From Pirellulales bacterium (lineage in GTDB: Bacteria > Planctomycetota > Planctomycetia > Pirellulales > PALSA-1355): 64,000 nt of DNA. Below, one piece after another: positions 1 to 64,000 of this stretch (position 1 is its first letter; the number at the start of each line of letters is the position of its first letter). The DNA lies in NCBI GenBank assembly GCA_963733035.1, contig CAVTBU010000006.1, positions 352,001 to 416,000 of the forward strand, read 5' to 3'. The position numbers and the translations under genes are program-made. Below the pieces are notes generated by a model. The model ran no database searches, was not told the origin of the DNA, and saw nothing but the letters and a program-made list of their open reading frames with translations.

Positions 1-402
1 ATTCCGCTGTTGATCGAGCATTTCCTGAAGCAGTTTGCCAAGCGACACCATAAGAAAGTCGATAGTATGTCGGCGGCGGCCCGGCGGCGGTTGATGGCTT
101 TCGAATGGCCCGGCAATGTGCGGCAACTCCGCAACGTCATCGAGAGCATGGTCGTCGTCGACTACGATGGCGTGCTCGACGTGGATGACTTGCCCAGCGA
201 ACTAACTGGTCCGAACGACGAAGTCGAGGATGCCCGCGGAAACAACCTGGCGGGGCTGGTTGGCAAACCTCTGTCAGAAATCGAACGTCTGTTTATCGTC
301 GAAACCCTGCAACAAACCGGCGGCAATCGCGAAGCCGCCGCCGAAATGCTAGGGATCGGACAACGCACCCTGTATCGGAAAATCAAAGAATACAACCTCT
401 GA
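1..402 (+). CDS. Sigma-54-dependent (NtrC/Fis-family) transcriptional activator, C-terminal part; 5' end lies outside the window
   Basis: WPGNVRQL AAA+ motif, then a Fis-type HTH (GGNREAAAEMLGIGQRTLYRKIKEY). Confidence 0.9.
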   Translation: MPLLIEHFLKQFAKRHHKKVDSMSAAARRRLMAFEWPGNVRQLRNVIESMVVVDYDGVLDVDDLPSELTGPNDEVEDARGNNLAGLVGKPLSEIERLFIVETLQQTGGNREAAAEMLGIGQRTLYRKIKEYNL

Positions 403-492
403 TCCGGAGTCGTCGACGGCCGGGTCCCCAGGCCTGGGAAAAACAACCCCTGGGAGCGATCGAGATCCTCGCGACATCTTCGGCCCAGCACC

Positions 493-2358
493 ATGACTTA
501 CATTCGCCAACTCCCGCCGAGCGTCATTAACAAGATCGCCGCCGGCGAGGTGATCGAGCGACCCGCGAGCGTCGTCAAGGAGTTGATGGAGAATTCCATC
601 GATGCGGGTGCTCAGCGGATCGACGTCGCTGTGGAGCAGGGGGGAGTGGAACTGGTGCGGGTGAGTGACGACGGCCGCGGAATTGAGTCCGCGGAGTTGC
701 CGCTGGCCGTGGCCAGTCATGCCACCAGCAAGATTGTCGATGCCGACGATTTGTTTCACGTCCAGTCGCTCGGCTTTCGCGGCGAAGCGCTGGCGTCGAT
801 TGCCGAAGTGAGCCGGATGACGCTTCGCAGTCGGCCCGGCGAGGAATCTGCGGGTGCGGAACTCGAGATCGCTGGGGGGCATGCTTCGCCGATCGTGCCC
901 TGCGGCTGCCCGCGCGGCACAACGATCGAAATTCGGCAGTTGTTCTACAACACGCCGGTCCGGCGCAAGTTCCTTCGTTCCACGCAAACGGAAATTGGGC
1001 ACGTCAGCGAGGCGTTTACGCGAGTGGCGCTCGCCTATCCGAAGGTCCACTGTACGCTCAAGCACAACGGACGCTCGGTTTACGATCTGCCCCCGTCTGT
1101 CGACTGGCGAGATCGGATCGCTGCCTTTTTCGGGCACGATCTGGCTGCCGATTTGATTCCCGTGTCGAGTACCGACCAGGCAGTGCAATTGGCCGGTTAC
1201 GTTGCGAGCCCGAGCCACAGCCGCTCGAACCCCCGCTTGCAATACTTGTTTCTAAACGGTCGCGCGATTCGCGATCGAGCGCTGGGGCATGCCCTCAGCG
1301 AGGCCTACCGCGGGTTGCTGTTGACCGGTCGCTATCCGATCGCTTTCCTGCGGATCGACATGCCGGCCGAAATGGTCGACGTCAACGTCCACCCCACAAA
1401 ACTCGAAGTGCGGTTTCAGGAATCGGGCAAGCTATATGGGCAATTGCTCGGCACGTTGCGCACCAAGTTCTTGTCGACCGATTTAACTGCGCGTCTCCAG
1501 CCGGTCGATCAGAACGAAGCCGCGGCCGCTATCGATCCGCAGCAGGCCGAGATCATGCGGCGTGAGCTGGTCGACTGGGCCAAAGGGCAGCTTCCGTCGT
1601 TCGGCGAAGAACTGGTTTCGCCCGCGCCGCAGACCCAGGCGAGCTTTGACGCTCAGTGGCAGCAGCCGCGTGCTCCGTTGGAATTGAGCACCCTCGATCG
1701 ATCGTGGAAAGCGGTCGAGCCCACGCATGGTGCGGCGGAGTCGGAGACCTCGCCGGAGCCCAACTTCCGGGTCGATTCGCCCTCGAGAGCGGTGAAGGCC
1801 TTGCAACTGCATAACCGCTATCTCATTACTGAGAGCGACGATGGGATGGTTGTGATCGATCAACATGCGCTGCACGAGCGGATTCTGTACGAATACTTGC
1901 GTGAAAAAGTGTTGGCCGGTGCGCTCGAATCGCAGTCGCTGTTGGTGCCCGAGCCAGTTGACTTGAGTCCGGCCGAGGCGGCGGCCGTATTGGACGCACG
2001 CGATTTGTTGGCACAGCTGGGGGTGACTGTCGAACCGTTCGGTGGCGATACGGTGCTGGTATCGAGTTATCCGGCGATGCTCGCAAACCTGCGTCCAGAG
2101 GAAGTCTTGCGAGATTTGGTCGATCACCTCCTGGCTGGCGGTAAATATCCGGAACGACGCGACATGCTTGATTCACTGTTGCACATGATTTCGTGTAAGG
2201 CGGCAATCAAGGCCGGCGACCGACTCAGTCCCGGAGAAATCGCGGCCCTGCTTGAGCAGCGGCACTTGGCCCAAGATACGCATCATTGCCCGCACGGCCG
2301 TCCGACGGCCCTGTTTTTCAGCCGCGAGGAACTGGACCGCCAATTCAAGCGGATTTAA
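493..2358 (+). CDS. mutL: DNA mismatch repair endonuclease MutL
   Basis: IAAGEVIERPASVVKELMENSIDA, LGFRGEAL and DVNVHPTK; endonuclease motifs DQHALHERILYE, SCKAA and CPHGRP. Confidence 0.98.
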   Translation: MTYIRQLPPSVINKIAAGEVIERPASVVKELMENSIDAGAQRIDVAVEQGGVELVRVSDDGRGIESAELPLAVASHATSKIVDADDLFHVQSLGFRGEALASIAEVSRMTLRSRPGEESAGAELEIAGGHASPIVPCGCPRGTTIEIRQLFYNTPVRRKFLRSTQTEIGHVSEAFTRVALAYPKVHCTLKHNGRSVYDLPPSVDWRDRIAAFFGHDLAADLIPVSSTDQAVQLAGYVASPSHSRSNPRLQYLFLNGRAIRDRALGHALSEAYRGLLLTGRYPIAFLRIDMPAEMVDVNVHPTKLEVRFQESGKLYGQLLGTLRTKFLSTDLTARLQPVDQNEAAAAIDPQQAEIMRRELVDWAKGQLPSFGEELVSPAPQTQASFDAQWQQPRAPLELSTLDRSWKAVEPTHGAAESETSPEPNFRVDSPSRAVKALQLHNRYLITESDDGMVVIDQHALHERILYEYLREKVLAGALESQSLLVPEPVDLSPAEAAAVLDARDLLAQLGVTVEPFGGDTVLVSSYPAMLANLRPEEVLRDLVDHLLAGGKYPERRDMLDSLLHMISCKAAIKAGDRLSPGEIAALLEQRHLAQDTHHCPHGRPTALFFSREELDRQFKRI

Positions 2359-2442
2359 CCAGCGCGGTCGTCCGCGTGGGATCCCTTCGGCACTGGCTGG
2401 TTTGTCCGGCTGGAGCCGTATCACGCGGTGCCGGGCAGCCGC

Positions 2443-2448
2443 TATAAT
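2443..2448 (+). promoter_or_regulatory. Putative sigma-70 -10 box for the aroDE-aroK operon
   Basis: Perfect TATAAT about 50 nt upstream of the start, in GC-rich intergenic DNA; no clear -35. Confidence 0.45.
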
Positions 2449-2497
2449 TGAGCTACTTGCTCTTCCATTTCCCTTGGACTGAATTCATTTTCGATTC

Positions 2498-3985
2498 ATG
2501 ATCTGCGTTAGCATTGCCCGCGGTCGCCACCGCCACATGATCGCCGAGCACCGTCATTTGGTCGAGCAAGGCGCTAAGCTCGTGGAGCTGCGGCTCGACT
2601 ATATTAACGGCGAGGTGAACCTCAAGCGATTGCTCGTCGATCGTCCTTCGCCCGTGGTGGCCACCTGTCGCCGCGAACGGGACGGCGGGAAGTGGCCCGG
2701 CAGCGAAGAACAGCGTCTGATGCTGCTGCGCAGCGCAATTGCCGAGGGCGCGGACTACGTCGATCTGGAGGACGACATTGCCGGGCAAATTCCTCGCTAT
2801 GGCAAGACCAAGCGGATCATCAGCCTGCATGACTACCGCAAGACGCCTGACGACTTGGAAGAGATCCATGCTCGGCTGGTCGACTTGGATGCCGACGTTG
2901 TCAAGCTGGCCACCATGGCCAACACGGCTCACGACAATTTGCGAATCCTGCGCCTAATCAAGAACAGCAAGGTGCCCACGGTCGGCATTTGCATGGGCGA
3001 CATTGGCACGCCGTCGCGAATCCTGGCGGGCAGATTCGGCGCGCCTTTTACATTCGCCACGTTTCATCACGAGCGCACGCTTGCGCCAGGTCAGCTCAGC
3101 TTTCAGCAAATGACGGAGATTTACCACTACGATCGGATCAACTCCGAGACGGCGGTTTTCGGCGTAATCGGCGATCCGATCGGACACAGCCTCAGCCCCG
3201 TCGTGCACAACGCAGCCTTCCGACGGATGGAGATCAACGCCGTATATGTGCCGTTCCGCGTGCCGCGCGAACAACTGTCGCAGTTTCTGGCCGATGCGCC
3301 GCAATTGGGCATCAAGGGGCTGAGCGTGACGATTCCGCACAAAGAAACCGTAACCAAAAAGCTGAGCGTAATGGATGAGAGCATGCAGGGCATCGGCGCC
3401 GCCAATACCTTGTTGTTCGGAAACGGAAAGATCACCGGCTTTAACACCGACTACCAAGCCGCCCTTAGCAGCCTCGAAGAAGCGATTGCCGAACATCACG
3501 GTCGCAAGACGGCCCTCGAACATCAAACGGCTCTGGTGCTCGGTGCTGGCGGCGCCGCCAAGGCGATTGCCTACGGACTCAAGAAACTCGGCGCGAGCGT
3601 TGTCATTGCCGGTCGCACGGCCCAACGAGCCCAGCAATTGGCCGAATCGCTAGGCTGCAAAACGGTTGACTGGGCTAATCGTTATTCGTTCATGCCCGAC
3701 GTAATCGTCAATTGCACACCAGTCGGCATGCATCCGAATGTGGACGCCACACCTTACGATCGGCATCATTTGCGCCCGTCGATGGTCGTGTTCGACACGG
3801 TTTACAACCCCGAGAACACGCTGCTGCTGAAGGACGCCCGCAAACAAAGTTGTACCGTGGTCAGCGGCGTCGAGATGTTCGTGCGTCAGGCCTGCCTGCA
3901 GTTCAAACAGTTTACCGGTCAGGAGCCGCCCGCCGATTTGATGCGCGACGTGCTCAAGCGGGCGATCGGTCCAGCACGGTACTAG
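2498..3985 (+). CDS. aroDE: Bifunctional type I 3-dehydroquinate dehydratase / shikimate dehydrogenase
   Basis: N-terminal VELRLD and APGQL; C-terminal GHSLSP, SVTIPHK, NTD, GAGGAA, NCTPVGM, DTVYNP. Confidence 0.95.
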   Translation: MICVSIARGRHRHMIAEHRHLVEQGAKLVELRLDYINGEVNLKRLLVDRPSPVVATCRRERDGGKWPGSEEQRLMLLRSAIAEGADYVDLEDDIAGQIPRYGKTKRIISLHDYRKTPDDLEEIHARLVDLDADVVKLATMANTAHDNLRILRLIKNSKVPTVGICMGDIGTPSRILAGRFGAPFTFATFHHERTLAPGQLSFQQMTEIYHYDRINSETAVFGVIGDPIGHSLSPVVHNAAFRRMEINAVYVPFRVPREQLSQFLADAPQLGIKGLSVTIPHKETVTKKLSVMDESMQGIGAANTLLFGNGKITGFNTDYQAALSSLEEAIAEHHGRKTALEHQTALVLGAGGAAKAIAYGLKKLGASVVIAGRTAQRAQQLAESLGCKTVDWANRYSFMPDVIVNCTPVGMHPNVDATPYDRHHLRPSMVVFDTVYNPENTLLLKDARKQSCTVVSGVEMFVRQACLQFKQFTGQEPPADLMRDVLKRAIGPARY

Positions 3986-3998
3986 ACGGAAACTGGTG

Positions 3999-4540
3999 AT
4001 GAATCTCGTTTTGATCGGATTGCGCGGAACCGGCAAGACCACAGTCGCCCGGCTATTGGGCGAGCGTCTAGGGTGGAGTTGGTTCGATGCGGACGCCGAG
4101 ATTGAAGCCGCGGCCGGCAAGTCGATCAAACGGATCTTCGCCGATGAAGGCGAGCGGGCCTTTCGCGAATGGGAAACCAAAGTCGTCGCCGAGCTTGCAG
4201 GGCGAGAGCGGGCGATCCTGGCCTTGGGGGGGGCGCGATCGTGCGGCCTGAAAACCAGGCAGCCATTTCCAACCAGGGGAAAATTATCTGGCTGACCGCT
4301 TCGCCCGAGACCCTGTGGGCCCGGATTCAGTCCGATGCAATGACGGCAGCCCGACGGCCGAATCTGACCACCAGTGGCGGCATAAACGAGATCATCGCTA
4401 CGCTCGACGCCCGGCGGGACATCTATCGTCAGTGCGCACATTTGGAAATCGATACCGAGGGAAAAACTCCGGTCCAGGTTGCCGACGCTATCCTTGAGCA
4501 GCTGACTCTGCACGAGCCGACGTCGCGACGGTCGTGCTAA
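3999..4540 (+). CDS. aroK: Shikimate kinase, frameshifted in a G8 run at 4226-4233
   Basis: P-loop GLRGTGKTT and GERAFREWE in one frame; GGGA...RPNL...R..IY in the next; one extra G restores ALGGGA. Confidence 0.9.
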
Positions 4541-4588
4541 TTACGATTCTTGTCGGCCTGACGACGGTCCTCGGGACATGGCGTACAC

Positions 4589-5875
4589 GTGAACTTTATA
4601 CTGGCTATTCCGCTTTCCATTCGCCTACTTGGGCTGGCCGTGATCGGTACGATGCTCGGTGCGGTGGTTAATTGGGCCACCTACCGCCTGGCTTGGAATC
4701 GGCGTTCTATCGGTCCCTGGACCAAGCCACTCCCGCACGCGCCACGGCGCAGTCCTACCGACTACCTGCCACTCCTGGGCTGGTTCGGTTTGCGGCGCGA
4801 GGCCCAGCTGCACGGCCGGTTTTTTTGGCTGCGTCCGCTATTGGTCGAACTGGCGTCCGGAATTGCGCTGGCGGCGCTGTACTGCTGGGAGACGCAAAAC
4901 GCTCCTCGGCTGTGGGCCTTCCAAGGCATGCCACTGCCGCCTGGCGGCTTTCTGACAGACAACCTGCCGCTGGCCGAACATCTGCGATTTCTGAGCCACG
5001 CCGCACTGTTGTTTCTGATGCTGGCCGCATCGCTGATCGACCTCGACGAAAAAACGATTCCCGACACGATTACGGTACCAGGCGCGATTGTTGCGATGGC
5101 ACTCGCGACGGCCTATCCTTGGTCGCTATTTCCTGCGGCCCACTTCGCCGCTGGCGGGCGGACGCTGCTGGAGTTTCTCAACATCGACTCACCGCATGAG
5201 TTTCCTCCGTCGCTTGCCGGATCGCAGCCATACGGGCTAGTGACCGCGATGGGGTGTTGGTCGCTGTGGTGCTTTGGGCTCTTGCCTCGGCGATGGAACG
5301 TACGGCGTGGTTGGACGACGGCCATACGAGTTTTTTTTCATCGTTTGCGCAGCGAGTCGCTCACGTATCTATTGTTCGCGCTGTGGCTCGTCGGGGCTCT
5401 ATTGATCTGGCTGGCGGCCCGTTCGCTCGCAGAAGCTCACTGGGCAGGCGTGCTGACGGCGCTGGTCGGGATGACGGCCGGCGGGGGAGTGATCTGGTGC
5501 GTGCGCATCATCGGTAGCGCGGTATTGCGAAAGGAAGCGATGGGATTTGGAGATGTGACGCTGATGGCCATGATCGGTGCCTTCTTGGGCTGGCAGGCAT
5601 GCTTGATGATTTTCTTTGTCGCACCTTTTTTTGGATTGCTTTTTGCCGTGATTACCTTCGTCCTGCACCAGGAACGCGAGATTCCCTACGGTCCGTTTCT
5701 TTGTTTGGGTGCACTGACCGTGATCCTCCGTTGGCCGTCCTTCTGGTCGGGGACGATCGGCGTTTTTGAGCTGGGCTGGCTCGTGCCGCTGATGATTATC
5801 ATGTGCTTCGTGCTGATGGCGTTGCTCCTATGGATGTACACGCTGCTGTCGCGACTATTTGGGAGGCCAGGTTAA
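4589..5875 (+). CDS. Prepilin peptidase (A24, GxGD aspartic type) lacking the N-terminal Cys cluster
   Basis: SLIDLDEKTIPD, AMGFGDVTLM and IPYGPFL; many TM segments. Confidence 0.88.
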   Translation: MNFILAIPLSIRLLGLAVIGTMLGAVVNWATYRLAWNRRSIGPWTKPLPHAPRRSPTDYLPLLGWFGLRREAQLHGRFFWLRPLLVELASGIALAALYCWETQNAPRLWAFQGMPLPPGGFLTDNLPLAEHLRFLSHAALLFLMLAASLIDLDEKTIPDTITVPGAIVAMALATAYPWSLFPAAHFAAGGRTLLEFLNIDSPHEFPPSLAGSQPYGLVTAMGCWSLWCFGLLPRRWNVRRGWTTAIRVFFHRLRSESLTYLLFALWLVGALLIWLAARSLAEAHWAGVLTALVGMTAGGGVIWCVRIIGSAVLRKEAMGFGDVTLMAMIGAFLGWQACLMIFFVAPFFGLLFAVITFVLHQEREIPYGPFLCLGALTVILRWPSFWSGTIGVFELGWLVPLMIIMCFVLMALLLWMYTLLSRLFGRPG

Positions 5876-5959
5876 TCGCCTCGCCGAGGACAAGGCATGC
5901 TGTTTCGCAGCCTAGACTTTAGCGGATGCCAGATTCGCCAATTTAAGGAAGTCGTTTCG

Positions 5960-6466
5960 ATGTGGCTTTCCAGGACACTTCTCGACCCGTTTGGACACGA
6001 CTGCGAGCGGCTTTGCCGGGGGCGGTACGGCGTGATCGAAACCCGCTCCGGCAGACTACACGCGATTCATTTGCGGCCGTGGCCCAAAGTAATCTCGGCG
6101 CTGGAAAGCGAATGGCTGGGGCGCCGCTACCATCGCACGCATCCGGGCGACTGTTGCCTGCTGTACTTTAACCAGCCGTGGCGGTTTCCGAACTACATAG
6201 CCCTGACATTTGTGCTGTCGGGTCGCGATTGTACATTTGCCACCTTCCGTCGCGCGGTGCAAGCACTCGACGAAGTTGCCGAAGTGAAACGGACGGACGC
6301 CCTGCTATGTGACGCCTGGAATTTGCGGATTTCTGACCGGCTGTTTGCCCGCTGGGGCTGGGAGCCCCATAAACCCCAACGCTGGCACCGCAACTTCATC
6401 AAGCGATTCTATGGACACTACCCACGGGCACGGCAGCCGGAATCCGAAGAACTCGTTCGCTGCTAG
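5960..6466 (+). CDS. Hypothetical protein
   Basis: Co-oriented ORF filling the gap, with AAGGAAG upstream of ATG 5960. Confidence 0.7.
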   Translation: MWLSRTLLDPFGHDCERLCRGRYGVIETRSGRLHAIHLRPWPKVISALESEWLGRRYHRTHPGDCCLLYFNQPWRFPNYIALTFVLSGRDCTFATFRRAVQALDEVAEVKRTDALLCDAWNLRISDRLFARWGWEPHKPQRWHRNFIKRFYGHYPRARQPESEELVRC

Positions 6467-6632
6467 CTGCATGCTTGCGAGGTTTCCGATATGGACTTCG
6501 TGCTGGGCAAGAGTCGACAAATTGCTCTTGTGACGCGTCGGTGCTCACACTACCATTCGGCCCTCGTCATCAGGCGCGATCCTAGCGCGGCGGTCGCACA
6601 CGGACTTTCCGTCCAATTGAGTCTCGAGGAGA

Positions 6633-7466
6633 ATGAATATGCGAGTCGTCATGGGGACGACGTCGCTGATTCTGCTTTGCCTGTCGGCCGTTTCCGGCTG
6701 CGCAGAAAGCTCCCTTGCGCTCAAGAACCAGACCAAGGCGCTGCAACAGCAACAGGTTGCCATGCAGCAGCGAAACACCGAGCTGCAGAGCCGTGCTGCC
6801 TCGCTCGATCGTGACAACCAAGAGCTAGAGTCGCTGCTCGCGCAAACGCGGCAGCAGAGCAAGGTGGTCGAAGATCAGTTGGCTGCCGTACGCGAGCAGC
6901 TTTCCACCGCCACGGCGCAACTCGCCCAGGTGCGCGATGAAAAGCAGCTCACCGAGAAGCAGGCCGAAGCTCTGTTGGCTTCTGTCCGCAAACGCAAAGG
7001 CGCGCAGATTACGGCCAACAGCAGCGTGCAGAAGAACCTTCCGGCGCTGAATTTGCCCGGTACCGAGGTTCGCGTCGACGGCGACGTCGTTCGAGTCGAA
7101 CTCCCCGCCTCGAAGCTCTTTCAGCCGGGCTCCACCGTCCTGCAGCCTGTGGCCGGAGCGATGCTCGACAGCGTTGCCGCCGAACTTTCGCGGGCGTATC
7201 CCGATCAGACGATCGGTATTGAAGGCCACACTGACAACGATTTCATCCGCACGCCTGGTGTCGGAGACCACCAGCAGCTGTCGGTTGCGCGGGCCACGGC
7301 CGTGTATCAATATTTGGTGGCGCGAGGTCAGATCCCATCGAACCGCATGTTCATCGTCGGCCACGGCAGCAATCATCCGGTCGTATCGAACGCCACGGCG
7401 GCGGGCAAAGAGCGGAACAACCGCGTCGAGCTGGTTGTCTATCCGGAAAAGGTCACCAGCCGGTAA
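6633..7466 (+). CDS. OmpA/MotB-domain coiled-coil lipoprotein
   Basis: Lipobox-like AVSGC, Q/E-rich coiled coil, IEGHTD...LSVARA...NNRVE; GAGGAG RBS. Confidence 0.88.
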   Translation: MNMRVVMGTTSLILLCLSAVSGCAESSLALKNQTKALQQQQVAMQQRNTELQSRAASLDRDNQELESLLAQTRQQSKVVEDQLAAVREQLSTATAQLAQVRDEKQLTEKQAEALLASVRKRKGAQITANSSVQKNLPALNLPGTEVRVDGDVVRVELPASKLFQPGSTVLQPVAGAMLDSVAAELSRAYPDQTIGIEGHTDNDFIRTPGVGDHQQLSVARATAVYQYLVARGQIPSNRMFIVGHGSNHPVVSNATAAGKERNNRVELVVYPEKVTSR

Positions 7467-7510
7467 TCTCGCGACGTTTCTCGTAGCTGCCCCCAATGCG
7501 GCCAGATGGC

Positions 7511-7516
7511 TATAAT
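7511..7516 (+). promoter_or_regulatory. Putative sigma-70 -10 box upstream of hisH-polA
   Basis: TGGC-TATAAT in the intergenic region. Confidence 0.45.
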
Positions 7517-7612
7517 GGTCAGGGTGCGAACCGACCCTGTCCATAGGCTGTCTTTCACGCGACATGGGTTCCGGTCGCTCCCCTTTCTAGCCGCCGCTGA
7601 GTTTTTCCCTTG

Positions 7613-8218
7613 ATGATTGCAATTATTGACTACCAGATGGGCAATCTGCGGAGCGTCCAAAAGGGGTTTGAGAAGGTCGGTTACCAAGCCACGATTACAA
7701 GCGACCCGGCCGAATTGGCCCGAGCCGACAAAGTTGTGCTGCCCGGCGTGGGGGCTTTTGGCGACGCGATGGCCGAACTACGCCGCCGCGATCTCGTCGA
7801 GCCAATCCGAGACATCGTTGCCTCGGGAACGCCCTTCTTGGGTATCTGCCTGGGCCTGCAACTGCTGTTCGACGTCAGTTTCGAAGGCGGCGAGCATCAG
7901 GGACTGGGCATCCTTCGGGGGCAGGTCGTGCGATTCGAAGTGCCGCCCGAGTTTAAAGTGCCGCACATGGGTTGGAATCAGCTCACCATCCGCCGTCCTG
8001 CGCCGTTGTTGGCGGGACTGTCGGACGGTGTCTACTGTTATTTCGTCCATTCGTACTACGTTGCGCCCAGTGACCCGTCGGTCATCGCCACCGAGACGAA
8101 CTATTCCCGGCCATTTTGCTCGATGGTCTGGCGCGATAATCTATCGGCTGCGCAGTTCCATCCGGAAAAGAGCCAGAGCGACGGCCTGCGGATGCTCAAG
8201 AACTTTGCCGAGCTTTAG
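7613..8218 (+). CDS. hisH: Imidazole glycerol phosphate synthase glutaminase subunit
   Basis: GNLRSV, LPGVGAF, GICLGLQ, VPHMGWN, FVHSY, QFHPEKS. Confidence 0.97.
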   Translation: MIAIIDYQMGNLRSVQKGFEKVGYQATITSDPAELARADKVVLPGVGAFGDAMAELRRRDLVEPIRDIVASGTPFLGICLGLQLLFDVSFEGGEHQGLGILRGQVVRFEVPPEFKVPHMGWNQLTIRRPAPLLAGLSDGVYCYFVHSYYVAPSDPSVIATETNYSRPFCSMVWRDNLSAAQFHPEKSQSDGLRMLKNFAEL

Positions 8219-8271
8219 CGGCCGAACCTGGGCCGCAATATCCGTGGGCCACACATCGCGGAGAGTTTCTC

Positions 8272-11088
8272 ATGTCCAATTCAATGCGGCAGGGTGTTCT
8301 GCCTGGAATGGATTCGGCCGACCCGTCGTCAGATGGGACGTCGAGCGAGGCATCGCCACCGAGTCCACCGGCGAGTCCCGAGCGCCTGCCCGCGCCCACG
8401 TCTCTTGCAGGTGAGACCGTGTGGGTCGTCGACGCGAACTCGCTGATATTTCAGGTATTCCACGCGATCCCGGAAATGACTAGCCCGCGGGGCGAACCAG
8501 TTTCGGCGGTTTACGGCTTCACGCGTGACATGCTTTACCTGCTGGAGCAAAAGAAACCGGACTACTTGTTTATTGCATTTGACGGGCCGGAGCGCACGTT
8601 TCGCCACGAAAAATACGAAGCCTACAAGGCGACGCGAAGTGAAATCCCGGTGGATCTGGCGCCGCAATTCGAACCCATTCGCCGCCTGCTGTCGGCGTTG
8701 AACTTGCCTGTTCTGGCGTGCGAAAGCTACGAGGCGGACGACTTGTTGGCCACGTTGGCCCACCAGGTAAACGAACTTGGAGGCGATTGCTATTTGGTCA
8801 CCGGAGACAAGGACGCGCGGCAACTCATCACCGAGCGGGTGAAAGTCTACAACATCCGTAGGGATCAGGTTTACGACGCGGCCGCACTAAAGGAAGACTG
8901 GGGCGTGCGGCCCGAGCAAGTCGTCGACTTTCAGTCGCTGGTTGGTGATAGCGTTGACAACGTGCCGGGCGTACCGCTAATCGGGCCCAAGATTGCCCGC
9001 GAGTATTTGCAGCAGTACGACACGCTGGACAATCTGCTCCAGCACGCCGAAGAGTTGCCCAAGGGTAAACGCCGAGATAATCTGATCAACCTCCGTGATC
9101 AGGCTCTGCTCAGCCGCGAACTCGTGCGTCTCGAACGGCACGTTCCCATCGAGATTGACTGGAACGATGCCCGGGTAAGCGGTGTGAATAGCGCTGCGTT
9201 GACGGAATTATTCAACGAGCTGGGCTTTCACAGCTTCGCTCAAAAGTTCGCCCAGCTGCCACAGCGAAAAACCAAGACTGAGTGGGCAGCCGAATACAAC
9301 TGCATTGATAGCCCGGAGCGACTTGCCTGGCTCGTCGAGCAATTGTCAGGTCAAGCGGCGATTTCCCTCGACACGGAGACAACGCATATCCATCCCCGCT
9401 TCGCCGAGATCGTCGGCTACTCGTTTGCCTGGAACGAAGGCGAGGCATACTACGTGCCGGTCAAAACGCCGTCAGGTGAGAGCCATCTCGATCCTGCGGC
9501 CACGCTCGAGGCCCTGCGCCCCGTGCTCGAGGACACAACCGTGGCCAAGGTTGGGCAAAACCTGAAGTACGACATGATCGTGCTTCGCTCGGCCGGAGTC
9601 TGCATGGCCGGCGCGCGGTTCGACAGCATGGTGGCCAGCTACCTGCTCGATGCGGGCGAACGCAATCACGGCCTCGACGAATTGGCCATGCGTTACCTCG
9701 ATCACAACACGATCAAGATTTCTGAACTCATCGGTACCGGACGAAATCAGAAGCGGATGGATGAAGTGCCCGTCGACATCATTACGCCCTATGCCGCTGA
9801 AGACGCCGATGTCGCCCTGCGGTTGCGCAGACCACTTGCCGAGCGACTGAACGAGGCGGAACTGGTGAAATTGTTTGACGAATTGGAAATGCCGCTAGTG
9901 GAAGTGCTGGTGGAGCTGGAATACAACGGCATCAAGATCGACTGCGATGTGTTGGCTCGGTTGAGCGGCGAGTACGGCGAGGTACTCGCCCGGGTCGAGC
10001 GCGAGATCTATGAGTTGGCAGGCCGTAAGTTCAACATCGGTTCGCCCAAACAATTGGCCGAGGTGTTGTTTGAGGAGCACAAATTGCCGATTCTCAAACG
10101 CACCAAGACGGGCGGCAGTACCGATGCCGACGTGCTGGAGGACTTGGCCCGCTTGCACCCCTTGCCGGCCAAGATTATCGAGTATCGGACGTATGCGAAA
10201 CTGAAGAGCACCTACGTCGACGCGCTGCCGCAACTCGTGCACCCGCAAACCGGGCGCGTGCATGCATCGTTCAATCAGGTTGTGGCAGCCACCGGGCGGC
10301 TGAGCTCGCACGATCCGAACTTGCAGAATATTCCGGTTCGCTCTCAACGCGGGCGGGAGATTCGCGCGGCGTTTCTGCCGGGATACAAAGGTTGGAAACT
10401 GTTGGCGGCCGACTACTCGCAGATCGAATTGCGTGTGCTGGCACACTTCTCCGGCGACCCGACGCTCTGCGCATCATTCCACAATGACGAGGACATTCAT
10501 GCCCGCGTGGCCAGCGAGGTTTACGGCGTGCCGCTGGAGGCGGTTACGAGCGACATGCGGCGCAGCGCAAAGGCCGTCAACTTTGGCGTGATTTACGGTC
10601 AAAGCCCGTTTGGATTGGCCAAATCGCTAAATATCGACAAGTCGGACGCGGCGGAATTTATTGATGCGTATTTTAAGCGATATCCGGGGGTCGATCGATT
10701 TCTGACCCAGATACTGGAAGCGTGCCCAAAGACTGGGTATGTTAGTACCATCCTCGGGCGAAGGCGTGCAATTCGCGGCATTCGTCGTGTCACGTCCCGC
10801 CAGCGAAACCTTCCGGAACGCACAGCGATCAACACGGTCATCCAGGGCTCGGCGGCCGATTTGATCAAGCTGGCAATGATCAACACTTACCGTCGATTGC
10901 GCCGTGAGCACCGCACTGCGCGGATGTTGCTGCAAATTCACGACGAACTTGTTTTTGAAGTCCCACCCGACGAGCTCGAGCCAGTCAGCCGCCTGGTTGT
11001 TGAAGAGATGTCAAGCGTCATGGAATTGGCCGTGCCGTTGAAAGTCGACTTGAAAATGGGAGACAACTGGGCGGATTGCCAGACGTAA
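8272..11088 (+). CDS. polA: DNA polymerase I (5'-3' exonuclease, 3'-5' exonuclease, polymerase)
   Basis: YEADD and GDSVDNVPGV; ExoI/II/III motifs DTETT, NLKYD, YAAED; TGRLSS.DPNLQNIP, DYSQIELR, KAVNFGVIYG, QIHDEL. Confidence 0.98.
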   Translation: MSNSMRQGVLPGMDSADPSSDGTSSEASPPSPPASPERLPAPTSLAGETVWVVDANSLIFQVFHAIPEMTSPRGEPVSAVYGFTRDMLYLLEQKKPDYLFIAFDGPERTFRHEKYEAYKATRSEIPVDLAPQFEPIRRLLSALNLPVLACESYEADDLLATLAHQVNELGGDCYLVTGDKDARQLITERVKVYNIRRDQVYDAAALKEDWGVRPEQVVDFQSLVGDSVDNVPGVPLIGPKIAREYLQQYDTLDNLLQHAEELPKGKRRDNLINLRDQALLSRELVRLERHVPIEIDWNDARVSGVNSAALTELFNELGFHSFAQKFAQLPQRKTKTEWAAEYNCIDSPERLAWLVEQLSGQAAISLDTETTHIHPRFAEIVGYSFAWNEGEAYYVPVKTPSGESHLDPAATLEALRPVLEDTTVAKVGQNLKYDMIVLRSAGVCMAGARFDSMVASYLLDAGERNHGLDELAMRYLDHNTIKISELIGTGRNQKRMDEVPVDIITPYAAEDADVALRLRRPLAERLNEAELVKLFDELEMPLVEVLVELEYNGIKIDCDVLARLSGEYGEVLARVEREIYELAGRKFNIGSPKQLAEVLFEEHKLPILKRTKTGGSTDADVLEDLARLHPLPAKIIEYRTYAKLKSTYVDALPQLVHPQTGRVHASFNQVVAATGRLSSHDPNLQNIPVRSQRGREIRAAFLPGYKGWKLLAADYSQIELRVLAHFSGDPTLCASFHNDEDIHARVASEVYGVPLEAVTSDMRRSAKAVNFGVIYGQSPFGLAKSLNIDKSDAAEFIDAYFKRYPGVDRFLTQILEACPKTGYVSTILGRRRAIRGIRRVTSRQRNLPERTAINTVIQGSAADLIKLAMINTYRRLRREHRTARMLLQIHDELVFEVPPDELEPVSRLVVEEMSSVMELAVPLKVDLKMGDNWADCQT

Positions 11089-11109
11089 GGGGTGCCGGAC
11101 GAGTAAAGT

Positions 11110-11778
11110 ATGAAATTGCCACAAGAACGCCCGCGCAAACGAATTCCACTAATCGGCGTGGCGGGTGGCATTGCCAGCGGAAAAAGCTTGATAACCGAAC
11201 AATTGCGGAACAAGGGTGCGGCAGTAATTGTGGCCGACATGGCCGCCCATCATGTCTTAAAATTGGAGAAGGTGAAAGCGGCTGCCCGCGAGCGGTGGGG
11301 AGAGGCAATTTTCGGCCCGGACGGCGAAATCGACCGGCCACGGCTAGGAAAAATTGTATTTGCCCCGCCCCCGGCGGGGCCCCCTGAGTTAAGATACCTG
11401 GAACAACTCGTCCACCCTCACGTTCGTCAAATCATTCGTCACGAGATCGACGAGTTAACTAGCCGGCCCCAAACACGCGCCATTGTGTTGGACGTACCGC
11501 TGTTGTTCGAATCAGGTTGGAACGAGTTTTGCGATAAGATCCTGTTTGTCGATGCCCCGCGCAATATGCGCGTCCGCCGCGCCGCCGAGCGGGGGTGGAC
11601 CGCCGAGGAGTTCGACCATCGAGAAGCCGCCCAGCAGCCGCTGGAGCGCAAGCGACAGTTGGCCGACGTGATGATCGACAACGCGGGCAGCAAAAAAGAG
11701 GCTGAAGTCCAGGTCGACCTGTTCTGGCAGTCCTTGACCGACGTCGATGACGAAGCTGAAAAACCCACGTCCAAATAG
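11110..11778 (+). CDS. coaE: Dephospho-CoA kinase
   Basis: GVAGGIASGKS, IDR..LG..VF, LEQLVHP, DVPLLFE; follows polA. Confidence 0.95.
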   Translation: MKLPQERPRKRIPLIGVAGGIASGKSLITEQLRNKGAAVIVADMAAHHVLKLEKVKAAARERWGEAIFGPDGEIDRPRLGKIVFAPPPAGPPELRYLEQLVHPHVRQIIRHEIDELTSRPQTRAIVLDVPLLFESGWNEFCDKILFVDAPRNMRVRRAAERGWTAEEFDHREAAQQPLERKRQLADVMIDNAGSKKEAEVQVDLFWQSLTDVDDEAEKPTSK

Positions 11779-11937
11779 CCCTTGCCGTAGCCAGTTCGTC
11801 TTCCACGAATCGCCGAATTTGACTCTACTGAACTCATCCCACGTCCGTTTTCACGGTCCGATCTTTCCGGAATCACTCCCAATACCCGCCGCTGACACCT
11901 TCCGCGTGTCGGCTAGATGACCTTTCAGGAGCTGACC

Positions 11938-13374
11938 ATGGCTGAAACTCGGAGCACTGGTGCTCGCAAAACAGCAGGGACCAAAACCCATATCCCGCCT
12001 CAGGACTTCGACGGCCGCGACGGCGAGCCGCTGAGCCTGGCCGAGGAATTGGCCGATGAAGCGGCCAGCCTGGGCGACGAAACCGATGATCGCTACGAAC
12101 AAATCAAACAGGGCGATATCCATATTGCCGAGCTGCAACGGATGACGATGCCGCAGTTGATCGAGCAGGCCCGCAAGGAAAACCTGGCGGAAATCACCGG
12201 CATCAAGAAACAGGACCTGATCTTCAAGATCCTCAAGGAGCGCGTAAAGCTCAACGGTCTGATGTTCGGCGAGGGGACGCTTGAAATCCTGCCGGACGGG
12301 TTTGGCTTCTTGCGCAGTCCCGACTATCACTATCTCTCTTGTCCGGACGATATTTACGTCTCGCCAAGCCAAATTCGCCGGTTCGGTCTGCGGACGGGAG
12401 CCACGGTTTCGGGTCAAATCCGACCGCCCAAGGAAAACGAGCGGTATTTTGCTTTGTTGCGAGTTGAGGCGATCAACTATCAGGATCCGAACCAGCTTTC
12501 CGAAAAGGTTTTCTTCGATGACCTCACGCCGCTGCATCCGGACAAGCGCGTCGTGCTGGAAACGACGCCCGAAGACGTCGCCATGCGTGTGGTTGATCTG
12601 ATCGTGCCGATCGGTTTCGGGCAGCGCGGTCTGATCGTCAGCCCGCCGCGTGCCGGCAAGACGATCCTGTTGCAAAAAATGGCCAAGAGCGTGCTCACGA
12701 ACCATCCGGAGTGCTACGTGATCATGCTGTTGATCGACGAGCGACCGGAAGAAGTGACCGACATGGAGCGCCAAGTGAAGGGCCCAAACTGTGAGGTCAT
12801 CAGTTCGACGTTCGACGAACCCGCCTCGCGGCACATTCAAGTGTCGGAAATGGTCATCGAAAAGGCCAAGCGGATGGTCGAGTATGGTTACGACGTGATC
12901 ATCTTCCTCGATTCGATTACACGGCTGGCCCGCGCCTGGAACTCGGAATGTCCGCATTCGGGCAAGATCCTTTCCGGAGGCGTCGACGCCAATGCGCTGC
13001 AGCGTCCGAAGCGGTTTTTTGGCTCGGCCCGCAAGGTGGAGGAAGGGGGCTCGCTGACGATCATTGCCACGGCCCTGATTGACACCGGCAGCAAGATGGA
13101 CGAGGTGATCTTCGAGGAGTTCAAAGGTACTGGCAACTTGGAAATCGTGCTGGATCGTCGGTTGGTGGACAAACGGATTTGGCCAGCCATTGACATCAGC
13201 CGTAGCGGTACGCGCCGCGAGGAGATGTTGATGGATCCGGAGGAATACCGCCGCATTAGTATCCTGCGCCGGGTGCTCAACGACATGAACGGGCCGGACG
13301 CGATGGAATTGCTGACCACGCGGCTCGCCAAGACCAAGACCAACGCCGAGTTCCTTATGAGCATGAAGTCGTAG
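11938..13374 (+). CDS. rho: Transcription termination factor Rho
   Basis: [63 protein letters not shown] before ATG 11938. Confidence 0.99.
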
Positions 13375-13473
13375 CGCTCGATTACTGTGCGAGACCGAGC
13401 GTTTGCAAGCCCCCGAACGACATTTTCGTTGTCGTTCCACTGGGCGCGAGTTCAAAGTCGCAAGTGGTGGCCC

Positions 13474-13944
13474 GTGGCACGCGTTTTTGAAGGTCGAGTG
13501 GGAGAAACGACCGCCGGTTCGCTGGCAGTAGTCGTTTCGCGCTATAACGAATCGATCACGCGAAACTTGCTTGCAGGCACCCTCGAAACGCTACGCGAAC
13601 ACAAAATTCTGGACGAAAACGTGGATGTCGCCTGGGTGCCCGGCGCCTGGGAGATTCCATTGGTGGCCGATCGTCTGGCCCGCAGCCAGCGCTATGTGGC
13701 CGTGATTTGCCTGGGCGCCGTTATTCGTGGCGAGACCACGCACGACCGGCACATCAACCGCGCGGTCAGTACGAGCTTGGCTGAGATCGGGTTGGCCACG
13801 AAGGTACCCGTGCTGTTTGGTCTATTGACTTGCGAAACGGTCGAACAGGCGATCCACCGGTCTGGCGGCAACGTAGGTAATAAAGGTCGGGAGTGTGCCC
13901 TGGCCGCCCTGGAAATGATCGATCTGTTAGCCAAATTGGACTAG
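13474..13944 (+). CDS. ribH: 6,7-dimethyl-8-ribityllumazine synthase
   Basis: VPGAWEIP, LGAVIRGETTH, GNKG.ECALAALEM; GTG start inferred. Confidence 0.96.
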   Translation: MARVFEGRVGETTAGSLAVVVSRYNESITRNLLAGTLETLREHKILDENVDVAWVPGAWEIPLVADRLARSQRYVAVICLGAVIRGETTHDRHINRAVSTSLAEIGLATKVPVLFGLLTCETVEQAIHRSGGNVGNKGRECALAALEMIDLLAKLD

Positions 13945-14028
13945 CAACGGTTGGGAACGTGACAATTGGTGCGTTTTGCGTACCGGTCGTTTTCGACACT
14001 GAGAGACACCCCGGAGTGAATTCGGTCC

Positions 14029-14436
14029 ATGACCCGTCGGACACGCGCCCGAGAAGTGGCGCTTCAGGTACTTTATCAGGATGATTTGAATCCCCGGCAC
14101 AATCCGGCCGACGCTGAGACGTTCGTCCGCGGCCGCTTGCAGGGAGACGAACTCGTCGAGTTTGCCGGCTCGCTGATTGCCGGGGTGCGCCGCAACCGTG
14201 GCGAGCTGGACGGTCTGTTGACACAAACGGCCGATCATTGGAGTTTGGAACGGATGGCCGCCACGGATCGCAACGTACTGCGGTTGGGGGCCTACGAGAT
14301 TCTGTACGCTGAAACCCCCGGCCGCGTGGCCATCAACGAAGCGGTGGAACTGGCCAAGCGATTTGGATCGCGGCAATCGGCCCAATTCGTCAACGGCATT
14401 CTCGACCGGTTGCTCGCCGGCCACGAAAAACAATAA
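14029..14436 (+). CDS. nusB: Transcription antitermination factor NusB
   Basis: RTRAREVALQVLY, WSLERM, INEAVELAKRFG, FVNGILD; follows ribH. Confidence 0.97.
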   Translation: MTRRTRAREVALQVLYQDDLNPRHNPADAETFVRGRLQGDELVEFAGSLIAGVRRNRGELDGLLTQTADHWSLERMAATDRNVLRLGAYEILYAETPGRVAINEAVELAKRFGSRQSAQFVNGILDRLLAGHEKQ

Positions 14437-14472
14437 TAGCGGCACGCGAGCATCAGGTCCGCGCGGGCAATT

Positions 14473-14502
14473 AGCCCCCGACTTCGTCGGGCGGCTTTTC
14501 TT
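14473..14502 (+). terminator. Possible intrinsic terminator between nusB and ftsY
   Basis: AGCCCCCGAC-TTC-GTCGGGCGGCT hairpin followed by TTTCTT. Confidence 0.35.
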
Positions 14503-14572
14503 GGGCAGGACGGTTTTTCGCTGTGGTGAACGCCGCACCCCGATTCTCGAACTAAAAGCCGTAGCAGCAATC

Positions 14573-15511
14573 ATGGGACTCTTCAGCAAGATCAAGCAGG
14601 GCTTGACCAAGACCAAGCAACTGCTCAATACGGATGTTCGCGACCTGTTCAAAAGCCAGGGACGGCTGATCGACGAGGAGTTCCTCGAAGAACTGATGGC
14701 CGTCCTGATCAAGACCGACATGGGCGTGCAGTCGGCCCAGGCCATCGTTGACGAAATCGGCACGAAGTTTCGGGCTCGCGTGATGCAAATGGAGGACGTG
14801 CTGGCCACCGTCAAGCAAAAGCTCAAAGAGCTGATGGCCCAGCCGGCAGAGCCGATTCGCTTCGCGGCCAGTGGACCAACGGTGATCATGGTGGCCGGAG
14901 TCAACGGGGCCGGCAAGACGACCTCCATCGCAAAGCTCACCCATCTTTTTAAATCGCAAGGCAGGTCCGTGGTGCTCGGCGCAGGCGACACCTTTCGAGC
15001 CGCGGCCGTTGAGCAGTTAACGATTTGGGCCGGTCGATTGGGAGCCGAGATCGTCAAGGGGGAGCAGGGTGCCGACCCGGCCAGCGTGGCACACAAGGCC
15101 GTGGCCCGGGCCGTCGAAACCGGTGCCGACGTGTGCATCGTGGACACCGCCGGGCGGCTGCAGACGCAGCAGAACCTAATGCAGCAACTCACGAAAATTC
15201 ACCGCGTGATTGGCAAGCAAATTCCCGAGGCCCCACACGAAGTGATCCTGGTGCTGGATGCCACGACCGGACAGAACGGAATCAGTCAGGCACGCCATTT
15301 TACCGATGCGGTAAAATGTACCGGCATTGTTCTGGCAAAGCTTGACGGTACGGCAAAAGGGGGCGTCGTAGTGGCGATCCGTCAAAACGTGGGACTTCCA
15401 GTCAAATATGTTGGTGTTGGCGAGCGACCGGAAGACTTAACCCTTTTCCTGCCTGATGATTTCGTCGACGCATTGTTCGACGATCTGCTGGAAACTCCCG
15501 GCGCGAAGTAG
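14573..15511 (+). CDS. ftsY: SRP receptor FtsY (NG domain only)
   Basis: GVNGAGKTT, DTFRAAA, DTAGRL, DATTGQN, KLDGTAKGG. Confidence 0.97.
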   Translation: MGLFSKIKQGLTKTKQLLNTDVRDLFKSQGRLIDEEFLEELMAVLIKTDMGVQSAQAIVDEIGTKFRARVMQMEDVLATVKQKLKELMAQPAEPIRFAASGPTVIMVAGVNGAGKTTSIAKLTHLFKSQGRSVVLGAGDTFRAAAVEQLTIWAGRLGAEIVKGEQGADPASVAHKAVARAVETGADVCIVDTAGRLQTQQNLMQQLTKIHRVIGKQIPEAPHEVILVLDATTGQNGISQARHFTDAVKCTGIVLAKLDGTAKGGVVVAIRQNVGLPVKYVGVGERPEDLTLFLPDDFVDALFDDLLETPGAK

Positions 15512-15871
15512 CCGCCGGTCCTGCGGTTTTCAGCCGAGACTCTTACCACTGGCGGCATGACGGTCCTGCCCAGCCGCCTTGGTCTCCGCGCTTCGTGACG
15601 GCTGGTCCATTGGCGCATGGCGAGGTGCACGGGCCTACTCTCAACGCAGCCGGCAAGCTTTTCCTATCCTCTTGGCGATACGCTATCTGCGGCCCGAGAA
15701 AGCGGCGTTTCTGGTCAATTCGCTTCGTTCGGCGGGTCGATAGCAGCTTTGCGGAGCCGAAGTGGAGACTAGGCGGCCATTCCCCCCCTCGCGCTGCCCG
15801 CTGAGAAATCGAAGCCCACCTGAGTGTTCCCAAAAACACTCGCACCCGTTTCAATGGATTGGAGAACGGAC

Positions 15872-17350
15872 ATGAAACTCTCGAAGTTGGCACTGGCCAG
15901 CGCCATCGCTGGCCTGCTGTCGGCCGGGACCGCCTACGCCCAGAGCGGAGTGGGGCAACCCTCTTCCGTGCAGCAGACAGCGTTTGAGTACAACAGCTAC
16001 TACGCTCAAGACTACGATGAGCGTGCTGGCGCCAAGGAACGCGGCATTGAAGGCGAAACCGACCCGATGGCTCTCCCGAGTCAACCGGATGTTTCCACCC
16101 CGGAAGCAGAAGAGAGCTTCGGCAACGGTGCCGGAACGCTCTTGAATCCGTGTTGCTGCCTCGGCGACGAATGGCGCATCTTTCAAAACGAATGCCTCGA
16201 CTGTCGCGGCATTACCGTGAACGGCTGGCTCGCGTGGAATCCATACACCTGGAACACCTCGAACCCGGCTGATCGCTTCAACGGCCCGGTCACCTGGACT
16301 GACCGTGCAAACGTCCCGACCGTGAACCAGCTCTATCTGTTCGCCGAAAAGGCGACGGACGGTACTGGTGGCTGGGACTTTGGTTGGCGCATCGACGGTA
16401 TGTACGGCACCGACGCCCGTTTCACGACGGCCTCGGGTTTGGAAACCCGCAGCTACTTCTCCTCGCCGAAGTGGAGCACGCAGCGGTTTTACGGTCCGGC
16501 GTTGCCGCAGTTCTACGTGGAAGGTGCCTACAATGACTTGAAAGTCAAAGTAGGACACTACTACGCACCGGTCGGATACGAAGTTGTGCCGACCACCGGC
16601 AACTTCTTCCCCAACCTACCTTATACCTTCCAATACGGCGAACCGTTTACGTTCACCGGCGTGCAGGCCACTTGGCAGTACTCCGAGAACGTGGCGATCG
16701 GCGGTGGTGCGATGCAAGGTTGGGACAACTTCGACAACTCCAATCCCAACACGGGTTTCAATATTACCTACGTCGAGAACTTCCAAGACGGTGCTTCGCT
16801 GGCCATTACTTCGGTGGCGAGCAATGAATTGACGCAAGCGGGAACCTACCGCAACCGCTATTTGCAAACGAACGTCTATAGCCGGCCGCTCACGCGGATC
16901 AGCGATCGTCTGAATTACGTCGCCCAGAGCGACTTTGGTTACCAGAACGACGCTTTGCTCAACGGTCATGACGCATACTGGTACGGCTTGAACCAATACC
17001 TGTTCTACAAGGTCAGCGACTGCATGACCTACGGTATCCGCGCCGAATGGTTCCGCGACCAGAACGGCTACCGTGTCGGCGGGTTCTTGGGACCAACGAC
17101 GGGCGCCCCGGGGGCTCCCCAGCGTGGTCTCTCGACCAGCCGCTACGGCTATGCCGGCAGCTTCTACGAGGTCACCATCGGTGCCAACTGGAAGTACAGT
17201 GCCAACACCACGGTTCGCCCCTATGTGCGATTCGACTGGTTCAGTGGCAGCACCGATCCGGCGGTCAACCCGACGAACCTGCGGCCCTTCGACGGTGGAT
17301 TTGGCAACAGCCAGACCCTCATCGGCGGCGACATCGTGACGATCTTCTAA
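15872..17350 (+). CDS. Outer-membrane beta-barrel protein (putative BBP2/OmpL-like porin)
   Basis: Signal peptide ending AYA, NQLYLF, YGTDARFT, GHYYAPVGYE, RAEWFRD, C-terminal F; GGAG RBS. Confidence 0.8.
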   Translation: MKLSKLALASAIAGLLSAGTAYAQSGVGQPSSVQQTAFEYNSYYAQDYDERAGAKERGIEGETDPMALPSQPDVSTPEAEESFGNGAGTLLNPCCCLGDEWRIFQNECLDCRGITVNGWLAWNPYTWNTSNPADRFNGPVTWTDRANVPTVNQLYLFAEKATDGTGGWDFGWRIDGMYGTDARFTTASGLETRSYFSSPKWSTQRFYGPALPQFYVEGAYNDLKVKVGHYYAPVGYEVVPTTGNFFPNLPYTFQYGEPFTFTGVQATWQYSENVAIGGGAMQGWDNFDNSNPNTGFNITYVENFQDGASLAITSVASNELTQAGTYRNRYLQTNVYSRPLTRISDRLNYVAQSDFGYQNDALLNGHDAYWYGLNQYLFYKVSDCMTYGIRAEWFRDQNGYRVGGFLGPTTGAPGAPQRGLSTSRYGYAGSFYEVTIGANWKYSANTTVRPYVRFDWFSGSTDPAVNPTNLRPFDGGFGNSQTLIGGDIVTIF

Positions 17351-17393
17351 GGGAAGATCACCGGCTCATTGTTCGAGAACTTTGCAGAAACGG

Positions 17394-17430
17394 AAAGCGG
17401 GGTGGCCGATCTTGGCCACCCCGCTTTTTT
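17394..17430. terminator. Intrinsic terminator, probably bidirectional
   Basis: AAAGCGGGGTGGCC-GATCTT-GGCCACCCCGCTTTTTT between convergent genes. Confidence 0.9.
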
Positions 17431-17472
17431 GTTGCGCTGTGAGAGGCTTGCGGCCTCGCTCGAATTGGCAAC

Positions 17473-17862
17473 TTAGTAGTTGCCATTGATTTTCGAGCCG
17501 GCCGAACGGAACCCGTAGGAGCCGATGATTTGCCGGTTGCGCACTGAATTGGGGAAGCCGCCGACGATTGGCGTGCCGAACATTCTGGCTGTGGCCGAAT
17601 TGCCTTCCGCTACGTTGCCATCCGTGTACGAGAAGCTGCGAGTGACACCAGGTTGGTAGTCAATCCACGCATTGCCGTTCCAGACCTTCCAGTTCTTTTG
17701 CTGTGGCATCCAGTACCACCACTGGCCATTGTAGTAGCGATAGTTTGGATCCTTTGCCGCCTGGGTCGTCTTGTTGTCCTTCGATTCATCGGCCCGGGTG
17801 GTGCTCAGGCACACAATCGAAGTCACAGCCACGAGGGCCAACAATACAAAGAGCTTACGCAT
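17473..17862 (-). CDS. Small secreted aromatic-rich hypothetical protein
   Basis: Signal peptide MRKLFVLLALVAV; AGGAG RBS; YRYYNGQWWYW..WKVWNGNAW. Confidence 0.8.
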   Translation of the reverse strand: MRKLFVLLALVAVTSIVCLSTTRADESKDNKTTQAAKDPNYRYYNGQWWYWMPQQKNWKVWNGNAWIDYQPGVTRSFSYTDGNVAEGNSATARMFGTPIVGGFPNSVRNRQIIGSYGFRSAGSKINGNY

Positions 17863-18494
17863 GGTCCCGTTCTCCTGGTTCAAAAGAGATGTCCGCCTTG
17901 GCGCCGATCTCAGCCGACGCTCAAACTTATAGAACCGATAGTGCCGGGAGCGACTTCAAGTTCCGGCCGTTTGCATTGCGATCGCCCGGCCGCCCCCGGA
18001 CATTCATCTACAATTGTAGGCCACCAGGACCGACAAGAAGACCGCTTGTGTCCCTTTTTTGGAAGCATGATTGTTCGAGATTTGGGCATTTTTTGGCCAC
18101 CGGTCTTGGATTTCCAGGTCGCGTCCGCACCCGCGAGCATCGTGACCTCGGTCCCTAAGGCACCCAGATGTTCCCGATAAAATGCCCAATGGCAGATGCA
18201 CGGTGTCAGTGCCCGAGTATCAAGCAAATCCCTACAAATCGGCTGAGTGTGCGACCGGCTGGCTAGCGGTCATGACTGCAAGTTAGGCAGATTCCGCGAT
18301 GCGCATCGGGTGCTACGATGCTTTGCCCAAAGGCAATGCGGTGTATGTCGCGCAGTTGGGCAGAGACGGGGACGCACGCGAGCAGCTAGACCGAATCAAC
18401 CGAGATGTTCCGCGATTCGGTTGTCAACGCAAGTCTTTTGCAATCAGAGAGATGGAGTGTTCGACGGCCTTTTTTCAGAGTGACTTGCAACTCC

Positions 18495-18510
18495 TGGCAC
18501 GGTGATTGCA
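18495..18510 (+). promoter_or_regulatory. Sigma-54 (-24/-12) promoter upstream of the P-II gene
   Basis: TGGCACGGTGATTGCA matches TGGCACG-N4-TTGCW exactly. Confidence 0.85.
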
Positions 18511-18612
18511 ATTCTCCCCTGCCGCACTTGCAACCGCGAGCGTCAACGGGACCTGTGAGCCGGTTTTGCAGCGGTCGCGAGCATTGACAAGACATCGGCG
18601 AAAACTTCGGCT

Positions 18613-18688
18613 CTTGCCTGGGCCAGAAGGATGCCCCTTTGGCTTGGGTAGGTATCCGCCTAACCTGCCCAAGCCAGGGGCCTTTTTT
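18613..18688 (+). terminator. Intrinsic terminator with an overlapping antiterminator arm, in the P-II leader
   Basis: Stem 18633-18653/18663-18681 followed by T6; segment 18613-18625 can pair with 18640-18652 instead. Confidence 0.75.
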
Positions 18689-18861
18689 ATTGGTGCCCCC
18701 GAGTTAATGTGCACTTCGCGTTTTCCTCTCGCGTATCGCCGCACCGCCTCCGCCCCGTCGCTCGTTGCTCCAACCACGTCGTGTCGTTAGAACTAAGCTA
18801 CTAGGAACGCGCAGCCGGGCAGGCGCGCGGGTGGGCCGGTTAGCCTCGGAGAATCAGTTAC

Positions 18862-19209
18862 ATGAGATTGATCATCGCCATCATTCAGCCCACGCGGCTG
18901 GAAGCGGTGAAAGCGGCACTTTCCGAGGTCGAGGTTTTTCGCTTGACCGTAATGGACGTGCAGGGCTTCGGGCGTCAAAAGGGACATACCGAGGTTTACC
19001 GCGGTCATGAGGTGACAGTAAACCTGTTGCGCAAGGTGCAACTGCAGATTGCGGTCAACGAGGAGTTCGTTGAACCGACGATTGGGGCCATCATCAAGGG
19101 AGGACGCACCGGCAAGAGCGGCGAAATTGGCGACGGCAAAATCTTTGTCCTGCCGCTCGACGATTGCATCCGTATTCGCACGGGTGAACGAGGCGGCGAA
19201 GCAATCTAA
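18862..19209 (+). CDS. glnB: Nitrogen regulatory protein P-II (GlnB/GlnK family)
   Basis: GFGRQKGHTEVYRG T-loop, IGDGKIFV, IRIRTGE; GGAG RBS. glnB vs glnK cannot be distinguished; no amtB adjacent. Confidence 0.93.
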   Translation: MRLIIAIIQPTRLEAVKAALSEVEVFRLTVMDVQGFGRQKGHTEVYRGHEVTVNLLRKVQLQIAVNEEFVEPTIGAIIKGGRTGKSGEIGDGKIFVLPLDDCIRIRTGERGGEAI

Positions 19210-19268
19210 AACCCCTCAGGCAGCTTCCGCCAACCGACTGCATTCCGCGAACGTGCCGGTGCGTATTG

Positions 19269-20400
19269 CTAGTGTGACGCTGGTCTGACCGCCGGTCCGC
19301 GGCGACTTGGCATCCATTTGCATAAGCCTACTCCGGCAAAATAAAGCCCCACCAGCGGCACCAGCATCATCATCATGCTATATGGGTCGCCGCCGGGGGA
19401 GAGGACCATCGCCATGATCGCCATGATGAGCACGGCAATTCGCCATTTTGACAGGTATGCCTGCACGCTGAAAACGTGGATTCGCTCCAGAAACAGCATA
19501 ACCAGCGGCAACTGAAAGCTGACACCAAAGCCCAAAGGTAATAGCAGCACGAAGCTCAGCCATTCGCTGAGCCGCGGCCGCATTTCGGTGCCCAGGGATT
19601 CAGCGATGCCGAAGAAGAAATTCAACACCGGCGGAAAAACGGCGAAGAACGCCAAGGCGGCACCCGACAGGAATAGCGCTAGTGAAAACGGCAGGAACAG
19701 GTGGATGTACCGCTTCTCATGTGGGTAGAGTCCGGCTGCCACAAACTGCCAGATGAAATAGAATACCGCGGGGCTTGAAATCACCGCCCCGGCAAGAAAG
19801 CCGGCCTTGATGTAAATGACGAACGGTTCTTGCACGCCGAGTGCGTCGAGTTTCATCCGTTCATCGTCAGCCAATGGCCGCCAGATAAACAGGCGAATCA
19901 TCGCATCCTTGGAAAACTCGCGAACTGCCGGCGATGGTTCGGCTTTATTCCGGGAATCCAGCTCGCTGTTGGGCGATGATTTGCCGCCGGCTGCTTGTGG
20001 CTCCTGCGGCGTTAGATCAATGTCGTCGAACTTGCCGGGATAACGGCTGCGCAAGGCTGCCAGCATATCTCCGGGGGCGACGTACCGCTCTTCAGGCATC
20101 AGCCCATCGGTGTAGATTAGTTGCCCGATGGCTTCTTTTATCGATTCCTCCTCTGCCAGGTCTGGAGGGAGTTGTGTTTCCAACTGTTTGACTGCTCGCT
20201 CTTGATAGAATTTCTCGAGCGCCTTCTTGAGCGGTCGCTCGATGCCACGCACGATCGGCGAAGCAAACAGCAGCCCAATCGCAAACCCGATGACGAGGGC
20301 GATAACGGCCTTGAACAGCGCCGCGCAACTCTTCCAGGTGTTCCCCGAATGTCATCGAGGTATGCTGAAATAGATCGTCTTCGTCGCGTGAATCGACCAT
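19269..20400 (-). CDS. tatC: Twin-arginine translocase TatC, frameshifted near 20320
   Basis: MTFGEHLEELR in one frame; LFKAVIAL..., EPF, WQFVAAGLYPHEK, FGVSFQLP and P.GDPYSM in another. Confidence 0.92.
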
Positions 20401-20647
20401 GGAGTCACCTCGCAATCGGAAGAAATCGAATGTGCGAGGGCAGGGCAAGACGTGCCGTCGGAAAGCCACCACGATCATAACACCGTTTTCGGGCCCCGGC
20501 AACTGCGGTGCCCCGCACAGGACGGGCTGTGTGCGGGGCTTGTGGCGAATGAGCTGATAGTTGAAAATCCGCTTGCCGCGATCTGTTTTTCGTGAGGTTT
20601 GCTGGTCTCAGGAATTCCCAAATTTCTCTGCACCGCGAGGTCCGCTG

Positions 20648-21616
20648 ATGAGTGCGCTTTACCCCTTGCGCTTCCAGCCGATTTTGCGTCGATATTTGTG
20701 GGGCGGCCGCCGACTGGAATCGCTGGGCAAGCAATTGGGGCCCGAAAGCGACTATGCCGAGAGTTGGGAAATCGTGGACCGCCCGACCGATCAAAGCATC
20801 GTGCTGGCCGGCCCGTTAGCGGGAAAGACGTTGGGGGAGTTGGTCCATGAGCACGGTCAGGCGCTCTTGGGCCGTCATGCCGGTCACGAGCATTTTCCGC
20901 TGCTGTTCAAGTTTTTGGACGCCAGCGATCGGCTCTCGATTCAGGTTCATCCGAACGATGCCCGCGCGGCTCAACTTTTCCCGCCCGACCTCGGCAAGAT
21001 GGAAGCCTGGGTGATCCTGGCCACCGAGCCACACAGCTATTTGTATGCCGGCTTGCGGCGCGGCATCACGCGGCAAATGCTCGCCACGCAGCTGGATCGC
21101 CATACGATCGAACTCAGTTGCGAACGCATCGAACCTCGCGTCGGCGATTGTTTCTTTCTGCCGCCAGGCGTCGTGCATGCCATCGGTCCGGGGCTGATGG
21201 TGGCCGAAATCCAACAGGCCAGCGATACCACCTATCGCCTTTACGATTACGATCGGCGCGGACCAGACGGCGAGCGGCGTCAACTGCACGTGGACCAAGC
21301 CCTCGAGTGCATTGATTACGAGTACGGGCCGGTGGCGGCTCAGCGTCCGAAGTCGACCGATTTAGCCAACGTGCAGCGGCTCGTGGATTGTGAGAAATTC
21401 GTGCTCGATCGCGTTCGCATCCAGGGCTCGCATTGCGCCGGCGGCGACGATCGTTGCCACATTCTGGCGGTGCTCGAGGGAGTGGTCCGCGTCGCAGGAG
21501 ATCCGCTTCCCGAGGCGCTCACTATTGGCGGCGTGACCCTCTTGCCGGCCGAACTCGGTGCCATCGAGTTGCAGGCGGCCGAGGGAGCCGTCCTGCTCGA
21601 TGCCTTCCTCCCATAA
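20648..21616 (+). CDS. manA: Type I mannose-6-phosphate isomerase
   Basis: WGG, AESWE, FPLLFKFLDA..LSIQVHP, GK.EAW, HAIG, EIQQASDTTYRLYDY. Confidence 0.92.
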   Translation: MSALYPLRFQPILRRYLWGGRRLESLGKQLGPESDYAESWEIVDRPTDQSIVLAGPLAGKTLGELVHEHGQALLGRHAGHEHFPLLFKFLDASDRLSIQVHPNDARAAQLFPPDLGKMEAWVILATEPHSYLYAGLRRGITRQMLATQLDRHTIELSCERIEPRVGDCFFLPPGVVHAIGPGLMVAEIQQASDTTYRLYDYDRRGPDGERRQLHVDQALECIDYEYGPVAAQRPKSTDLANVQRLVDCEKFVLDRVRIQGSHCAGGDDRCHILAVLEGVVRVAGDPLPEALTIGGVTLLPAELGAIELQAAEGAVLLDAFLP

Positions 21617-21764
21617 GTGACGGTTTGGAGTTTCCGCTAGCACTTAGACGATAGCGGTCTGGGACAGAGGGGAATCCGCCTTCACGGCCGGTCGCGTGAT
21701 GCCTATAATCCCCCGCCCATCCGGCTGCGGGTCAGGCGTGGCGTCTGGGCATTGATCACACTTC

Positions 21765-22148
21765 TTGCTTCCTTTCTCGGGGTGTCCCATCGGACGGTTT
21801 GTTCGTCATGCGTGGTGGACGTCTGCGCTGGTTGCACTTCTGGCGGGTTGCAACGTCGCACCGCCGCGTCTCCTGCATCCGGGGACGGCCCTGGCACAAC
21901 AGGAGAGGGCTGAGCAGTTCGATCCGTACCCGCTTCCCGAGTTAGGACCGCCGACCGAGGCGCGTCCACGGGGCTTCTTGCTACCGCAGCCGGAAAATGA
22001 GCGGATTCAAAACGCGGAGTCTTTTCAAGAACGCTACGGCTCGCCACCACCGCCCGGTCTGTACCGGCCGCCGCGCGGCGTCCCCCGCAACGCCATCCCG
22101 TTCGTCCCGGCGCCACTGACGCAGGCACCCGCGGTATTTGTGCCATAA
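21765..22148 (+). CDS. Proline-rich hypothetical lipoprotein
   Basis: Lipobox LLAGC; TATAAT at 21704-21709; start uncertain. Confidence 0.65.
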   Translation: MLPFSGCPIGRFVRHAWWTSALVALLAGCNVAPPRLLHPGTALAQQERAEQFDPYPLPELGPPTEARPRGFLLPQPENERIQNAESFQERYGSPPPPGLYRPPRGVPRNAIPFVPAPLTQAPAVFVP

Positions 22149-22238
22149 ATCGATCGTGTGCGACGGCTGTTCGCACCGCGACTCACATGAGCTATCATTG
22201 GGGGTTTCCCTGAACCTCCCTCTGGCAGTGTTGAATCC

Positions 22239-23251
22239 ATGCCTCGACCTCGCGATAAGACAATTCAGCCGGATGCTGCGCCTGGCCACCCCGAGCGATT
22301 GCAAAAAATCCTGGCCGCCGCCGGGCTCGGAAGCCGCCGGCAGTGCGAGGAACTGATTCTTACCGGAAGGGTAGAGGTCGACCGCCAGGTCGTTGCCGAG
22401 CTGGGCGCCAAGGCCGATCCGGCCGCCCAGGAAATTCGCGTCGACGGGGTCAGCCTGCCGAAAACGCGGCTCGTCTACTTCATGGTCAACAAGCCGACCG
22501 GCGTGCTGTCGACGAACAGCGACCCGTCGGGTCGGCCGCGCGTGATCGATCTGGTGCCGTACGGCGGAAGGTTGTTTACGGTTGGTCGGCTCGACATGTC
22601 GAGCGAGGGATTGATTCTGGTCACCAACGACGGCGACCTGGCCGATCGATTGACGCATCCGCGCTATGGCGTCGAGAAAACTTATCAGGTGGAAGTAGCC
22701 GGCGAGTTGGATCGTAAACAGCTCGAACAGCTGCACAAGGGAGTGCGGTTGGCTGAAGGATTTGCTCGGGTTGTTTCGGCTCGCGTGCTCCGTCAATATA
22801 AGCAGAGTACACTTTTGGAGATCGTTCTGGCCGAAGGACGCAACCGTGAGATCCGTCGCATCCTGGCCCGCGTTGGCCACAAGGTGGAGCGGCTGAAGCG
22901 CGTGGCGATCGGACCGTTGCGATTGGCCGAGTTGCCACTGGGACAATCGCGGACTCTCGAACCGGACGAACTGCGGAGGCTCAAGCGCGCGGCTCGCGGC
23001 GAGCCCTCCGAGCGAAAGCGTTCGGCGCGCGCAAACCCAAGCAGCCTGCCGCAGCGGCCAAAGGCCAACCTAAACCGCGGACCGTGATTGGCGGCAGCCA
23101 AGCTAGCGCCACCAAGTCTGGCGGCAAGTCGCACGGCCCAAAGCCAGCCGGAGGCAAGCGCGCAAATGCTCGGAGTGGTAAGCCACGCCCGACAGTCATC
23201 GGTGCCGGCAAACCTGCGAGGAAACTCGGTCAATCGAAGCGTGGCCGCTGA
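22239..23251 (+). CDS. rluB: rRNA pseudouridine synthase (RluB/RsuA family); basic C-terminal tail in a shifted frame
   Basis: S4 domain ERLQKILAAAGLGSRR, NKPTGV, VGRLD, HPRYGVEKTY, EGRNREIRR; K/G/P-rich tail runs in another frame to TGA 23249-23251. Confidence 0.88.
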
Positions 23252-23298
23252 GTTACCGCGAGGTCTTTGCGGACAGGCCCTGCACGACGATCGCGGCA

Positions 23299-23327
23299 TT
23301 GGCAATCGTCAGATCGCCCAGTAGGAT
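23299..23327 (+). promoter_or_regulatory. Putative sigma-70 promoter for pyrK
   Basis: TTGGCA-N17-TAGGAT. Confidence 0.45.
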
Positions 23328-23372
23328 GACCGAGAATCGGTTTTTTCGGCCATCGAGGCTCCGCCCGCTCCT

Positions 23373-24239
23373 ATGATGAACCCCTTGCATGCCGCGCATT
23401 ACGCTGATCGGGCTTGCACCGAGCGGGTGTGCGTGATTGAGAACGTGGAGTTGGCCCGTGATACGTACCGTTTGCGGTTCATCTGCCCGACGCTTGCCCG
23501 CCGGATCGTACCCGGCCAGTTCGTGATGCTGCGTTTGGCCGACTGCAACGATCCACTGTTGGGGCGGCCGCTGGCCCTTTACGACACCGTGCTGGATGGG
23601 AACGAGCCGGTCGGCATCGACGTTGTCTATCTCGTCCTCGGCAAGATGACGAGCCGCCTTTCTCGCCTCCTACCGGGACAGGAGTTGGAAGTCTGGGGAC
23701 CCCTAGGAAACGGCTTTCCGCCGCAGGCGACCGAGCATTTGGTGATGGTGGCCGGTGGCATCGGCCAGACGCCATTTCCGGCGCTCGCTCGTGAGCATCT
23801 GGGAGACCGCAGCTACGGCGACCCTCCGCGCAAGGTGTTGCCGGTCCAACGAGTGACACTCTGCTACGGTGCTCGCTCGGCAGATTACCTGGCCGGCATC
23901 GAGGACTTCACGCGCTTGGGTGTCGACGTGCGGACTAGTACGGACGATGGCACGGCCGGGCATCAGGGCCTCGTCACCGACCTCGTCGAGCAAGCGCTCA
24001 CGAGCACCGAGCGGACACGTGTGGTGTGCTGCGGCCCCGAGCCGATGATGGCGGCCGTGGCGCGTATCACGACTAAGTGGGGCGTGCCTTGCCAGGTATC
24101 GCTGGAAACGCCCATGGCTTGTGGCATCGGCATTTGCTTTAGCTGCGTGGCGAGAGTTCGCGACGCGGACGGCTCGTGGGACTATCGACGCACCTGCGTC
24201 GAGGGGCCGGTCTTCGACGCCGCGAAGATCGAATGGTAG
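23373..24239 (+). CDS. pyrK: Dihydroorotate dehydrogenase electron transfer subunit
   Basis: PGQFVM, RP, GPLGNGF, AGGIG, CGPEPMM, MACGIGICFSC...CVEGPVF [2Fe-2S] motif. Confidence 0.9.
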   Translation: MMNPLHAAHYADRACTERVCVIENVELARDTYRLRFICPTLARRIVPGQFVMLRLADCNDPLLGRPLALYDTVLDGNEPVGIDVVYLVLGKMTSRLSRLLPGQELEVWGPLGNGFPPQATEHLVMVAGGIGQTPFPALAREHLGDRSYGDPPRKVLPVQRVTLCYGARSADYLAGIEDFTRLGVDVRTSTDDGTAGHQGLVTDLVEQALTSTERTRVVCCGPEPMMAAVARITTKWGVPCQVSLETPMACGIGICFSCVARVRDADGSWDYRRTCVEGPVFDAAKIEW

Positions 24240-24264
24240 GCAATCTGACCGAAATGACCTACCG

Positions 24265-24537
24265 TTAGCCCTGCGACTTAGCCGCTTTAAGCGCCGCTGA
24301 TAGTCGCGACTTGACCCGGGCGGCCCGATTGGCATGTACCACGCCAGCGGCGGCCGCCTTGTCGATGCGTTTGGCGGTCAAGCGGAACTCGGCCTCGCCC
24401 GTCTCGACATCTCCCGCCACAATCGCGTCGCGGACCTTACGGATCTGCGTCTTGATGGTACTCTTGGCTGCCCGATTGCGATCGCGGCGGACAACGTTCT
24501 GGCGGAGGCGTTTTTTAGCGCTTTTAGTGTTGGGCAT
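24265..24537 (-). CDS. rpsT: 30S ribosomal protein S20
   Basis: MPNTKSAKKRLRQ...IDKAA..GVVHANRAARVKSRL. Confidence 0.97.
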   Translation of the reverse strand: MPNTKSAKKRLRQNVVRRDRNRAAKSTIKTQIRKVRDAIVAGDVETGEAEFRLTAKRIDKAAAAGVVHANRAARVKSRLSAALKAAKSQG

Positions 24538-24619
24538 GGGAGGCTTTGAAAGTCGGGCTTGGGAATGTTTCGGTCGCCGCGGCGGGGCCACGCTGTGGGG
24601 GCCTCTGACCGCCGGAGAA

Positions 24620-26059
24620 TCACCCTTTATGACGAATCTTGGCGATTCTGTCCAGTAGTTGTGGGACGTCCTCATAGCCAAATTCCAGCCCTGCTAGCTC
24701 ACTGAGGTGGTTTTCGGCTCGATCGAGCTCCTCCTTGCCCTGGTCGGCCTGCCCTTCGGAGAGATGCTTCTGGGCGAGCCCCAGAGACAGCTTGCCGGCC
24801 CGGTAGAGCCCTAGCTTGCGATCGTCGACCTCGCGGGTTGTAAGGGCCTCCAGAGCGGACTCGTAGTTTTGCATGGCCAGTTTGTATTGCTTGATCATCT
24901 GGAAGCACTCTCCCAGTTCCAGATGAACCTTGGCCTTCGTTTTGGGGTCGCCGAGGGCTGTCTGGAAAGATTTGATTGCCTCCTGGATTTCCCCGAGTTT
25001 CTTCAGCCGGGTTGCCAACTCGAACTTGAAGTTCAGCTTGTTCGGATAGCGCTCGCTCCGGTTGCGATAGTACTCGAGCTCGCGCGCCCGCAACTCCTTC
25101 TTGAACTTGTTATAGAGCTTCACCGCGTCGGGTGTACGCTCCTTCTCGGCCTTCTTGCGGGCAACGTCCAGTTGCGCCCGCGCAGTACGCAACTGGGCGT
25201 CTTCCAATCGCTCACGAACGACGACGTCGCCGCCGGAGGCCTCGAGCGCCTTGGCGAGTACTGTTTCTGCATCCGTGTGCCGCTCCTCGCGGGTGTGTAG
25301 ATCGGCCAGTTCGAAATACTTGCCGATGTCACCAGGATTCTTGGCCAGATGCTTTTCCAGCTTCTGTTGGGGTGTGTACTTGTTGTCGTCGCCCGTGATC
25401 TGCTCGAATTTGTCGGCGCGCACGTCCTGGCTGCTCTCGGCGTCTTCGTACTTCCCCTTGGAAATGGTTTTTTCGATGGCCAAATCCGCCAGGGCACGCC
25501 CGGCCTCTTCGTCCCCTGGCTTGGCGGTTGCCACGCGCGTCCAACAGGAGATCGCCTGGTCGAAAGCCCCTTGCGCCGCCAGCGCGCGGCCGCACTTGCG
25601 GTTAATATCGGCATCCTTCGAGTCGACGTCGAGAGCCTGCTTGAGATAGGTGAGTTGGGCCTCGCTATAGGAGAGCTCCCCGGCAGCGTCGGCCATGGTA
25701 GAGAGCGTCCAGGTGTCCCAAGGGTTGATTTTGAGACAATCCCAGCCTTTCTCAAGCACGCCTTTGTTGTCCTTGGACATGGCGGACTTCTTCAAGCTGG
25801 CTTGCGCCATCTTTTTTCCGGCGGCGCTGGTGAACCCGGCTCCCTTCTTATTGTCGTTGTACTTCTTGCCCAGGCAGGCCAGGTACTGCTTGATATAGAG
25901 CGCGTTGCCCGGATCTCCCTTGACGCACATATCGAACATGTCGATTGCGTAGTCGAACTGTCCCTGGGCGGCACTCTTGCTGCCTTGTTCGAAACACTGT
26001 TGCAAACGCCGCCGGGTGGCCGCGGAAACGGGTTGCCTGCCTGCAGTTTCGTCGGCCAT
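24620..26059 (-). CDS. Tetratricopeptide-repeat protein
   Basis: Repeated helical TPR-like units (GQFDYAIDMF..C...DPGN; LGECFQMIKQYKLAMQNYESAL). Confidence 0.85.
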   Translation of the reverse strand: MADETAGRQPVSAATRRRLQQCFEQGSKSAAQGQFDYAIDMFDMCVKGDPGNALYIKQYLACLGKKYNDNKKGAGFTSAAGKKMAQASLKKSAMSKDNKGVLEKGWDCLKINPWDTWTLSTMADAAGELSYSEAQLTYLKQALDVDSKDADINRKCGRALAAQGAFDQAISCWTRVATAKPGDEEAGRALADLAIEKTISKGKYEDAESSQDVRADKFEQITGDDNKYTPQQKLEKHLAKNPGDIGKYFELADLHTREERHTDAETVLAKALEASGGDVVVRERLEDAQLRTARAQLDVARKKAEKERTPDAVKLYNKFKKELRARELEYYRNRSERYPNKLNFKFELATRLKKLGEIQEAIKSFQTALGDPKTKAKVHLELGECFQMIKQYKLAMQNYESALEALTTREVDDRKLGLYRAGKLSLGLAQKHLSEGQADQGKEELDRAENHLSELAGLEFGYEDVPQLLDRIAKIRHKG

Positions 26060-26245
26060 CGTGGAGTCTGTATCGGAAAAGCTTGTCAGGATGTGAAGGG
26101 AACCGGTGCTCGCTTCGAAAAGTCCGCCGATATTAGGCCTATTTTGCGGCTACCGGGCAACCGTTTATTTTAGTCGCCCAGTTGCGCCGAAACAACGCGG
26201 CGTGTGCACGCAAAACCGGTGGTTTCGGTTAGACTAAGAGGCGAC

Positions 26246-26851
26246 ATGATTTTCCAGCCGCATCCACGAAGCAGACGGTCGGCCGGCGTCAGCCTGCTTG
26301 AATTGCTCATCGTGCTGGCCATTATCGCCGTTTTAATGGCACTGACACTCGTGGCCGTGCAGCACTCACGCACCGCTGCACGCCGCAGAATCTGCCAGAC
26401 CAACCTCCAGCAGATCTCGTTGGCACTGCGCACGTTCGTCGAACTCAAGCACCGCTTTCCCGATCCGGCGCCAAAGGGCAGTGCGGGCGGCTGGTCCATC
26501 GAACTGCTACCCTTTCTGGAGGAAACGAACCTGCACGACCGGTTGATGGCGAATCCCTCGCTCAGCCCCGGCCGCGGTTCGCCGCTACTGGGCCAGCGGC
26601 CGGCGGTGTTCAGCTGCCCTTCTGGGTATGAGGATGACAGCGAAGTCGAGGGCATTCCGGCGGCCCAATACACGTTCGTACCACCCGTGAATCGAGCGCG
26701 CTTGGGTAGGACGTTCCACTGCCAAGTTGGCGACCTCCCCACCGATTCCCGCTTGCCATGGGCCGTGGGTCCGGAGGTTGCATCGCTCGATAACTCTGCG
26801 AACGGGCCGCATTCGGGCGAATTCAACGTCGAGTATATCCGAGGTGACTGA
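26246..26851 (+). CDS. Short DUF1559-type prepilin protein
   Basis: G|VSLLELLIVLAII, R.AARR..C..NL.QI.LA, W...LLPFLE, F.CPS, C-terminal H.G..N. Confidence 0.85.
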   Translation: MIFQPHPRSRRSAGVSLLELLIVLAIIAVLMALTLVAVQHSRTAARRRICQTNLQQISLALRTFVELKHRFPDPAPKGSAGGWSIELLPFLEETNLHDRLMANPSLSPGRGSPLLGQRPAVFSCPSGYEDDSEVEGIPAAQYTFVPPVNRARLGRTFHCQVGDLPTDSRLPWAVGPEVASLDNSANGPHSGEFNVEYIRGD

Positions 26852-26941
26852 GCGCCCACTACAACCGCTCGGAATCGTACGGCTCGGAATTGATGCGCTC
26901 CCCTCTCGACGCGATGGCCGCTTTGGCGGACGATAGTACGT

Positions 26942-28444
26942 ATGCCAACCGATCACGGCAAAGTCTATCTCGTCGGCGGTGGGCCCGGTGATCCGGGGCT
27001 TGTGACGCTGCGCGGCGCAGTGCATTGCGCGGCGCATGTCGTGATCTACGACTACCTGGTCAATCCGCACGTGCTGGCACACGCCCGTGCCGACGCGGAG
27101 CTCGTCTGCCTGGGGCGTCACGGTCGCGACCGTATTCTCTTGCAAGACGAGATCAACGCCGCGATGATTCGTCACGCTCGAGCCGGCAAAGCGGTTGTGC
27201 GCTTGAAGGGGGGCGACCCGATCGTGTTTGCCCACGTCAGTGAAGAAATTAGTGCCCTGGAAGATGCTGGAGTGCCGTACGAAATCGTGCCGGGGGTGAC
27301 AGCCGCGTTGGCGGTTGGCAGCTACGCCGGTATTCCACTGACGCAAGGTGACGCCGCCTCGGCCGTTGCGCTGGTCACGGGGCACGAACGCGAGGGAAAG
27401 GAGACGGCCCTCGATTACGCCGGCTTGGCCGCGTTCCCCGGGACTTTGGTGTTCTACATGGGTGTCACGACGGCCCCGCACTGGTCGGCCGCGCTGATGG
27501 TCGCGGGCAAGCCGGTCGACACGCCGGTAGCGATTGTGCGACGCTGTTCGCTGCCCGATCAACAGACGCTACTCTGCACTCTCGGCACAGTTGCCGAGGA
27601 GATTCGCAAACGGCACTTGCGTCCGCCGGCGCTGGTGGTCGTGGGTCCCGTGGCTGGCATGGCCACGCATCACGATTGGTTCGTTGAAAGACCCCTGTTC
27701 GGCAACAAGGTAGTCGTCACGCGTGCCGCGCATCAAGCACCCGAGTTGGTTGCGATGCTCGGAGAACTGGGGGCCGAAGTGCTGGTGCAGCCGGCCATCG
27801 AAATCGGCCAGCCAGATGATTGGGAAGCAGTCGATCGAGCCATCGAGCGGCTGGGCGAAATCGACTGGCTAGTGTTTTCCAGTTCGAACGGCGTGCGTAG
27901 TTTTCTCGACCGTTTGCTTACAAAAAGTGACTTGCGATTGTTGGGGAGTTTAAAGCTGGCCGCCATCGGGCCTGGCAGCGCGGAGGAACTAGCGCGGTAT
28001 CATCTGCGAGCCGATGTGGTACCGGGCGAGTATCGCGCCGAAGCTCTCGCAGACGCTCTGCGCGGCGAAGCCGAGCTTGGCAAGCGTTTTTTGCTGTTGA
28101 GGGCCAGCCGGGGAAGAGAGGTGTTGGCCGACGAGCTGACAGTTCACGGCGGCCAGGTCGAGCAGGTGGTCGTCTACACGAGTTGCGACGTACCGACCGT
28201 TGACGAAGAGATTCTACGCCTGCTGCGTGCCGACAAGGTTGATTGGGTGACAGTGACCAGTTCGGCAATTGCGCGGTCATTGGTACAGCTCTGGGGCGAA
28301 GATTTGCGCCGTGCCCGCCTGGCTTCGATCAGCCCGATCACATCGGCCGCGCTCCGCGAGTTGGGGTACGAGGTGGCCGCCGAGGCGAGCAATTACACGA
28401 TCCCCGGGCTGGTTTCCGCGATTCTCGCCGCGGCCCAGCGTTAG
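26942..28444 (+). CDS. cobA: Uroporphyrinogen-III C-methyltransferase / uroporphyrinogen-III synthase fusion
   Basis: VYLVGGGPGDPGL, VRLKGGDP, VPGVTA, FYMG; then a HemD domain (VVTRA, FSSSNGV, AIGP, TSSAIA). Confidence 0.93.
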   Translation: MPTDHGKVYLVGGGPGDPGLVTLRGAVHCAAHVVIYDYLVNPHVLAHARADAELVCLGRHGRDRILLQDEINAAMIRHARAGKAVVRLKGGDPIVFAHVSEEISALEDAGVPYEIVPGVTAALAVGSYAGIPLTQGDAASAVALVTGHEREGKETALDYAGLAAFPGTLVFYMGVTTAPHWSAALMVAGKPVDTPVAIVRRCSLPDQQTLLCTLGTVAEEIRKRHLRPPALVVVGPVAGMATHHDWFVERPLFGNKVVVTRAAHQAPELVAMLGELGAEVLVQPAIEIGQPDDWEAVDRAIERLGEIDWLVFSSSNGVRSFLDRLLTKSDLRLLGSLKLAAIGPGSAEELARYHLRADVVPGEYRAEALADALRGEAELGKRFLLLRASRGREVLADELTVHGGQVEQVVVYTSCDVPTVDEEILRLLRADKVDWVTVTSSAIARSLVQLWGEDLRRARLASISPITSAALRELGYEVAAEASNYTIPGLVSAILAAAQR

Positions 28445-28571
28445 TTAATTCTCCGCTCTCGGCTTGCTAGCAGGGCAGTGCCATCAGGTTTTCGTCGAGC
28501 CGGTACCCCGGGTTTGCCGAAGCTGATGAAGGCTACCCGCCAGACCATTGCCTTCCCGTGGAGATCGAGCC

Positions 28572-29360
28572 ATGAGCACCCATTCAGCGCGCGGCACCTT
28601 GACCCTATCGGTTGACCTAGAGCACGATCACATCCGCGTCGGAATTGCAGAACAACGGGCCCTGGGTACGATGGCCGACCAACTGACTGAACTGTTTGAC
28701 CGGCACAAGTTGCCGGCGGCTTGGGCAGTTACCGATCCGGCGTTGTCGGCAATACGCACAGGGATTGACATCACCGAAGGCGGCCACGAACTGGCCTTGC
28801 TCGGGGACGCGAGTTGGGTCGGTCGCGAAGCGGGACGTCGCCGTTTCGCCCGCGAACTAGCACGCCGAGTTGCACGTGCGCAAAGTGATGGACTCACGTT
28901 GCACACGCTGGCTCTCAGAACGGACCTGCCAGGCGACCATTCGGATCTGGCAATCAAAGAGGGAATCGTTGCCGTGCGCGATGCCGTGTCCATGGGCGTT
29001 CGCGCGTCACGCCGGCTGAAACCGCAATCGTTGCGGTTTGGCTTGTGGGGATTTCCCGTGACGGTATTGCTTCCGGGGACCAGTCGTTGGCTGCCCGGCG
29101 GCGGCGGCTTGTGCGCCGCACGATTCGAGATCGACAGGGCAATCACCGAGCAAGGACTGGTGCACGTGGCATTCGATGCGCCGCGCTTGGCCGAGCGCGG
29201 AGGGGCGGCACTGCGGATTGTCGAGCGATTGCTGCGGTACGCCGCGCAGCGTCGCGAGCAAGGACTACTTGACGTGAATACGATTGGCGCGATTGCCGGC
29301 AAGTTGTCGCATGAAAACCAGGGACAGCCGTCGCGGTCGATTTTGCGGCCGGCGGCCTAA
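28572..29360 (+). CDS. Hypothetical protein with a degenerate polysaccharide-deacetylase-like N-terminus
   Basis: LTLSVDLE...LFDRHKLPAAW...GHELAL; GGAG RBS. Confidence 0.6.
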   Translation: MSTHSARGTLTLSVDLEHDHIRVGIAEQRALGTMADQLTELFDRHKLPAAWAVTDPALSAIRTGIDITEGGHELALLGDASWVGREAGRRRFARELARRVARAQSDGLTLHTLALRTDLPGDHSDLAIKEGIVAVRDAVSMGVRASRRLKPQSLRFGLWGFPVTVLLPGTSRWLPGGGGLCAARFEIDRAITEQGLVHVAFDAPRLAERGGAALRIVERLLRYAAQRREQGLLDVNTIGAIAGKLSHENQGQPSRSILRPAA

Positions 29361-29464
29361 GCAGATTGATCGCGTCAATGAGAAATCGAATGCGCTCGGT
29401 GTCGAACCGCGTCGGCAAATATCCGCTCGGACAATACCGGGATTTGCAAGTGAATTGTCGGACG

Positions 29465-29647
29465 CTAGGCGAGCTCGCGATAAGTATTCCAGCTCATGTA
29501 GCCCAGCGTTGCCCCGCAGATCAGCAGCGCCACGTCCATGGCGAAGCTAGCCCGGCCGAAGGGGATCTGGATCGCCAGATCCAACCCAAACATGAGGACC
29601 AATAAGCCGGCAATCGCCATTCCTGAAATGGCAAGCACTTTGGGCAT
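29465..29647 (-). CDS. Small two-TM membrane protein
   Basis: MPKVLAISGMAIAGLLVLMFGLDLA...; minus-strand TATAAT at 29699-29704. Confidence 0.75.
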   Translation of the reverse strand: MPKVLAISGMAIAGLLVLMFGLDLAIQIPFGRASFAMDVALLICGATLGYMSWNTYRELA

Positions 29648-29836
29648 TCTCTCTGGTCCTTGGGTCGCGGTCGGCACACACACGTGTCAAAGCGCACTAT
29701 TATAGTTCACGCTTTCGGCACCGGGAACCACCGCTAAACGCGGCGTAACCCGGCGAATCGGAACGACTGTTTGCACGAACACGCAAGGCCGCCTGGGCAT
29801 TGCAACGCCCCAAGCGGTTCACCCACACTATCGGTC

Positions 29837-30994
29837 ATGAACAGCACTCACTTGCACGCTCAAAGCCCCTGGGAGAGCTTTCGCCGGCGAATGCCCGTCG
29901 CCGAGCATTGGGCCTATTTCGATCATGCGGCCGTGGCGCCGCTGCCCCGTCCGACACAACAGGCAATCGTGGAGTGGGCTCAGCAGGCCGCGACCCAGGG
30001 AGATACCGTTTGGCTTGCCTGGCAGAAGCGCGTCGAGGAATGTCGGACACTGGCCGCTCGTATGCTTGGGGCCGACGTGGCCGAAATAGCTTTAGTTCAC
30101 AGCACGAGTGAAGGAATCGGGCTAGTGGCCGAAGGATATCCCTGGCTGGCCGGTGACAATGTCGTCACGCTCGACAATGAGTTTCCCTCGAACCAGTACC
30201 CCTGGTTGAACCTCGCCACGCGCGGAGTCGAAACGCGCCGCGTGCCCGCCGACGCACACGGGCGCGTCGATCTCGCGCGGCTGGACGAAGCCTGCGATGA
30301 ACGCACACGCATCGTCTCGGTTAGTTGGGTGGGCTATGTGAGTGGTTGGCGGGCGAACCTGGACGAACTGACCGAACTGGTGCACCGCCGAGGAGCCCTG
30401 TTATTGGTCGACGCGATTCAAGGGCTCGGTGTATTTCCGCTCGACGTGCGTCAAACCCCCATCGATTTTCTGGCAGCAGACGGTCACAAATGGATGCTGG
30501 GACCGGAAGGGGCGGGGCTGTTTTACCTCCGACTCGAACACCTCGATTTGCTGCGGCCAATCGGCATCGGATGGCACAGCGTTGTGCATGCGTCGGACTA
30601 CAGCCACATCGATTTGAAATTCAAACCGAACGCGGCCCGGTACGAAGGGGGCACGCAGAACATGGTCGGTTTTCTCGGCCTCGCCGCGAGCTTGGAGCTA
30701 TTGCTCGAATTCGGCCAGCAGGCGATCGGCGAAAGAATTCTCGCGCTCACCGACCAGCTTTGCGAGCGGTTGCAACAGATCGGCGGCAAGATTTACAGCT
30801 TCCGAGAGGGGGACCACGGCTCGGGCATCGTGTCTTGTGAGTTTCCTGGCCGCGATCCGCTCGAGCTCAAACAGCGGCTTTTGAAGGCCGGCATCGTTTC
30901 CAGCGCACGGGCCGGCAAGCTTCGGCTAGCCACGCACGCCTACAACGACAAAAGTGACATTCAGCGGTTGATCGACGAACTGACTCGCGGCTAG
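29837..30994 (+). CDS. Class V PLP-dependent aminotransferase-family enzyme
   Basis: YFDHAA, EFPSN, VDAIQG, DGHKWMLGP (PLP lysine), YEGGT. Confidence 0.9.
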   Translation: MNSTHLHAQSPWESFRRRMPVAEHWAYFDHAAVAPLPRPTQQAIVEWAQQAATQGDTVWLAWQKRVEECRTLAARMLGADVAEIALVHSTSEGIGLVAEGYPWLAGDNVVTLDNEFPSNQYPWLNLATRGVETRRVPADAHGRVDLARLDEACDERTRIVSVSWVGYVSGWRANLDELTELVHRRGALLLVDAIQGLGVFPLDVRQTPIDFLAADGHKWMLGPEGAGLFYLRLEHLDLLRPIGIGWHSVVHASDYSHIDLKFKPNAARYEGGTQNMVGFLGLAASLELLLEFGQQAIGERILALTDQLCERLQQIGGKIYSFREGDHGSGIVSCEFPGRDPLELKQRLLKAGIVSSARAGKLRLATHAYNDKSDIQRLIDELTRG

Positions 30995-31075
30995 CCGCGG
31001 CTCACAGGTCGACTTTCACGATCTCGGTCTGCCGCGGCAACGGTCTCGCGCAAGGACGATCGGTGGTCGTTTGAG

Positions 31076-31501
31076 TCAGCTGGAAATCTCGCACAACGGG
31101 ATGATCGGGTTGGTCGAGCGGAGTAACTGAGCAATGGTGACGCGCGACAGTGCCGCCTCGGTTGCGGCGTATACGCCGTCGAGTTCCGCGTGCAAAGGAC
31201 AGAGTTGCCTGTGAGAGGTAAGTCCCAAGGGACAGTGGCGAATCCGCTCCAACGGCGCCACGGCATTCACCACGTCGAGGATCGTGATTTTCTCAGGAGC
31301 GTGGGCGAGCGCATAGCCACCTCCAGGGCCCGATTGTGAGCGCACAAGCTTGGCCCGCACGAGATCCTGGAGCACCTTGTGCAGATAACGTCTGGGTACT
31401 TTCGTCCGTTCGGCGAGATGATCGGCCGAGGCCGTTCGATCAGGATCGCGGCCTAGCCATACGGTAGTGCGCAGGGCGTATTCGGCAGTCTTGGGCAACA
31501 T
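31076..31501 (-). CDS. Rrf2-family transcriptional regulator (probable NO/Fe-S sensor)
   Basis: [49 protein letters not shown]. Confidence 0.93.
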
Positions 31502-31528
31502 GTTTCATTTCTCCTCGTTGTCTCCCAA

Positions 31529-31565
31529 TTCTACACCTTGACATGTAGAAATCAACCGATATAGT
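31529..31565 (+). promoter_or_regulatory. Palindromic operator overlapping a sigma-70 promoter
   Basis: TTCTACA-N8-TGTAGAA (31529-31550) overlaps TTGACA (31538-31543); TATAGT at 31560-31565 (16-nt spacer). Confidence 0.65.
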
Positions 31566-31586
31566 GCACGCAGAGTCGTGGCACTG

Positions 31587-31602
31587 TGGCAACGACATTG
31601 CA
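31587..31602 (+). promoter_or_regulatory. Candidate sigma-54 promoter for the CxxCH protein-qNOR operon
   Basis: TGGCAACGACATTGCA has GG-N10-GC with TGGCA and TTGCA. Confidence 0.5.
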
Positions 31603-31627
31603 ATGTACTGCTTTTCCCGACCGACCC

Positions 31628-32944
31628 ATGCGACCCTCCGAAATCATCGGAATCCTGGCAGCGACCGTGTTTCTCGTCATCTGGAGCTCAGTTTGCCTGG
31701 CGGCTGATGAAAATGAGCAACCACCGATCAAGTACAGCCAAAGCGATCCGGACAACTGCGTATCCAGGCTGCAGTCGCGCATTGACCGAGGAGAATTGCA
31801 ATTGCCGTACGATGACGATCATGGCTATCTGCGTGCGTTGCTCGCAGCGCTTGAAGTACCGGTGGAGTCGCAATTGCTCGTTTTTTCCAAGACCAGCATG
31901 CAGCGACATCGAATTTCTCCCCGAACGCCGCGAGCAATCTACTTCACCGACGATGTCTACATTGGCTTCTGCCGATCGGGCGATGTGCTGGAGGTAGCGG
32001 CCGTCGATCCGCAACTTGGCGCGGTATTCTACACGCTTGATCAGAAACGTACCGATCAGCCTCGCTTGCTGCGGCAGACCGACAGCTGTTTGCTATGCCA
32101 CAGTTCCTCGCGCACCGAGGGAGTTCCGGGTCACGTCGTCCGCTCCCTATTTGTTGATTCCGGCGGCCAGCCCATTCTCTCAGCCGGAAGCTATTCCGTG
32201 GATCATACCACGCCGTTGGAACGACGCTGGGGTGGCTGGTATGTAACCGGCCGCCACGGCTCGCAGCAGCACCTTGGTAATCTCATCATTCGGGGCAGGG
32301 ATGTGCCCCAGCCGGTGGAAAATGCGCCAGGCCAAAATCTCACGCAGTTAAGCGAACGAATCGATGTCGACAAGTATCTCTCCCCACACAGCGACATTGT
32401 TGCTTTGATGGTGTTTGAGCATCAAACGCTGGTGCATAACCGGTTGACCATGGCCAATTTCGCCGCGCGACGGGCACTGCAATACGAACGCGAGATGAAC
32501 CGCGCGTTCGGGGAGCCCGAGCAAAGACGCCTCGAAAGCACGATGCGCCGCGTCCAGAGCGCGGGCGATGACCTGGTCGAAGCCCTGCTACTGGTCGGCG
32601 AAACCGAACTGACGGCGCCCATCCGGGGCACGTCGGACTATGCGGACAAGTTTTCTCAAGTGGGGCCTCGCGATTCACACGGCCGCTCATTGCGAGATCT
32701 GGATCTGCAGCACCGGTTGTTCAAATATCCCTGCAGCTACTTGATCTACTCTCAGGCGTTCGATGAGCTGCCGCGCGAGATGCGCGACTATGTCTGGAAG
32801 CGGCTGTGGGAGGTGCTTTCCAGCCATGAGGACATGGAACCCTTTACACGTCTCTCTCGAGACGACCGGCGAGCGATTGTTGAGATTCTTCGCGGTACGA
32901 AACCGGAGCTACCGGAGTACTGGACCGAAGCAGAACGACACTGA
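31628..32944 (+). CDS. Secreted hypothetical protein with one c-type haem motif
   Basis: Signal peptide; SCLLCHSS (CxxCH); RWGGWYVTG; FKYPCSYLIYS. Confidence 0.8.
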   Translation: MRPSEIIGILAATVFLVIWSSVCLAADENEQPPIKYSQSDPDNCVSRLQSRIDRGELQLPYDDDHGYLRALLAALEVPVESQLLVFSKTSMQRHRISPRTPRAIYFTDDVYIGFCRSGDVLEVAAVDPQLGAVFYTLDQKRTDQPRLLRQTDSCLLCHSSSRTEGVPGHVVRSLFVDSGGQPILSAGSYSVDHTTPLERRWGGWYVTGRHGSQQHLGNLIIRGRDVPQPVENAPGQNLTQLSERIDVDKYLSPHSDIVALMVFEHQTLVHNRLTMANFAARRALQYEREMNRAFGEPEQRRLESTMRRVQSAGDDLVEALLLVGETELTAPIRGTSDYADKFSQVGPRDSHGRSLRDLDLQHRLFKYPCSYLIYSQAFDELPREMRDYVWKRLWEVLSSHEDMEPFTRLSRDDRRAIVEILRGTKPELPEYWTEAERH

Positions 32945-33018
32945 ACGCGTTTCCCCACCCGCGTTGCAGAAATGAAGACACCCGAATTCAATCAGTCTTG
33001 GTATCCGCGAGGCCGCGC

Positions 33019-35241
33019 ATGAAGCGTTTATGGCTATTTTTTGCGTCGGTGGTGATTCCGTCGTTCGCCGTGCTTAGCTGGATCGGGACGCGCATCTACG
33101 ACGAGTCGCCACCAGTCGCCGATCAGGTCGTGACCACGGACGGCACCGTGGTGATTGGTCCAGGAGAGATCCAGGCCGGCCAAAACGTTTGGCAATCATT
33201 GGGCGGAATGGAAGTCGGTTCCATCTGGGGCCACGGTAGCTATGTCGCGCCGGACTGGACAGCGGATTGGCTGCACCGTGAAGCGATGTTCATCCTCAAC
33301 CATTGGGCCAAGGATGAATTCGGCACGGGCTACGAGCAACTCGACGAAGAGCGCCAAGCGCAACTGAGCGGTCGGCTGGAGCAGCAGCTGCGGGCCAACA
33401 CGTACGATCCCGACACGCGAACGATCACGATTGATCCGCTACGAGCAGATGCATTCCGAGCGAATTTCGCCCACTATTCCGATGTGTTTGCAAAAGGTGA
33501 GACCGCCTATGCGATTCCTGCCGGCGCCGTGACCGACGAGGCCCGCTTGCGCCAGTTGTCGGCGTTCTTCTTCTGGTCATCGTGGGCGGCGGCAACGAAT
33601 CGGCCAGGTGACCATATCAGCTACACAAACAATTGGCCTTACGAACCGTTGGTTGGAAACCAGCCAACGGGTGAAGCGGTGGTGTGGACCGGGGTCAGCA
33701 TCATCATGTTGCTGGCCGGTATTTCGGCAATGGCGTGGTGGTACGCGGCACGCAAGAGCGACGAAGGGGAGTCGACGGTCCCCGAGGCCGATCCTCTTGG
33801 AACCTGGGCCGCGACGCCTTCGCAACGGGCTACGGTCAAGTACTTTTGGGTCGTGGCGGCCTTGATTCTATTGCAGATGCTATTGGGTGTCGTCACCGCC
33901 CACTACGGCGTGGAAGGCGATGCATTTTACGGGTTCCCACTTTCTGAGTGGCTGCCCTATTCGGTCACACGTACCTGGCATGTTCAGTTGGGCCTTTTCT
34001 GGATTGCCACGGCCTGGCTGGCAGCGGGACTGTTCATCGGCCCGCTGGTTAGCGAACAGGAACCCAGCGGCCAACGCCTAGGGGTCAATGTGTTGTTTCT
34101 GGCGTTGTTGGTCGTGGTGGTAGGTTCACTCAGCGGTGAATGGCTGAGCATTCACAACAAGATGTCCGATGAGGTCTCATTTTATCTTGGTCATCAGGGT
34201 TATGAATATGTGGACCTGGGCCGCGTCTGGCAGTGCGCGCTCTTCGTCGGCCTGCTGTTGTGGTTGTTCCTGATGATTCGCGTGTTAAAGCCTGCCTTGC
34301 TGAAACAAGGGGAGCAAAGGCAACTCGTGGCTTTGCTTGCCGTGGCCACAACCGCGATCGCTCTGTTTTATGGTGCGGGCTTGACGTGGGGTCAGCACAC
34401 TCATCTATCCGAAGTTGAATACTGGCGATGGTGGGTTGTGCACCTGTGGGTGGAGGGATTCTTTGAGGTCTTCGCGACGACGGTAATCGCTTTTGTATTC
34501 ATGCGACTGAACCTGATTAGACCCGGTATTGCGGCCGCCGCTGCGCTCCTTTCGGCCACGATCTTTCTGTCGGGCGGAATCATTGGCACGTGCCATCATC
34601 TGTATTTTGCAGGAACTCCAAGTGTCGCGCTTGCCTGGGGATCGGTGTTCAGCGCGCTAGAAGTCGTCCCCTTGGTGCTTGTCGCCTTTGATGCGACCGA
34701 GGACTTGCGGCGATCGAGAAGGTCTCCTTGGGTTCAACGCTACAAGTGGCCCATCTATTTCTTCGTTGCCGTTGCCTTTTGGAACATGGTTGGCGCGGGC
34801 TTGCTCGGATTTATGATCAATCCGCCGATCGCCTTGTACTACATGCAGGGCCTCAATACGACGCCGCTGCACGGGCATGCCGCGCTGTTCGGCGTCTATG
34901 GGATGCTCGGAATTGGCTTGATGCTCCTCTGTCTGCGGGTCCTGATTCCGGGAGTCGAATGGAAGGACCGGATGCTGCGATTCTCCTTTTGGTCGTTGAA
35001 CGGTGGCCTGATGGCGATGTGCGTGTTGAGCCTGTTGCCGGTGGGCCTCATGCAAACCTGGGCGTCCGTGGACCAGGGGTACTGGTATGCCCGCAGCTCC
35101 GAATTCCTCCAGACGCCCCTGATGCAAAACCTGCGCTGGATGCGGGTTCCGGGCGATACCCTGTTCTTTCTCGGCGCAGTGGCGCTAGTGCTCTTTGTGG
35201 CTGGGCTCAAAACGGGTCATTCGTTTAGGAGGACCGAATAA
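33019..35241 (+). CDS. norB: Quinol-dependent nitric oxide reductase (qNOR, NorZ-type)
   Basis: GSIWGHGSYVAPDWTADWLHRE, RTWHVQ, WWVVHLWVEGFFEVF, GTCHHLY, HGHAALFGVYG. Confidence 0.96.
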   Translation: MKRLWLFFASVVIPSFAVLSWIGTRIYDESPPVADQVVTTDGTVVIGPGEIQAGQNVWQSLGGMEVGSIWGHGSYVAPDWTADWLHREAMFILNHWAKDEFGTGYEQLDEERQAQLSGRLEQQLRANTYDPDTRTITIDPLRADAFRANFAHYSDVFAKGETAYAIPAGAVTDEARLRQLSAFFFWSSWAAATNRPGDHISYTNNWPYEPLVGNQPTGEAVVWTGVSIIMLLAGISAMAWWYAARKSDEGESTVPEADPLGTWAATPSQRATVKYFWVVAALILLQMLLGVVTAHYGVEGDAFYGFPLSEWLPYSVTRTWHVQLGLFWIATAWLAAGLFIGPLVSEQEPSGQRLGVNVLFLALLVVVVGSLSGEWLSIHNKMSDEVSFYLGHQGYEYVDLGRVWQCALFVGLLLWLFLMIRVLKPALLKQGEQRQLVALLAVATTAIALFYGAGLTWGQHTHLSEVEYWRWWVVHLWVEGFFEVFATTVIAFVFMRLNLIRPGIAAAAALLSATIFLSGGIIGTCHHLYFAGTPSVALAWGSVFSALEVVPLVLVAFDATEDLRRSRRSPWVQRYKWPIYFFVAVAFWNMVGAGLLGFMINPPIALYYMQGLNTTPLHGHAALFGVYGMLGIGLMLLCLRVLIPGVEWKDRMLRFSFWSLNGGLMAMCVLSLLPVGLMQTWASVDQGYWYARSSEFLQTPLMQNLRWMRVPGDTLFFLGAVALVLFVAGLKTGHSFRRTE

Positions 35242-35585
35242 TGGCGATTCATCACGCCAAATCAGGCGAAGTAGTTACTTTGACGCTCGGGGCTGCACTC
35301 ACAGGGAGCGAGACGACCACGCTGGTCAAGACAGCCGACCTCGAGGTTTTGCGGCTCGTGGTTCCTGCCGGTAAGGAAATCGCAATGCACAAGGCCCCGG
35401 GCCCGATCACCGTGCAGTGTCTGGAGGGACGCGTTTCGTTCACGGCCCACGGAAAGAGCCAGCAACTCGAAGCTGGGCAATTCCTTTACCTGTCCGCAGG
35501 CGAACCACACGCCCTCACCGCAATCGAAGATGCGTCGCTGCTGGTGACCATTCTTCTCTCTCCCAAGGTGGCGTCGGGAAACTGA
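35241..35585 (+). CDS. Cupin-domain protein
   Basis: HKAPGPITVQCLEG...PHALTA; start overlaps the norB stop (TAATG). Confidence 0.9.
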   Translation: MAIHHAKSGEVVTLTLGAALTGSETTTLVKTADLEVLRLVVPAGKEIAMHKAPGPITVQCLEGRVSFTAHGKSQQLEAGQFLYLSAGEPHALTAIEDASLLVTILLSPKVASGN

Positions 35586-35614
35586 GCATCCAGGGCCACG
35601 TTTCGGAATCGAAA

Positions 35615-36589
35615 CTATTTCTCTACCACCCAGATATTGCGATAACGGACTGGATTGCCGTGGTCCTGCAAATAGATCGGTCCGGGCTCGGGACCTTCGG
35701 CGACCGGGGCAGCCCTGGTGGCGTTGGGCAACTCGACGTCCTCTTGGATCAGCTGCCCGTTATGCCGCACAGTGATCTTGGCGTCTTTCACCTTCTTGCC
35801 GTCGTGGTACTCGGCCGCGGTGTAGTCGATATCGTACGTCTGCCAGGACAGTGGCGGAAAGCACATATTTGTGTCTGGCGCCTTGATGCCGTAGATGCCG
35901 CCGCACTCGTTGTCCTCTCCCTTGAGGCCAAACGAATCTAGCATCTGCACTTCGTAGCGGCCTTGCAAGTAACAACCGCTGTTGCCGCGCTGTTGTTCGC
36001 GCGACTCGGGCATGAACGGCAACTGAAACTCGACGTGCAACTGACAGCTGCCAAACTTCTGCTTACTCGTAACACCGGCGGCCAGCGTCTTGTCATTGTT
36101 GAGTTTGCCTCCTTCAAACGCGTCGGCGCTCGAGCCATCGAACAGCACCACGGCTCCCTCCGGCGGTTTTTCGCCGAGTGTCGGGCTCTTGCGTTCGATC
36201 TTTTTTAACTCGGCCAATTCTTCGCCGCCCGGCCCGATGACCTTGAGTACGCCGTCCTTCAATTCACCGCGTCCTTGGTCCGACCCGAACACGACCCTGC
36301 CGTCCTCCAATTCGCCGTCGACTTCGAACTTTCCTTCACCCAGCCAACCGTCGCCGGGCAGCCCGCCTGGATAAGCCACCGCGTGGAACTTCCCCTTGCC
36401 AAGTGCGATTACTTGGACGCCCATCGAAATCATCTCGCCGCCCGGGTCATGAATCTCCCCCTTGTACTCGCCCTGTAGTTTAAAGTCGGGGTCGTCGGGT
36501 CCGGAAACCTTTTCGCCGGCTGCGCGGGCTGTTTGGGAAAAAAGAAGCAAGCCGCCCAGGGCCGCCAGGGTGAACAGCGGGTGCCGCAT
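35615..36589 (-). CDS. Secreted DUF1080 (3-keto-disaccharide hydrolase-like) protein
   Basis: LFDG, LHVEF, GNSG.Y, YEVQMLDS, WQTYDI, LQDHGNPVRYRNIW. Confidence 0.9.
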   Translation of the reverse strand: MRHPLFTLAALGGLLLFSQTARAAGEKVSGPDDPDFKLQGEYKGEIHDPGGEMISMGVQVIALGKGKFHAVAYPGGLPGDGWLGEGKFEVDGELEDGRVVFGSDQGRGELKDGVLKVIGPGGEELAELKKIERKSPTLGEKPPEGAVVLFDGSSADAFEGGKLNNDKTLAAGVTSKQKFGSCQLHVEFQLPFMPESREQQRGNSGCYLQGRYEVQMLDSFGLKGEDNECGGIYGIKAPDTNMCFPPLSWQTYDIDYTAAEYHDGKKVKDAKITVRHNGQLIQEDVELPNATRAAPVAEGPEPGPIYLQDHGNPVRYRNIWVVEK

Positions 36590-36784
36590 GGTAGGGAGAT
36601 CTCCGCCTAACAGAATGAGTTTTGGCAGCTGGGCTGCACGTCGGAGCCCATTTTCAATAGCCGCCGTGCCGGCCGCAAGTGCCCGAGACGTGCATTCGGG
36701 CGGAAAACGGGGTAGGATTTTTCGAGCAACCGAGCCTGTATTTCCAATCAGCCACAAGACTTTATCCGCAGGAGTTCATCATCC

Positions 36785-38191
36785 ATGTCCTACCGAGAAA
36801 CGATTCGGCTGGGTTTCACAGTGGCGTTTACGTTGGGGGCGATCGCGTCGACGCAAGCGGCCGTCGAACCACACGCGCTATTCTCCGACAACGCTGTGTT
36901 GCAACAGAAAGCCAAAGTGCCCGTATGGGGGACCACCGATGAATCGGCCCCGGTTACGGTAAGCCTTGCCGGCCAAGAAGCGACCGCCACACCCCAGAAC
37001 GGCAAATGGCAGGTTGAACTCCAGCCGCTGGCCGCCGGTGGACCGCATGTGTTGACGATTTCTCAGGGCGACAGCAAAGTGGAGCGAAAGAACATCCTGG
37101 TTGGCGAGGTCTGGTTGTGCGGTGGTCAATCCAATATGCAATGGCCCCTAGACAAGACCGATGAAGGCGAAGAGGCCATTGCTTCGTCGGCCAATGATCA
37201 ATTGCGGCTAATCACAATTCCGCGAGAACGCGAATCGCATCCGCGCGAGAATGTGAACGCAAATTGGGTCGTTTCAGGTCCAGAGACGACCCCCGGCTTT
37301 TCCGCGGTCGGCTATTATTTCGGCCGCGACTTACAGAAGAAGCTCGGCGTGCCGGTGGGATTGATTTCGTCGAATGTTGGCGGCACCGCGGCCGAGGAAT
37401 GGATCAGCGGAAAGGAGTTGGCGGCTAACACGGAGCTCGAAGGCACCTTTACACCCAAGGGCGGATCGAGCCAGCTTTACAACGCCATGATCGCACCGCT
37501 GGCCCCCTATGCCATCGAGGGTGCCATCTGGTACCAGGGAGAATCGAACGCCGGCCGCGCGTATCACTATCGCAAGCTGCTGCCCGCCATGATCAAGAGT
37601 TGGCGCGATACGTTTCACAATCCCAAGATGCCGTTTCTAATCGTTCAGATTGCCCCCTACGACAAGGAACGCGCCTATTCCCCCGACACGGTCTGGGCCG
37701 AAATCCGCGATGCCCAGTGGCACATTGCCAACGAAGATCCAAGAACGGCTCTCATCGTCACGATCGACGTGGGCGATGAACAGGACATCCATCCGCGCAA
37801 CAAGGGTCCAGTCGGCGCACGGCTGGCCATGGCGGCTCGCGGCATCGCCTATGGCGAAGACATCGAGTATTCCGGCCCAATTTACGATCAGGTCAAGGTC
37901 GAAGGCGACAAAGTTCGTCTATCGTTCAAGCATCTCGGTGGCGGGCTCGTGGCCAAGGACGGACCGCTCAAGGGCTTTACCGTGGCTGGCAAAGACCAAA
38001 AATTCCATCCTGCCAAGGCCGAAATTGACGGCGAATCGATTGTCGTTTGGAGCGATGATGTGGCGCATCCTGAAGCGGTGCGTTACGCTTGGCTGGCCTT
38101 CCCCGAAGGCAACTTGTGGAATAAGGCCGGCCTGCCAGCTTCGCCGTTCCGTACGGATGCGTTCCCGATCACGACACAAAATAACAAGTAA
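36785..38191 (+). CDS. Sialate O-acetylesterase family protein
   Basis: GEVWLCGGQSNM, FSAVGYYF, LYNAMI.PL, WYQGESN, DIHPRNK; signal peptide. Confidence 0.92.
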   Translation: MSYRETIRLGFTVAFTLGAIASTQAAVEPHALFSDNAVLQQKAKVPVWGTTDESAPVTVSLAGQEATATPQNGKWQVELQPLAAGGPHVLTISQGDSKVERKNILVGEVWLCGGQSNMQWPLDKTDEGEEAIASSANDQLRLITIPRERESHPRENVNANWVVSGPETTPGFSAVGYYFGRDLQKKLGVPVGLISSNVGGTAAEEWISGKELAANTELEGTFTPKGGSSQLYNAMIAPLAPYAIEGAIWYQGESNAGRAYHYRKLLPAMIKSWRDTFHNPKMPFLIVQIAPYDKERAYSPDTVWAEIRDAQWHIANEDPRTALIVTIDVGDEQDIHPRNKGPVGARLAMAARGIAYGEDIEYSGPIYDQVKVEGDKVRLSFKHLGGGLVAKDGPLKGFTVAGKDQKFHPAKAEIDGESIVVWSDDVAHPEAVRYAWLAFPEGNLWNKAGLPASPFRTDAFPITTQNNK

Positions 38192-38231
38192 CGCCTTGGC
38201 TTGACGGTATGTTGACGGAATCAACCTTCGC

Positions 38232-39038
38232 TTAGCGGAAGTTCAACCACAAGTCATCGACGTCCTTGCGCAGCGAAACGACTTCGTTGCGCAGGGACTC
38301 GACTTGTGCCTTGAGTTCCTCCACGGTTTCGCGTACAGCATCGTCGGCATGTTTTTCCGCGCCTACGCGGGCCGCATGCAATTCTGCGGCTGGCGATGTA
38401 GGTGTCAAATGTCGTGCATGCGCGGATGATGCCTCGGGTGAGCTCGAGCGGTGCGCCACCGGTTCGCTTGTCGGCGATTGGCCACCGAACTCGCGGTGCA
38501 ACTTTTCCATCTCGCGAGGCTGATAGAGATTGTGCGTGACCACATGGCCGCGACCGGTGGGAGTGAGCGAGACGACGAGCCCCTTGGCGTGCAGCGATTG
38601 CAGGATCGGCCGTAGCGCGTTCACGTCGGCCAGCGGCTCCATGCGGGCCGCTCGTCCCCGTAGTTCGCCCTCGGTTTGCGCTCCACGCAGCAGGAGTTCG
38701 GCCATGACGGCCAACTCCGCTTTGTCGACTCCCAGCCACTCGTACATGTAGTGGCGAAACCGCGGTACGCGTCCGCCGCCTTGCACTTCGGCCGCGGCAC
38801 CATATTCACGCAGCCGCTCAAGCGACTCCTCAACGTCTTCGGGCTCAACTTCCATCAACGGGAAGCGATTGTTCTTCTGGTTACAGCCTGTGCGGAGCGC
38901 ATTGAGCGAGAGCGGGTAAGCCTCGGGCGTTGTCTTGGACTTTTCGACCAGCACGCCTACGACGCGGCGATCGATTGCTTCGAGAGGCCGCCATTTGCGT
39001 GCGGTGGATTCCGAGACGTCAGGAGCCGATTCCGACAT
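38232..39038 (-). CDS. DUF480 (YceH family) protein
   Basis: RVVGVLVEK..TTP..YPLSLNAL...CNQK.NR.P and LLLRGAQT.GELR. Confidence 0.9.
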   Translation of the reverse strand: MSESAPDVSESTARKWRPLEAIDRRVVGVLVEKSKTTPEAYPLSLNALRTGCNQKNNRFPLMEVEPEDVEESLERLREYGAAAEVQGGGRVPRFRHYMYEWLGVDKAELAVMAELLLRGAQTEGELRGRAARMEPLADVNALRPILQSLHAKGLVVSLTPTGRGHVVTHNLYQPREMEKLHREFGGQSPTSEPVAHRSSSPEASSAHARHLTPTSPAAELHAARVGAEKHADDAVRETVEELKAQVESLRNEVVSLRKDVDDLWLNFR

Positions 39039-39295
39039 GGCCGATTCTCCGCGTTGAGGATGGTATTGCGTGCAAAGCGGCCGCCGTGCCGCCTGGGAGC
39101 CGCCCAACTTGCGGCAATGTATGTTGCCATGCCGGGGGACACAACCCGCCGTTGCCAAACGTATAGCGTGCCAGAACCGCGGATGTAAAGTTCGGCAGCC
39201 GTAGCCGCAAATTGCCTTGCGTGCTACAAAGCTTACACGTGGCCGGGCCGTTCCGAGCAAAATGTCGGCGGCAGTCCAACAGGAAAGGCAGCCCG

Positions 39296-39844
39296 ATGCA
39301 TCCCAGCTCGAATCCGCGTCGCATTTTGATGTTCGTTGACGACGTCTACGAGGATCTTGAACTCTGGTACCCCAAGCTACGACTTGAGGAGGCCGGCTTC
39401 CGGGTAACCGTGGCGGGGCCGCATGCGGGACAGCGGTACTCAGGTAAACATGGCTATCCCTGCTGGTCTGACGCGGCCATCAGCGAGACGCAAGCTGGCA
39501 ATTTCGACGGCGTGGTGATTCCCGGTGGCTTCATGCCCGACAAGCTACGCCGCGACGCACAAGTGTTGAGCCTGGTGCGCGAAATCGCGGCTGCTGGTAA
39601 GTTGGTGGCTGCCATCTGTCACGGCGGGTGGATCGCCATATCGGCGGGAGTTTACCGCGGCGTGCGGGTCACTGGTTCGTTGGGGATCAAGGATGACTTG
39701 GTAAACGCCGGCGCCATTTGGGAAGATGCCGCGGTCGTAGTCGATCGCAACTTTATTTCCAGTCGCAAACCTGACGATTTGCCGGACTTTTGCCGTGCCA
39801 TTTTGGCGGTGCTGGATGCCGCTCCGAACTCGGGAGGAATGTAG
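39296..39844 (+). CDS. PfpI/DJ-1 family protein
   Basis: YEDLE, IPGG, AAICHG, VVVD.N.ISSR.PDDL. Confidence 0.92.
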   Translation: MHPSSNPRRILMFVDDVYEDLELWYPKLRLEEAGFRVTVAGPHAGQRYSGKHGYPCWSDAAISETQAGNFDGVVIPGGFMPDKLRRDAQVLSLVREIAAAGKLVAAICHGGWIAISAGVYRGVRVTGSLGIKDDLVNAGAIWEDAAVVVDRNFISSRKPDDLPDFCRAILAVLDAAPNSGGM

Positions 39845-39850
39845 GCAAAC

Positions 39851-40917
39851 GTGAACACGGATCTGATCGTCAGCGTGCTGGGCCTGTTGTCTGTGCCCCT
39901 ACTGGTCCTGCTTAACGCGTTCTTTGTAGCCGCCGAGTTTGCTCTCGTTGCGGTGCGTCGCACACGCGTCGACGAGATGGTCAATCATCGCCGCGTGGGA
40001 GCCGTTGCCGTTCGCGCCGCGATTGACCGACTCGACGATGCCATTGCCGCCACGCAACTCGGCATTACGCTGGCCAGCCTGGCCTTGGGTTGGGTTGGCG
40101 AGCCGATGGTCGCCAGGTTGATCGAACCTGCGTTTGTTTTTCTGCCTGAGGACAACGCCTGGATTGCGGCCCATACAGTCGCCACGGTTTCGGCCTTCGC
40201 GGCGATTACATTCCTGCACGTGATCCTGGGTGAACTGGCTCCCAAGGCCGTCGCCTTGCAGCGGCCGGACACGGTCAGCTTGTGGGTCGCTCAACCGCTG
40301 CTCTGGTTTTCGAGGATTGCCCGGCCATTCATCGTGCTCATGAACGGCGCCGGGAATCTCGTGGTGCGGCTGTTGGGATTTCATCCCATCAGCGGACACG
40401 AAATGGTGCATTCGATGGAAGAGGTGGCGTTAATTATCGAAGAATCGCGGCGCGCCGGCGTGCTGCCGCGTGATCAGGCTGAGTACGTCCACAACGTGTT
40501 CCGGCTACCCGCCAAAAAAGTGCGAGACTGCCTCGTGCCGCTGGAAAAGATGGCCGCCTTGGAACTGCACATGCCCGAGAAGAACATTCTTGAGCAGGTG
40601 CGCGCGGCGCTCACACACGGATGCCGGTTTACGAGGGCGACCCGGACAACATCGTGGGCATCGTGAACACGAAGGACTTGTTTCATCTGTTCAGCTTGCG
40701 GGGCATGGTCGTGCTGGACGACGCGATGTATCCGCCGATTTTCGTCGATCCAGACCGCCCTATCTCCGAAGTCCTGCGGCAGTTTCGCCGGCAGCGTCGC
40801 CCGATGGCGGTTGTCCGCGGCGAAGAGGGGAAGACGCTGGGCTTAATCACGCTCGAAGACATCGTCGAGGAGATCGTCGGCGAGATCGAAGACGAGCACG
40901 ACCCGCTACCTCGCTAG
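39851..40917 (+). CDS. Hemolysin-family CNNM/DUF21-CBS protein, frameshifted near 40605
   Basis: NAFFVAAEFAL, QLGITLASLALG, GELAPK; HTRMPVY...GLITLEDIVEEIVGEIEDE in the next frame. Confidence 0.9.
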
Positions 40918-41129
40918 CCCTCCGTTGGCGTCTCTACCCGCACGATCGGCATAAATTCGCTCGGTGCATGCATAGGGACTGCACATCGACTGTGCGCCAG
41001 GTAGGCACTGTATTCGCGAGAGCGAGTCAGAGAGTTCTACTTGGACCGTAAACGACTTTTTCTAAGTTGATTGTGGGTAACAGACTATGTGCGGTGCCGC
41101 GCCGTAGCGCAAGGCGTTTTTCCAAATCC

Positions 41130-41145
41130 TGGCATGCACCTTGCT
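41130..41145 (+). promoter_or_regulatory. Sigma-54 (-24/-12) promoter
   Basis: TGGCATGCACCTTGCT matches TGGCAY-N5-TTGCW; palindrome TGCAC-N7-GTGCG at 40980-40996. Confidence 0.75.
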
Positions 41146-41194
41146 AAACACGTGAATCACACTCGCAAGGGACGCGAGTCGAACGAAGTGGTGA

Positions 41195-41599
41195 ATGGAA
41201 GACCCAAACGTGAAGCGAGCCCGCCGCCCGCGGCCGCCGCAAAAGTGGCAGCAACTGCGCCGGTTGCCGCTTTGGCAGCGGCTGCGGCGGCAACCTCGCG
41301 ATAACGCAACGAAATTCAAAGCGTGGAGCTGGAACGTCACGTTAAACGTGAGATGGGATTCGTGGAAGCTAACCATTTCGCACAATTGCGTGACGCTCTG
41401 GATGGATGATGGTTGGTTGGCTACTCCTGGTTCGCCTCGGTTCGGCTGCCTTACCGCAGTCGAACCGAGGTACCAGGGAGTGCCGGCTCATGGCGAATCG
41501 CTGATGCCAGCGCACGCCGCCCGCGCAAGTTCAATCCTGCCACACCTGCGCAGGATCTCTGGTTTCCGCCTAACCAGAGAGACGCCCCACGCGACTTGA
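41195..41599 (+). other. Unresolved sigma-54-driven unit: either a 134-aa Arg/Trp-rich ORF or a non-coding RNA
   Basis: Longest ATG ORF downstream of the promoter; no recognisable motif. Confidence 0.3.
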
Positions 41600-41653
41600 G
41601 CGGGTTGATTCGTCGGCCCGCTCAGGTCGGGGTGGCGCGTCGATTCTTCCTAG

Positions 41654-43039
41654 CTACTCTTCGCCCAGGTAACGGATTCGTTTATTGATGTCGGTATTGA
41701 CCGAATGATAGGGCCGGAACAGGTTTCCCGAGTCAAATAGCGTTTCGCGAATGTGCTCGATATCGTCCGGGCCGATGGCGTCCGTGAAGATCGGCAGCAA
41801 GTACTCGATCCCCAGCGCCGACGGCCGCATGTGCTCGGGATCGTAAAACGAAGGATGCACACTGCGGGCATGGATATGTCCCCAGCGGTCGCGAAAGGCG
41901 TTGCCACCGATGCTATCGACGTAGAAGCCTCGCTCGTCGTTGTACTGCAGAATCGCCACCGCATCGTTTTGCCCCTCGAAGAGCATGTCCACGGCTTTGC
42001 CGCCAAGTTGTGCGGCATAAAAACGATCGAATGCCAACGGCCGTCCGCCACGTTGCGTATGACCGATCTTACGCGTGAAAACGACTTCGCTCGCCTCCTG
42101 ACCGCGACGCGAGTTGCGGAAGTAGTCGTCGCCAAGCGCTTCGATCAACTGCTCGCGCAGGCTCTCGGAGGCTCCGGTAAGTACCAGGTTCCCCGCGGGA
42201 TCCGTGCTGCGTCGTGCCGCACCCAGCGGCGCGCCTGTAGCGTCGACGATGCCTTCGCCACATACGATTACCACGTTCTTCTGTACGTCGTAGATTTCTT
42301 TCACTCGCTGGACGACCAGTTCCAAATTGATTGGTGCTTCCGGAATCAGCACCAGGTCGGGTTGGCCGTAGCTGGAACCCAGGGCAATAAACCCCGAGTG
42401 CCGACCCATCACTTCCACGATCGCGATGCGGCGGTGGCTTTCGGCCGTCGTGCGAACGCGCTCGAGGCCGCCGGCCGAGACGTACACGCTCGTGGCATAG
42501 CCCGGCGTGACATAGTTGATCATCTGCCCCGGATCCATGCTTATGGTCGAAGACTTCCGAATGTAGCGGTGCCCCGGCGATTCGCTGCACGGCACCCGAT
42601 CACATTCGTCGACTTCGCTCGCATAGTTCAGCCCCAAGTCATTGTCGATTGTTTTGGGGCAGAGCACCGTGGGAAGACGCTCGCAAAGCGGCTGCAAGCC
42701 ATTGAGCGTGCCGTCCCCGCCGATGCACAGCAGCCCTTCGATGCCGAGTCGGTTGAGATACCCGAAGATCAGCTGGAGCGTCTCTTTGTCGTTTGGATCG
42801 ACATAATCGCGCGAACCACCGAGGATCGTTCCGCCCTTCGTCGGGTCGAGTTCCGGAATCGCACTGAACAGCGGGTTCAGGTGCACGTGAGGTACACGGG
42901 GATTAAATAGACTGTTAAAGCCCTTGATCAGCCCCAAGACTTCGATCTTGAGTTGATTGGCCCGCACTACCGCTCCGTAGATGCTGGCGTTCAGAGCCGG
43001 TGTATCGCCGCCGGCGGTCAATATGGCAATACGCTTCAT
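41654..43039 (-). CDS. pfkA: 6-phosphofructokinase (PfkA family)
   Basis: TAGGDTPALN, GGTILG, IGGDGT, PKTIDND, EVMGR, GHTQRGG. Confidence 0.92.
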   Translation of the reverse strand: MKRIAILTAGGDTPALNASIYGAVVRANQLKIEVLGLIKGFNSLFNPRVPHVHLNPLFSAIPELDPTKGGTILGGSRDYVDPNDKETLQLIFGYLNRLGIEGLLCIGGDGTLNGLQPLCERLPTVLCPKTIDNDLGLNYASEVDECDRVPCSESPGHRYIRKSSTISMDPGQMINYVTPGYATSVYVSAGGLERVRTTAESHRRIAIVEVMGRHSGFIALGSSYGQPDLVLIPEAPINLELVVQRVKEIYDVQKNVVIVCGEGIVDATGAPLGAARRSTDPAGNLVLTGASESLREQLIEALGDDYFRNSRRGQEASEVVFTRKIGHTQRGGRPLAFDRFYAAQLGGKAVDMLFEGQNDAVAILQYNDERGFYVDSIGGNAFRDRWGHIHARSVHPSFYDPEHMRPSALGIEYLLPIFTDAIGPDDIEHIRETLFDSGNLFRPYHSVNTDINKRIRYLGEE

Positions 43040-43267
43040 GGAAGAAACTCAGGGGGAATCGTCGACCGCGGCGACCGATCTGCTTTCGGCGCGCAGCATC
43101 TCAAAGAAAGGTGACTGTGTGCAAGTGTAGTGCCACGGGCACGCCAGCCAGCATCGAGATGGGAGTCTTGCACTTGCATGCCGCGTCGGTCCCGCATGCG
43201 GGCAGTCCGCCGCAATCGACTGGGCTGGCGCCGGCCGCGTATCTGTAATTTCCTGTCGGACAATGTG

Positions 43268-43963
43268 TTATCGCGACGTCACCTTGAGCGGCGTCCCGTT
43301 ATCCTTGGGCCCGATCTGCAGGATGAACGGCACGGCCCGTTTCGCCCAGTCGGCGACGTTCTGGTATGAGCTTGCCGATTCGCCCCACGCAACTCGGAGC
43401 ATGTCGGTGTCAATGATGCCTGGATTCAGGGCCACGGCTGCCATCCCGACGGGCAATTCCTGAGCCAGCGCTTGCGACAGTCCTTCGATGGCCCATTTCG
43501 TCGCGCAGTAGGGGGCTACCTCAGGCGACGTCGAGCGACCCCATCCCGAACTGAAATTGACGATCACGCCCGTCCCGCGTGCCACCATGCTGGGCACAAA
43601 GTGCCGAATTACGTTGGCGACGCCCTTGATGTTCACGTCGACGAGGGCGGCGAATTCTTTGGCCGAGATTTCCCACAGTGGGGCGGGCTCGTTCATCAGT
43701 GCGGCATTGTTGACGACCAAGTCGACGGCGCCGGCACTTTCGAGAACGTCCTGCGCCGACTCGGCCACGGCAGCATCGTTGGCCACGTCCACCGCGTCAA
43801 AACGATGTGGCGCGGGCCAGAGGTTGCGCAGTTCAGCGAGGCTCTGCTGGCGGCGAGCACAACCGAAGACGGTATTTCCCGCTTCGATGAACCCACCCGC
43901 CATGGCGAGGCCCAAACCGCGGCTTACACCCGTCACGACAATTCGTCTATTTTGCCCCGACAT
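43268..43963 (-). CDS. SDR-family oxidoreductase
   Basis: TGVSRGLG, NNA, SSG, YCATK, PGIIDT. Confidence 0.93.
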   Translation of the reverse strand: MSGQNRRIVVTGVSRGLGLAMAGGFIEAGNTVFGCARRQQSLAELRNLWPAPHRFDAVDVANDAAVAESAQDVLESAGAVDLVVNNAALMNEPAPLWEISAKEFAALVDVNIKGVANVIRHFVPSMVARGTGVIVNFSSGWGRSTSPEVAPYCATKWAIEGLSQALAQELPVGMAAVALNPGIIDTDMLRVAWGESASSYQNVADWAKRAVPFILQIGPKDNGTPLKVTSR

Positions 43964-44100
43964 TGGCACCCTCTCGAATATGGACAAATTTGGCTTAGGG
44001 CATTTAACCGCTTTGAGTTGCACCCCACAGGATACAATCTGCGCGTTGCGGTGACGAACAAGGTCTTGAGTAACTACACAGGTTTGGAATCGACTCGCGC

Positions 44101-44634
44101 ATGGGAATCTTGGCTGGCATTCTGTTCGTTGTGGTGCTCGTCCTCTCCTGGTTCGCTCAGTTGGTCGGCTTGCCGGGTAACTGGACGATCGTGGCCGTGA
44201 CGGCTCTCTATGCGTGGCTGCTGCCGGGCGAACATCTAACGGCGGTCGGCTGGCGCTCGGTTTTGTTTTTGGTCGCGCTAGCCGTGTTGGGCGAAATCGT
44301 CGAATTTGCTGCCGGGGCGATGGGCGTCTCCACCGCCGGCGGAAGTCGCCGCGGCGCAGTACTCGCTATCGTCGGATCCCTGGTCGGCGGCATCGTCGGC
44401 CTGTTTGTTGGATTGCCAATTCCGATCGTCGGTTCGCTGGTCAGCGCCGTCTTGTTTGGGGGCTTAGGGGCGCTGGCCGGTGCCATGCTCGGTGAAACCT
44501 GGAAGGGGCGAGATTTCGAGGCCAGTCTGGAAGTCGGCAAGGCGGCCTTCGTTGGTCGAATCCTGGGGACGGTCGCCAAAATGGTCATCTGCACGCTGAT
44601 GGTTGTCGTGGCGCTGGGAGCGATGGTGGTTTAG
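44101..44634 (+). CDS. DUF456-family membrane protein
   Basis: LPG, GGSRRG..AIVG..VG, P.P.VG, GAMLGE; hydrophobic. Confidence 0.82.
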   Translation: MGILAGILFVVVLVLSWFAQLVGLPGNWTIVAVTALYAWLLPGEHLTAVGWRSVLFLVALAVLGEIVEFAAGAMGVSTAGGSRRGAVLAIVGSLVGGIVGLFVGLPIPIVGSLVSAVLFGGLGALAGAMLGETWKGRDFEASLEVGKAAFVGRILGTVAKMVICTLMVVVALGAMVV

Positions 44635-44672
44635 AGGGCAGCGGGACAAGGGGAAAGTACGATGGCGACTTG

Positions 44673-45527
44673 TTATTTCACCGGCTGATTGTTTGTCGGT
44701 TCCAGTTCACTAAGGAAGCGATCAACCGCGGCATAGAACTCGGGAGTTCGCGGGTCGTTGTGATCTCCGCCTGGGATGGTCACGAAGGTCTTCGGTTCGT
44801 TAGCCGCGGTGAAGAGCTGTCGCCCAATTTTGTAGGGAATGATCGTGTCCGCGTCGCCATGAAGCTGCAATAGCGGACCATGATAGTTACCAATCTTGGC
44901 CGCGGAGTTGAGCTGCGTCCGCATCAACAGCTTCACGGGCAAGATCGGATAGTGAAAGGCGGCGACGTCCGGCAGCGACGTAAAGGTGTTTTCCAACACG
45001 AGCCCCCGAGCGCCGTCGCGAGCGGCCAGGTCGACCATGACGCCGCCACCCAATGACTCGCCCATTAGCACGATGTCGGATTCCTTGATTCCCGCTCGTC
45101 GGGCAAGCCAGCGGCGGGCGGCGCGCGCGTCGTCGAGAATACCGGCTTCCGATGGCGTTCCTCCGCTGCGCCCATACCCGCGGTAGTCGAAAATCATCAC
45201 CGACACGCCCAATTGCGAAAGATGCTCGAGCAGTTCATACCGATGACTGAGGTTGCCGGCATTGCCATGCGCAAACAGGGCCACGGCGCGCGGCGTCGAG
45301 TGCGGCACGTACCATCCGTGTAACTGCGTACCGTCGGATGCCTCGAACCAGGCATCTTCAAACTTGAGGCCAGGTGGATTCCAAATGCCCTCGGGGTAGA
45401 CCGACGGAAAGTAAATCAGCGAGTTTTCCATAGTCACCATATAGAGCAGGAACAGCAGGTAGATACCCAGGGGAGCCAGAACCCAGCGAAGTCGCCGTCG
45501 CATGCTGCTTCGTGAGGACGTGGGCAT
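44673..45527 (-). CDS. Alpha/beta hydrolase (ABHD13/BEM46-like)
   Basis: HGNAGN, DYRGYG, GESLGG nucleophile elbow, HGDADTIIP, GGDHND. Confidence 0.92.
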   Translation of the reverse strand: MPTSSRSSMRRRLRWVLAPLGIYLLFLLYMVTMENSLIYFPSVYPEGIWNPPGLKFEDAWFEASDGTQLHGWYVPHSTPRAVALFAHGNAGNLSHRYELLEHLSQLGVSVMIFDYRGYGRSGGTPSEAGILDDARAARRWLARRAGIKESDIVLMGESLGGGVMVDLAARDGARGLVLENTFTSLPDVAAFHYPILPVKLLMRTQLNSAAKIGNYHGPLLQLHGDADTIIPYKIGRQLFTAANEPKTFVTIPGGDHNDPRTPEFYAAVDRFLSELEPTNNQPVK

Positions 45528-45708
45528 CGTTTTGCGCGATCTGATCCGCGTTCGACAAAGGGACCTCAGCCCTCAAATGTTCGGTTCCGTTCTCGCAAGG
45601 CCAGTTCATTGCGTCGGACACGCGGGCCCATACTGTGCGGAAAAACAAAAACAGCCGGGCGCCCAAAGGGCGCGACGGCTGTGTGAGCGAGGACACCTAG
45701 TACGTTAT

Positions 45709-46434
45709 TTAGATCCGCGGCTGACGTGACGTCCTTCGCCGACGTCGCACTGCGGGGATGGCCACCGCAATCGTACCGAATCCAAGCAGCACGCACGTTG
45801 CTGGCTCGGGCACGATCTCCACGTGGGCACCGATGACGCCCGCGAAGAACGGCCCAGGAGGTACAATCGTATTCAAATTCATCGTATACAGATCGCCGCC
45901 AATCAATTGGGGAGCGACCGGATTGAGCGTAATGTTGCTCATGTTTATTTTACGGCCCGCGCCGATGGTACCGCTGATCACGCCGCTGACGCTAAAGACA
46001 CCCGACCCTTGCGACACTCCAACCGTGTCGGTGCCATAGTCGGTAATCGTTACGTCAAACGTGAATGGAATCGAGAGAACTTGATACGGCGTGGCATTTA
46101 CTACCAAGACGTCGATTTGACCAAAGACGATATCCGTTCCGCCATCGATACCGACCAGATTTTCCGAGCCGAGCGGCGGTGGAAGAATAGGGCTTGATGC
46201 TAGACCGCTGAACTGAATCGGCGTGCTGTTGACGGCGCTGGTCATAATCGTCACGAAGTCGGTACCGTTGTTCGTGATCGAATTCGGCACCGGCGTCATG
46301 GCACCAATTGTCGCAATCGTGGAATACTGGAAGTATTCAGCCGATCCTTGGCGGCAATATCCCGCAAGGGCTGCCAGCAGCACACAACCGCCAGCGATTC
46401 GCGGGAACAAAGATCGTAAGGGGGGGAAAGGCAT
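45709..46434 (-). CDS. PEP-CTERM sorting-domain surface protein
   Basis: Signal peptide; C-terminal VPEP, TM helix, then RRRRR. Confidence 0.92.
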   Translation of the reverse strand: MPFPPLRSLFPRIAGGCVLLAALAGYCRQGSAEYFQYSTIATIGAMTPVPNSITNNGTDFVTIMTSAVNSTPIQFSGLASSPILPPPLGSENLVGIDGGTDIVFGQIDVLVVNATPYQVLSIPFTFDVTITDYGTDTVGVSQGSGVFSVSGVISGTIGAGRKINMSNITLNPVAPQLIGGDLYTMNLNTIVPPGPFFAGVIGAHVEIVPEPATCVLLGFGTIAVAIPAVRRRRRTSRQPRI

Positions 46435-46762
46435 ATTCTTGTTCCTGAATTAACGTATCAATCAAATCCGCAGGTGTTCGTCTCTATGTGAATCACGCCG
46501 GGAGCGCGCAACAGCGCGCTCGCGAGCGGTGGAAAGTTCGCTCTGCATGCAGACCAAGTGAAGGGGCGAATTCCGTCACGAGACGGATGCGCACAAAATC
46601 ACCTGGACAACAGAATCAAAGTGGAGATGAGAGCCCCGGGAAGGGAAATTCGACCAACGCGGGTTCCGGGCCGCGGTGGAGGAGGCTCTCAATTCAGAAT
46701 CATTAGCTCTTGGTTACCGGCAGAGTAATCACGGTTGCCTGGAATGCCTCGGTAGTGTCTCT

Positions 46763-46790
46763 ACTCTAGCGAGAACTTGGGTTGTGTCAA
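46763..46790 (-). promoter_or_regulatory. Putative sigma-70 promoter for the PEP-CTERM gene
   Basis: Minus strand TTGACA-N16-TAGAGT. Confidence 0.45.
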
Positions 46791-46867
46791 GCAATGTGGC
46801 GGATTTTTTTTCGGATTTCGCTAGCACAACTGGCGCTGGCCCAAAAACCTCGGGAAAAACCGCGGAT

Positions 46868-49045
46868 TCACGCTTTCCGACGCCTGCTGAGAATGGCTTC
46901 GAGTCGGTTTCCAGCCGCCCCGTGGGTAAGAATCTCGAATACTTTCTCGGCAATGACGCCGCCCGCTTCCAACGCGGGTAATCCGCCTTCGTGAATATTT
47001 GAGATCACGGTGTACTCCATCGTTGGCGGTTTGCCCCCTTCATCAGGCCGGTACACGAGGTAGGCAGACAGGCTTCGCGCTCCCAGAGGATCGCCGCCGG
47101 GACGTTCGCCCACTAGAAAAATCACAAGTCTGCTTTGTAGCCGCTGGGCGATCTGCTCGGCCAGCTTTACCCGCCCGTAACGCACCACGATCGGCCGTCC
47201 CTGGCTGAGGTTGCGGGCTTGTAGTCCGTCAACCAATACGGCCATCAGCTTTGGCACGTTGTGGTGAACAGCCGGCGCGCTGAGTCCATCCGACACGACG
47301 ATTTGCACCTGTCGGTGCTCGGGTTGCAATTGGTTCAGATCACGATCGTTCAAACGACTTCCCAAGTCGGGCGAGTTAAGATGCGATTGCTTGTCTTCGG
47401 CTTGCGTCGAAACCACGCGAAAATCACCAATTTGTTTGAGCGCCTCCAAATCAAGTTCGGCATGGATCGCTTCGCGCCCCACGGCCCGACCCAAACGCGC
47501 CCGTCGGCTTACGACGTCGGCAGGACGCGGTCCGGCGGTTTCAAAGCCGTAGGCAGAAGGCGTCACTTTCCGCAGGGCAGCCAATTCTTCCTTCGATCCG
47601 CAGAACTGACACGGATTGCCCCACTCGGGTCCACGCACGGTCCGGCCAGCGGCGTCTTCGCGTAGAAGATCGCGTTCGATTGCCCAGGCGAGATACTCCG
47701 GCGCGGGCCTGCGGTCGTGGGTTTCGCGCAGGGTTTGATCGTCGTGCGCACTGGTGTCGAAGTAAGCCAACATGCGATCGGAATTCAAGGCCACGTCCAT
47801 GTAGTAGTTGGCGCCGGCTGCGGTCAGCATTTCAGTGGCCATTTGTTGGCCTTCAAGCGTGATTTCTGAATGAAGTGTGTAGCAGGGAGCCATGCCCATT
47901 GGCAGTCCCAATAGCTTGCCCAGGAAGTGGTCCTGCAAGTTTGAGACGATCATCTCAAAGCTGTCGCGATGCGTTTCAGGGCCGATGAATCCCGTCACGT
48001 TGTTCACCATGAACGGATCGTAGCGCCGCGCCAGACCGTAGCAGAGAGCCTCGGTCGTCGTCATGTCGATGCCATTGTGCTTGCCGTAGGTGAACTCACT
48101 CCCTTGTCCGGTTTCAAAATACATCTGCTGCGGTGTAATGTCGCGGAGGGGGCCTCGTTCGATCATGGCGTGGTAGCCACGGTCGAGTAGCTCCACGGTG
48201 ACGTCAAATTCTTCGATGAGCGTGCGGTCCGTCCCGGCAAGGCTTTGGAACAGGATCTCAACCGGTGCGTTCCGCGTCAAACATGCGAGCTGCGTCTTGA
48301 TGTGCGCCAAGACGCAAATTTGCGTCGGCACCGCCGCCGCGCGACGCAGCTCGTCGAGATGCACGAGCAACGCCTCGACATTGTCGGTCGTATCGACCGC
48401 CGGATTGACGCCCAGGAGTGCGTCTCCGGCCGCCAGCGACAGTCCCCAGTAGACCAACTGCGAAATCGAGCGCGGATCGTCCGTCGGATGGTTCGGTTGC
48501 AGCCGTGAGGCGAGCGTGCCCGGCAGGCCCAGAGTCGTGCGGGCGCGGCTGGTGCGCGGTAGCTTGCGAGCCAGGTAGATGAGTTCGTGTACATCACAAA
48601 TCTTGGCGACAGCCGCGGCGATTGGCCCCGTGATCGCTTTTCCCAGCGGCAAAATGTCCGCGCTCGGCTCGCGGAGTAGCTGGTCCTTGAAGTCACCGAC
48701 CGTCAGTCTGGCGATGCGTGAAAACTCTGCACGGTCGATGTCGTAGTTGGCCCGCGCGACCGAGTCGATCTTTCCGGCGTCGTCCAACAGTGGGTGATCG
48801 TAGAGATTCTCCAATGTCAGTGAGGCTAGTACCGAGCGAGCCGCTTCGCGTTCGAGTTCATCCTTGGCGGCCAGGCCCGCATTGCGTTCGCCGGCCTTGC
48901 TGTAGTCAGCGGCACCAAGCAACGCCTTAAGGCCGACGAAATGCCACGCTCGGTTTCCCACGCGGGCGCAATAGGTCTCGTCGGCAGCCGGGACGGGAAC
49001 ATCGATTTCCGCGAGCGGAGTGAGTGAAGTATGTTTCACTGGCAT
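46868..49045 (-). CDS. eutBC: Ethanolamine ammonia-lyase-family enzyme with EutB and EutC fused
   Basis: EutB motifs RLQPNHPTDD, GVNP, YFETGQGS, GFIGPE, DHF.GKL.G; EutC motifs PDLG.RL, VSDGLS, GRV, GERPG, SLSAY, ISNIH.GG in one ORF; GGAAGG RBS. Confidence 0.93.
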   Translation of the reverse strand: MPVKHTSLTPLAEIDVPVPAADETYCARVGNRAWHFVGLKALLGAADYSKAGERNAGLAAKDELEREAARSVLASLTLENLYDHPLLDDAGKIDSVARANYDIDRAEFSRIARLTVGDFKDQLLREPSADILPLGKAITGPIAAAVAKICDVHELIYLARKLPRTSRARTTLGLPGTLASRLQPNHPTDDPRSISQLVYWGLSLAAGDALLGVNPAVDTTDNVEALLVHLDELRRAAAVPTQICVLAHIKTQLACLTRNAPVEILFQSLAGTDRTLIEEFDVTVELLDRGYHAMIERGPLRDITPQQMYFETGQGSEFTYGKHNGIDMTTTEALCYGLARRYDPFMVNNVTGFIGPETHRDSFEMIVSNLQDHFLGKLLGLPMGMAPCYTLHSEITLEGQQMATEMLTAAGANYYMDVALNSDRMLAYFDTSAHDDQTLRETHDRRPAPEYLAWAIERDLLREDAAGRTVRGPEWGNPCQFCGSKEELAALRKVTPSAYGFETAGPRPADVVSRRARLGRAVGREAIHAELDLEALKQIGDFRVVSTQAEDKQSHLNSPDLGSRLNDRDLNQLQPEHRQVQIVVSDGLSAPAVHHNVPKLMAVLVDGLQARNLSQGRPIVVRYGRVKLAEQIAQRLQSRLVIFLVGERPGGDPLGARSLSAYLVYRPDEGGKPPTMEYTVISNIHEGGLPALEAGGVIAEKVFEILTHGAAGNRLEAILSRRRKA

Positions 49046-49060
49046 TCCTTCCTCTGTGTC

Positions 49061-50472
49061 CTAGCGAACGGCATAAAGCCACAGGGGCACCACCGTTTCG
49101 CGCTGCCGCCCGACTCTCACGAACTGCGCGTCACGCGACGGCACTTCGTCGATGACGATCAAGTCCACTTTGAGTTTACCCCATCGCGTCACGTAATGCC
49201 CCAGGGTCTTGCCAACATTCGCTTCGACGAGCAGGACGAGCGTGGTGCCACGAGGTTGCGGCCGAGACTCGAAGCCGTCTGACAATAGTTTGCCGATGCG
49301 CCGAAGATCGTCGAGGTTCTGTTCGTCCAGTTCGACTTGCAGTGCCGACGGGCGACCTGTGGAAACGACCAGCTCGAGCAACTCGGCAATTTGAGCGTCG
49401 GTGATGTTCTTATTTAGTCGTCCCACCAGAGGCACGTCGTTCAGCGGTAACCGTGTGGGGTCGGGAAGATACAACGTCGCCCCGGAAAGTTCAGTGCTGT
49501 GGCGTAAGAGGCCAAAAACCGTGGCGTGTCCGAGTCCCTCCGGCGACAGCGTCATCTTTTCGGCGATGGGAGGGCAGTTCAAAATTGCCCTGGCAAGTTC
49601 GCCCCCTAGGTCACCGAACTCGGTGGCGGCCGGTTGACCCGCGTTTGCGCCAGTTGGTATACAAGTTCGCCGACGCCGCCGGAGAGGGCGACCAGGGCAG
49701 ATTGCCCGTCGAATTGCGACATATCGAACGAAGCTTGCACGTGGTCGCGAGCAACGTCATCTTCGAACACATGCGGGTTGCCGCCGATTGCCGCGACGAG
49801 CAGCTCGACGTAATAGTTGACAATCCTTGTGACCTCTGCGCGCGTCAGCTCGTCGCCTGGAGCGTGTTGAATTCCAAGGCGGCCTAACAACCTACCGGCC
49901 AACTGGGAGAGGCCGGCGAGTCGATAAGATCCTGGATCGAACTGCAAGTGCCGAGCTCCCACAAGTAGCGATCCGGTCGCGAGAACCTGACCGTTGATTC
50001 CGAGCGCCAGATTCGTCGTGCCGCCGCCGATGTCGACGTTGAGAATCGGCGTTTCTGTATGCGTTTGCGAAAGCTTGTGACAATTTCCCATGAAGGCTAG
50101 CCAGGCCTCGAGCCTTGGTGCATCGGTCGCAGCCAGCACCGCGTCAGCCAATCGCGTGCCAAGCATCTCGCGAATTGCCGTGGCGTTATCACGCTGCGCA
50201 GCGAGGCCGGTAATGAGAGCGCCGCCGCTGAAAATCTCCTGCGGCACAACGCCCGCGTCCGCGAGCCACCTGTCGAGATAGGCAGCAAGCCGCTCGGCGT
50301 CGATCCGCCGGCCTTGGTAGGGTGTGAAGACCACCTCGGATCGAAAACATTCTTCGACGTGCGTCACGTCGACGCATCCTAGCGCGCCGGTCGTCAGTCG
50401 ACCCTTGGCCACGACGAGGCACGAAGTCGTCGTCCCGCAGTCCAATCCGACCAAGGTGACGCTACGGCTCAT
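49061..50472 (-). CDS. eutA: Ethanolamine ammonia-lyase reactivase EutA, frameshifted near 49630-49650
   Basis: VGLDCGTTT, S.V.FTP, ITG, LEA, NVDIGGGTTN, SGGVG; then FGDLGGELA, ATVFG...HSTELSG, IDEV in the shifted frame. Confidence 0.88.
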
Positions 50473-50538
50473 GACTGCATCTCGTGCTGGCTTCAACAAG
50501 CAGACCACGCACGCCACCGAATCGACCACAATCCCAAG

Positions 50539-52134
50539 TCATTCCACTGCCACCGCCTCAACTTCGTGTGTCGGCATGACATTCGCCTTTTGAAGCACGC
50601 CTTCCGGCGGCCCACGAAAACGCTTTCGCTCGTAGGCAAACCAAACGATCGCCGTGAGTACAAACGCGCCAGGCACAGTCCACAGGTTCTGCTCGTTCGG
50701 AGGCTGGATGCCGACCAAAAGAATCAATCCGCAACCAAACACCGACACGACGGCCATCGTGCGGTACATGGTTCCGCTCATGCTCCAGGGCCCCATCTTC
50801 GTCCAGCTACGGCCGTAGGCGAACAAGCCCAACACGGTTGGAATTACATAGGAGATGTACAGAAAGATCGTGCAAGCGCCGGTGATCGTGGAATACGTGC
50901 CAGTATGCACGACAAACGCCACCGACAGCAACGACACGGCCCAAATTGCCACGGCGGGCGTGCGAAAACGTGGACTGACACTTCGGACAAAGCGCGAATA
51001 GGGCAGGCCGCCGTCGCGGGCAAAGGCGTACGCCATTCGCGAAGCCGACGTGACCGTCGCCAGGCCGCAAAAGAACTGCGCAATCACGATGCCCACCGCA
51101 AGGGCTTTCCAGAGACCAGCCGGCAACACGCTCTCCACGATCCAGTGAAACGAATTACTCCCTTGCGCCGCCGCTTCGTCCAGGTCTGGAATGGCCAGCA
51201 CCACGGCCATGAGCATGATCCAGCCGCACACGCCCGACACGGCCACCGAACGCACAATGCCGCGCGGCACGTGGTGTGCGGCGCCGATCGTCTCTTCCGA
51301 CGTGTGAGCCGAGGCATCGAAGCCCGTCACCGTGTAGGCAGGCAGCAGGAACCCAAGCAGAAACAGCCAGGCGAGACTGTTGGTTGCGGGCCACACGTCG
51401 CCACCGGACGACCCGCTGTAGTTGGTAAACGTGACGAGCCGCGAAACATCCAGCGGGCCGGCAAAGGCGAGCATCGCCACGGTCAAGACGGCAGCCACAA
51501 ACAGGATCCAATAGCCGCTGAAATCCACCAGCGCCGACGTGACACGAATGCCCAAGTGGTTGAGCAGCGCCTGGGCACACGTGATACCCATCACCCCTAC
51601 GAGTTGATACTTCAGTTGCGTCGAGGCGTCCCAGGTTGAAATGTCGATTTCGAAACTGCCGGCTAGCGCGCGGAGGGCAAACTCATAAGTGCCCACGTTG
51701 ATCGCGGCGAGCACGGTGACCAGTCCCGCCAGGTTAAACCATGCGGTCAGCCAACCCCAACCACGGCCTCCGAGAATGGCTGCCCAATGATAGAGTCCAC
51801 CGGCCGTTGGAAACGCCGAAGCGACTTGAGCCATGGCCAGTGCCACGCACAGCGACAGCAGGCAGCAGGCGGGCCAGCCGAGTCCAATGGCCGCGCCGCC
51901 GACGCTCGACAGTCCCAGCGGAAACGACGTGATGCCGCCGGCGACGATACAGATGATTGAGAGGGATACCGCGAAATTCGAGAACCCGCTCATCCGCCGC
52001 AGCAGTTCCTGGCCGTAGCCCAGGCTGTTGAGCAGTTCGATGTCGCGAGCGACCGTATCTTCCCTGCTCGCGTCGGCGCGGTGTTGAGCTTTGGGAGATG
52101 AATGGCGGGGCGCGGAATCGTGCGGATCAGACAT
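50539..52134 (-). CDS. APC-superfamily amino acid/amine permease
   Basis: LGYGQELLRRMSGFSNFA.S.S, SAFPTAGGLYHW, GFDASAHTSEET, SRM.YAFARDG; about 12 TM. Confidence 0.92.
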   Translation of the reverse strand: MSDPHDSAPRHSSPKAQHRADASREDTVARDIELLNSLGYGQELLRRMSGFSNFAVSLSIICIVAGGITSFPLGLSSVGGAAIGLGWPACCLLSLCVALAMAQVASAFPTAGGLYHWAAILGGRGWGWLTAWFNLAGLVTVLAAINVGTYEFALRALAGSFEIDISTWDASTQLKYQLVGVMGITCAQALLNHLGIRVTSALVDFSGYWILFVAAVLTVAMLAFAGPLDVSRLVTFTNYSGSSGGDVWPATNSLAWLFLLGFLLPAYTVTGFDASAHTSEETIGAAHHVPRGIVRSVAVSGVCGWIMLMAVVLAIPDLDEAAAQGSNSFHWIVESVLPAGLWKALAVGIVIAQFFCGLATVTSASRMAYAFARDGGLPYSRFVRSVSPRFRTPAVAIWAVSLLSVAFVVHTGTYSTITGACTIFLYISYVIPTVLGLFAYGRSWTKMGPWSMSGTMYRTMAVVSVFGCGLILLVGIQPPNEQNLWTVPGAFVLTAIVWFAYERKRFRGPPEGVLQKANVMPTHEVEAVAVE

Positions 52135-52201
52135 CAAGCAACTCTAACCGAGAGCGGAAACGGTGGCGCGCCGACGTTCGCCGATTATCACCGCTGCCGC
52201 A

Positions 52202-53590
52202 CTAGCTGACAACCTGCTCCGCGCGCGGACGCGGCTCGCGCCCACCTCGATCGCGGTGTCGTTTCGATAGCACCACCCGAATGCCGTAGCGCGGCCGCAA
52301 CGTCAGAACTGGCGCGAGTCGAATCTCTTGGTCCGGCACCAAGCGCATCGACCAGCCGCTGGCGATCGTGGCCAGCACCAGCATGCTTTCCTGCATCGCA
52401 AACGTGTTGCCGATGCATACTCGCGGTCCGCCGCCAAACGGAAAGTACGACATCTTTGGCCGCGCGGCCGCCCGCTCCGGCAACCAGCGGTCGGGATCAA
52501 ACCTTTCCGGTTCGGAATAGAACCTGCCGTCGCGGTGCATGACCCATTGGCTCATGAAGATCGTCGTGCCCGCTGCCACAGTGTAGGGCCCGAGTTCGAA
52601 ATCGGCCACCGGTTCCCGGCCAATCGTGAAAGCCGGTGGAAAAAGCCGCATGGCCTCGAGCACGACCTGTTCGGTGAGCTTGAGATTCGGCATATCGGCC
52701 GCCGTCGGCAGCCGGCCATCGAGGACGCGGTCGAGTTCCTCGGCCAGCGCTTGCTGAATCTCTGGATGCCTAGCCAGCAGATAGAAGCTCCAGGAAAGAG
52801 AAATGGCCGTTGTCTCGTGGCCCGCCAGCAAGAACGTGCGGGCTTCGTCCGCCAATTGCGCGTCGGTCATCCGGCTGCCGTCTTCGTCGCGGGCATGTAG
52901 CATCATGGACAGCAGATCCTTGCGAGGCGCATCTTCGTGGCGGCGCTGTTGGACGATTTGCTGCACGACTTCGTTCAGTCCACGAACGGCTGCCCGCGCT
53001 CGGCGATTACCGACCGTGGGAATCCAACTCGGCAACGGCATCCGCCGGCCGAAGTTGGCGCTAAAGCTGCGCAATGCCATTAGTAGCGATTCGCCGATGT
53101 CGTGCGATTGGTCGGTGATGTCGGCACCGAACAAGGTGCGGGCGACAATATCCAGAGTCACCTGCATCATGTCGGCATGTACGTCGCGCGTCTGTCCGTC
53201 CTGCCAGGCGTCGAGCATGCGAATCGTCGAGCCGACCATATCCGGCGTGTAGGCCGTAATTCGCTCTGCCTGAAATGCCCCGGCCGCCAAACGTCGCTGC
53301 CGCAGCCAGAATGGACCCTCGCTGGTGAGTAAGCCGTTCCCCAGCACTTGCCGCGTAAAGCGAAACGGAAAGGGCTTCACGAAATTGCGGTTTTGCTTGA
53401 CGACGATTTGCTCGATCAGATCCGGGTGATTTACCAGCAGGCAAGGCCGCCGGCCCAGTCGGAAGTAGACAATATCGCCATACTCCCGCGCACAACGCGT
53501 GAAGAACCCGAGCAGGTCGCTATAAAACTCGCGAAAGTTTCCGGTAAACAGGCGTCCGGGCGGACCGGGAGGGCGATCGGATTGCGTCAT
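52202..53590 (-). CDS. Cytochrome P450
   Basis: AGHETT, EAMR (ExxR), FDPDRW, FPFGGGPRVCIG haem-thiolate motif. Confidence 0.96.
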   Translation of the reverse strand: MTQSDRPPGPPGRLFTGNFREFYSDLLGFFTRCAREYGDIVYFRLGRRPCLLVNHPDLIEQIVVKQNRNFVKPFPFRFTRQVLGNGLLTSEGPFWLRQRRLAAGAFQAERITAYTPDMVGSTIRMLDAWQDGQTRDVHADMMQVTLDIVARTLFGADITDQSHDIGESLLMALRSFSANFGRRMPLPSWIPTVGNRRARAAVRGLNEVVQQIVQQRRHEDAPRKDLLSMMLHARDEDGSRMTDAQLADEARTFLLAGHETTAISLSWSFYLLARHPEIQQALAEELDRVLDGRLPTAADMPNLKLTEQVVLEAMRLFPPAFTIGREPVADFELGPYTVAAGTTIFMSQWVMHRDGRFYSEPERFDPDRWLPERAAARPKMSYFPFGGGPRVCIGNTFAMQESMLVLATIASGWSMRLVPDQEIRLAPVLTLRPRYGIRVVLSKRHRDRGGREPRPRAEQVVS

Positions 53591-53745
53591 GGTCTTTGCG
53601 GCATTCGACGAGCGAGGCATTCGGAGCAAGGATTTCAGCGAACGCCTCTAATCGTACAGGTAATTACTCTCGAAACCCACGGCCAATCACTTCAGAGGCC
53701 GCCATCATCGCTTAGAGCAGTTTTCGGCCGCGCGGTTTGCCAGGG

Positions 53746-55056
53746 CTAGGCTTCGCCGAATCCCGTCTTCCGCCCATGCAGCTTTTCACGGGTCGCCCAA
53801 AGTCCGGCGGACGGGGTCGGAATGAAATAGAACCGCTCGCCGTCGGACAGCGTGTTCCAGCCCTGCTTGAGAGTCTCGGGCCGGTAGCGGGCGAGCGTTT
53901 CTTCGAGATCCGCATAGCGGAAGTTCACTCCTTCAATTTCCTTTTTGGTCAGATGACCGGGTGCGTAAGTGATCGCGAAACGTCCCTCCGAGGAGCCGTG
54001 GATGAGGTGTGCAGTGGCATGCCCCAGGTCCTGCATGTCGGCATTTTTGCGGTAGCCCTCGACCACCTTGGCTGTGCCGCAGTAGCCGTACTTGCGAATG
54101 AAGGCGTCGACTTCGGGCTGTTCGCCGAAACGTTTCAGTCCCGGCGCGATAATGACCAGCTCGCCGCCATCGGCCAGCGCCATGCGCGTGCGATAGATGG
54201 CCTTGTTAGCCACCCAGGTACTGACGAACTCGTCGGCCTGCATTACGCACACCATTTTCTGCACCGGCTCGTCGAATACGGTAATGTTTTCCTCGCGCGA
54301 CTGCCTGGCTGCCTCCAGGTACGTCTCCAAATCATCACCGACGTAAATGCCAGTGTGCACCAAATCGTCGCCTTCGTCGCGCGACAAGACTACTTGCACG
54401 TAAAGATCCGGCAGCTTGCACAAAAAGTCGTCCTCGGCCTTGTTAAAGCACGCCCGGGTTGGTGTGATCAGGTTGCCCAGGTTGTTTTCGATGCCACACG
54501 TAGCCGAGAGCATGTGCGAGGCGCAGATCGTGTCCTTACCGGCCAGACCGATGAAATAGTTCTTATTGTGATTCGCAAACCCCAACACTTCGTGCGGCAC
54601 GACGTGCCCGATGTTGATGACCAGATCCCAGGTCTCTTCCATCAACATCCGATTCAAATGAATTGGAATTGGCCAATCCGCCACGCCGCCACAGGCCTGC
54701 TTGACGAACTCGCCGCTGACGTTTCCCAGGTAAACGCAACCGTCGCGCCAATTGTGGGCGTGGATTCGCTCATCGGGGATCGAGCCGAACATCCGCTGAT
54801 TCTCTTCGGGCGTATGCGGCACATGTTGTCCGAGCGTGGGAATGACGTGTACCTCGGCTTCGGCTGCGAGCTCCTGATAGAGCATCTCTGTCATCCGGCC
54901 CACTCCCGCGTGTGCCCGGGTGATGTCTGGCGGCAGCAGCAGCACGCGGCGCGGCTTTGCGCAGAGGCGATGCCGCGCTTCGGCCACCGTTTCGTGCATA
55001 AGCTCTTCGATACGCGGCCAGGAAATGTGTGCGGACTTTTCGGAAATCCAGGACAT
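53746..55056 (-). CDS. LarA-family (lactate racemase N-terminal/DUF2088) protein
   Basis: PDITR, LGQH, HNW, VPHEVLGF...K. Confidence 0.8.
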   Translation of the reverse strand: MSWISEKSAHISWPRIEELMHETVAEARHRLCAKPRRVLLLPPDITRAHAGVGRMTEMLYQELAAEAEVHVIPTLGQHVPHTPEENQRMFGSIPDERIHAHNWRDGCVYLGNVSGEFVKQACGGVADWPIPIHLNRMLMEETWDLVINIGHVVPHEVLGFANHNKNYFIGLAGKDTICASHMLSATCGIENNLGNLITPTRACFNKAEDDFLCKLPDLYVQVVLSRDEGDDLVHTGIYVGDDLETYLEAARQSREENITVFDEPVQKMVCVMQADEFVSTWVANKAIYRTRMALADGGELVIIAPGLKRFGEQPEVDAFIRKYGYCGTAKVVEGYRKNADMQDLGHATAHLIHGSSEGRFAITYAPGHLTKKEIEGVNFRYADLEETLARYRPETLKQGWNTLSDGERFYFIPTPSAGLWATREKLHGRKTGFGEA

Positions 55057-55159
55057 GGAACGGGTTACCTAGGGTGCGGTTGCGGGAGTGAATGAATCGT
55101 AATCGCCGGCAGGCAGAGAGGGCAGGGGGGCTGGCGTCGGGCGGCACGCTACAGCGAGG

Positions 55160-56620
55160 TCATGCATTCCAATGTCGGGCCAGTTCCACCAGCGTGCGGA
55201 CGAATTGTCCGCTACCCCCGGCGTCGCCCCACGGTTTGGCCTTGTCGCGAAACGCCGGCCCGGCGATGTCCAGGTGCACCCAGGGAGTTGTGCCGACAAA
55301 CTGTTCGAGAAACTTAGCGGCCGTGATCGCGCCGCCCCAGCGTCCTTCGCCGACGTTCTTAATGTCGGCAACTTCGCTTTTGATCAAGTCGTCGTAGATT
55401 TCTGGGTTCATCGGCAATTGCCAGAGCGGTTCGCCGGCTGCCCGTGCCGCAGCTAGTACCGTATCGCACATCGGCTGGTCGTTGGTCAGGGCCCCGGCCA
55501 CTTCGGTTCCCAGCGCCACGACGCACGCCCCGGTGAGCGTGGCCAGATCGACGAGCTTGTCGGCGCCGGCTTCACGGGCCACGTCCAACGCGTCGGCCAG
55601 CACCAATCGGCCCTCGGCGTCGGTGTTGTGCACCTCGATCGTGCGACCGTTGCGGGCCGTGAGCACATCGCCTAACTTCATCGCGGCCGGTCCGGTCATG
55701 TTTTCCACTAGACCTGCCACACCGACCACGTTGATCGGCAATTTAAGATTGGCAATGGCTTGCATTGCGCCGAGCATTGTGCAGGCCCCCGCCTTATCGC
55801 ACTTCATTGTGAGCATTCCTTCTGACGGCTTCAGCGACAAGCCGCCGGAATCGAACGTCACGCCTTTACCAACGATGCCTAAAGTCGGAGAATTCTTTGC
55901 TCCACCCTGGTACCGCAGAATCACAAGCCGTGCCGGCCGGCTCGAGCCCTTGGCCACGGCCAGCAGCGCGCCGCAACGTTCGGTTGTCAGTTTTTCTTCG
56001 TCCCAGATTTCAATCTGCAGACCGCAATCTTTGGCGACCGCGACTGCGCGTTTGGCGAACGTCTCAGGGTAAATTTCGTCGGCCGGGCTGTTGACGAGTT
56101 CTCGCGTGAGTTCGATCGCTTCCCCAAGAATCCGGCCGCTGGCGAGTGCCGCTTCATGCTTGCTCGACCAAAGGAGTTTGCCAAACGGATGCCGCTTCTT
56201 TTCCGCGCGATAGAGATCCTGGCCGTGACAGCCAACAATCGCTCCCGCGACGCCGTTCTCGGTTTGCGAGGCCGTCCAGCCATCGTCGATCAACATGGCG
56301 ACAGAATCGCGAGGTTTTGTCGAGAGGACACGGGCGGACGCCGCGGCGCAGCGGAAGGCCATGCCCGCATCGAATGCCTCACGCTTGCCGAGTCCCACTA
56401 TGAGTACTTGCCTGGCCTTGCCCACGGGCACCAGGAGCGGGGCCGTCTCGTACGCCTTTGCGGAAAATTCATTGCGTTCGATCAGCCCGCGGAGGGCTCC
56501 TCGCAGGGCGGTGTCCACATCGTCGGCGGCAACGGACAGCGGGGCATCTTCAAAGACCCCCACGGCCATCGCATCGGCGGGAATTTCCAGGGCGGGTGAC
56601 TGAACGAGCTCGAACTGCAC
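55160..56620 (-). CDS. pepA: Leucyl aminopeptidase (M17)
   Basis: GKGVTFDSGG, MKCD, NTDAEGRL.LAD, ATLTGA, HLDIAG. Confidence 0.96.
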   Translation of the reverse strand: MQFELVQSPALEIPADAMAVGVFEDAPLSVAADDVDTALRGALRGLIERNEFSAKAYETAPLLVPVGKARQVLIVGLGKREAFDAGMAFRCAAASARVLSTKPRDSVAMLIDDGWTASQTENGVAGAIVGCHGQDLYRAEKKRHPFGKLLWSSKHEAALASGRILGEAIELTRELVNSPADEIYPETFAKRAVAVAKDCGLQIEIWDEEKLTTERCGALLAVAKGSSRPARLVILRYQGGAKNSPTLGIVGKGVTFDSGGLSLKPSEGMLTMKCDKAGACTMLGAMQAIANLKLPINVVGVAGLVENMTGPAAMKLGDVLTARNGRTIEVHNTDAEGRLVLADALDVAREAGADKLVDLATLTGACVVALGTEVAGALTNDQPMCDTVLAAARAAGEPLWQLPMNPEIYDDLIKSEVADIKNVGEGRWGGAITAAKFLEQFVGTTPWVHLDIAGPAFRDKAKPWGDAGGSGQFVRTLVELARHWNA

Positions 56621-56766
56621 GGTGAATCCTCGTAGTGACCGACGGCTGAATAGGCAAACCGAACGCATTTTATCCGCTGATCGTCACTTGGCCCAGGACT
56701 GAATCGCAGTGGCCGCCGGCCTGGCCTTCCCTGGTCGAAGGGCTCTGACGTAAGCTAGCAGTAAGC

Positions 56767-58604
56767 ATGGGCTATCGCACGCTACGCGCCTGTTTGACGG
56801 ACTTGGAAGCCACGGGCCAGCTCGTGCGCATCGAGCACGAAATCGACCCGCACTTGGAAGCGGCGGAAATCCACCGGCGCGTGTTCCAAGCGCGCGGGCC
56901 GGCCTTGTACTTTGGAAAGGTCAAGGGGTGCTCGTTTCCCATGGTGAGTAACCTGTTCGGCACGATGGAGCGAGTGCGCTTCCTTTTTCGCGATACGCTC
57001 GCCGGCGTTCGCCGCCTGGTGGAATTGAAAGCCGATCCGAGCGTGGCGGTTCGCCGCCCGTGGAGTCAACTCACCCTGGCGCCCACGTTGTGGCACATGC
57101 TTCCTAAAAGCGTCCGCTCCGGTCCGGCGATTGCTCACGAAACAAGCATCTCGAAACTCCCGCAACTGCAATGCTGGCCCGATGACGGCGGGGCCTTCAT
57201 CACCTTGCCACAGGTTCTTACGGAAGATCCCGTGCGCCCGGACTGCAACATTCGAACCTGGGAATGTACCGCGTGCAGATTTCAGGCGGACAGTACGAGC
57301 CGAACCACGAGGTAGGTTTACATTACCAAATTCATCGTGGCATCGGCGTGCATCACGCTGCCGCATTGGCCCGGGGAGAGGATTTGCGCGTGAACATCTT
57401 CGTTGGTGGGGCGCCTGCGATGAGTGTTGCCGCCGTGATGCCGCTTCCCGAAGGGATGTCGGAGTTGGCGTTCGCAGGAGCGCTGAGCGGACAGCGGATT
57501 CCGATGATCGTGCGGCACGTTGGTCCGCCAGTCTATGCTGAAGCAGACTTTTGCATTTCCGGCGTGATCGAACGAAATCGCAAACTCCCGGAAGGACCGT
57601 TCGGCGACCATTTGGGCTACTACAGCTTGGCACACGACTATCCCGTACTTCGAGTCGAAAAGGTCTGGCATCGCCCGGATGCCGTCTGGCCGTTTACCGT
57701 GGTTGGCCGCCCGCCCCAGGAAGATACGATGTTCGGCGAGTTGATTCACGAGATCACCGGCCCGGCAATTCCCAGCACGATTCCCGGTGTGCATGCCGTG
57801 CACGCCGTTGATGCCGCGGGTGTGCATCCGCTGTTGTTGGTGATCGGAAGCGAACGGTACATGCCGTTCGCGGAGCGCCGTCGTCCCCAGGAACTTCTCA
57901 CGATGGCCAACGCGATTCTCGGCCAGGGGCAGCTCTCGTTGGCAAAATACCTTTGGATCGCGGCACGCGAGGACGAACCGGCGCTCGACATTCACGACAT
58001 CCCCGGCTTCCTGGCCCACATGCTCCGTCGCGTCGACTGGTCGCGCGACTTGCATTTTCAAACCTGCACCACGATCGACACGCTTGACTATTCGGGCGAC
58101 GCGATCAACGAAGGTTCGAAATTGGTAATCGCGGCGGTCGGTCCGGTCGTGCGCGATTTGCCGGGTACGATTGACGGAGCCACGCTTCCGGCCGGCTTTG
58201 GTCCCGCGCGAGTCTGTCTGCCGGGAATCGTCGCGATCGCCGGGCCACGGTTCGAAGCGAGCGACGGCCGCTGTGACGCAAGGCTTGAATCCTTTTCCGC
58301 GGCCATCGACTTGGACAACCCGCTGCGGCGATTTCCCTTGTGGATCATCGTCGATGATGCGGAATTTACGTCTCGTACTTTGGACAATTTCCTTTGGACC
58401 ACTTTTACACGAAGCAACCCTGCGACCGACGTTCACGGCGTGGATGCTTTTGTCCGCCACAAGCACTGGGGCTGCCGCGGACCCCTGGTCATTGATGCCC
58501 GAGCCAAGCCGCATCATGCGCCACCATTGGTGGAAGATCCGGTGGTAGTACGGCGAGTTGACGCACTGGCGGCTCGCGGCGGTCCGCTAAATGGCATCCT
58601 GTGA
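56767..58604 (+). CDS. UbiD-family (de)carboxylase, frameshifted near 57238
   Basis: DP.LE, SNLFGT, WPDDGG.FITLP; then NLGMYR.Q, EGPFGDHLGYY, GRPPQED. Confidence 0.9.
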
Positions 58605-58617
58605 GCGACGAACCGGC

Positions 58618-59637
58618 ATGAAAGCGGCCATCGGCTTACTGTACGATCTGCACGCCAGCCCGTTGGGGGCAGGGCTACTGGTCGTCTACACCATGATCAT
58701 CGGCGGCGCTGTTGGCAGCTTCTTGAACGTTGTGGCCCATCGTCTCCCGCTCGGAATGAGTTTGAGCCGGCCGGGCTCGCGTTGCCCGCGCTGCGAGCGG
58801 CCGATCCGTTGGTATCACAACGTCCCGGTCTTCGGTTGGCTGATTCTCCGGGGACATTGCCGCGACTGCGGCGCCCCGATTTCCCCACGCTACCCGCTGG
58901 TGGAACTGTTGGTCGCCGTAGCCAGTGGGAGCGTGTGTTGGAGTGCGCTGGATCCGCTATTTGCTGACGACGAGTTCGTCTACTCGATCAACCTGCTGGC
59001 GGTCGGGTTGCGTCTGATTTTGGTCTACAGCCTGTTCTGTGTGGCGCTACTTGAGTTTGACGGGCGGCGATTGCCGTTGCGCTTGCTATCGGTTGTGTTC
59101 GTCTTCGCGGCGCTTGGCATGTACCTTGTGCCAGAGCTACGACCGACGCAACACCTCAGCGAACAGCCAGTGCCGTCGCTCAAGCAGATGTTCTTTCCTA
59201 TCTTCGGGGCATTATTGTTTGGATTGCTGTCGTGGCCGCTGCTGATGTTGCTCCCTTCAACGGTGCCCACCGATGCAATTACTGGTTTGCTTGCGATCAT
59301 GTTGATCGGCTTGATCATGGGGGGCATGGCGGTGATGTTCGCTGGGCCCTTTGCCGCGACGGTGCTGGTTGCGGCGGTCTGGCTCGCCCATTTCTGGCCG
59401 CCGGCGAGTCGAATCGGCTGGGCCTCCGCCCTGTTGATCGCTACTCTGTTTTGGATGTTGCTGGCAGGGCCTTACATCGGTTCGAATCGACTTCTGGTCG
59501 TCGGGATGTCGATCTTCACCGTGGAAACGCCGTGGCCAACCTTGGTAGCCCTTGGTACGGTGGTGGCGATGGAGTCACTGCTGGGCCGGGCGATCTATGC
59601 TGTAAGCAACCGTCCCCCTCGACCTTCAACGAAATGA
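58618..59637 (+). CDS. Prepilin peptidase-like protein: intact A24 N-terminal Zn domain, no GxGD motif
   Basis: GSFLNVVAHRLP, SRCPRC, NVPVFGWL.LRGHCRDC, RYPLVE. Confidence 0.8.
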   Translation: MKAAIGLLYDLHASPLGAGLLVVYTMIIGGAVGSFLNVVAHRLPLGMSLSRPGSRCPRCERPIRWYHNVPVFGWLILRGHCRDCGAPISPRYPLVELLVAVASGSVCWSALDPLFADDEFVYSINLLAVGLRLILVYSLFCVALLEFDGRRLPLRLLSVVFVFAALGMYLVPELRPTQHLSEQPVPSLKQMFFPIFGALLFGLLSWPLLMLLPSTVPTDAITGLLAIMLIGLIMGGMAVMFAGPFAATVLVAAVWLAHFWPPASRIGWASALLIATLFWMLLAGPYIGSNRLLVVGMSIFTVETPWPTLVALGTVVAMESLLGRAIYAVSNRPPRPSTK

Positions 59638-59644
59638 TCGTGAG

Positions 59645-61057
59645 ATGGCTCGTTTGGCTTTCCATGGCGCCGCGGAAACGGTCACCGGTTCGAAGTATCT
59701 GCTCGAAACGGGACGCTCGCGCGTGTTGGTCGACTGCGGATTGTTTCAGGGGCTTAAAGAATTGCGGCTTCGCAACTGGGAGCGATTGCCGTTCCCTCCG
59801 TCCAGTGTCGACGCCGTTGTCTTGACGCATGCCCATATTGATCACATTGGCTACCTGCCGCGGCTTGTACGAGACGGCTTTCGCGGGCCAGTCTATTCCA
59901 CGCCAGCCACCGAAGCGCTCGCAGAACTGCTGTTACTCGATTCGGCTCACAACCAGGAAGAAGAGGCCGAGTATGCCAACCGGAAGGGCTACTCCAAGCA
60001 CAAACCCGCGCTACCTCTGTACAACGCGCACGACGTCAAGCGGGCGATGATGCGATTTCGCACGGTGCATCGTGACGAGTGGTTTGAGCCGGCAGCGGGC
60101 ATCCGCGTGCGTTACCACGACACCGGCCACTTGCTCGGATCATGCATGATCGAATCAGAAGTCCGCGGAAACGGGTCACCTATTCGCGTCGTGTTTTCCG
60201 GCGATGTCGGACGCTACAGCGCGCCGCTCTATCATGATCCGCAGCCTCCGCCGGAGTGCGACTACCTGGTTTGCGAGAGCACCTACGGCAATCGCGAACA
60301 TCCGCCGCTTGACGTGCTCGATCAACTAACCGACGTGGTTCACGAGGCAAACGCACGAGGTGGAGTGATGTTGATGGCATCGTTCGCCGTCGGTCGCGCC
60401 CAGCAGTTGATTTACCTGTTGCAAGTTCTAATGGACCAGGGACGAATACCCGCCATGCCGATCGTGCTCGACAGCCCCATGGCAGCCGCGGGCATGGAGA
60501 TCTACCGCTACTACGCTTCGGAACACGACCTGTCCGAGGGCTTGGAGGTGCGCCCTGACTTCCAGTTTAGCCTCGACCGCGTCCACGTTACGACTAGCGT
60601 GCAGGAAAGCAAGAACGTCAATCAAATGAAAGGACCTGGCGTCATTATCTCTTCCTCCGGCATGATGACCGGCGGACGAATTCTGCATCACTTGCGAAAT
60701 CGGCTGCCAAAACCGGAAAACACGATCGTGCTGGGGGGCTTCATGGCGGCTGGGACTCGCGGCCGGGCCTTGCAGGAAGGCGCACGCACGATTCGGATAT
60801 TTGGCAGTGACGTACGAGTGCGGGCGGCCATTGTCGAAATCTCACAGCTGAGCGCACATGCCGGGCATTCGGAATTGCGCCGCTGGCTCGAGCCGCTGCC
60901 CGCCCCGAAGCAGGTGTTTCTCACGCACGGCGAAGTAACAAGCGCCACCTCCCTTGCCGAGGAATTGCACCGCGACCGCGGTTGGAACACGCTGGTACCC
61001 AAGATGGGTCAGAGTGTTGAACTGGAATCAAACCCATCAAGCGATCATGAAGAATAA
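59645..61057 (+). CDS. MBL-fold beta-CASP ribonuclease-family protein
   Basis: VTGS, DCGLFQG, THAHIDH, GHLLGS, SGD.G, ESTYG, FAVGRAQ, SAHA, HGE. Confidence 0.93.
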   Translation: MARLAFHGAAETVTGSKYLLETGRSRVLVDCGLFQGLKELRLRNWERLPFPPSSVDAVVLTHAHIDHIGYLPRLVRDGFRGPVYSTPATEALAELLLLDSAHNQEEEAEYANRKGYSKHKPALPLYNAHDVKRAMMRFRTVHRDEWFEPAAGIRVRYHDTGHLLGSCMIESEVRGNGSPIRVVFSGDVGRYSAPLYHDPQPPPECDYLVCESTYGNREHPPLDVLDQLTDVVHEANARGGVMLMASFAVGRAQQLIYLLQVLMDQGRIPAMPIVLDSPMAAAGMEIYRYYASEHDLSEGLEVRPDFQFSLDRVHVTTSVQESKNVNQMKGPGVIISSSGMMTGGRILHHLRNRLPKPENTIVLGGFMAAGTRGRALQEGARTIRIFGSDVRVRAAIVEISQLSAHAGHSELRRWLEPLPAPKQVFLTHGEVTSATSLAEELHRDRGWNTLVPKMGQSVELESNPSSDHEE

Positions 61058-61882
61058 GTCGCGTCCCAGTATCGAGCCGATTATCGAGTCTCCTAGCTAC
61101 CAGCTCGCCGAACGCGATGTCGACCTGCTTGGCGCGGCGAGTTGCGGCCGGTACGGATGCAGCTCGAACTGCTGAAGCCGGAATTGACATTTCAGGAACG
61201 CAGCATCGAATCAACAATCGTTGTCTTTGGCAGCACGCGAATTCTGGATAAGCCGCTATTGGAAGAAAGACGCCGAGTGCTCAGCAGTCGACTGGCGGAC
61301 GACCCGCAAGACTCCATCGCAAAACGTGAACTGTCTCGTACCGATCGGCTGCTGGCCAAGCAGCACTATTACGAGGCCGCCCGCGAATTCGCGCGCATCG
61401 TCTCCAAATGCGCTCAAGACGGTTGCCGCGAGTACGTGATTGTTACCGGCGGAGGTCCTGGCATCATGGAAGCCGCCAATCGTGGCGCCTGGGAAGTGGA
61501 CGCGGTATCGGTCGGGTTGAACATCACGCTTCCCCTCGAGCAGCTGCCGAATCCGTACATTACGCCGGATCTTTGTTTTCAATTCCATTATTTCGCGCTC
61601 CGAAAGATGCACTTTCTGTTGCGAGCCAAGGCGCTGGTCATCTTTCCGGGCGGGTTCGGCACGCTCGACGAAATGTTTGATGCGCTGACGCTACGGCAGA
61701 CTCACCGCATGCAGGATATTCCCGTCATTATTTACGGTCGCGAGTACTGGGATCGCGTCATCGACTTCCAGTTTCTGGCCGACGAGGGGACCATTTCCGA
61801 CGACGACCTGAATTTGATCAGCTACGCGGAAACACCCGAGCAGATTTGGAAGCTCATCGCTGAATTCCACGGCTTCATATGA
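61047..61882 (+). CDS. LOG-family nucleotide phosphoribohydrolase-like protein, frameshifted near 61135
   Basis: SPSYQLA..D.D in one frame; LRPVRMQLELLKPE, FGS.R, TGGGPGIMEAANRGA, FALRK, PGGFGTLDE in the next. Confidence 0.9.
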
Positions 61883-62664
61883 CTCCACAAAACATCCCAG
61901 CTACCGATTCAGACAGTCGCGTGGCGCTGGTGACAGGCGGCGGCCGCCGCGTCGGTTTGGGCATCGCCATGGCACTTGCCCAGCGAGGTTATCGACTGGC
62001 ACTGCATGCAAATTCGTCGTTGGCCGCGGCCGCCGCTGCTGCCTCGCAGCTGACCTCGCAAGGTTGCGAGTCGATTGCCGTTGCGGCCGACCTGCGCGAT
62101 CAGCGTGGAACTCGAGACATGGTTGCCCGCGTTCACGATCATTTCGGCCGTATCGACGCGCTGGTGAACAACGCAGCCGTCTGGAGTTCCAAGCCGCTGG
62201 AACAAGTTACGCCCGAAGATGTGCGAGAGAATTTCGAAATCAACACCCTGGGTACGTTCCTTTGTTGCCAACAGGTTGGTCTGATCATGACTTCGCAGCC
62301 TGAGGGTGGTGGCATCGTGAACGTGGGTGATTGGGCGATCGAGCGGCCATACCGCGATCACGCGGCCTACTTCACTGCCAAAGGCGCCATTCCCACGCTC
62401 ACCAGGACTTTTGCCGTCGAACTTGGTTTGCGCAATCCGCGGGTCCGAGTCAACGCCGTGCTGCCGGGACCGGTGTTGATGCCCGCAGGAACGGCGCCGG
62501 CCGAACAACAAGCGATCACTGACGCAACCTTGGTCAAGCGCGAAGGAACTGTCGAAGAATTGGCCCGCGCCGTGGCGTTTCTTCTCGAGAACTCGTTCAT
62601 GACGGGTGTCTGCCTGCCGGTGGACGGGGGCCGGACCATCTACGCCCCAAGCCCGAATGATTGA
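61879..62664 (+). CDS. SDR oxidoreductase, pteridine reductase/FolM-like
   Basis: TGGGRRVG, NNA, D in place of the usual Ser (VGDW), YFTAK, RVNAVLPG. Confidence 0.85.
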   Translation: MTPQNIPATDSDSRVALVTGGGRRVGLGIAMALAQRGYRLALHANSSLAAAAAAASQLTSQGCESIAVAADLRDQRGTRDMVARVHDHFGRIDALVNNAAVWSSKPLEQVTPEDVRENFEINTLGTFLCCQQVGLIMTSQPEGGGIVNVGDWAIERPYRDHAAYFTAKGAIPTLTRTFAVELGLRNPRVRVNAVLPGPVLMPAGTAPAEQQAITDATLVKREGTVEELARAVAFLLENSFMTGVCLPVDGGRTIYAPSPND

Positions 62665-63085
62665 GAGGGATAATTTCCAGGACCACCAATTCGGGTGGGT
62701 CCGTTGATCGACCGGGCGGCTGCTGATAGCTTGATGAACCGGTAGGAGTTCGAGTTTCAGTTCGTACAACCCCACGGCAAGCTCTTCGGGGGCGATGTGC
62801 TGCGGGGTCTGGGTAAAGCCGATTGGATGGCGGCCAGACTGGAAGTCTCGAACGGGTCGTGGCCTTTGTTGGCGGGTGGCCCGGGCAGCAATTCTTGACG
62901 CGAAGCCCTCAGCCACCACGAATCCAATAGTCGGGCTGTTTCGCAATCCATTTTCCCGGGCATTTTCTCGGCCCATCTCGTCGCTGATTCCGCGCGAGTT
63001 CCGGGGACGAGCCGATAACTGCCCTCGAGCAGTCGGGAAAAACGGATGGACGGGTGGAAGAGCCTGCAGCATCAGACGGGGCGGC

Positions 63086-64000
63086 ATGGGACGCAACTCA
63101 AAATGGATCGATAGCAAGCCGGACGACTCGGTCGAAAAGGTCGCGCGGCGAGCATTGGCGGCTCGTCTGGGCCGACTCTGGCACTATCTGGAGTGTTCGA
63201 TTGAGGACGCTTCGGGCGACACGGAAAATGTCCACCAACTACGCGTTTTCACGCGTCGCACGTCATCGGCCATGGAGATCTTTGCCGATTGGATTCCGCA
63301 CCGCCGTGGACGCTGGATCCGGAAGCAACTCAAGCGCGTGCGCAAGGCAGCTGGTGAAGCCCGCGACCTGGACGTGCTGCGTCTTCGTTGGAGTGCCGAG
63401 TTTGAGTCGTTGCCTGACAGTCAATCGGCCCTGCTGCTTGAACAGGTCAAGCGCCGCCGCCGCAAGGCCCAGTGGCCAATCGAGGATGCGTATCACAAGC
63501 TGGCAAGTAAGAATTTTCCCCGTAAGGCCCGCAAGTTTGCCAAGCGAGTCGGTTACCGCGGGGAAGGTGGAACAAATTGTGACGATCGGTTGGAGTGTGT
63601 GGCGTGCGCGGCGCTGAGGCGGTTGCTGGTGCCGTATTTCGCGGCGGCCTCCGCGCCCATGGCCGATGCCGAGGCGTTGCATGCGTTTCGCATTCAGAGT
63701 AAACACATCCGCTATGCGATGGAGATTTTTGCCGGCGCCTTTGAAGATTCGTTCCGCCAACAACTCTACCCGCTAGTGGCCGAACTCCAGGATCAGTTGG
63801 GAAAAATCAACGACCGCGTGACGGCTCAGCGGTATCTAACCGCCTGGCGAAACGAGACAGACGCTCCCGCCGTGCGGCAGGCGCTCGACAAGGGTATTCA
63901 GTTAGAACAACACGCACTCGACGCCAGCCAGCACGAGTTTCTCAACTCATGGACGCCCGAGCGTCGCGAGGCACTTCACCAATGCTTCGCGAAATATGTG
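63086..64000 (+). CDS. CHAD-domain protein, running off the window end
   Basis: Translated by hand from ATG 63086 with no stop: VHQLRVFTRR, ARDLDV, LHAFRIQSKHIRYAME, LQDQLGKIND. Confidence 0.9.
   Translation, partial: MGRNSKWIDSKPDDSVEKVARRALAARLGRLWHYLECSIEDASGDTENVHQLRVFTRRTSSAMEIFADWIPHRRGRWIRKQLKRVRKAAGEARDLDVLRLRWSAEFESLPDSQSALLLEQVKRRRRKAQWPIEDAYHKLASKNFPRKARKFAKRVGYRGEGGTNCDDRLECVACAALRRLLVPYFAAASAPMADAEALHAFRIQSKHIRYAMEIFAGAFEDSFRQQLYPLVAELQDQLGKINDRVTAQRYLTAWRNETDAPAVRQALDKGIQLEQHALDASQHEFLNSWTPERREALHQCFAKYV

Follow-up and report, generated by a model that had tools for sequence, protein, structure and literature searches.

A gene of the P-II (GlnB/GlnK) family, encoding a protein of 115 aa (18862-19209; Pfam PF00543, E 4e-27), is located in a 64,000-nt stretch of DNA from a Pirellulales bacterium (assembly GCA_963733035.1, contig CAVTBU010000006.1, positions 352,001-416,000, forward strand), which was analysed as a whole and is called the window hereafter; coordinates are those of the window and refer to its plus strand unless stated otherwise. 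Upstream of this gene, on the same strand, are found a sigma-54 (-24/-12) promoter, a variable 5' hairpin, a second hairpin (P1), a short purine linker and a terminator hairpin (P2), and the terminator ends 174 nt before P-II. The predicted primary transcript of ~168 nt would extend from 18521 to 18688, its start being derived from the promoter geometry and its end from the terminator. All the features listed by the first-pass annotation of this locus were found when the sequence was read, which confirms its observation, and its interpretation is partly supported. A BBP2-type porin gene is present upstream of the RNA/P-II unit (15824-17350), as is also the case in a locus of another family (L094, 2-1147), and may belong to the same nitrogen-related neighbourhood.

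The Sigma-54 Promoter and Its Upstream Block

The promoter TGGCACGGTGATTGCA (18495-18510) matches TGGCAC-N5-TTGCW exactly, as the claim of a consensus -24/-12 element had implied. The exact consensus occurs twice in the window, and with one mismatch allowed there are 6 matches versus 2.3 expected. In 50 of 64 loci the motif GGCA[CT]-N5-[CT]TGC was found within 380 nt upstream of the module (the conserved 3' part of the RNA, described below) and in its orientation, compared with 0/64 loci on the opposite strand and 0/64 downstream. The distance from promoter to module ranges from 78 to 379 nt across loci, and the 5' part of the RNA is thus free to vary.

An activator-site-like block, TTGCCCAA followed after ~25 nt by TTGGGCA (18323-18362), lies ~135-175 nt before the -24 element, and most loci of the window's family, as read from their sequences, have a TGCnCAA...TTGGGCA block about equally far from the sigma-54 motif. 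Judging from its sequence, this block would be bound by an enhancer-binding protein. One rpoN gene and 19 matches to Sigma54_activat are present in the genome itself, whose enhancer-binding proteins number at least a dozen. The half-sites TGCCCAA/TTGGGCA of the block (18323-18362) resemble TTGGGTA/TGCCCAA in the P2 stem (18643-18673). Co-variation of the half-sites with the P2 stem was considered and rejected, because changes in the half-sites (TGCTCAA, TGCATAA, and others) are not mirrored in the stem; the 7-mer likeness is probably a coincidence.

The second exact sigma-54 consensus of the window, TGGCACTACACTTGCA (43120-43135, minus strand), is located 80 nt before an ORF of 461 aa (41654-43039, minus strand), which converges on the ~500-nt non-coding region described below. 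Downstream of P-II, TTGGCATCCATTTGCAT (19306-19322) looks sigma-54-like by eye, with the GG-GC spacing one base short, and is located within the 3' end of the convergent tatC gene, which is on the opposite strand.

A Conserved Module at the 3' End of the RNA

When a 461-nt query was compared with 60 relatives by BLAST, strong conservation was confined to ~85 nt (18604-18691), the stretch that we call the module. It is 88-100% identical between genera of the family, a value that falls to 74-89% in other families of the order; conservation is lower on either side of it and also where the P-II coding sequence begins. In most cases the match precedes the same P-II gene, whose start is conserved, by 100-300 nt. 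The module is among the best-conserved non-coding sequences of its order. Of 151 genomes of the order, 124 contain it according to a covariance model (R1) built from 47 sequences (MAFFT alignment A1), one family having 0 carriers among 9 genomes; none of 150 genomes taken from elsewhere in the phylum was matched. These searches scored 27 candidates per genome under strict filters and could miss weak homologues. A DNA-pattern scan of species-representative genomes returned almost only records of Pirellulales, Planctomycetaceae, and Lacipirellulaceae, among them one from a cultured carrier, Adhaeretor mobilis HG15A2 (L118). Pattern matches in other phyla (L173, L183, L184, L186, and L187) were discarded, as they fail the covariance model and fit the few chance matches expected.

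The hairpin P2 (18633-18681) consists of a GCCCC/GGGGC base plus 13 bp and is followed by a T6 tract (18683-18688). The first-pass annotation had called 18633-18688 a strong terminator, and this description stands: a G+C-rich stem of 17 pairs followed by U6 has the make-up of an intrinsic (Rho-independent) terminator, is part of the minimum-energy fold, and is conserved in orthologous loci, as is the promoter of the RNA unit. A simple terminator scanner missed P2 only because its loop exceeds the 8-nt limit of that program. A run of four or more T follows the stem in 52 of 65 homologues. On alignment A1, 98.4% of the P2 cells are paired and 10 of 13 pairs have changed on both sides; the whole structure contains 12 compensatory pairs versus 4.6 in shuffled alignments, a value reached by none of 500 shuffles. 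On a model-fitted alignment of the 65 hits (A3), which leans towards R1, 12 of 13 P2 pairs are compensatory with 98.7% of the cells paired, and 6 of 9 P1 pairs show compensatory changes. Since G-U exceeds A-C among the paired cells (161 versus 27), we read the structure as RNA on the plus strand.

The apical loop of P2 carries the motif CCGCCU (18656-18661), whose columns are invariant in alignment A1; the motif is present in the P2 loop (9-10 nt, NNCCGCCUN) of all 65 model hits, and is retained in array units whose stems differ. An invariant loop on covarying stems is the pattern that would be expected of a recognition loop. Membership in a generic family of terminators was rejected, as the genome of the window shows no excess of hairpins with CCGCCT loops (22, versus 2-35 for permuted hexamers).

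P1 (18605-18629), formed by CUUC-GGCUC and GGGCC-A-GAAG, belongs to the minimum-energy fold, and its loop is UUGCCU in 44 of 65 sequences. The purine linker CAGAAGGAU (18624-18632), which contains the GGA motif pointed out earlier, is conserved: the form AGAAGGAUGCCCC is identical in 43 of 65 sequences, and GGA is lost in five (e.g., AGAAGAUG and AGAAGACG). The GGGC/GCCC hairpin that was thought to display this GGA (CAGAAGGAT, 18620-18636) can indeed be drawn, but it competes with the better-supported P1 and terminator base, and we rejected it because divergent sequences do not retain GGGC, and the partner of GCCCC is GGGGC at the foot of the terminator stem.

The long hairpin described in the upstream part of the RNA is real in the fold (18527-18591, -25.5 kcal/mol), and its sequence is conserved no further than the genus. 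In several genera an inverted repeat of ~100 nt (GGGGTGTCAYGRGTTGCC ... GGCAACYCGTGRCACCCC) is inserted in this variable 5' part, between the sigma-54 motif and the module (L014, L016, L022, L024-L027, L029, L037, and L049), and five inverted-repeat loci gave no Rfam match at the gathering threshold.

The fold of a 174-nt RNA from the locus reaches -75.9 kcal/mol (z -3.1), and none of 200 shuffled sequences was as good. The statement that no known riboswitch is recognisable agrees with an Rfam 15 scan of 17800-19600 at E up to 10, in which there were three sub-threshold terminator-like matches, the best with 20.2 bits against a threshold of 45; five related loci likewise gave 0 matches at the gathering threshold. 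A conserved ORF in the RNA is excluded by indels of 1-4 nt between GCCCC and P2.

The Proposed Antiterminator

The headline of the first-pass annotation was a terminator/antiterminator switch controlling P-II, in which arm B (18640-18652) would pair either with the upstream arm A (CTTGCCTGGGCCA, 18613-18625) or with the downstream arm C (18664-18676) over 13 nt. Both pairings are computable: A:B has 13 pairs, five of them G-U, and -17.0 kcal/mol, compared with -24.4 kcal/mol for B:C. The best fold containing A:B reaches -32.7 kcal/mol versus -49.1 kcal/mol for P1 plus terminator, a gap of 16.4 kcal/mol. For the nascent RNA, as long as arm C has yet to be transcribed, the minimum-energy fold is A:B (-26.5 kcal/mol).

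The comparison of homologues did not bear out the switch. The covariation score of A:B is 0.142 versus 0.138 in shuffles and was reached by 160 of 500 shuffles, and compensatory changes in two loci (L020 and L023) preserve B:C and break A:B. Pairing of upstream sequence with arm B beats 95% of shuffles in 43 of 65 sequences, which are the near-identical ones; it is at chance in the other 22, mostly divergent, whose B:C helices still have -19 to -28 kcal/mol, so that the alternative pairing is lost on divergence. Covariation among orthologous loci, which had been suggested as a check, thus speaks for the terminator stem P2 (12/13 pairs) and not for arm A with arm B. Across the sequences compared there is neither the conserved, mutually exclusive helix of an attenuator or riboswitch nor a conserved upstream sensor joined to a variable platform. 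The pattern is the reverse, with conservation in the terminator hairpin and a 5' part that varies (78-379 nt). Arm A is contained in P1, and is better explained as the 3' half of that hairpin than as an antiterminator arm.

The P-II Promoter

Between terminator and ATG, a sigma-70-like motif consisting of TTGCTC, a 17-nt spacer, and TAGAAC is found at 18765-18793. The pattern TTGnnn-N17-TAnnn[TCA] is present in this spacer in 49 of 58 loci in the forward direction and in 5 of 58 in reverse, compared with a mean of 3.2 and a maximum of 10 in shuffles, and the motif takes two lineage-specific forms, TTGCYC/TAGAAC and TTGAGN/TACGAT. Judging from this conserved motif, P-II very probably has its own sigma-70-type promoter. 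The first-pass annotation had named a P-II promoter downstream of 18690 as an observation that would refute its leader model, and the probable promoter here speaks against that model. In 60 of 64 loci a P-II gene starts 96-669 nt beyond the module.

Other Genomic Contexts and Further Copies

The module is also found in other surroundings. In 7 of 64 loci amtB ends just upstream of it. Five loci have it immediately 3' of amtB and in the same orientation: in two of them (L084 and L091) the downstream gene is unrelated, and in three (L089, L090, and L092) no P-II family gene was found in the flanking ORFs scanned. Two to four tandem copies are present between amtB or a porin gene and P-II in L093, L094, L100, L101, and the Adhaeretor locus (L118). 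Larger arrays exist in L103, with at least 14 hairpin units (TRF period 97, 9.8 copies, 88% matches), and in L099, with at least nine; their units carry the CCGCCU loop on different stems, without the GGA linker and without a U-tract.

A variant type of module has CCGCC(U) in the loop of P1 instead of P2, and one such copy is present in the window. This second, divergent copy (41545-41643), with the P1 loop UCCGCCUA and a P2 closed by GCCCC/GGGGU, is matched by R1 with 26.6 bits (E 0.0011, filters off) and is conserved in relatives with compensatory changes. It ends a region of ~500 nt (41130-41643) with several nearly invariant hairpins, headed by a second sigma-54 motif (TGGCATGCACCTTGCT, 41130-41145) that is invariant in 6 of 6 aligned relatives; conservation of the region extends to 13 of 24 genomes of the family, and an Rfam scan of 41000-41800 gave only sub-threshold noise. 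An arginine-rich ORF of 134 aa (41195-41599) overlaps this region, whose conservation looks as if it acts on the nucleotide and structure level. A third, weak R1 match in the window (56836-56936, minus strand; 20.9 bits, E 0.018), which has CCGCCU in neither loop, may be due to chance.

On another contig of the same genome, outside the window (C7, ~549225-549370, plus strand), a strong terminator (GGGGCCTCTGATG...CATCAGAGGCCCC, then TTTTTATT) is located ~130 nt downstream of another sigma-54 motif (TGGCATTCCGCTTGCA). This unit, located ~3 kb upstream of amtB, which has its own sigma-54 motif at C7:552164, is on its sequence a candidate for a further sigma-54 sRNA.

Presence in RNA Libraries

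Contigs with the module, derived from relatives, were present in all four metatranscriptome runs compared. Within the intergenic region 18400-18861 they cover 18584-18691 alone, and in two of the runs contigs reach into the coding part of P-II (18967-19000); these public runs are assembled contigs that represent small shares of the window, and the uncovered parts of 18400-19000 are uninformative. Three of the four full-module contigs extend 35-114 nt past the terminator, which could be read-through or contaminating DNA. The fourth, a 151-nt contig from a relative, spans about the RNA unit and ends at the U-tract, a weak hint in support of the ~168-nt transcript. Assembled contigs of this kind document presence in RNA libraries and say nothing about transcript ends.

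Possible Function

We lean, by a modest degree, towards the reading that the locus is an independent gene for a ~170-nt regulatory RNA of a new sigma-54-dependent family, acting in trans through its CCGCCU loop. The first-pass annotation had offered a ~165-nt sigma-54-dependent sRNA as its alternative, and this fits the conserved promoter and terminator, the absence from Rfam, and the copies free of P-II. We infer that, presumably under nitrogen limitation, an enhancer-binding protein at the conserved upstream site would activate the sigma-54 promoter, and that transcription would stop at the strong intrinsic terminator, which is predicted from its stem sequence and covariation. The functional part would be the conserved 3' module (P1, the short purine linker, and P2 with its CCGCCU loop), and the partner that the loop would contact in trans may be an RNA-binding protein or a G-rich, AGGCGG-like site in an mRNA. 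Most transcription of P-II would start at the gene's own sigma-70-type promoter. In other lineages the module may be released from the 3' end of the amtB transcript, or have been multiplied into tandem arrays.

The RNA has its own promoter and terminator and lacks a conserved ORF, as a trans-acting sRNA should, and the occurrence of the module away from P-II counts for this reading. The tight synteny with P-II (60/64) counts against it, as it would equally suit a role in cis. Among sRNAs a recognition motif in the terminator loop is rarer than a 5' seed, and this less common position also counts against the sRNA. There is no match to Hfq in the genome of the window, which is 92% complete, and the usual chaperone logic is therefore inapplicable to this RNA. 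Two targets were considered and rejected. The P-II 5'UTR has no conserved AGGCGG in the terminator-to-ATG spacers examined. The amtB leader on C7 contains UAGGCG...GGCGGA behind its own sigma-54 motif, but it is barely conserved even among genomes of one family: for the sigma-54-driven leader 4 of 31 match, including that of the window, and only near the start codon.

Control of P-II in cis is the leading rival. Sigma-54 transcripts would reach P-II, and a factor or ligand recognising the CCGCCU loop or the linker would decide between termination and read-through. The layout suits this idea, since the module sits between the sigma-54 promoter and P-II in most loci with P-II downstream in 60 of 64, and the amtB-module-P-II arrangement places it inside a probable operon; A:B as the minimum-energy nascent fold before arm C (-26.5 kcal/mol) and the RNA-library contigs that cross the terminator point the same way. 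We nevertheless consider an attenuator unlikely, because A:B lacks covariation and is at chance in divergent sequences, the terminator fold is more stable by 16.4 kcal/mol (-49.1 versus -32.7), and the 5' region, where an aptamer would be expected, is not conserved, while P-II has its own conserved promoter motif, copies and arrays free of P-II exist, and no riboswitch family was matched. A role in cis could also be of a simpler kind, if the module were a shared terminator, stability, or docking element for whichever transcript carries it (the amtB mRNA, the 170-nt RNA, or the ~500-nt RNA) and not an effector. That it is found at the 3' end of three kinds of transcription unit, with the U-tract widely kept, agrees with such a service function. 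The 170-nt RNA, however, has nothing else conserved to protect, internal array units keep the loop without having U-tracts, and an ordinary terminator has no need of an invariant loop, which makes this explanation distinctly improbable in our view.

Most remote of all is the notion that the inverted repeat works as DNA, as a transcription-factor site or a REP-like repeat whose RNA fold is incidental. Tandem arrays do look like repeat elements, and the stem TTGGGTA/TGCCCAA does resemble the half-sites TGCCCAA/TTGGGCA of the upstream block. Compensatory changes keep the pairing and not the sequence, however, and the excess of G-U over A-C (161 versus 27) is a strand-specific signature of RNA; the upstream half-sites vary without matching changes in the stem, and the genome has a single strong copy with no enrichment of CCGCCT-loop hairpins (22 versus 2-35).

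Next to the trans-acting sRNA that we favour, we entertain, more tentatively and as something rather doubtful, a broader idea. The CCGCCU hairpin could be a reiterated docking site for an RNA-binding protein specific to this order, with its many CsrA paralogues and no detectable Hfq, or possibly for a nitrogen metabolite, so that the sigma-54 RNAs, the amtB 3' ends, and the arrays of 14 or more units would together form a nitrogen-controlled sponge or decoy. If true, such a system would add to nitrogen control in Planctomycetota a post-transcriptional layer that is new.

Comparison with Known Systems

In the literature on planctomycete sRNAs, sigma-54, and P-II that was covered, a scope that leaves aside bioRxiv supplements and subscription journals, the module is undescribed. 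No regulatory RNA is known to have been characterised in Planctomycetota; in a 2025 review of the phylum the words sRNA, small RNA, riboswitch, sigma, non-coding, and PII do not occur. The Rhodopirellula-1 motif, the only planctomycete motif in a 2010 survey of structured RNAs, was compared and set aside as it has a different sequence. Because the module is conserved, is physically tied to amtB and P-II, two central nitrogen-signalling genes, and has a clean sigma-54 promoter, it offers a direct entry to the nitrogen regulation and the RNA biology of an environmentally abundant and genetically little-studied group.

RNAs that sequester CsrA (CsrB/RsmZ type) carry several GGA motifs, mostly in loops, and the module recalls them by its GGA in a purine-rich linker beside hairpins and a terminator. 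A CsrA sponge was nevertheless rejected, as there is one GGA per RNA, which is lost in 5 of 65 homologues and is absent from the array units. The genome of the window has 14 CsrA-family matches above the cut-off, an unusually large complement. The dual-hairpin target of ANTAR proteins has two hairpins with hexaloops, A being at position 1 and G at position 4. The first-pass annotation was right that no canonical ANTAR twin loop is present, and such a target was rejected, since the P1 loop is UUGCCU, the P2 loop has 9-10 nt, and neither P1 nor P2 is an A1/G4 hexaloop.

Among RNAs linked to nitrogen genes, the glnA RNA (glutamine riboswitch) is associated with P-II, amt, and GS genes and is sometimes found in tandem, according to the excerpts of PMC2864571. 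Compared with the riboswitch as described there, the conserved part of the module is the terminator hairpin and not an upstream aptamer, and the Rfam scan gave no match to it even at E up to 10; by these features the RNA is not a glutamine riboswitch. GlnZ is an sRNA from the glnA 3'UTR, that is, a terminator-containing 3' RNA of a nitrogen-regulon mRNA (excerpts of PMC9731577). The module copies directly after amtB parallel it, the presumed biogenesis of those copies being deduced from their position, while the RNA in the window differs from GlnZ as excerpted in having its own promoter.

The closest parallels are two others. In the alphaproteobacterial cuckoo RNA family and CcsR, CCUCCUCCC is present in every hairpin loop (excerpts of PMC4615179; see also PMC8034643). 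As in the module, two to four or more adjacent hairpins share a C-rich loop motif on varying stems, and tandem copies are known, some co-transcribed behind a protein gene. The module differs from these RNAs, as the excerpts describe them, by its CCGCCU motif, its restriction to one planctomycete order, its sigma-54 promoter, and its position adjoining amtB or P-II; its loops carry CCGCCU or UUGCCU and not the CCUCCUCCC by which the excerpts define the family. NrsZ of Pseudomonas aeruginosa is induced through NtrB/C with RpoN (sigma-54), and its loop motif ACAGGCAG is functional according to a heading of the paper (PMC4253122). On that partial description it has in common with our RNA the stem-loop modules, a conserved loop motif that is functional, and a neighbourhood of nitrogen regulation. 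It differs from the module in that the two belong to different phyla and have no relationship in sequence or in Rfam, and in that here the loop is CCGCCU and the conserved hairpin is the terminator itself. By analogy with these systems, as far as the excerpts describe them, the module would resemble NrsZ most in function and cuckoo/CcsR most in architecture, and appears to be a member of neither.
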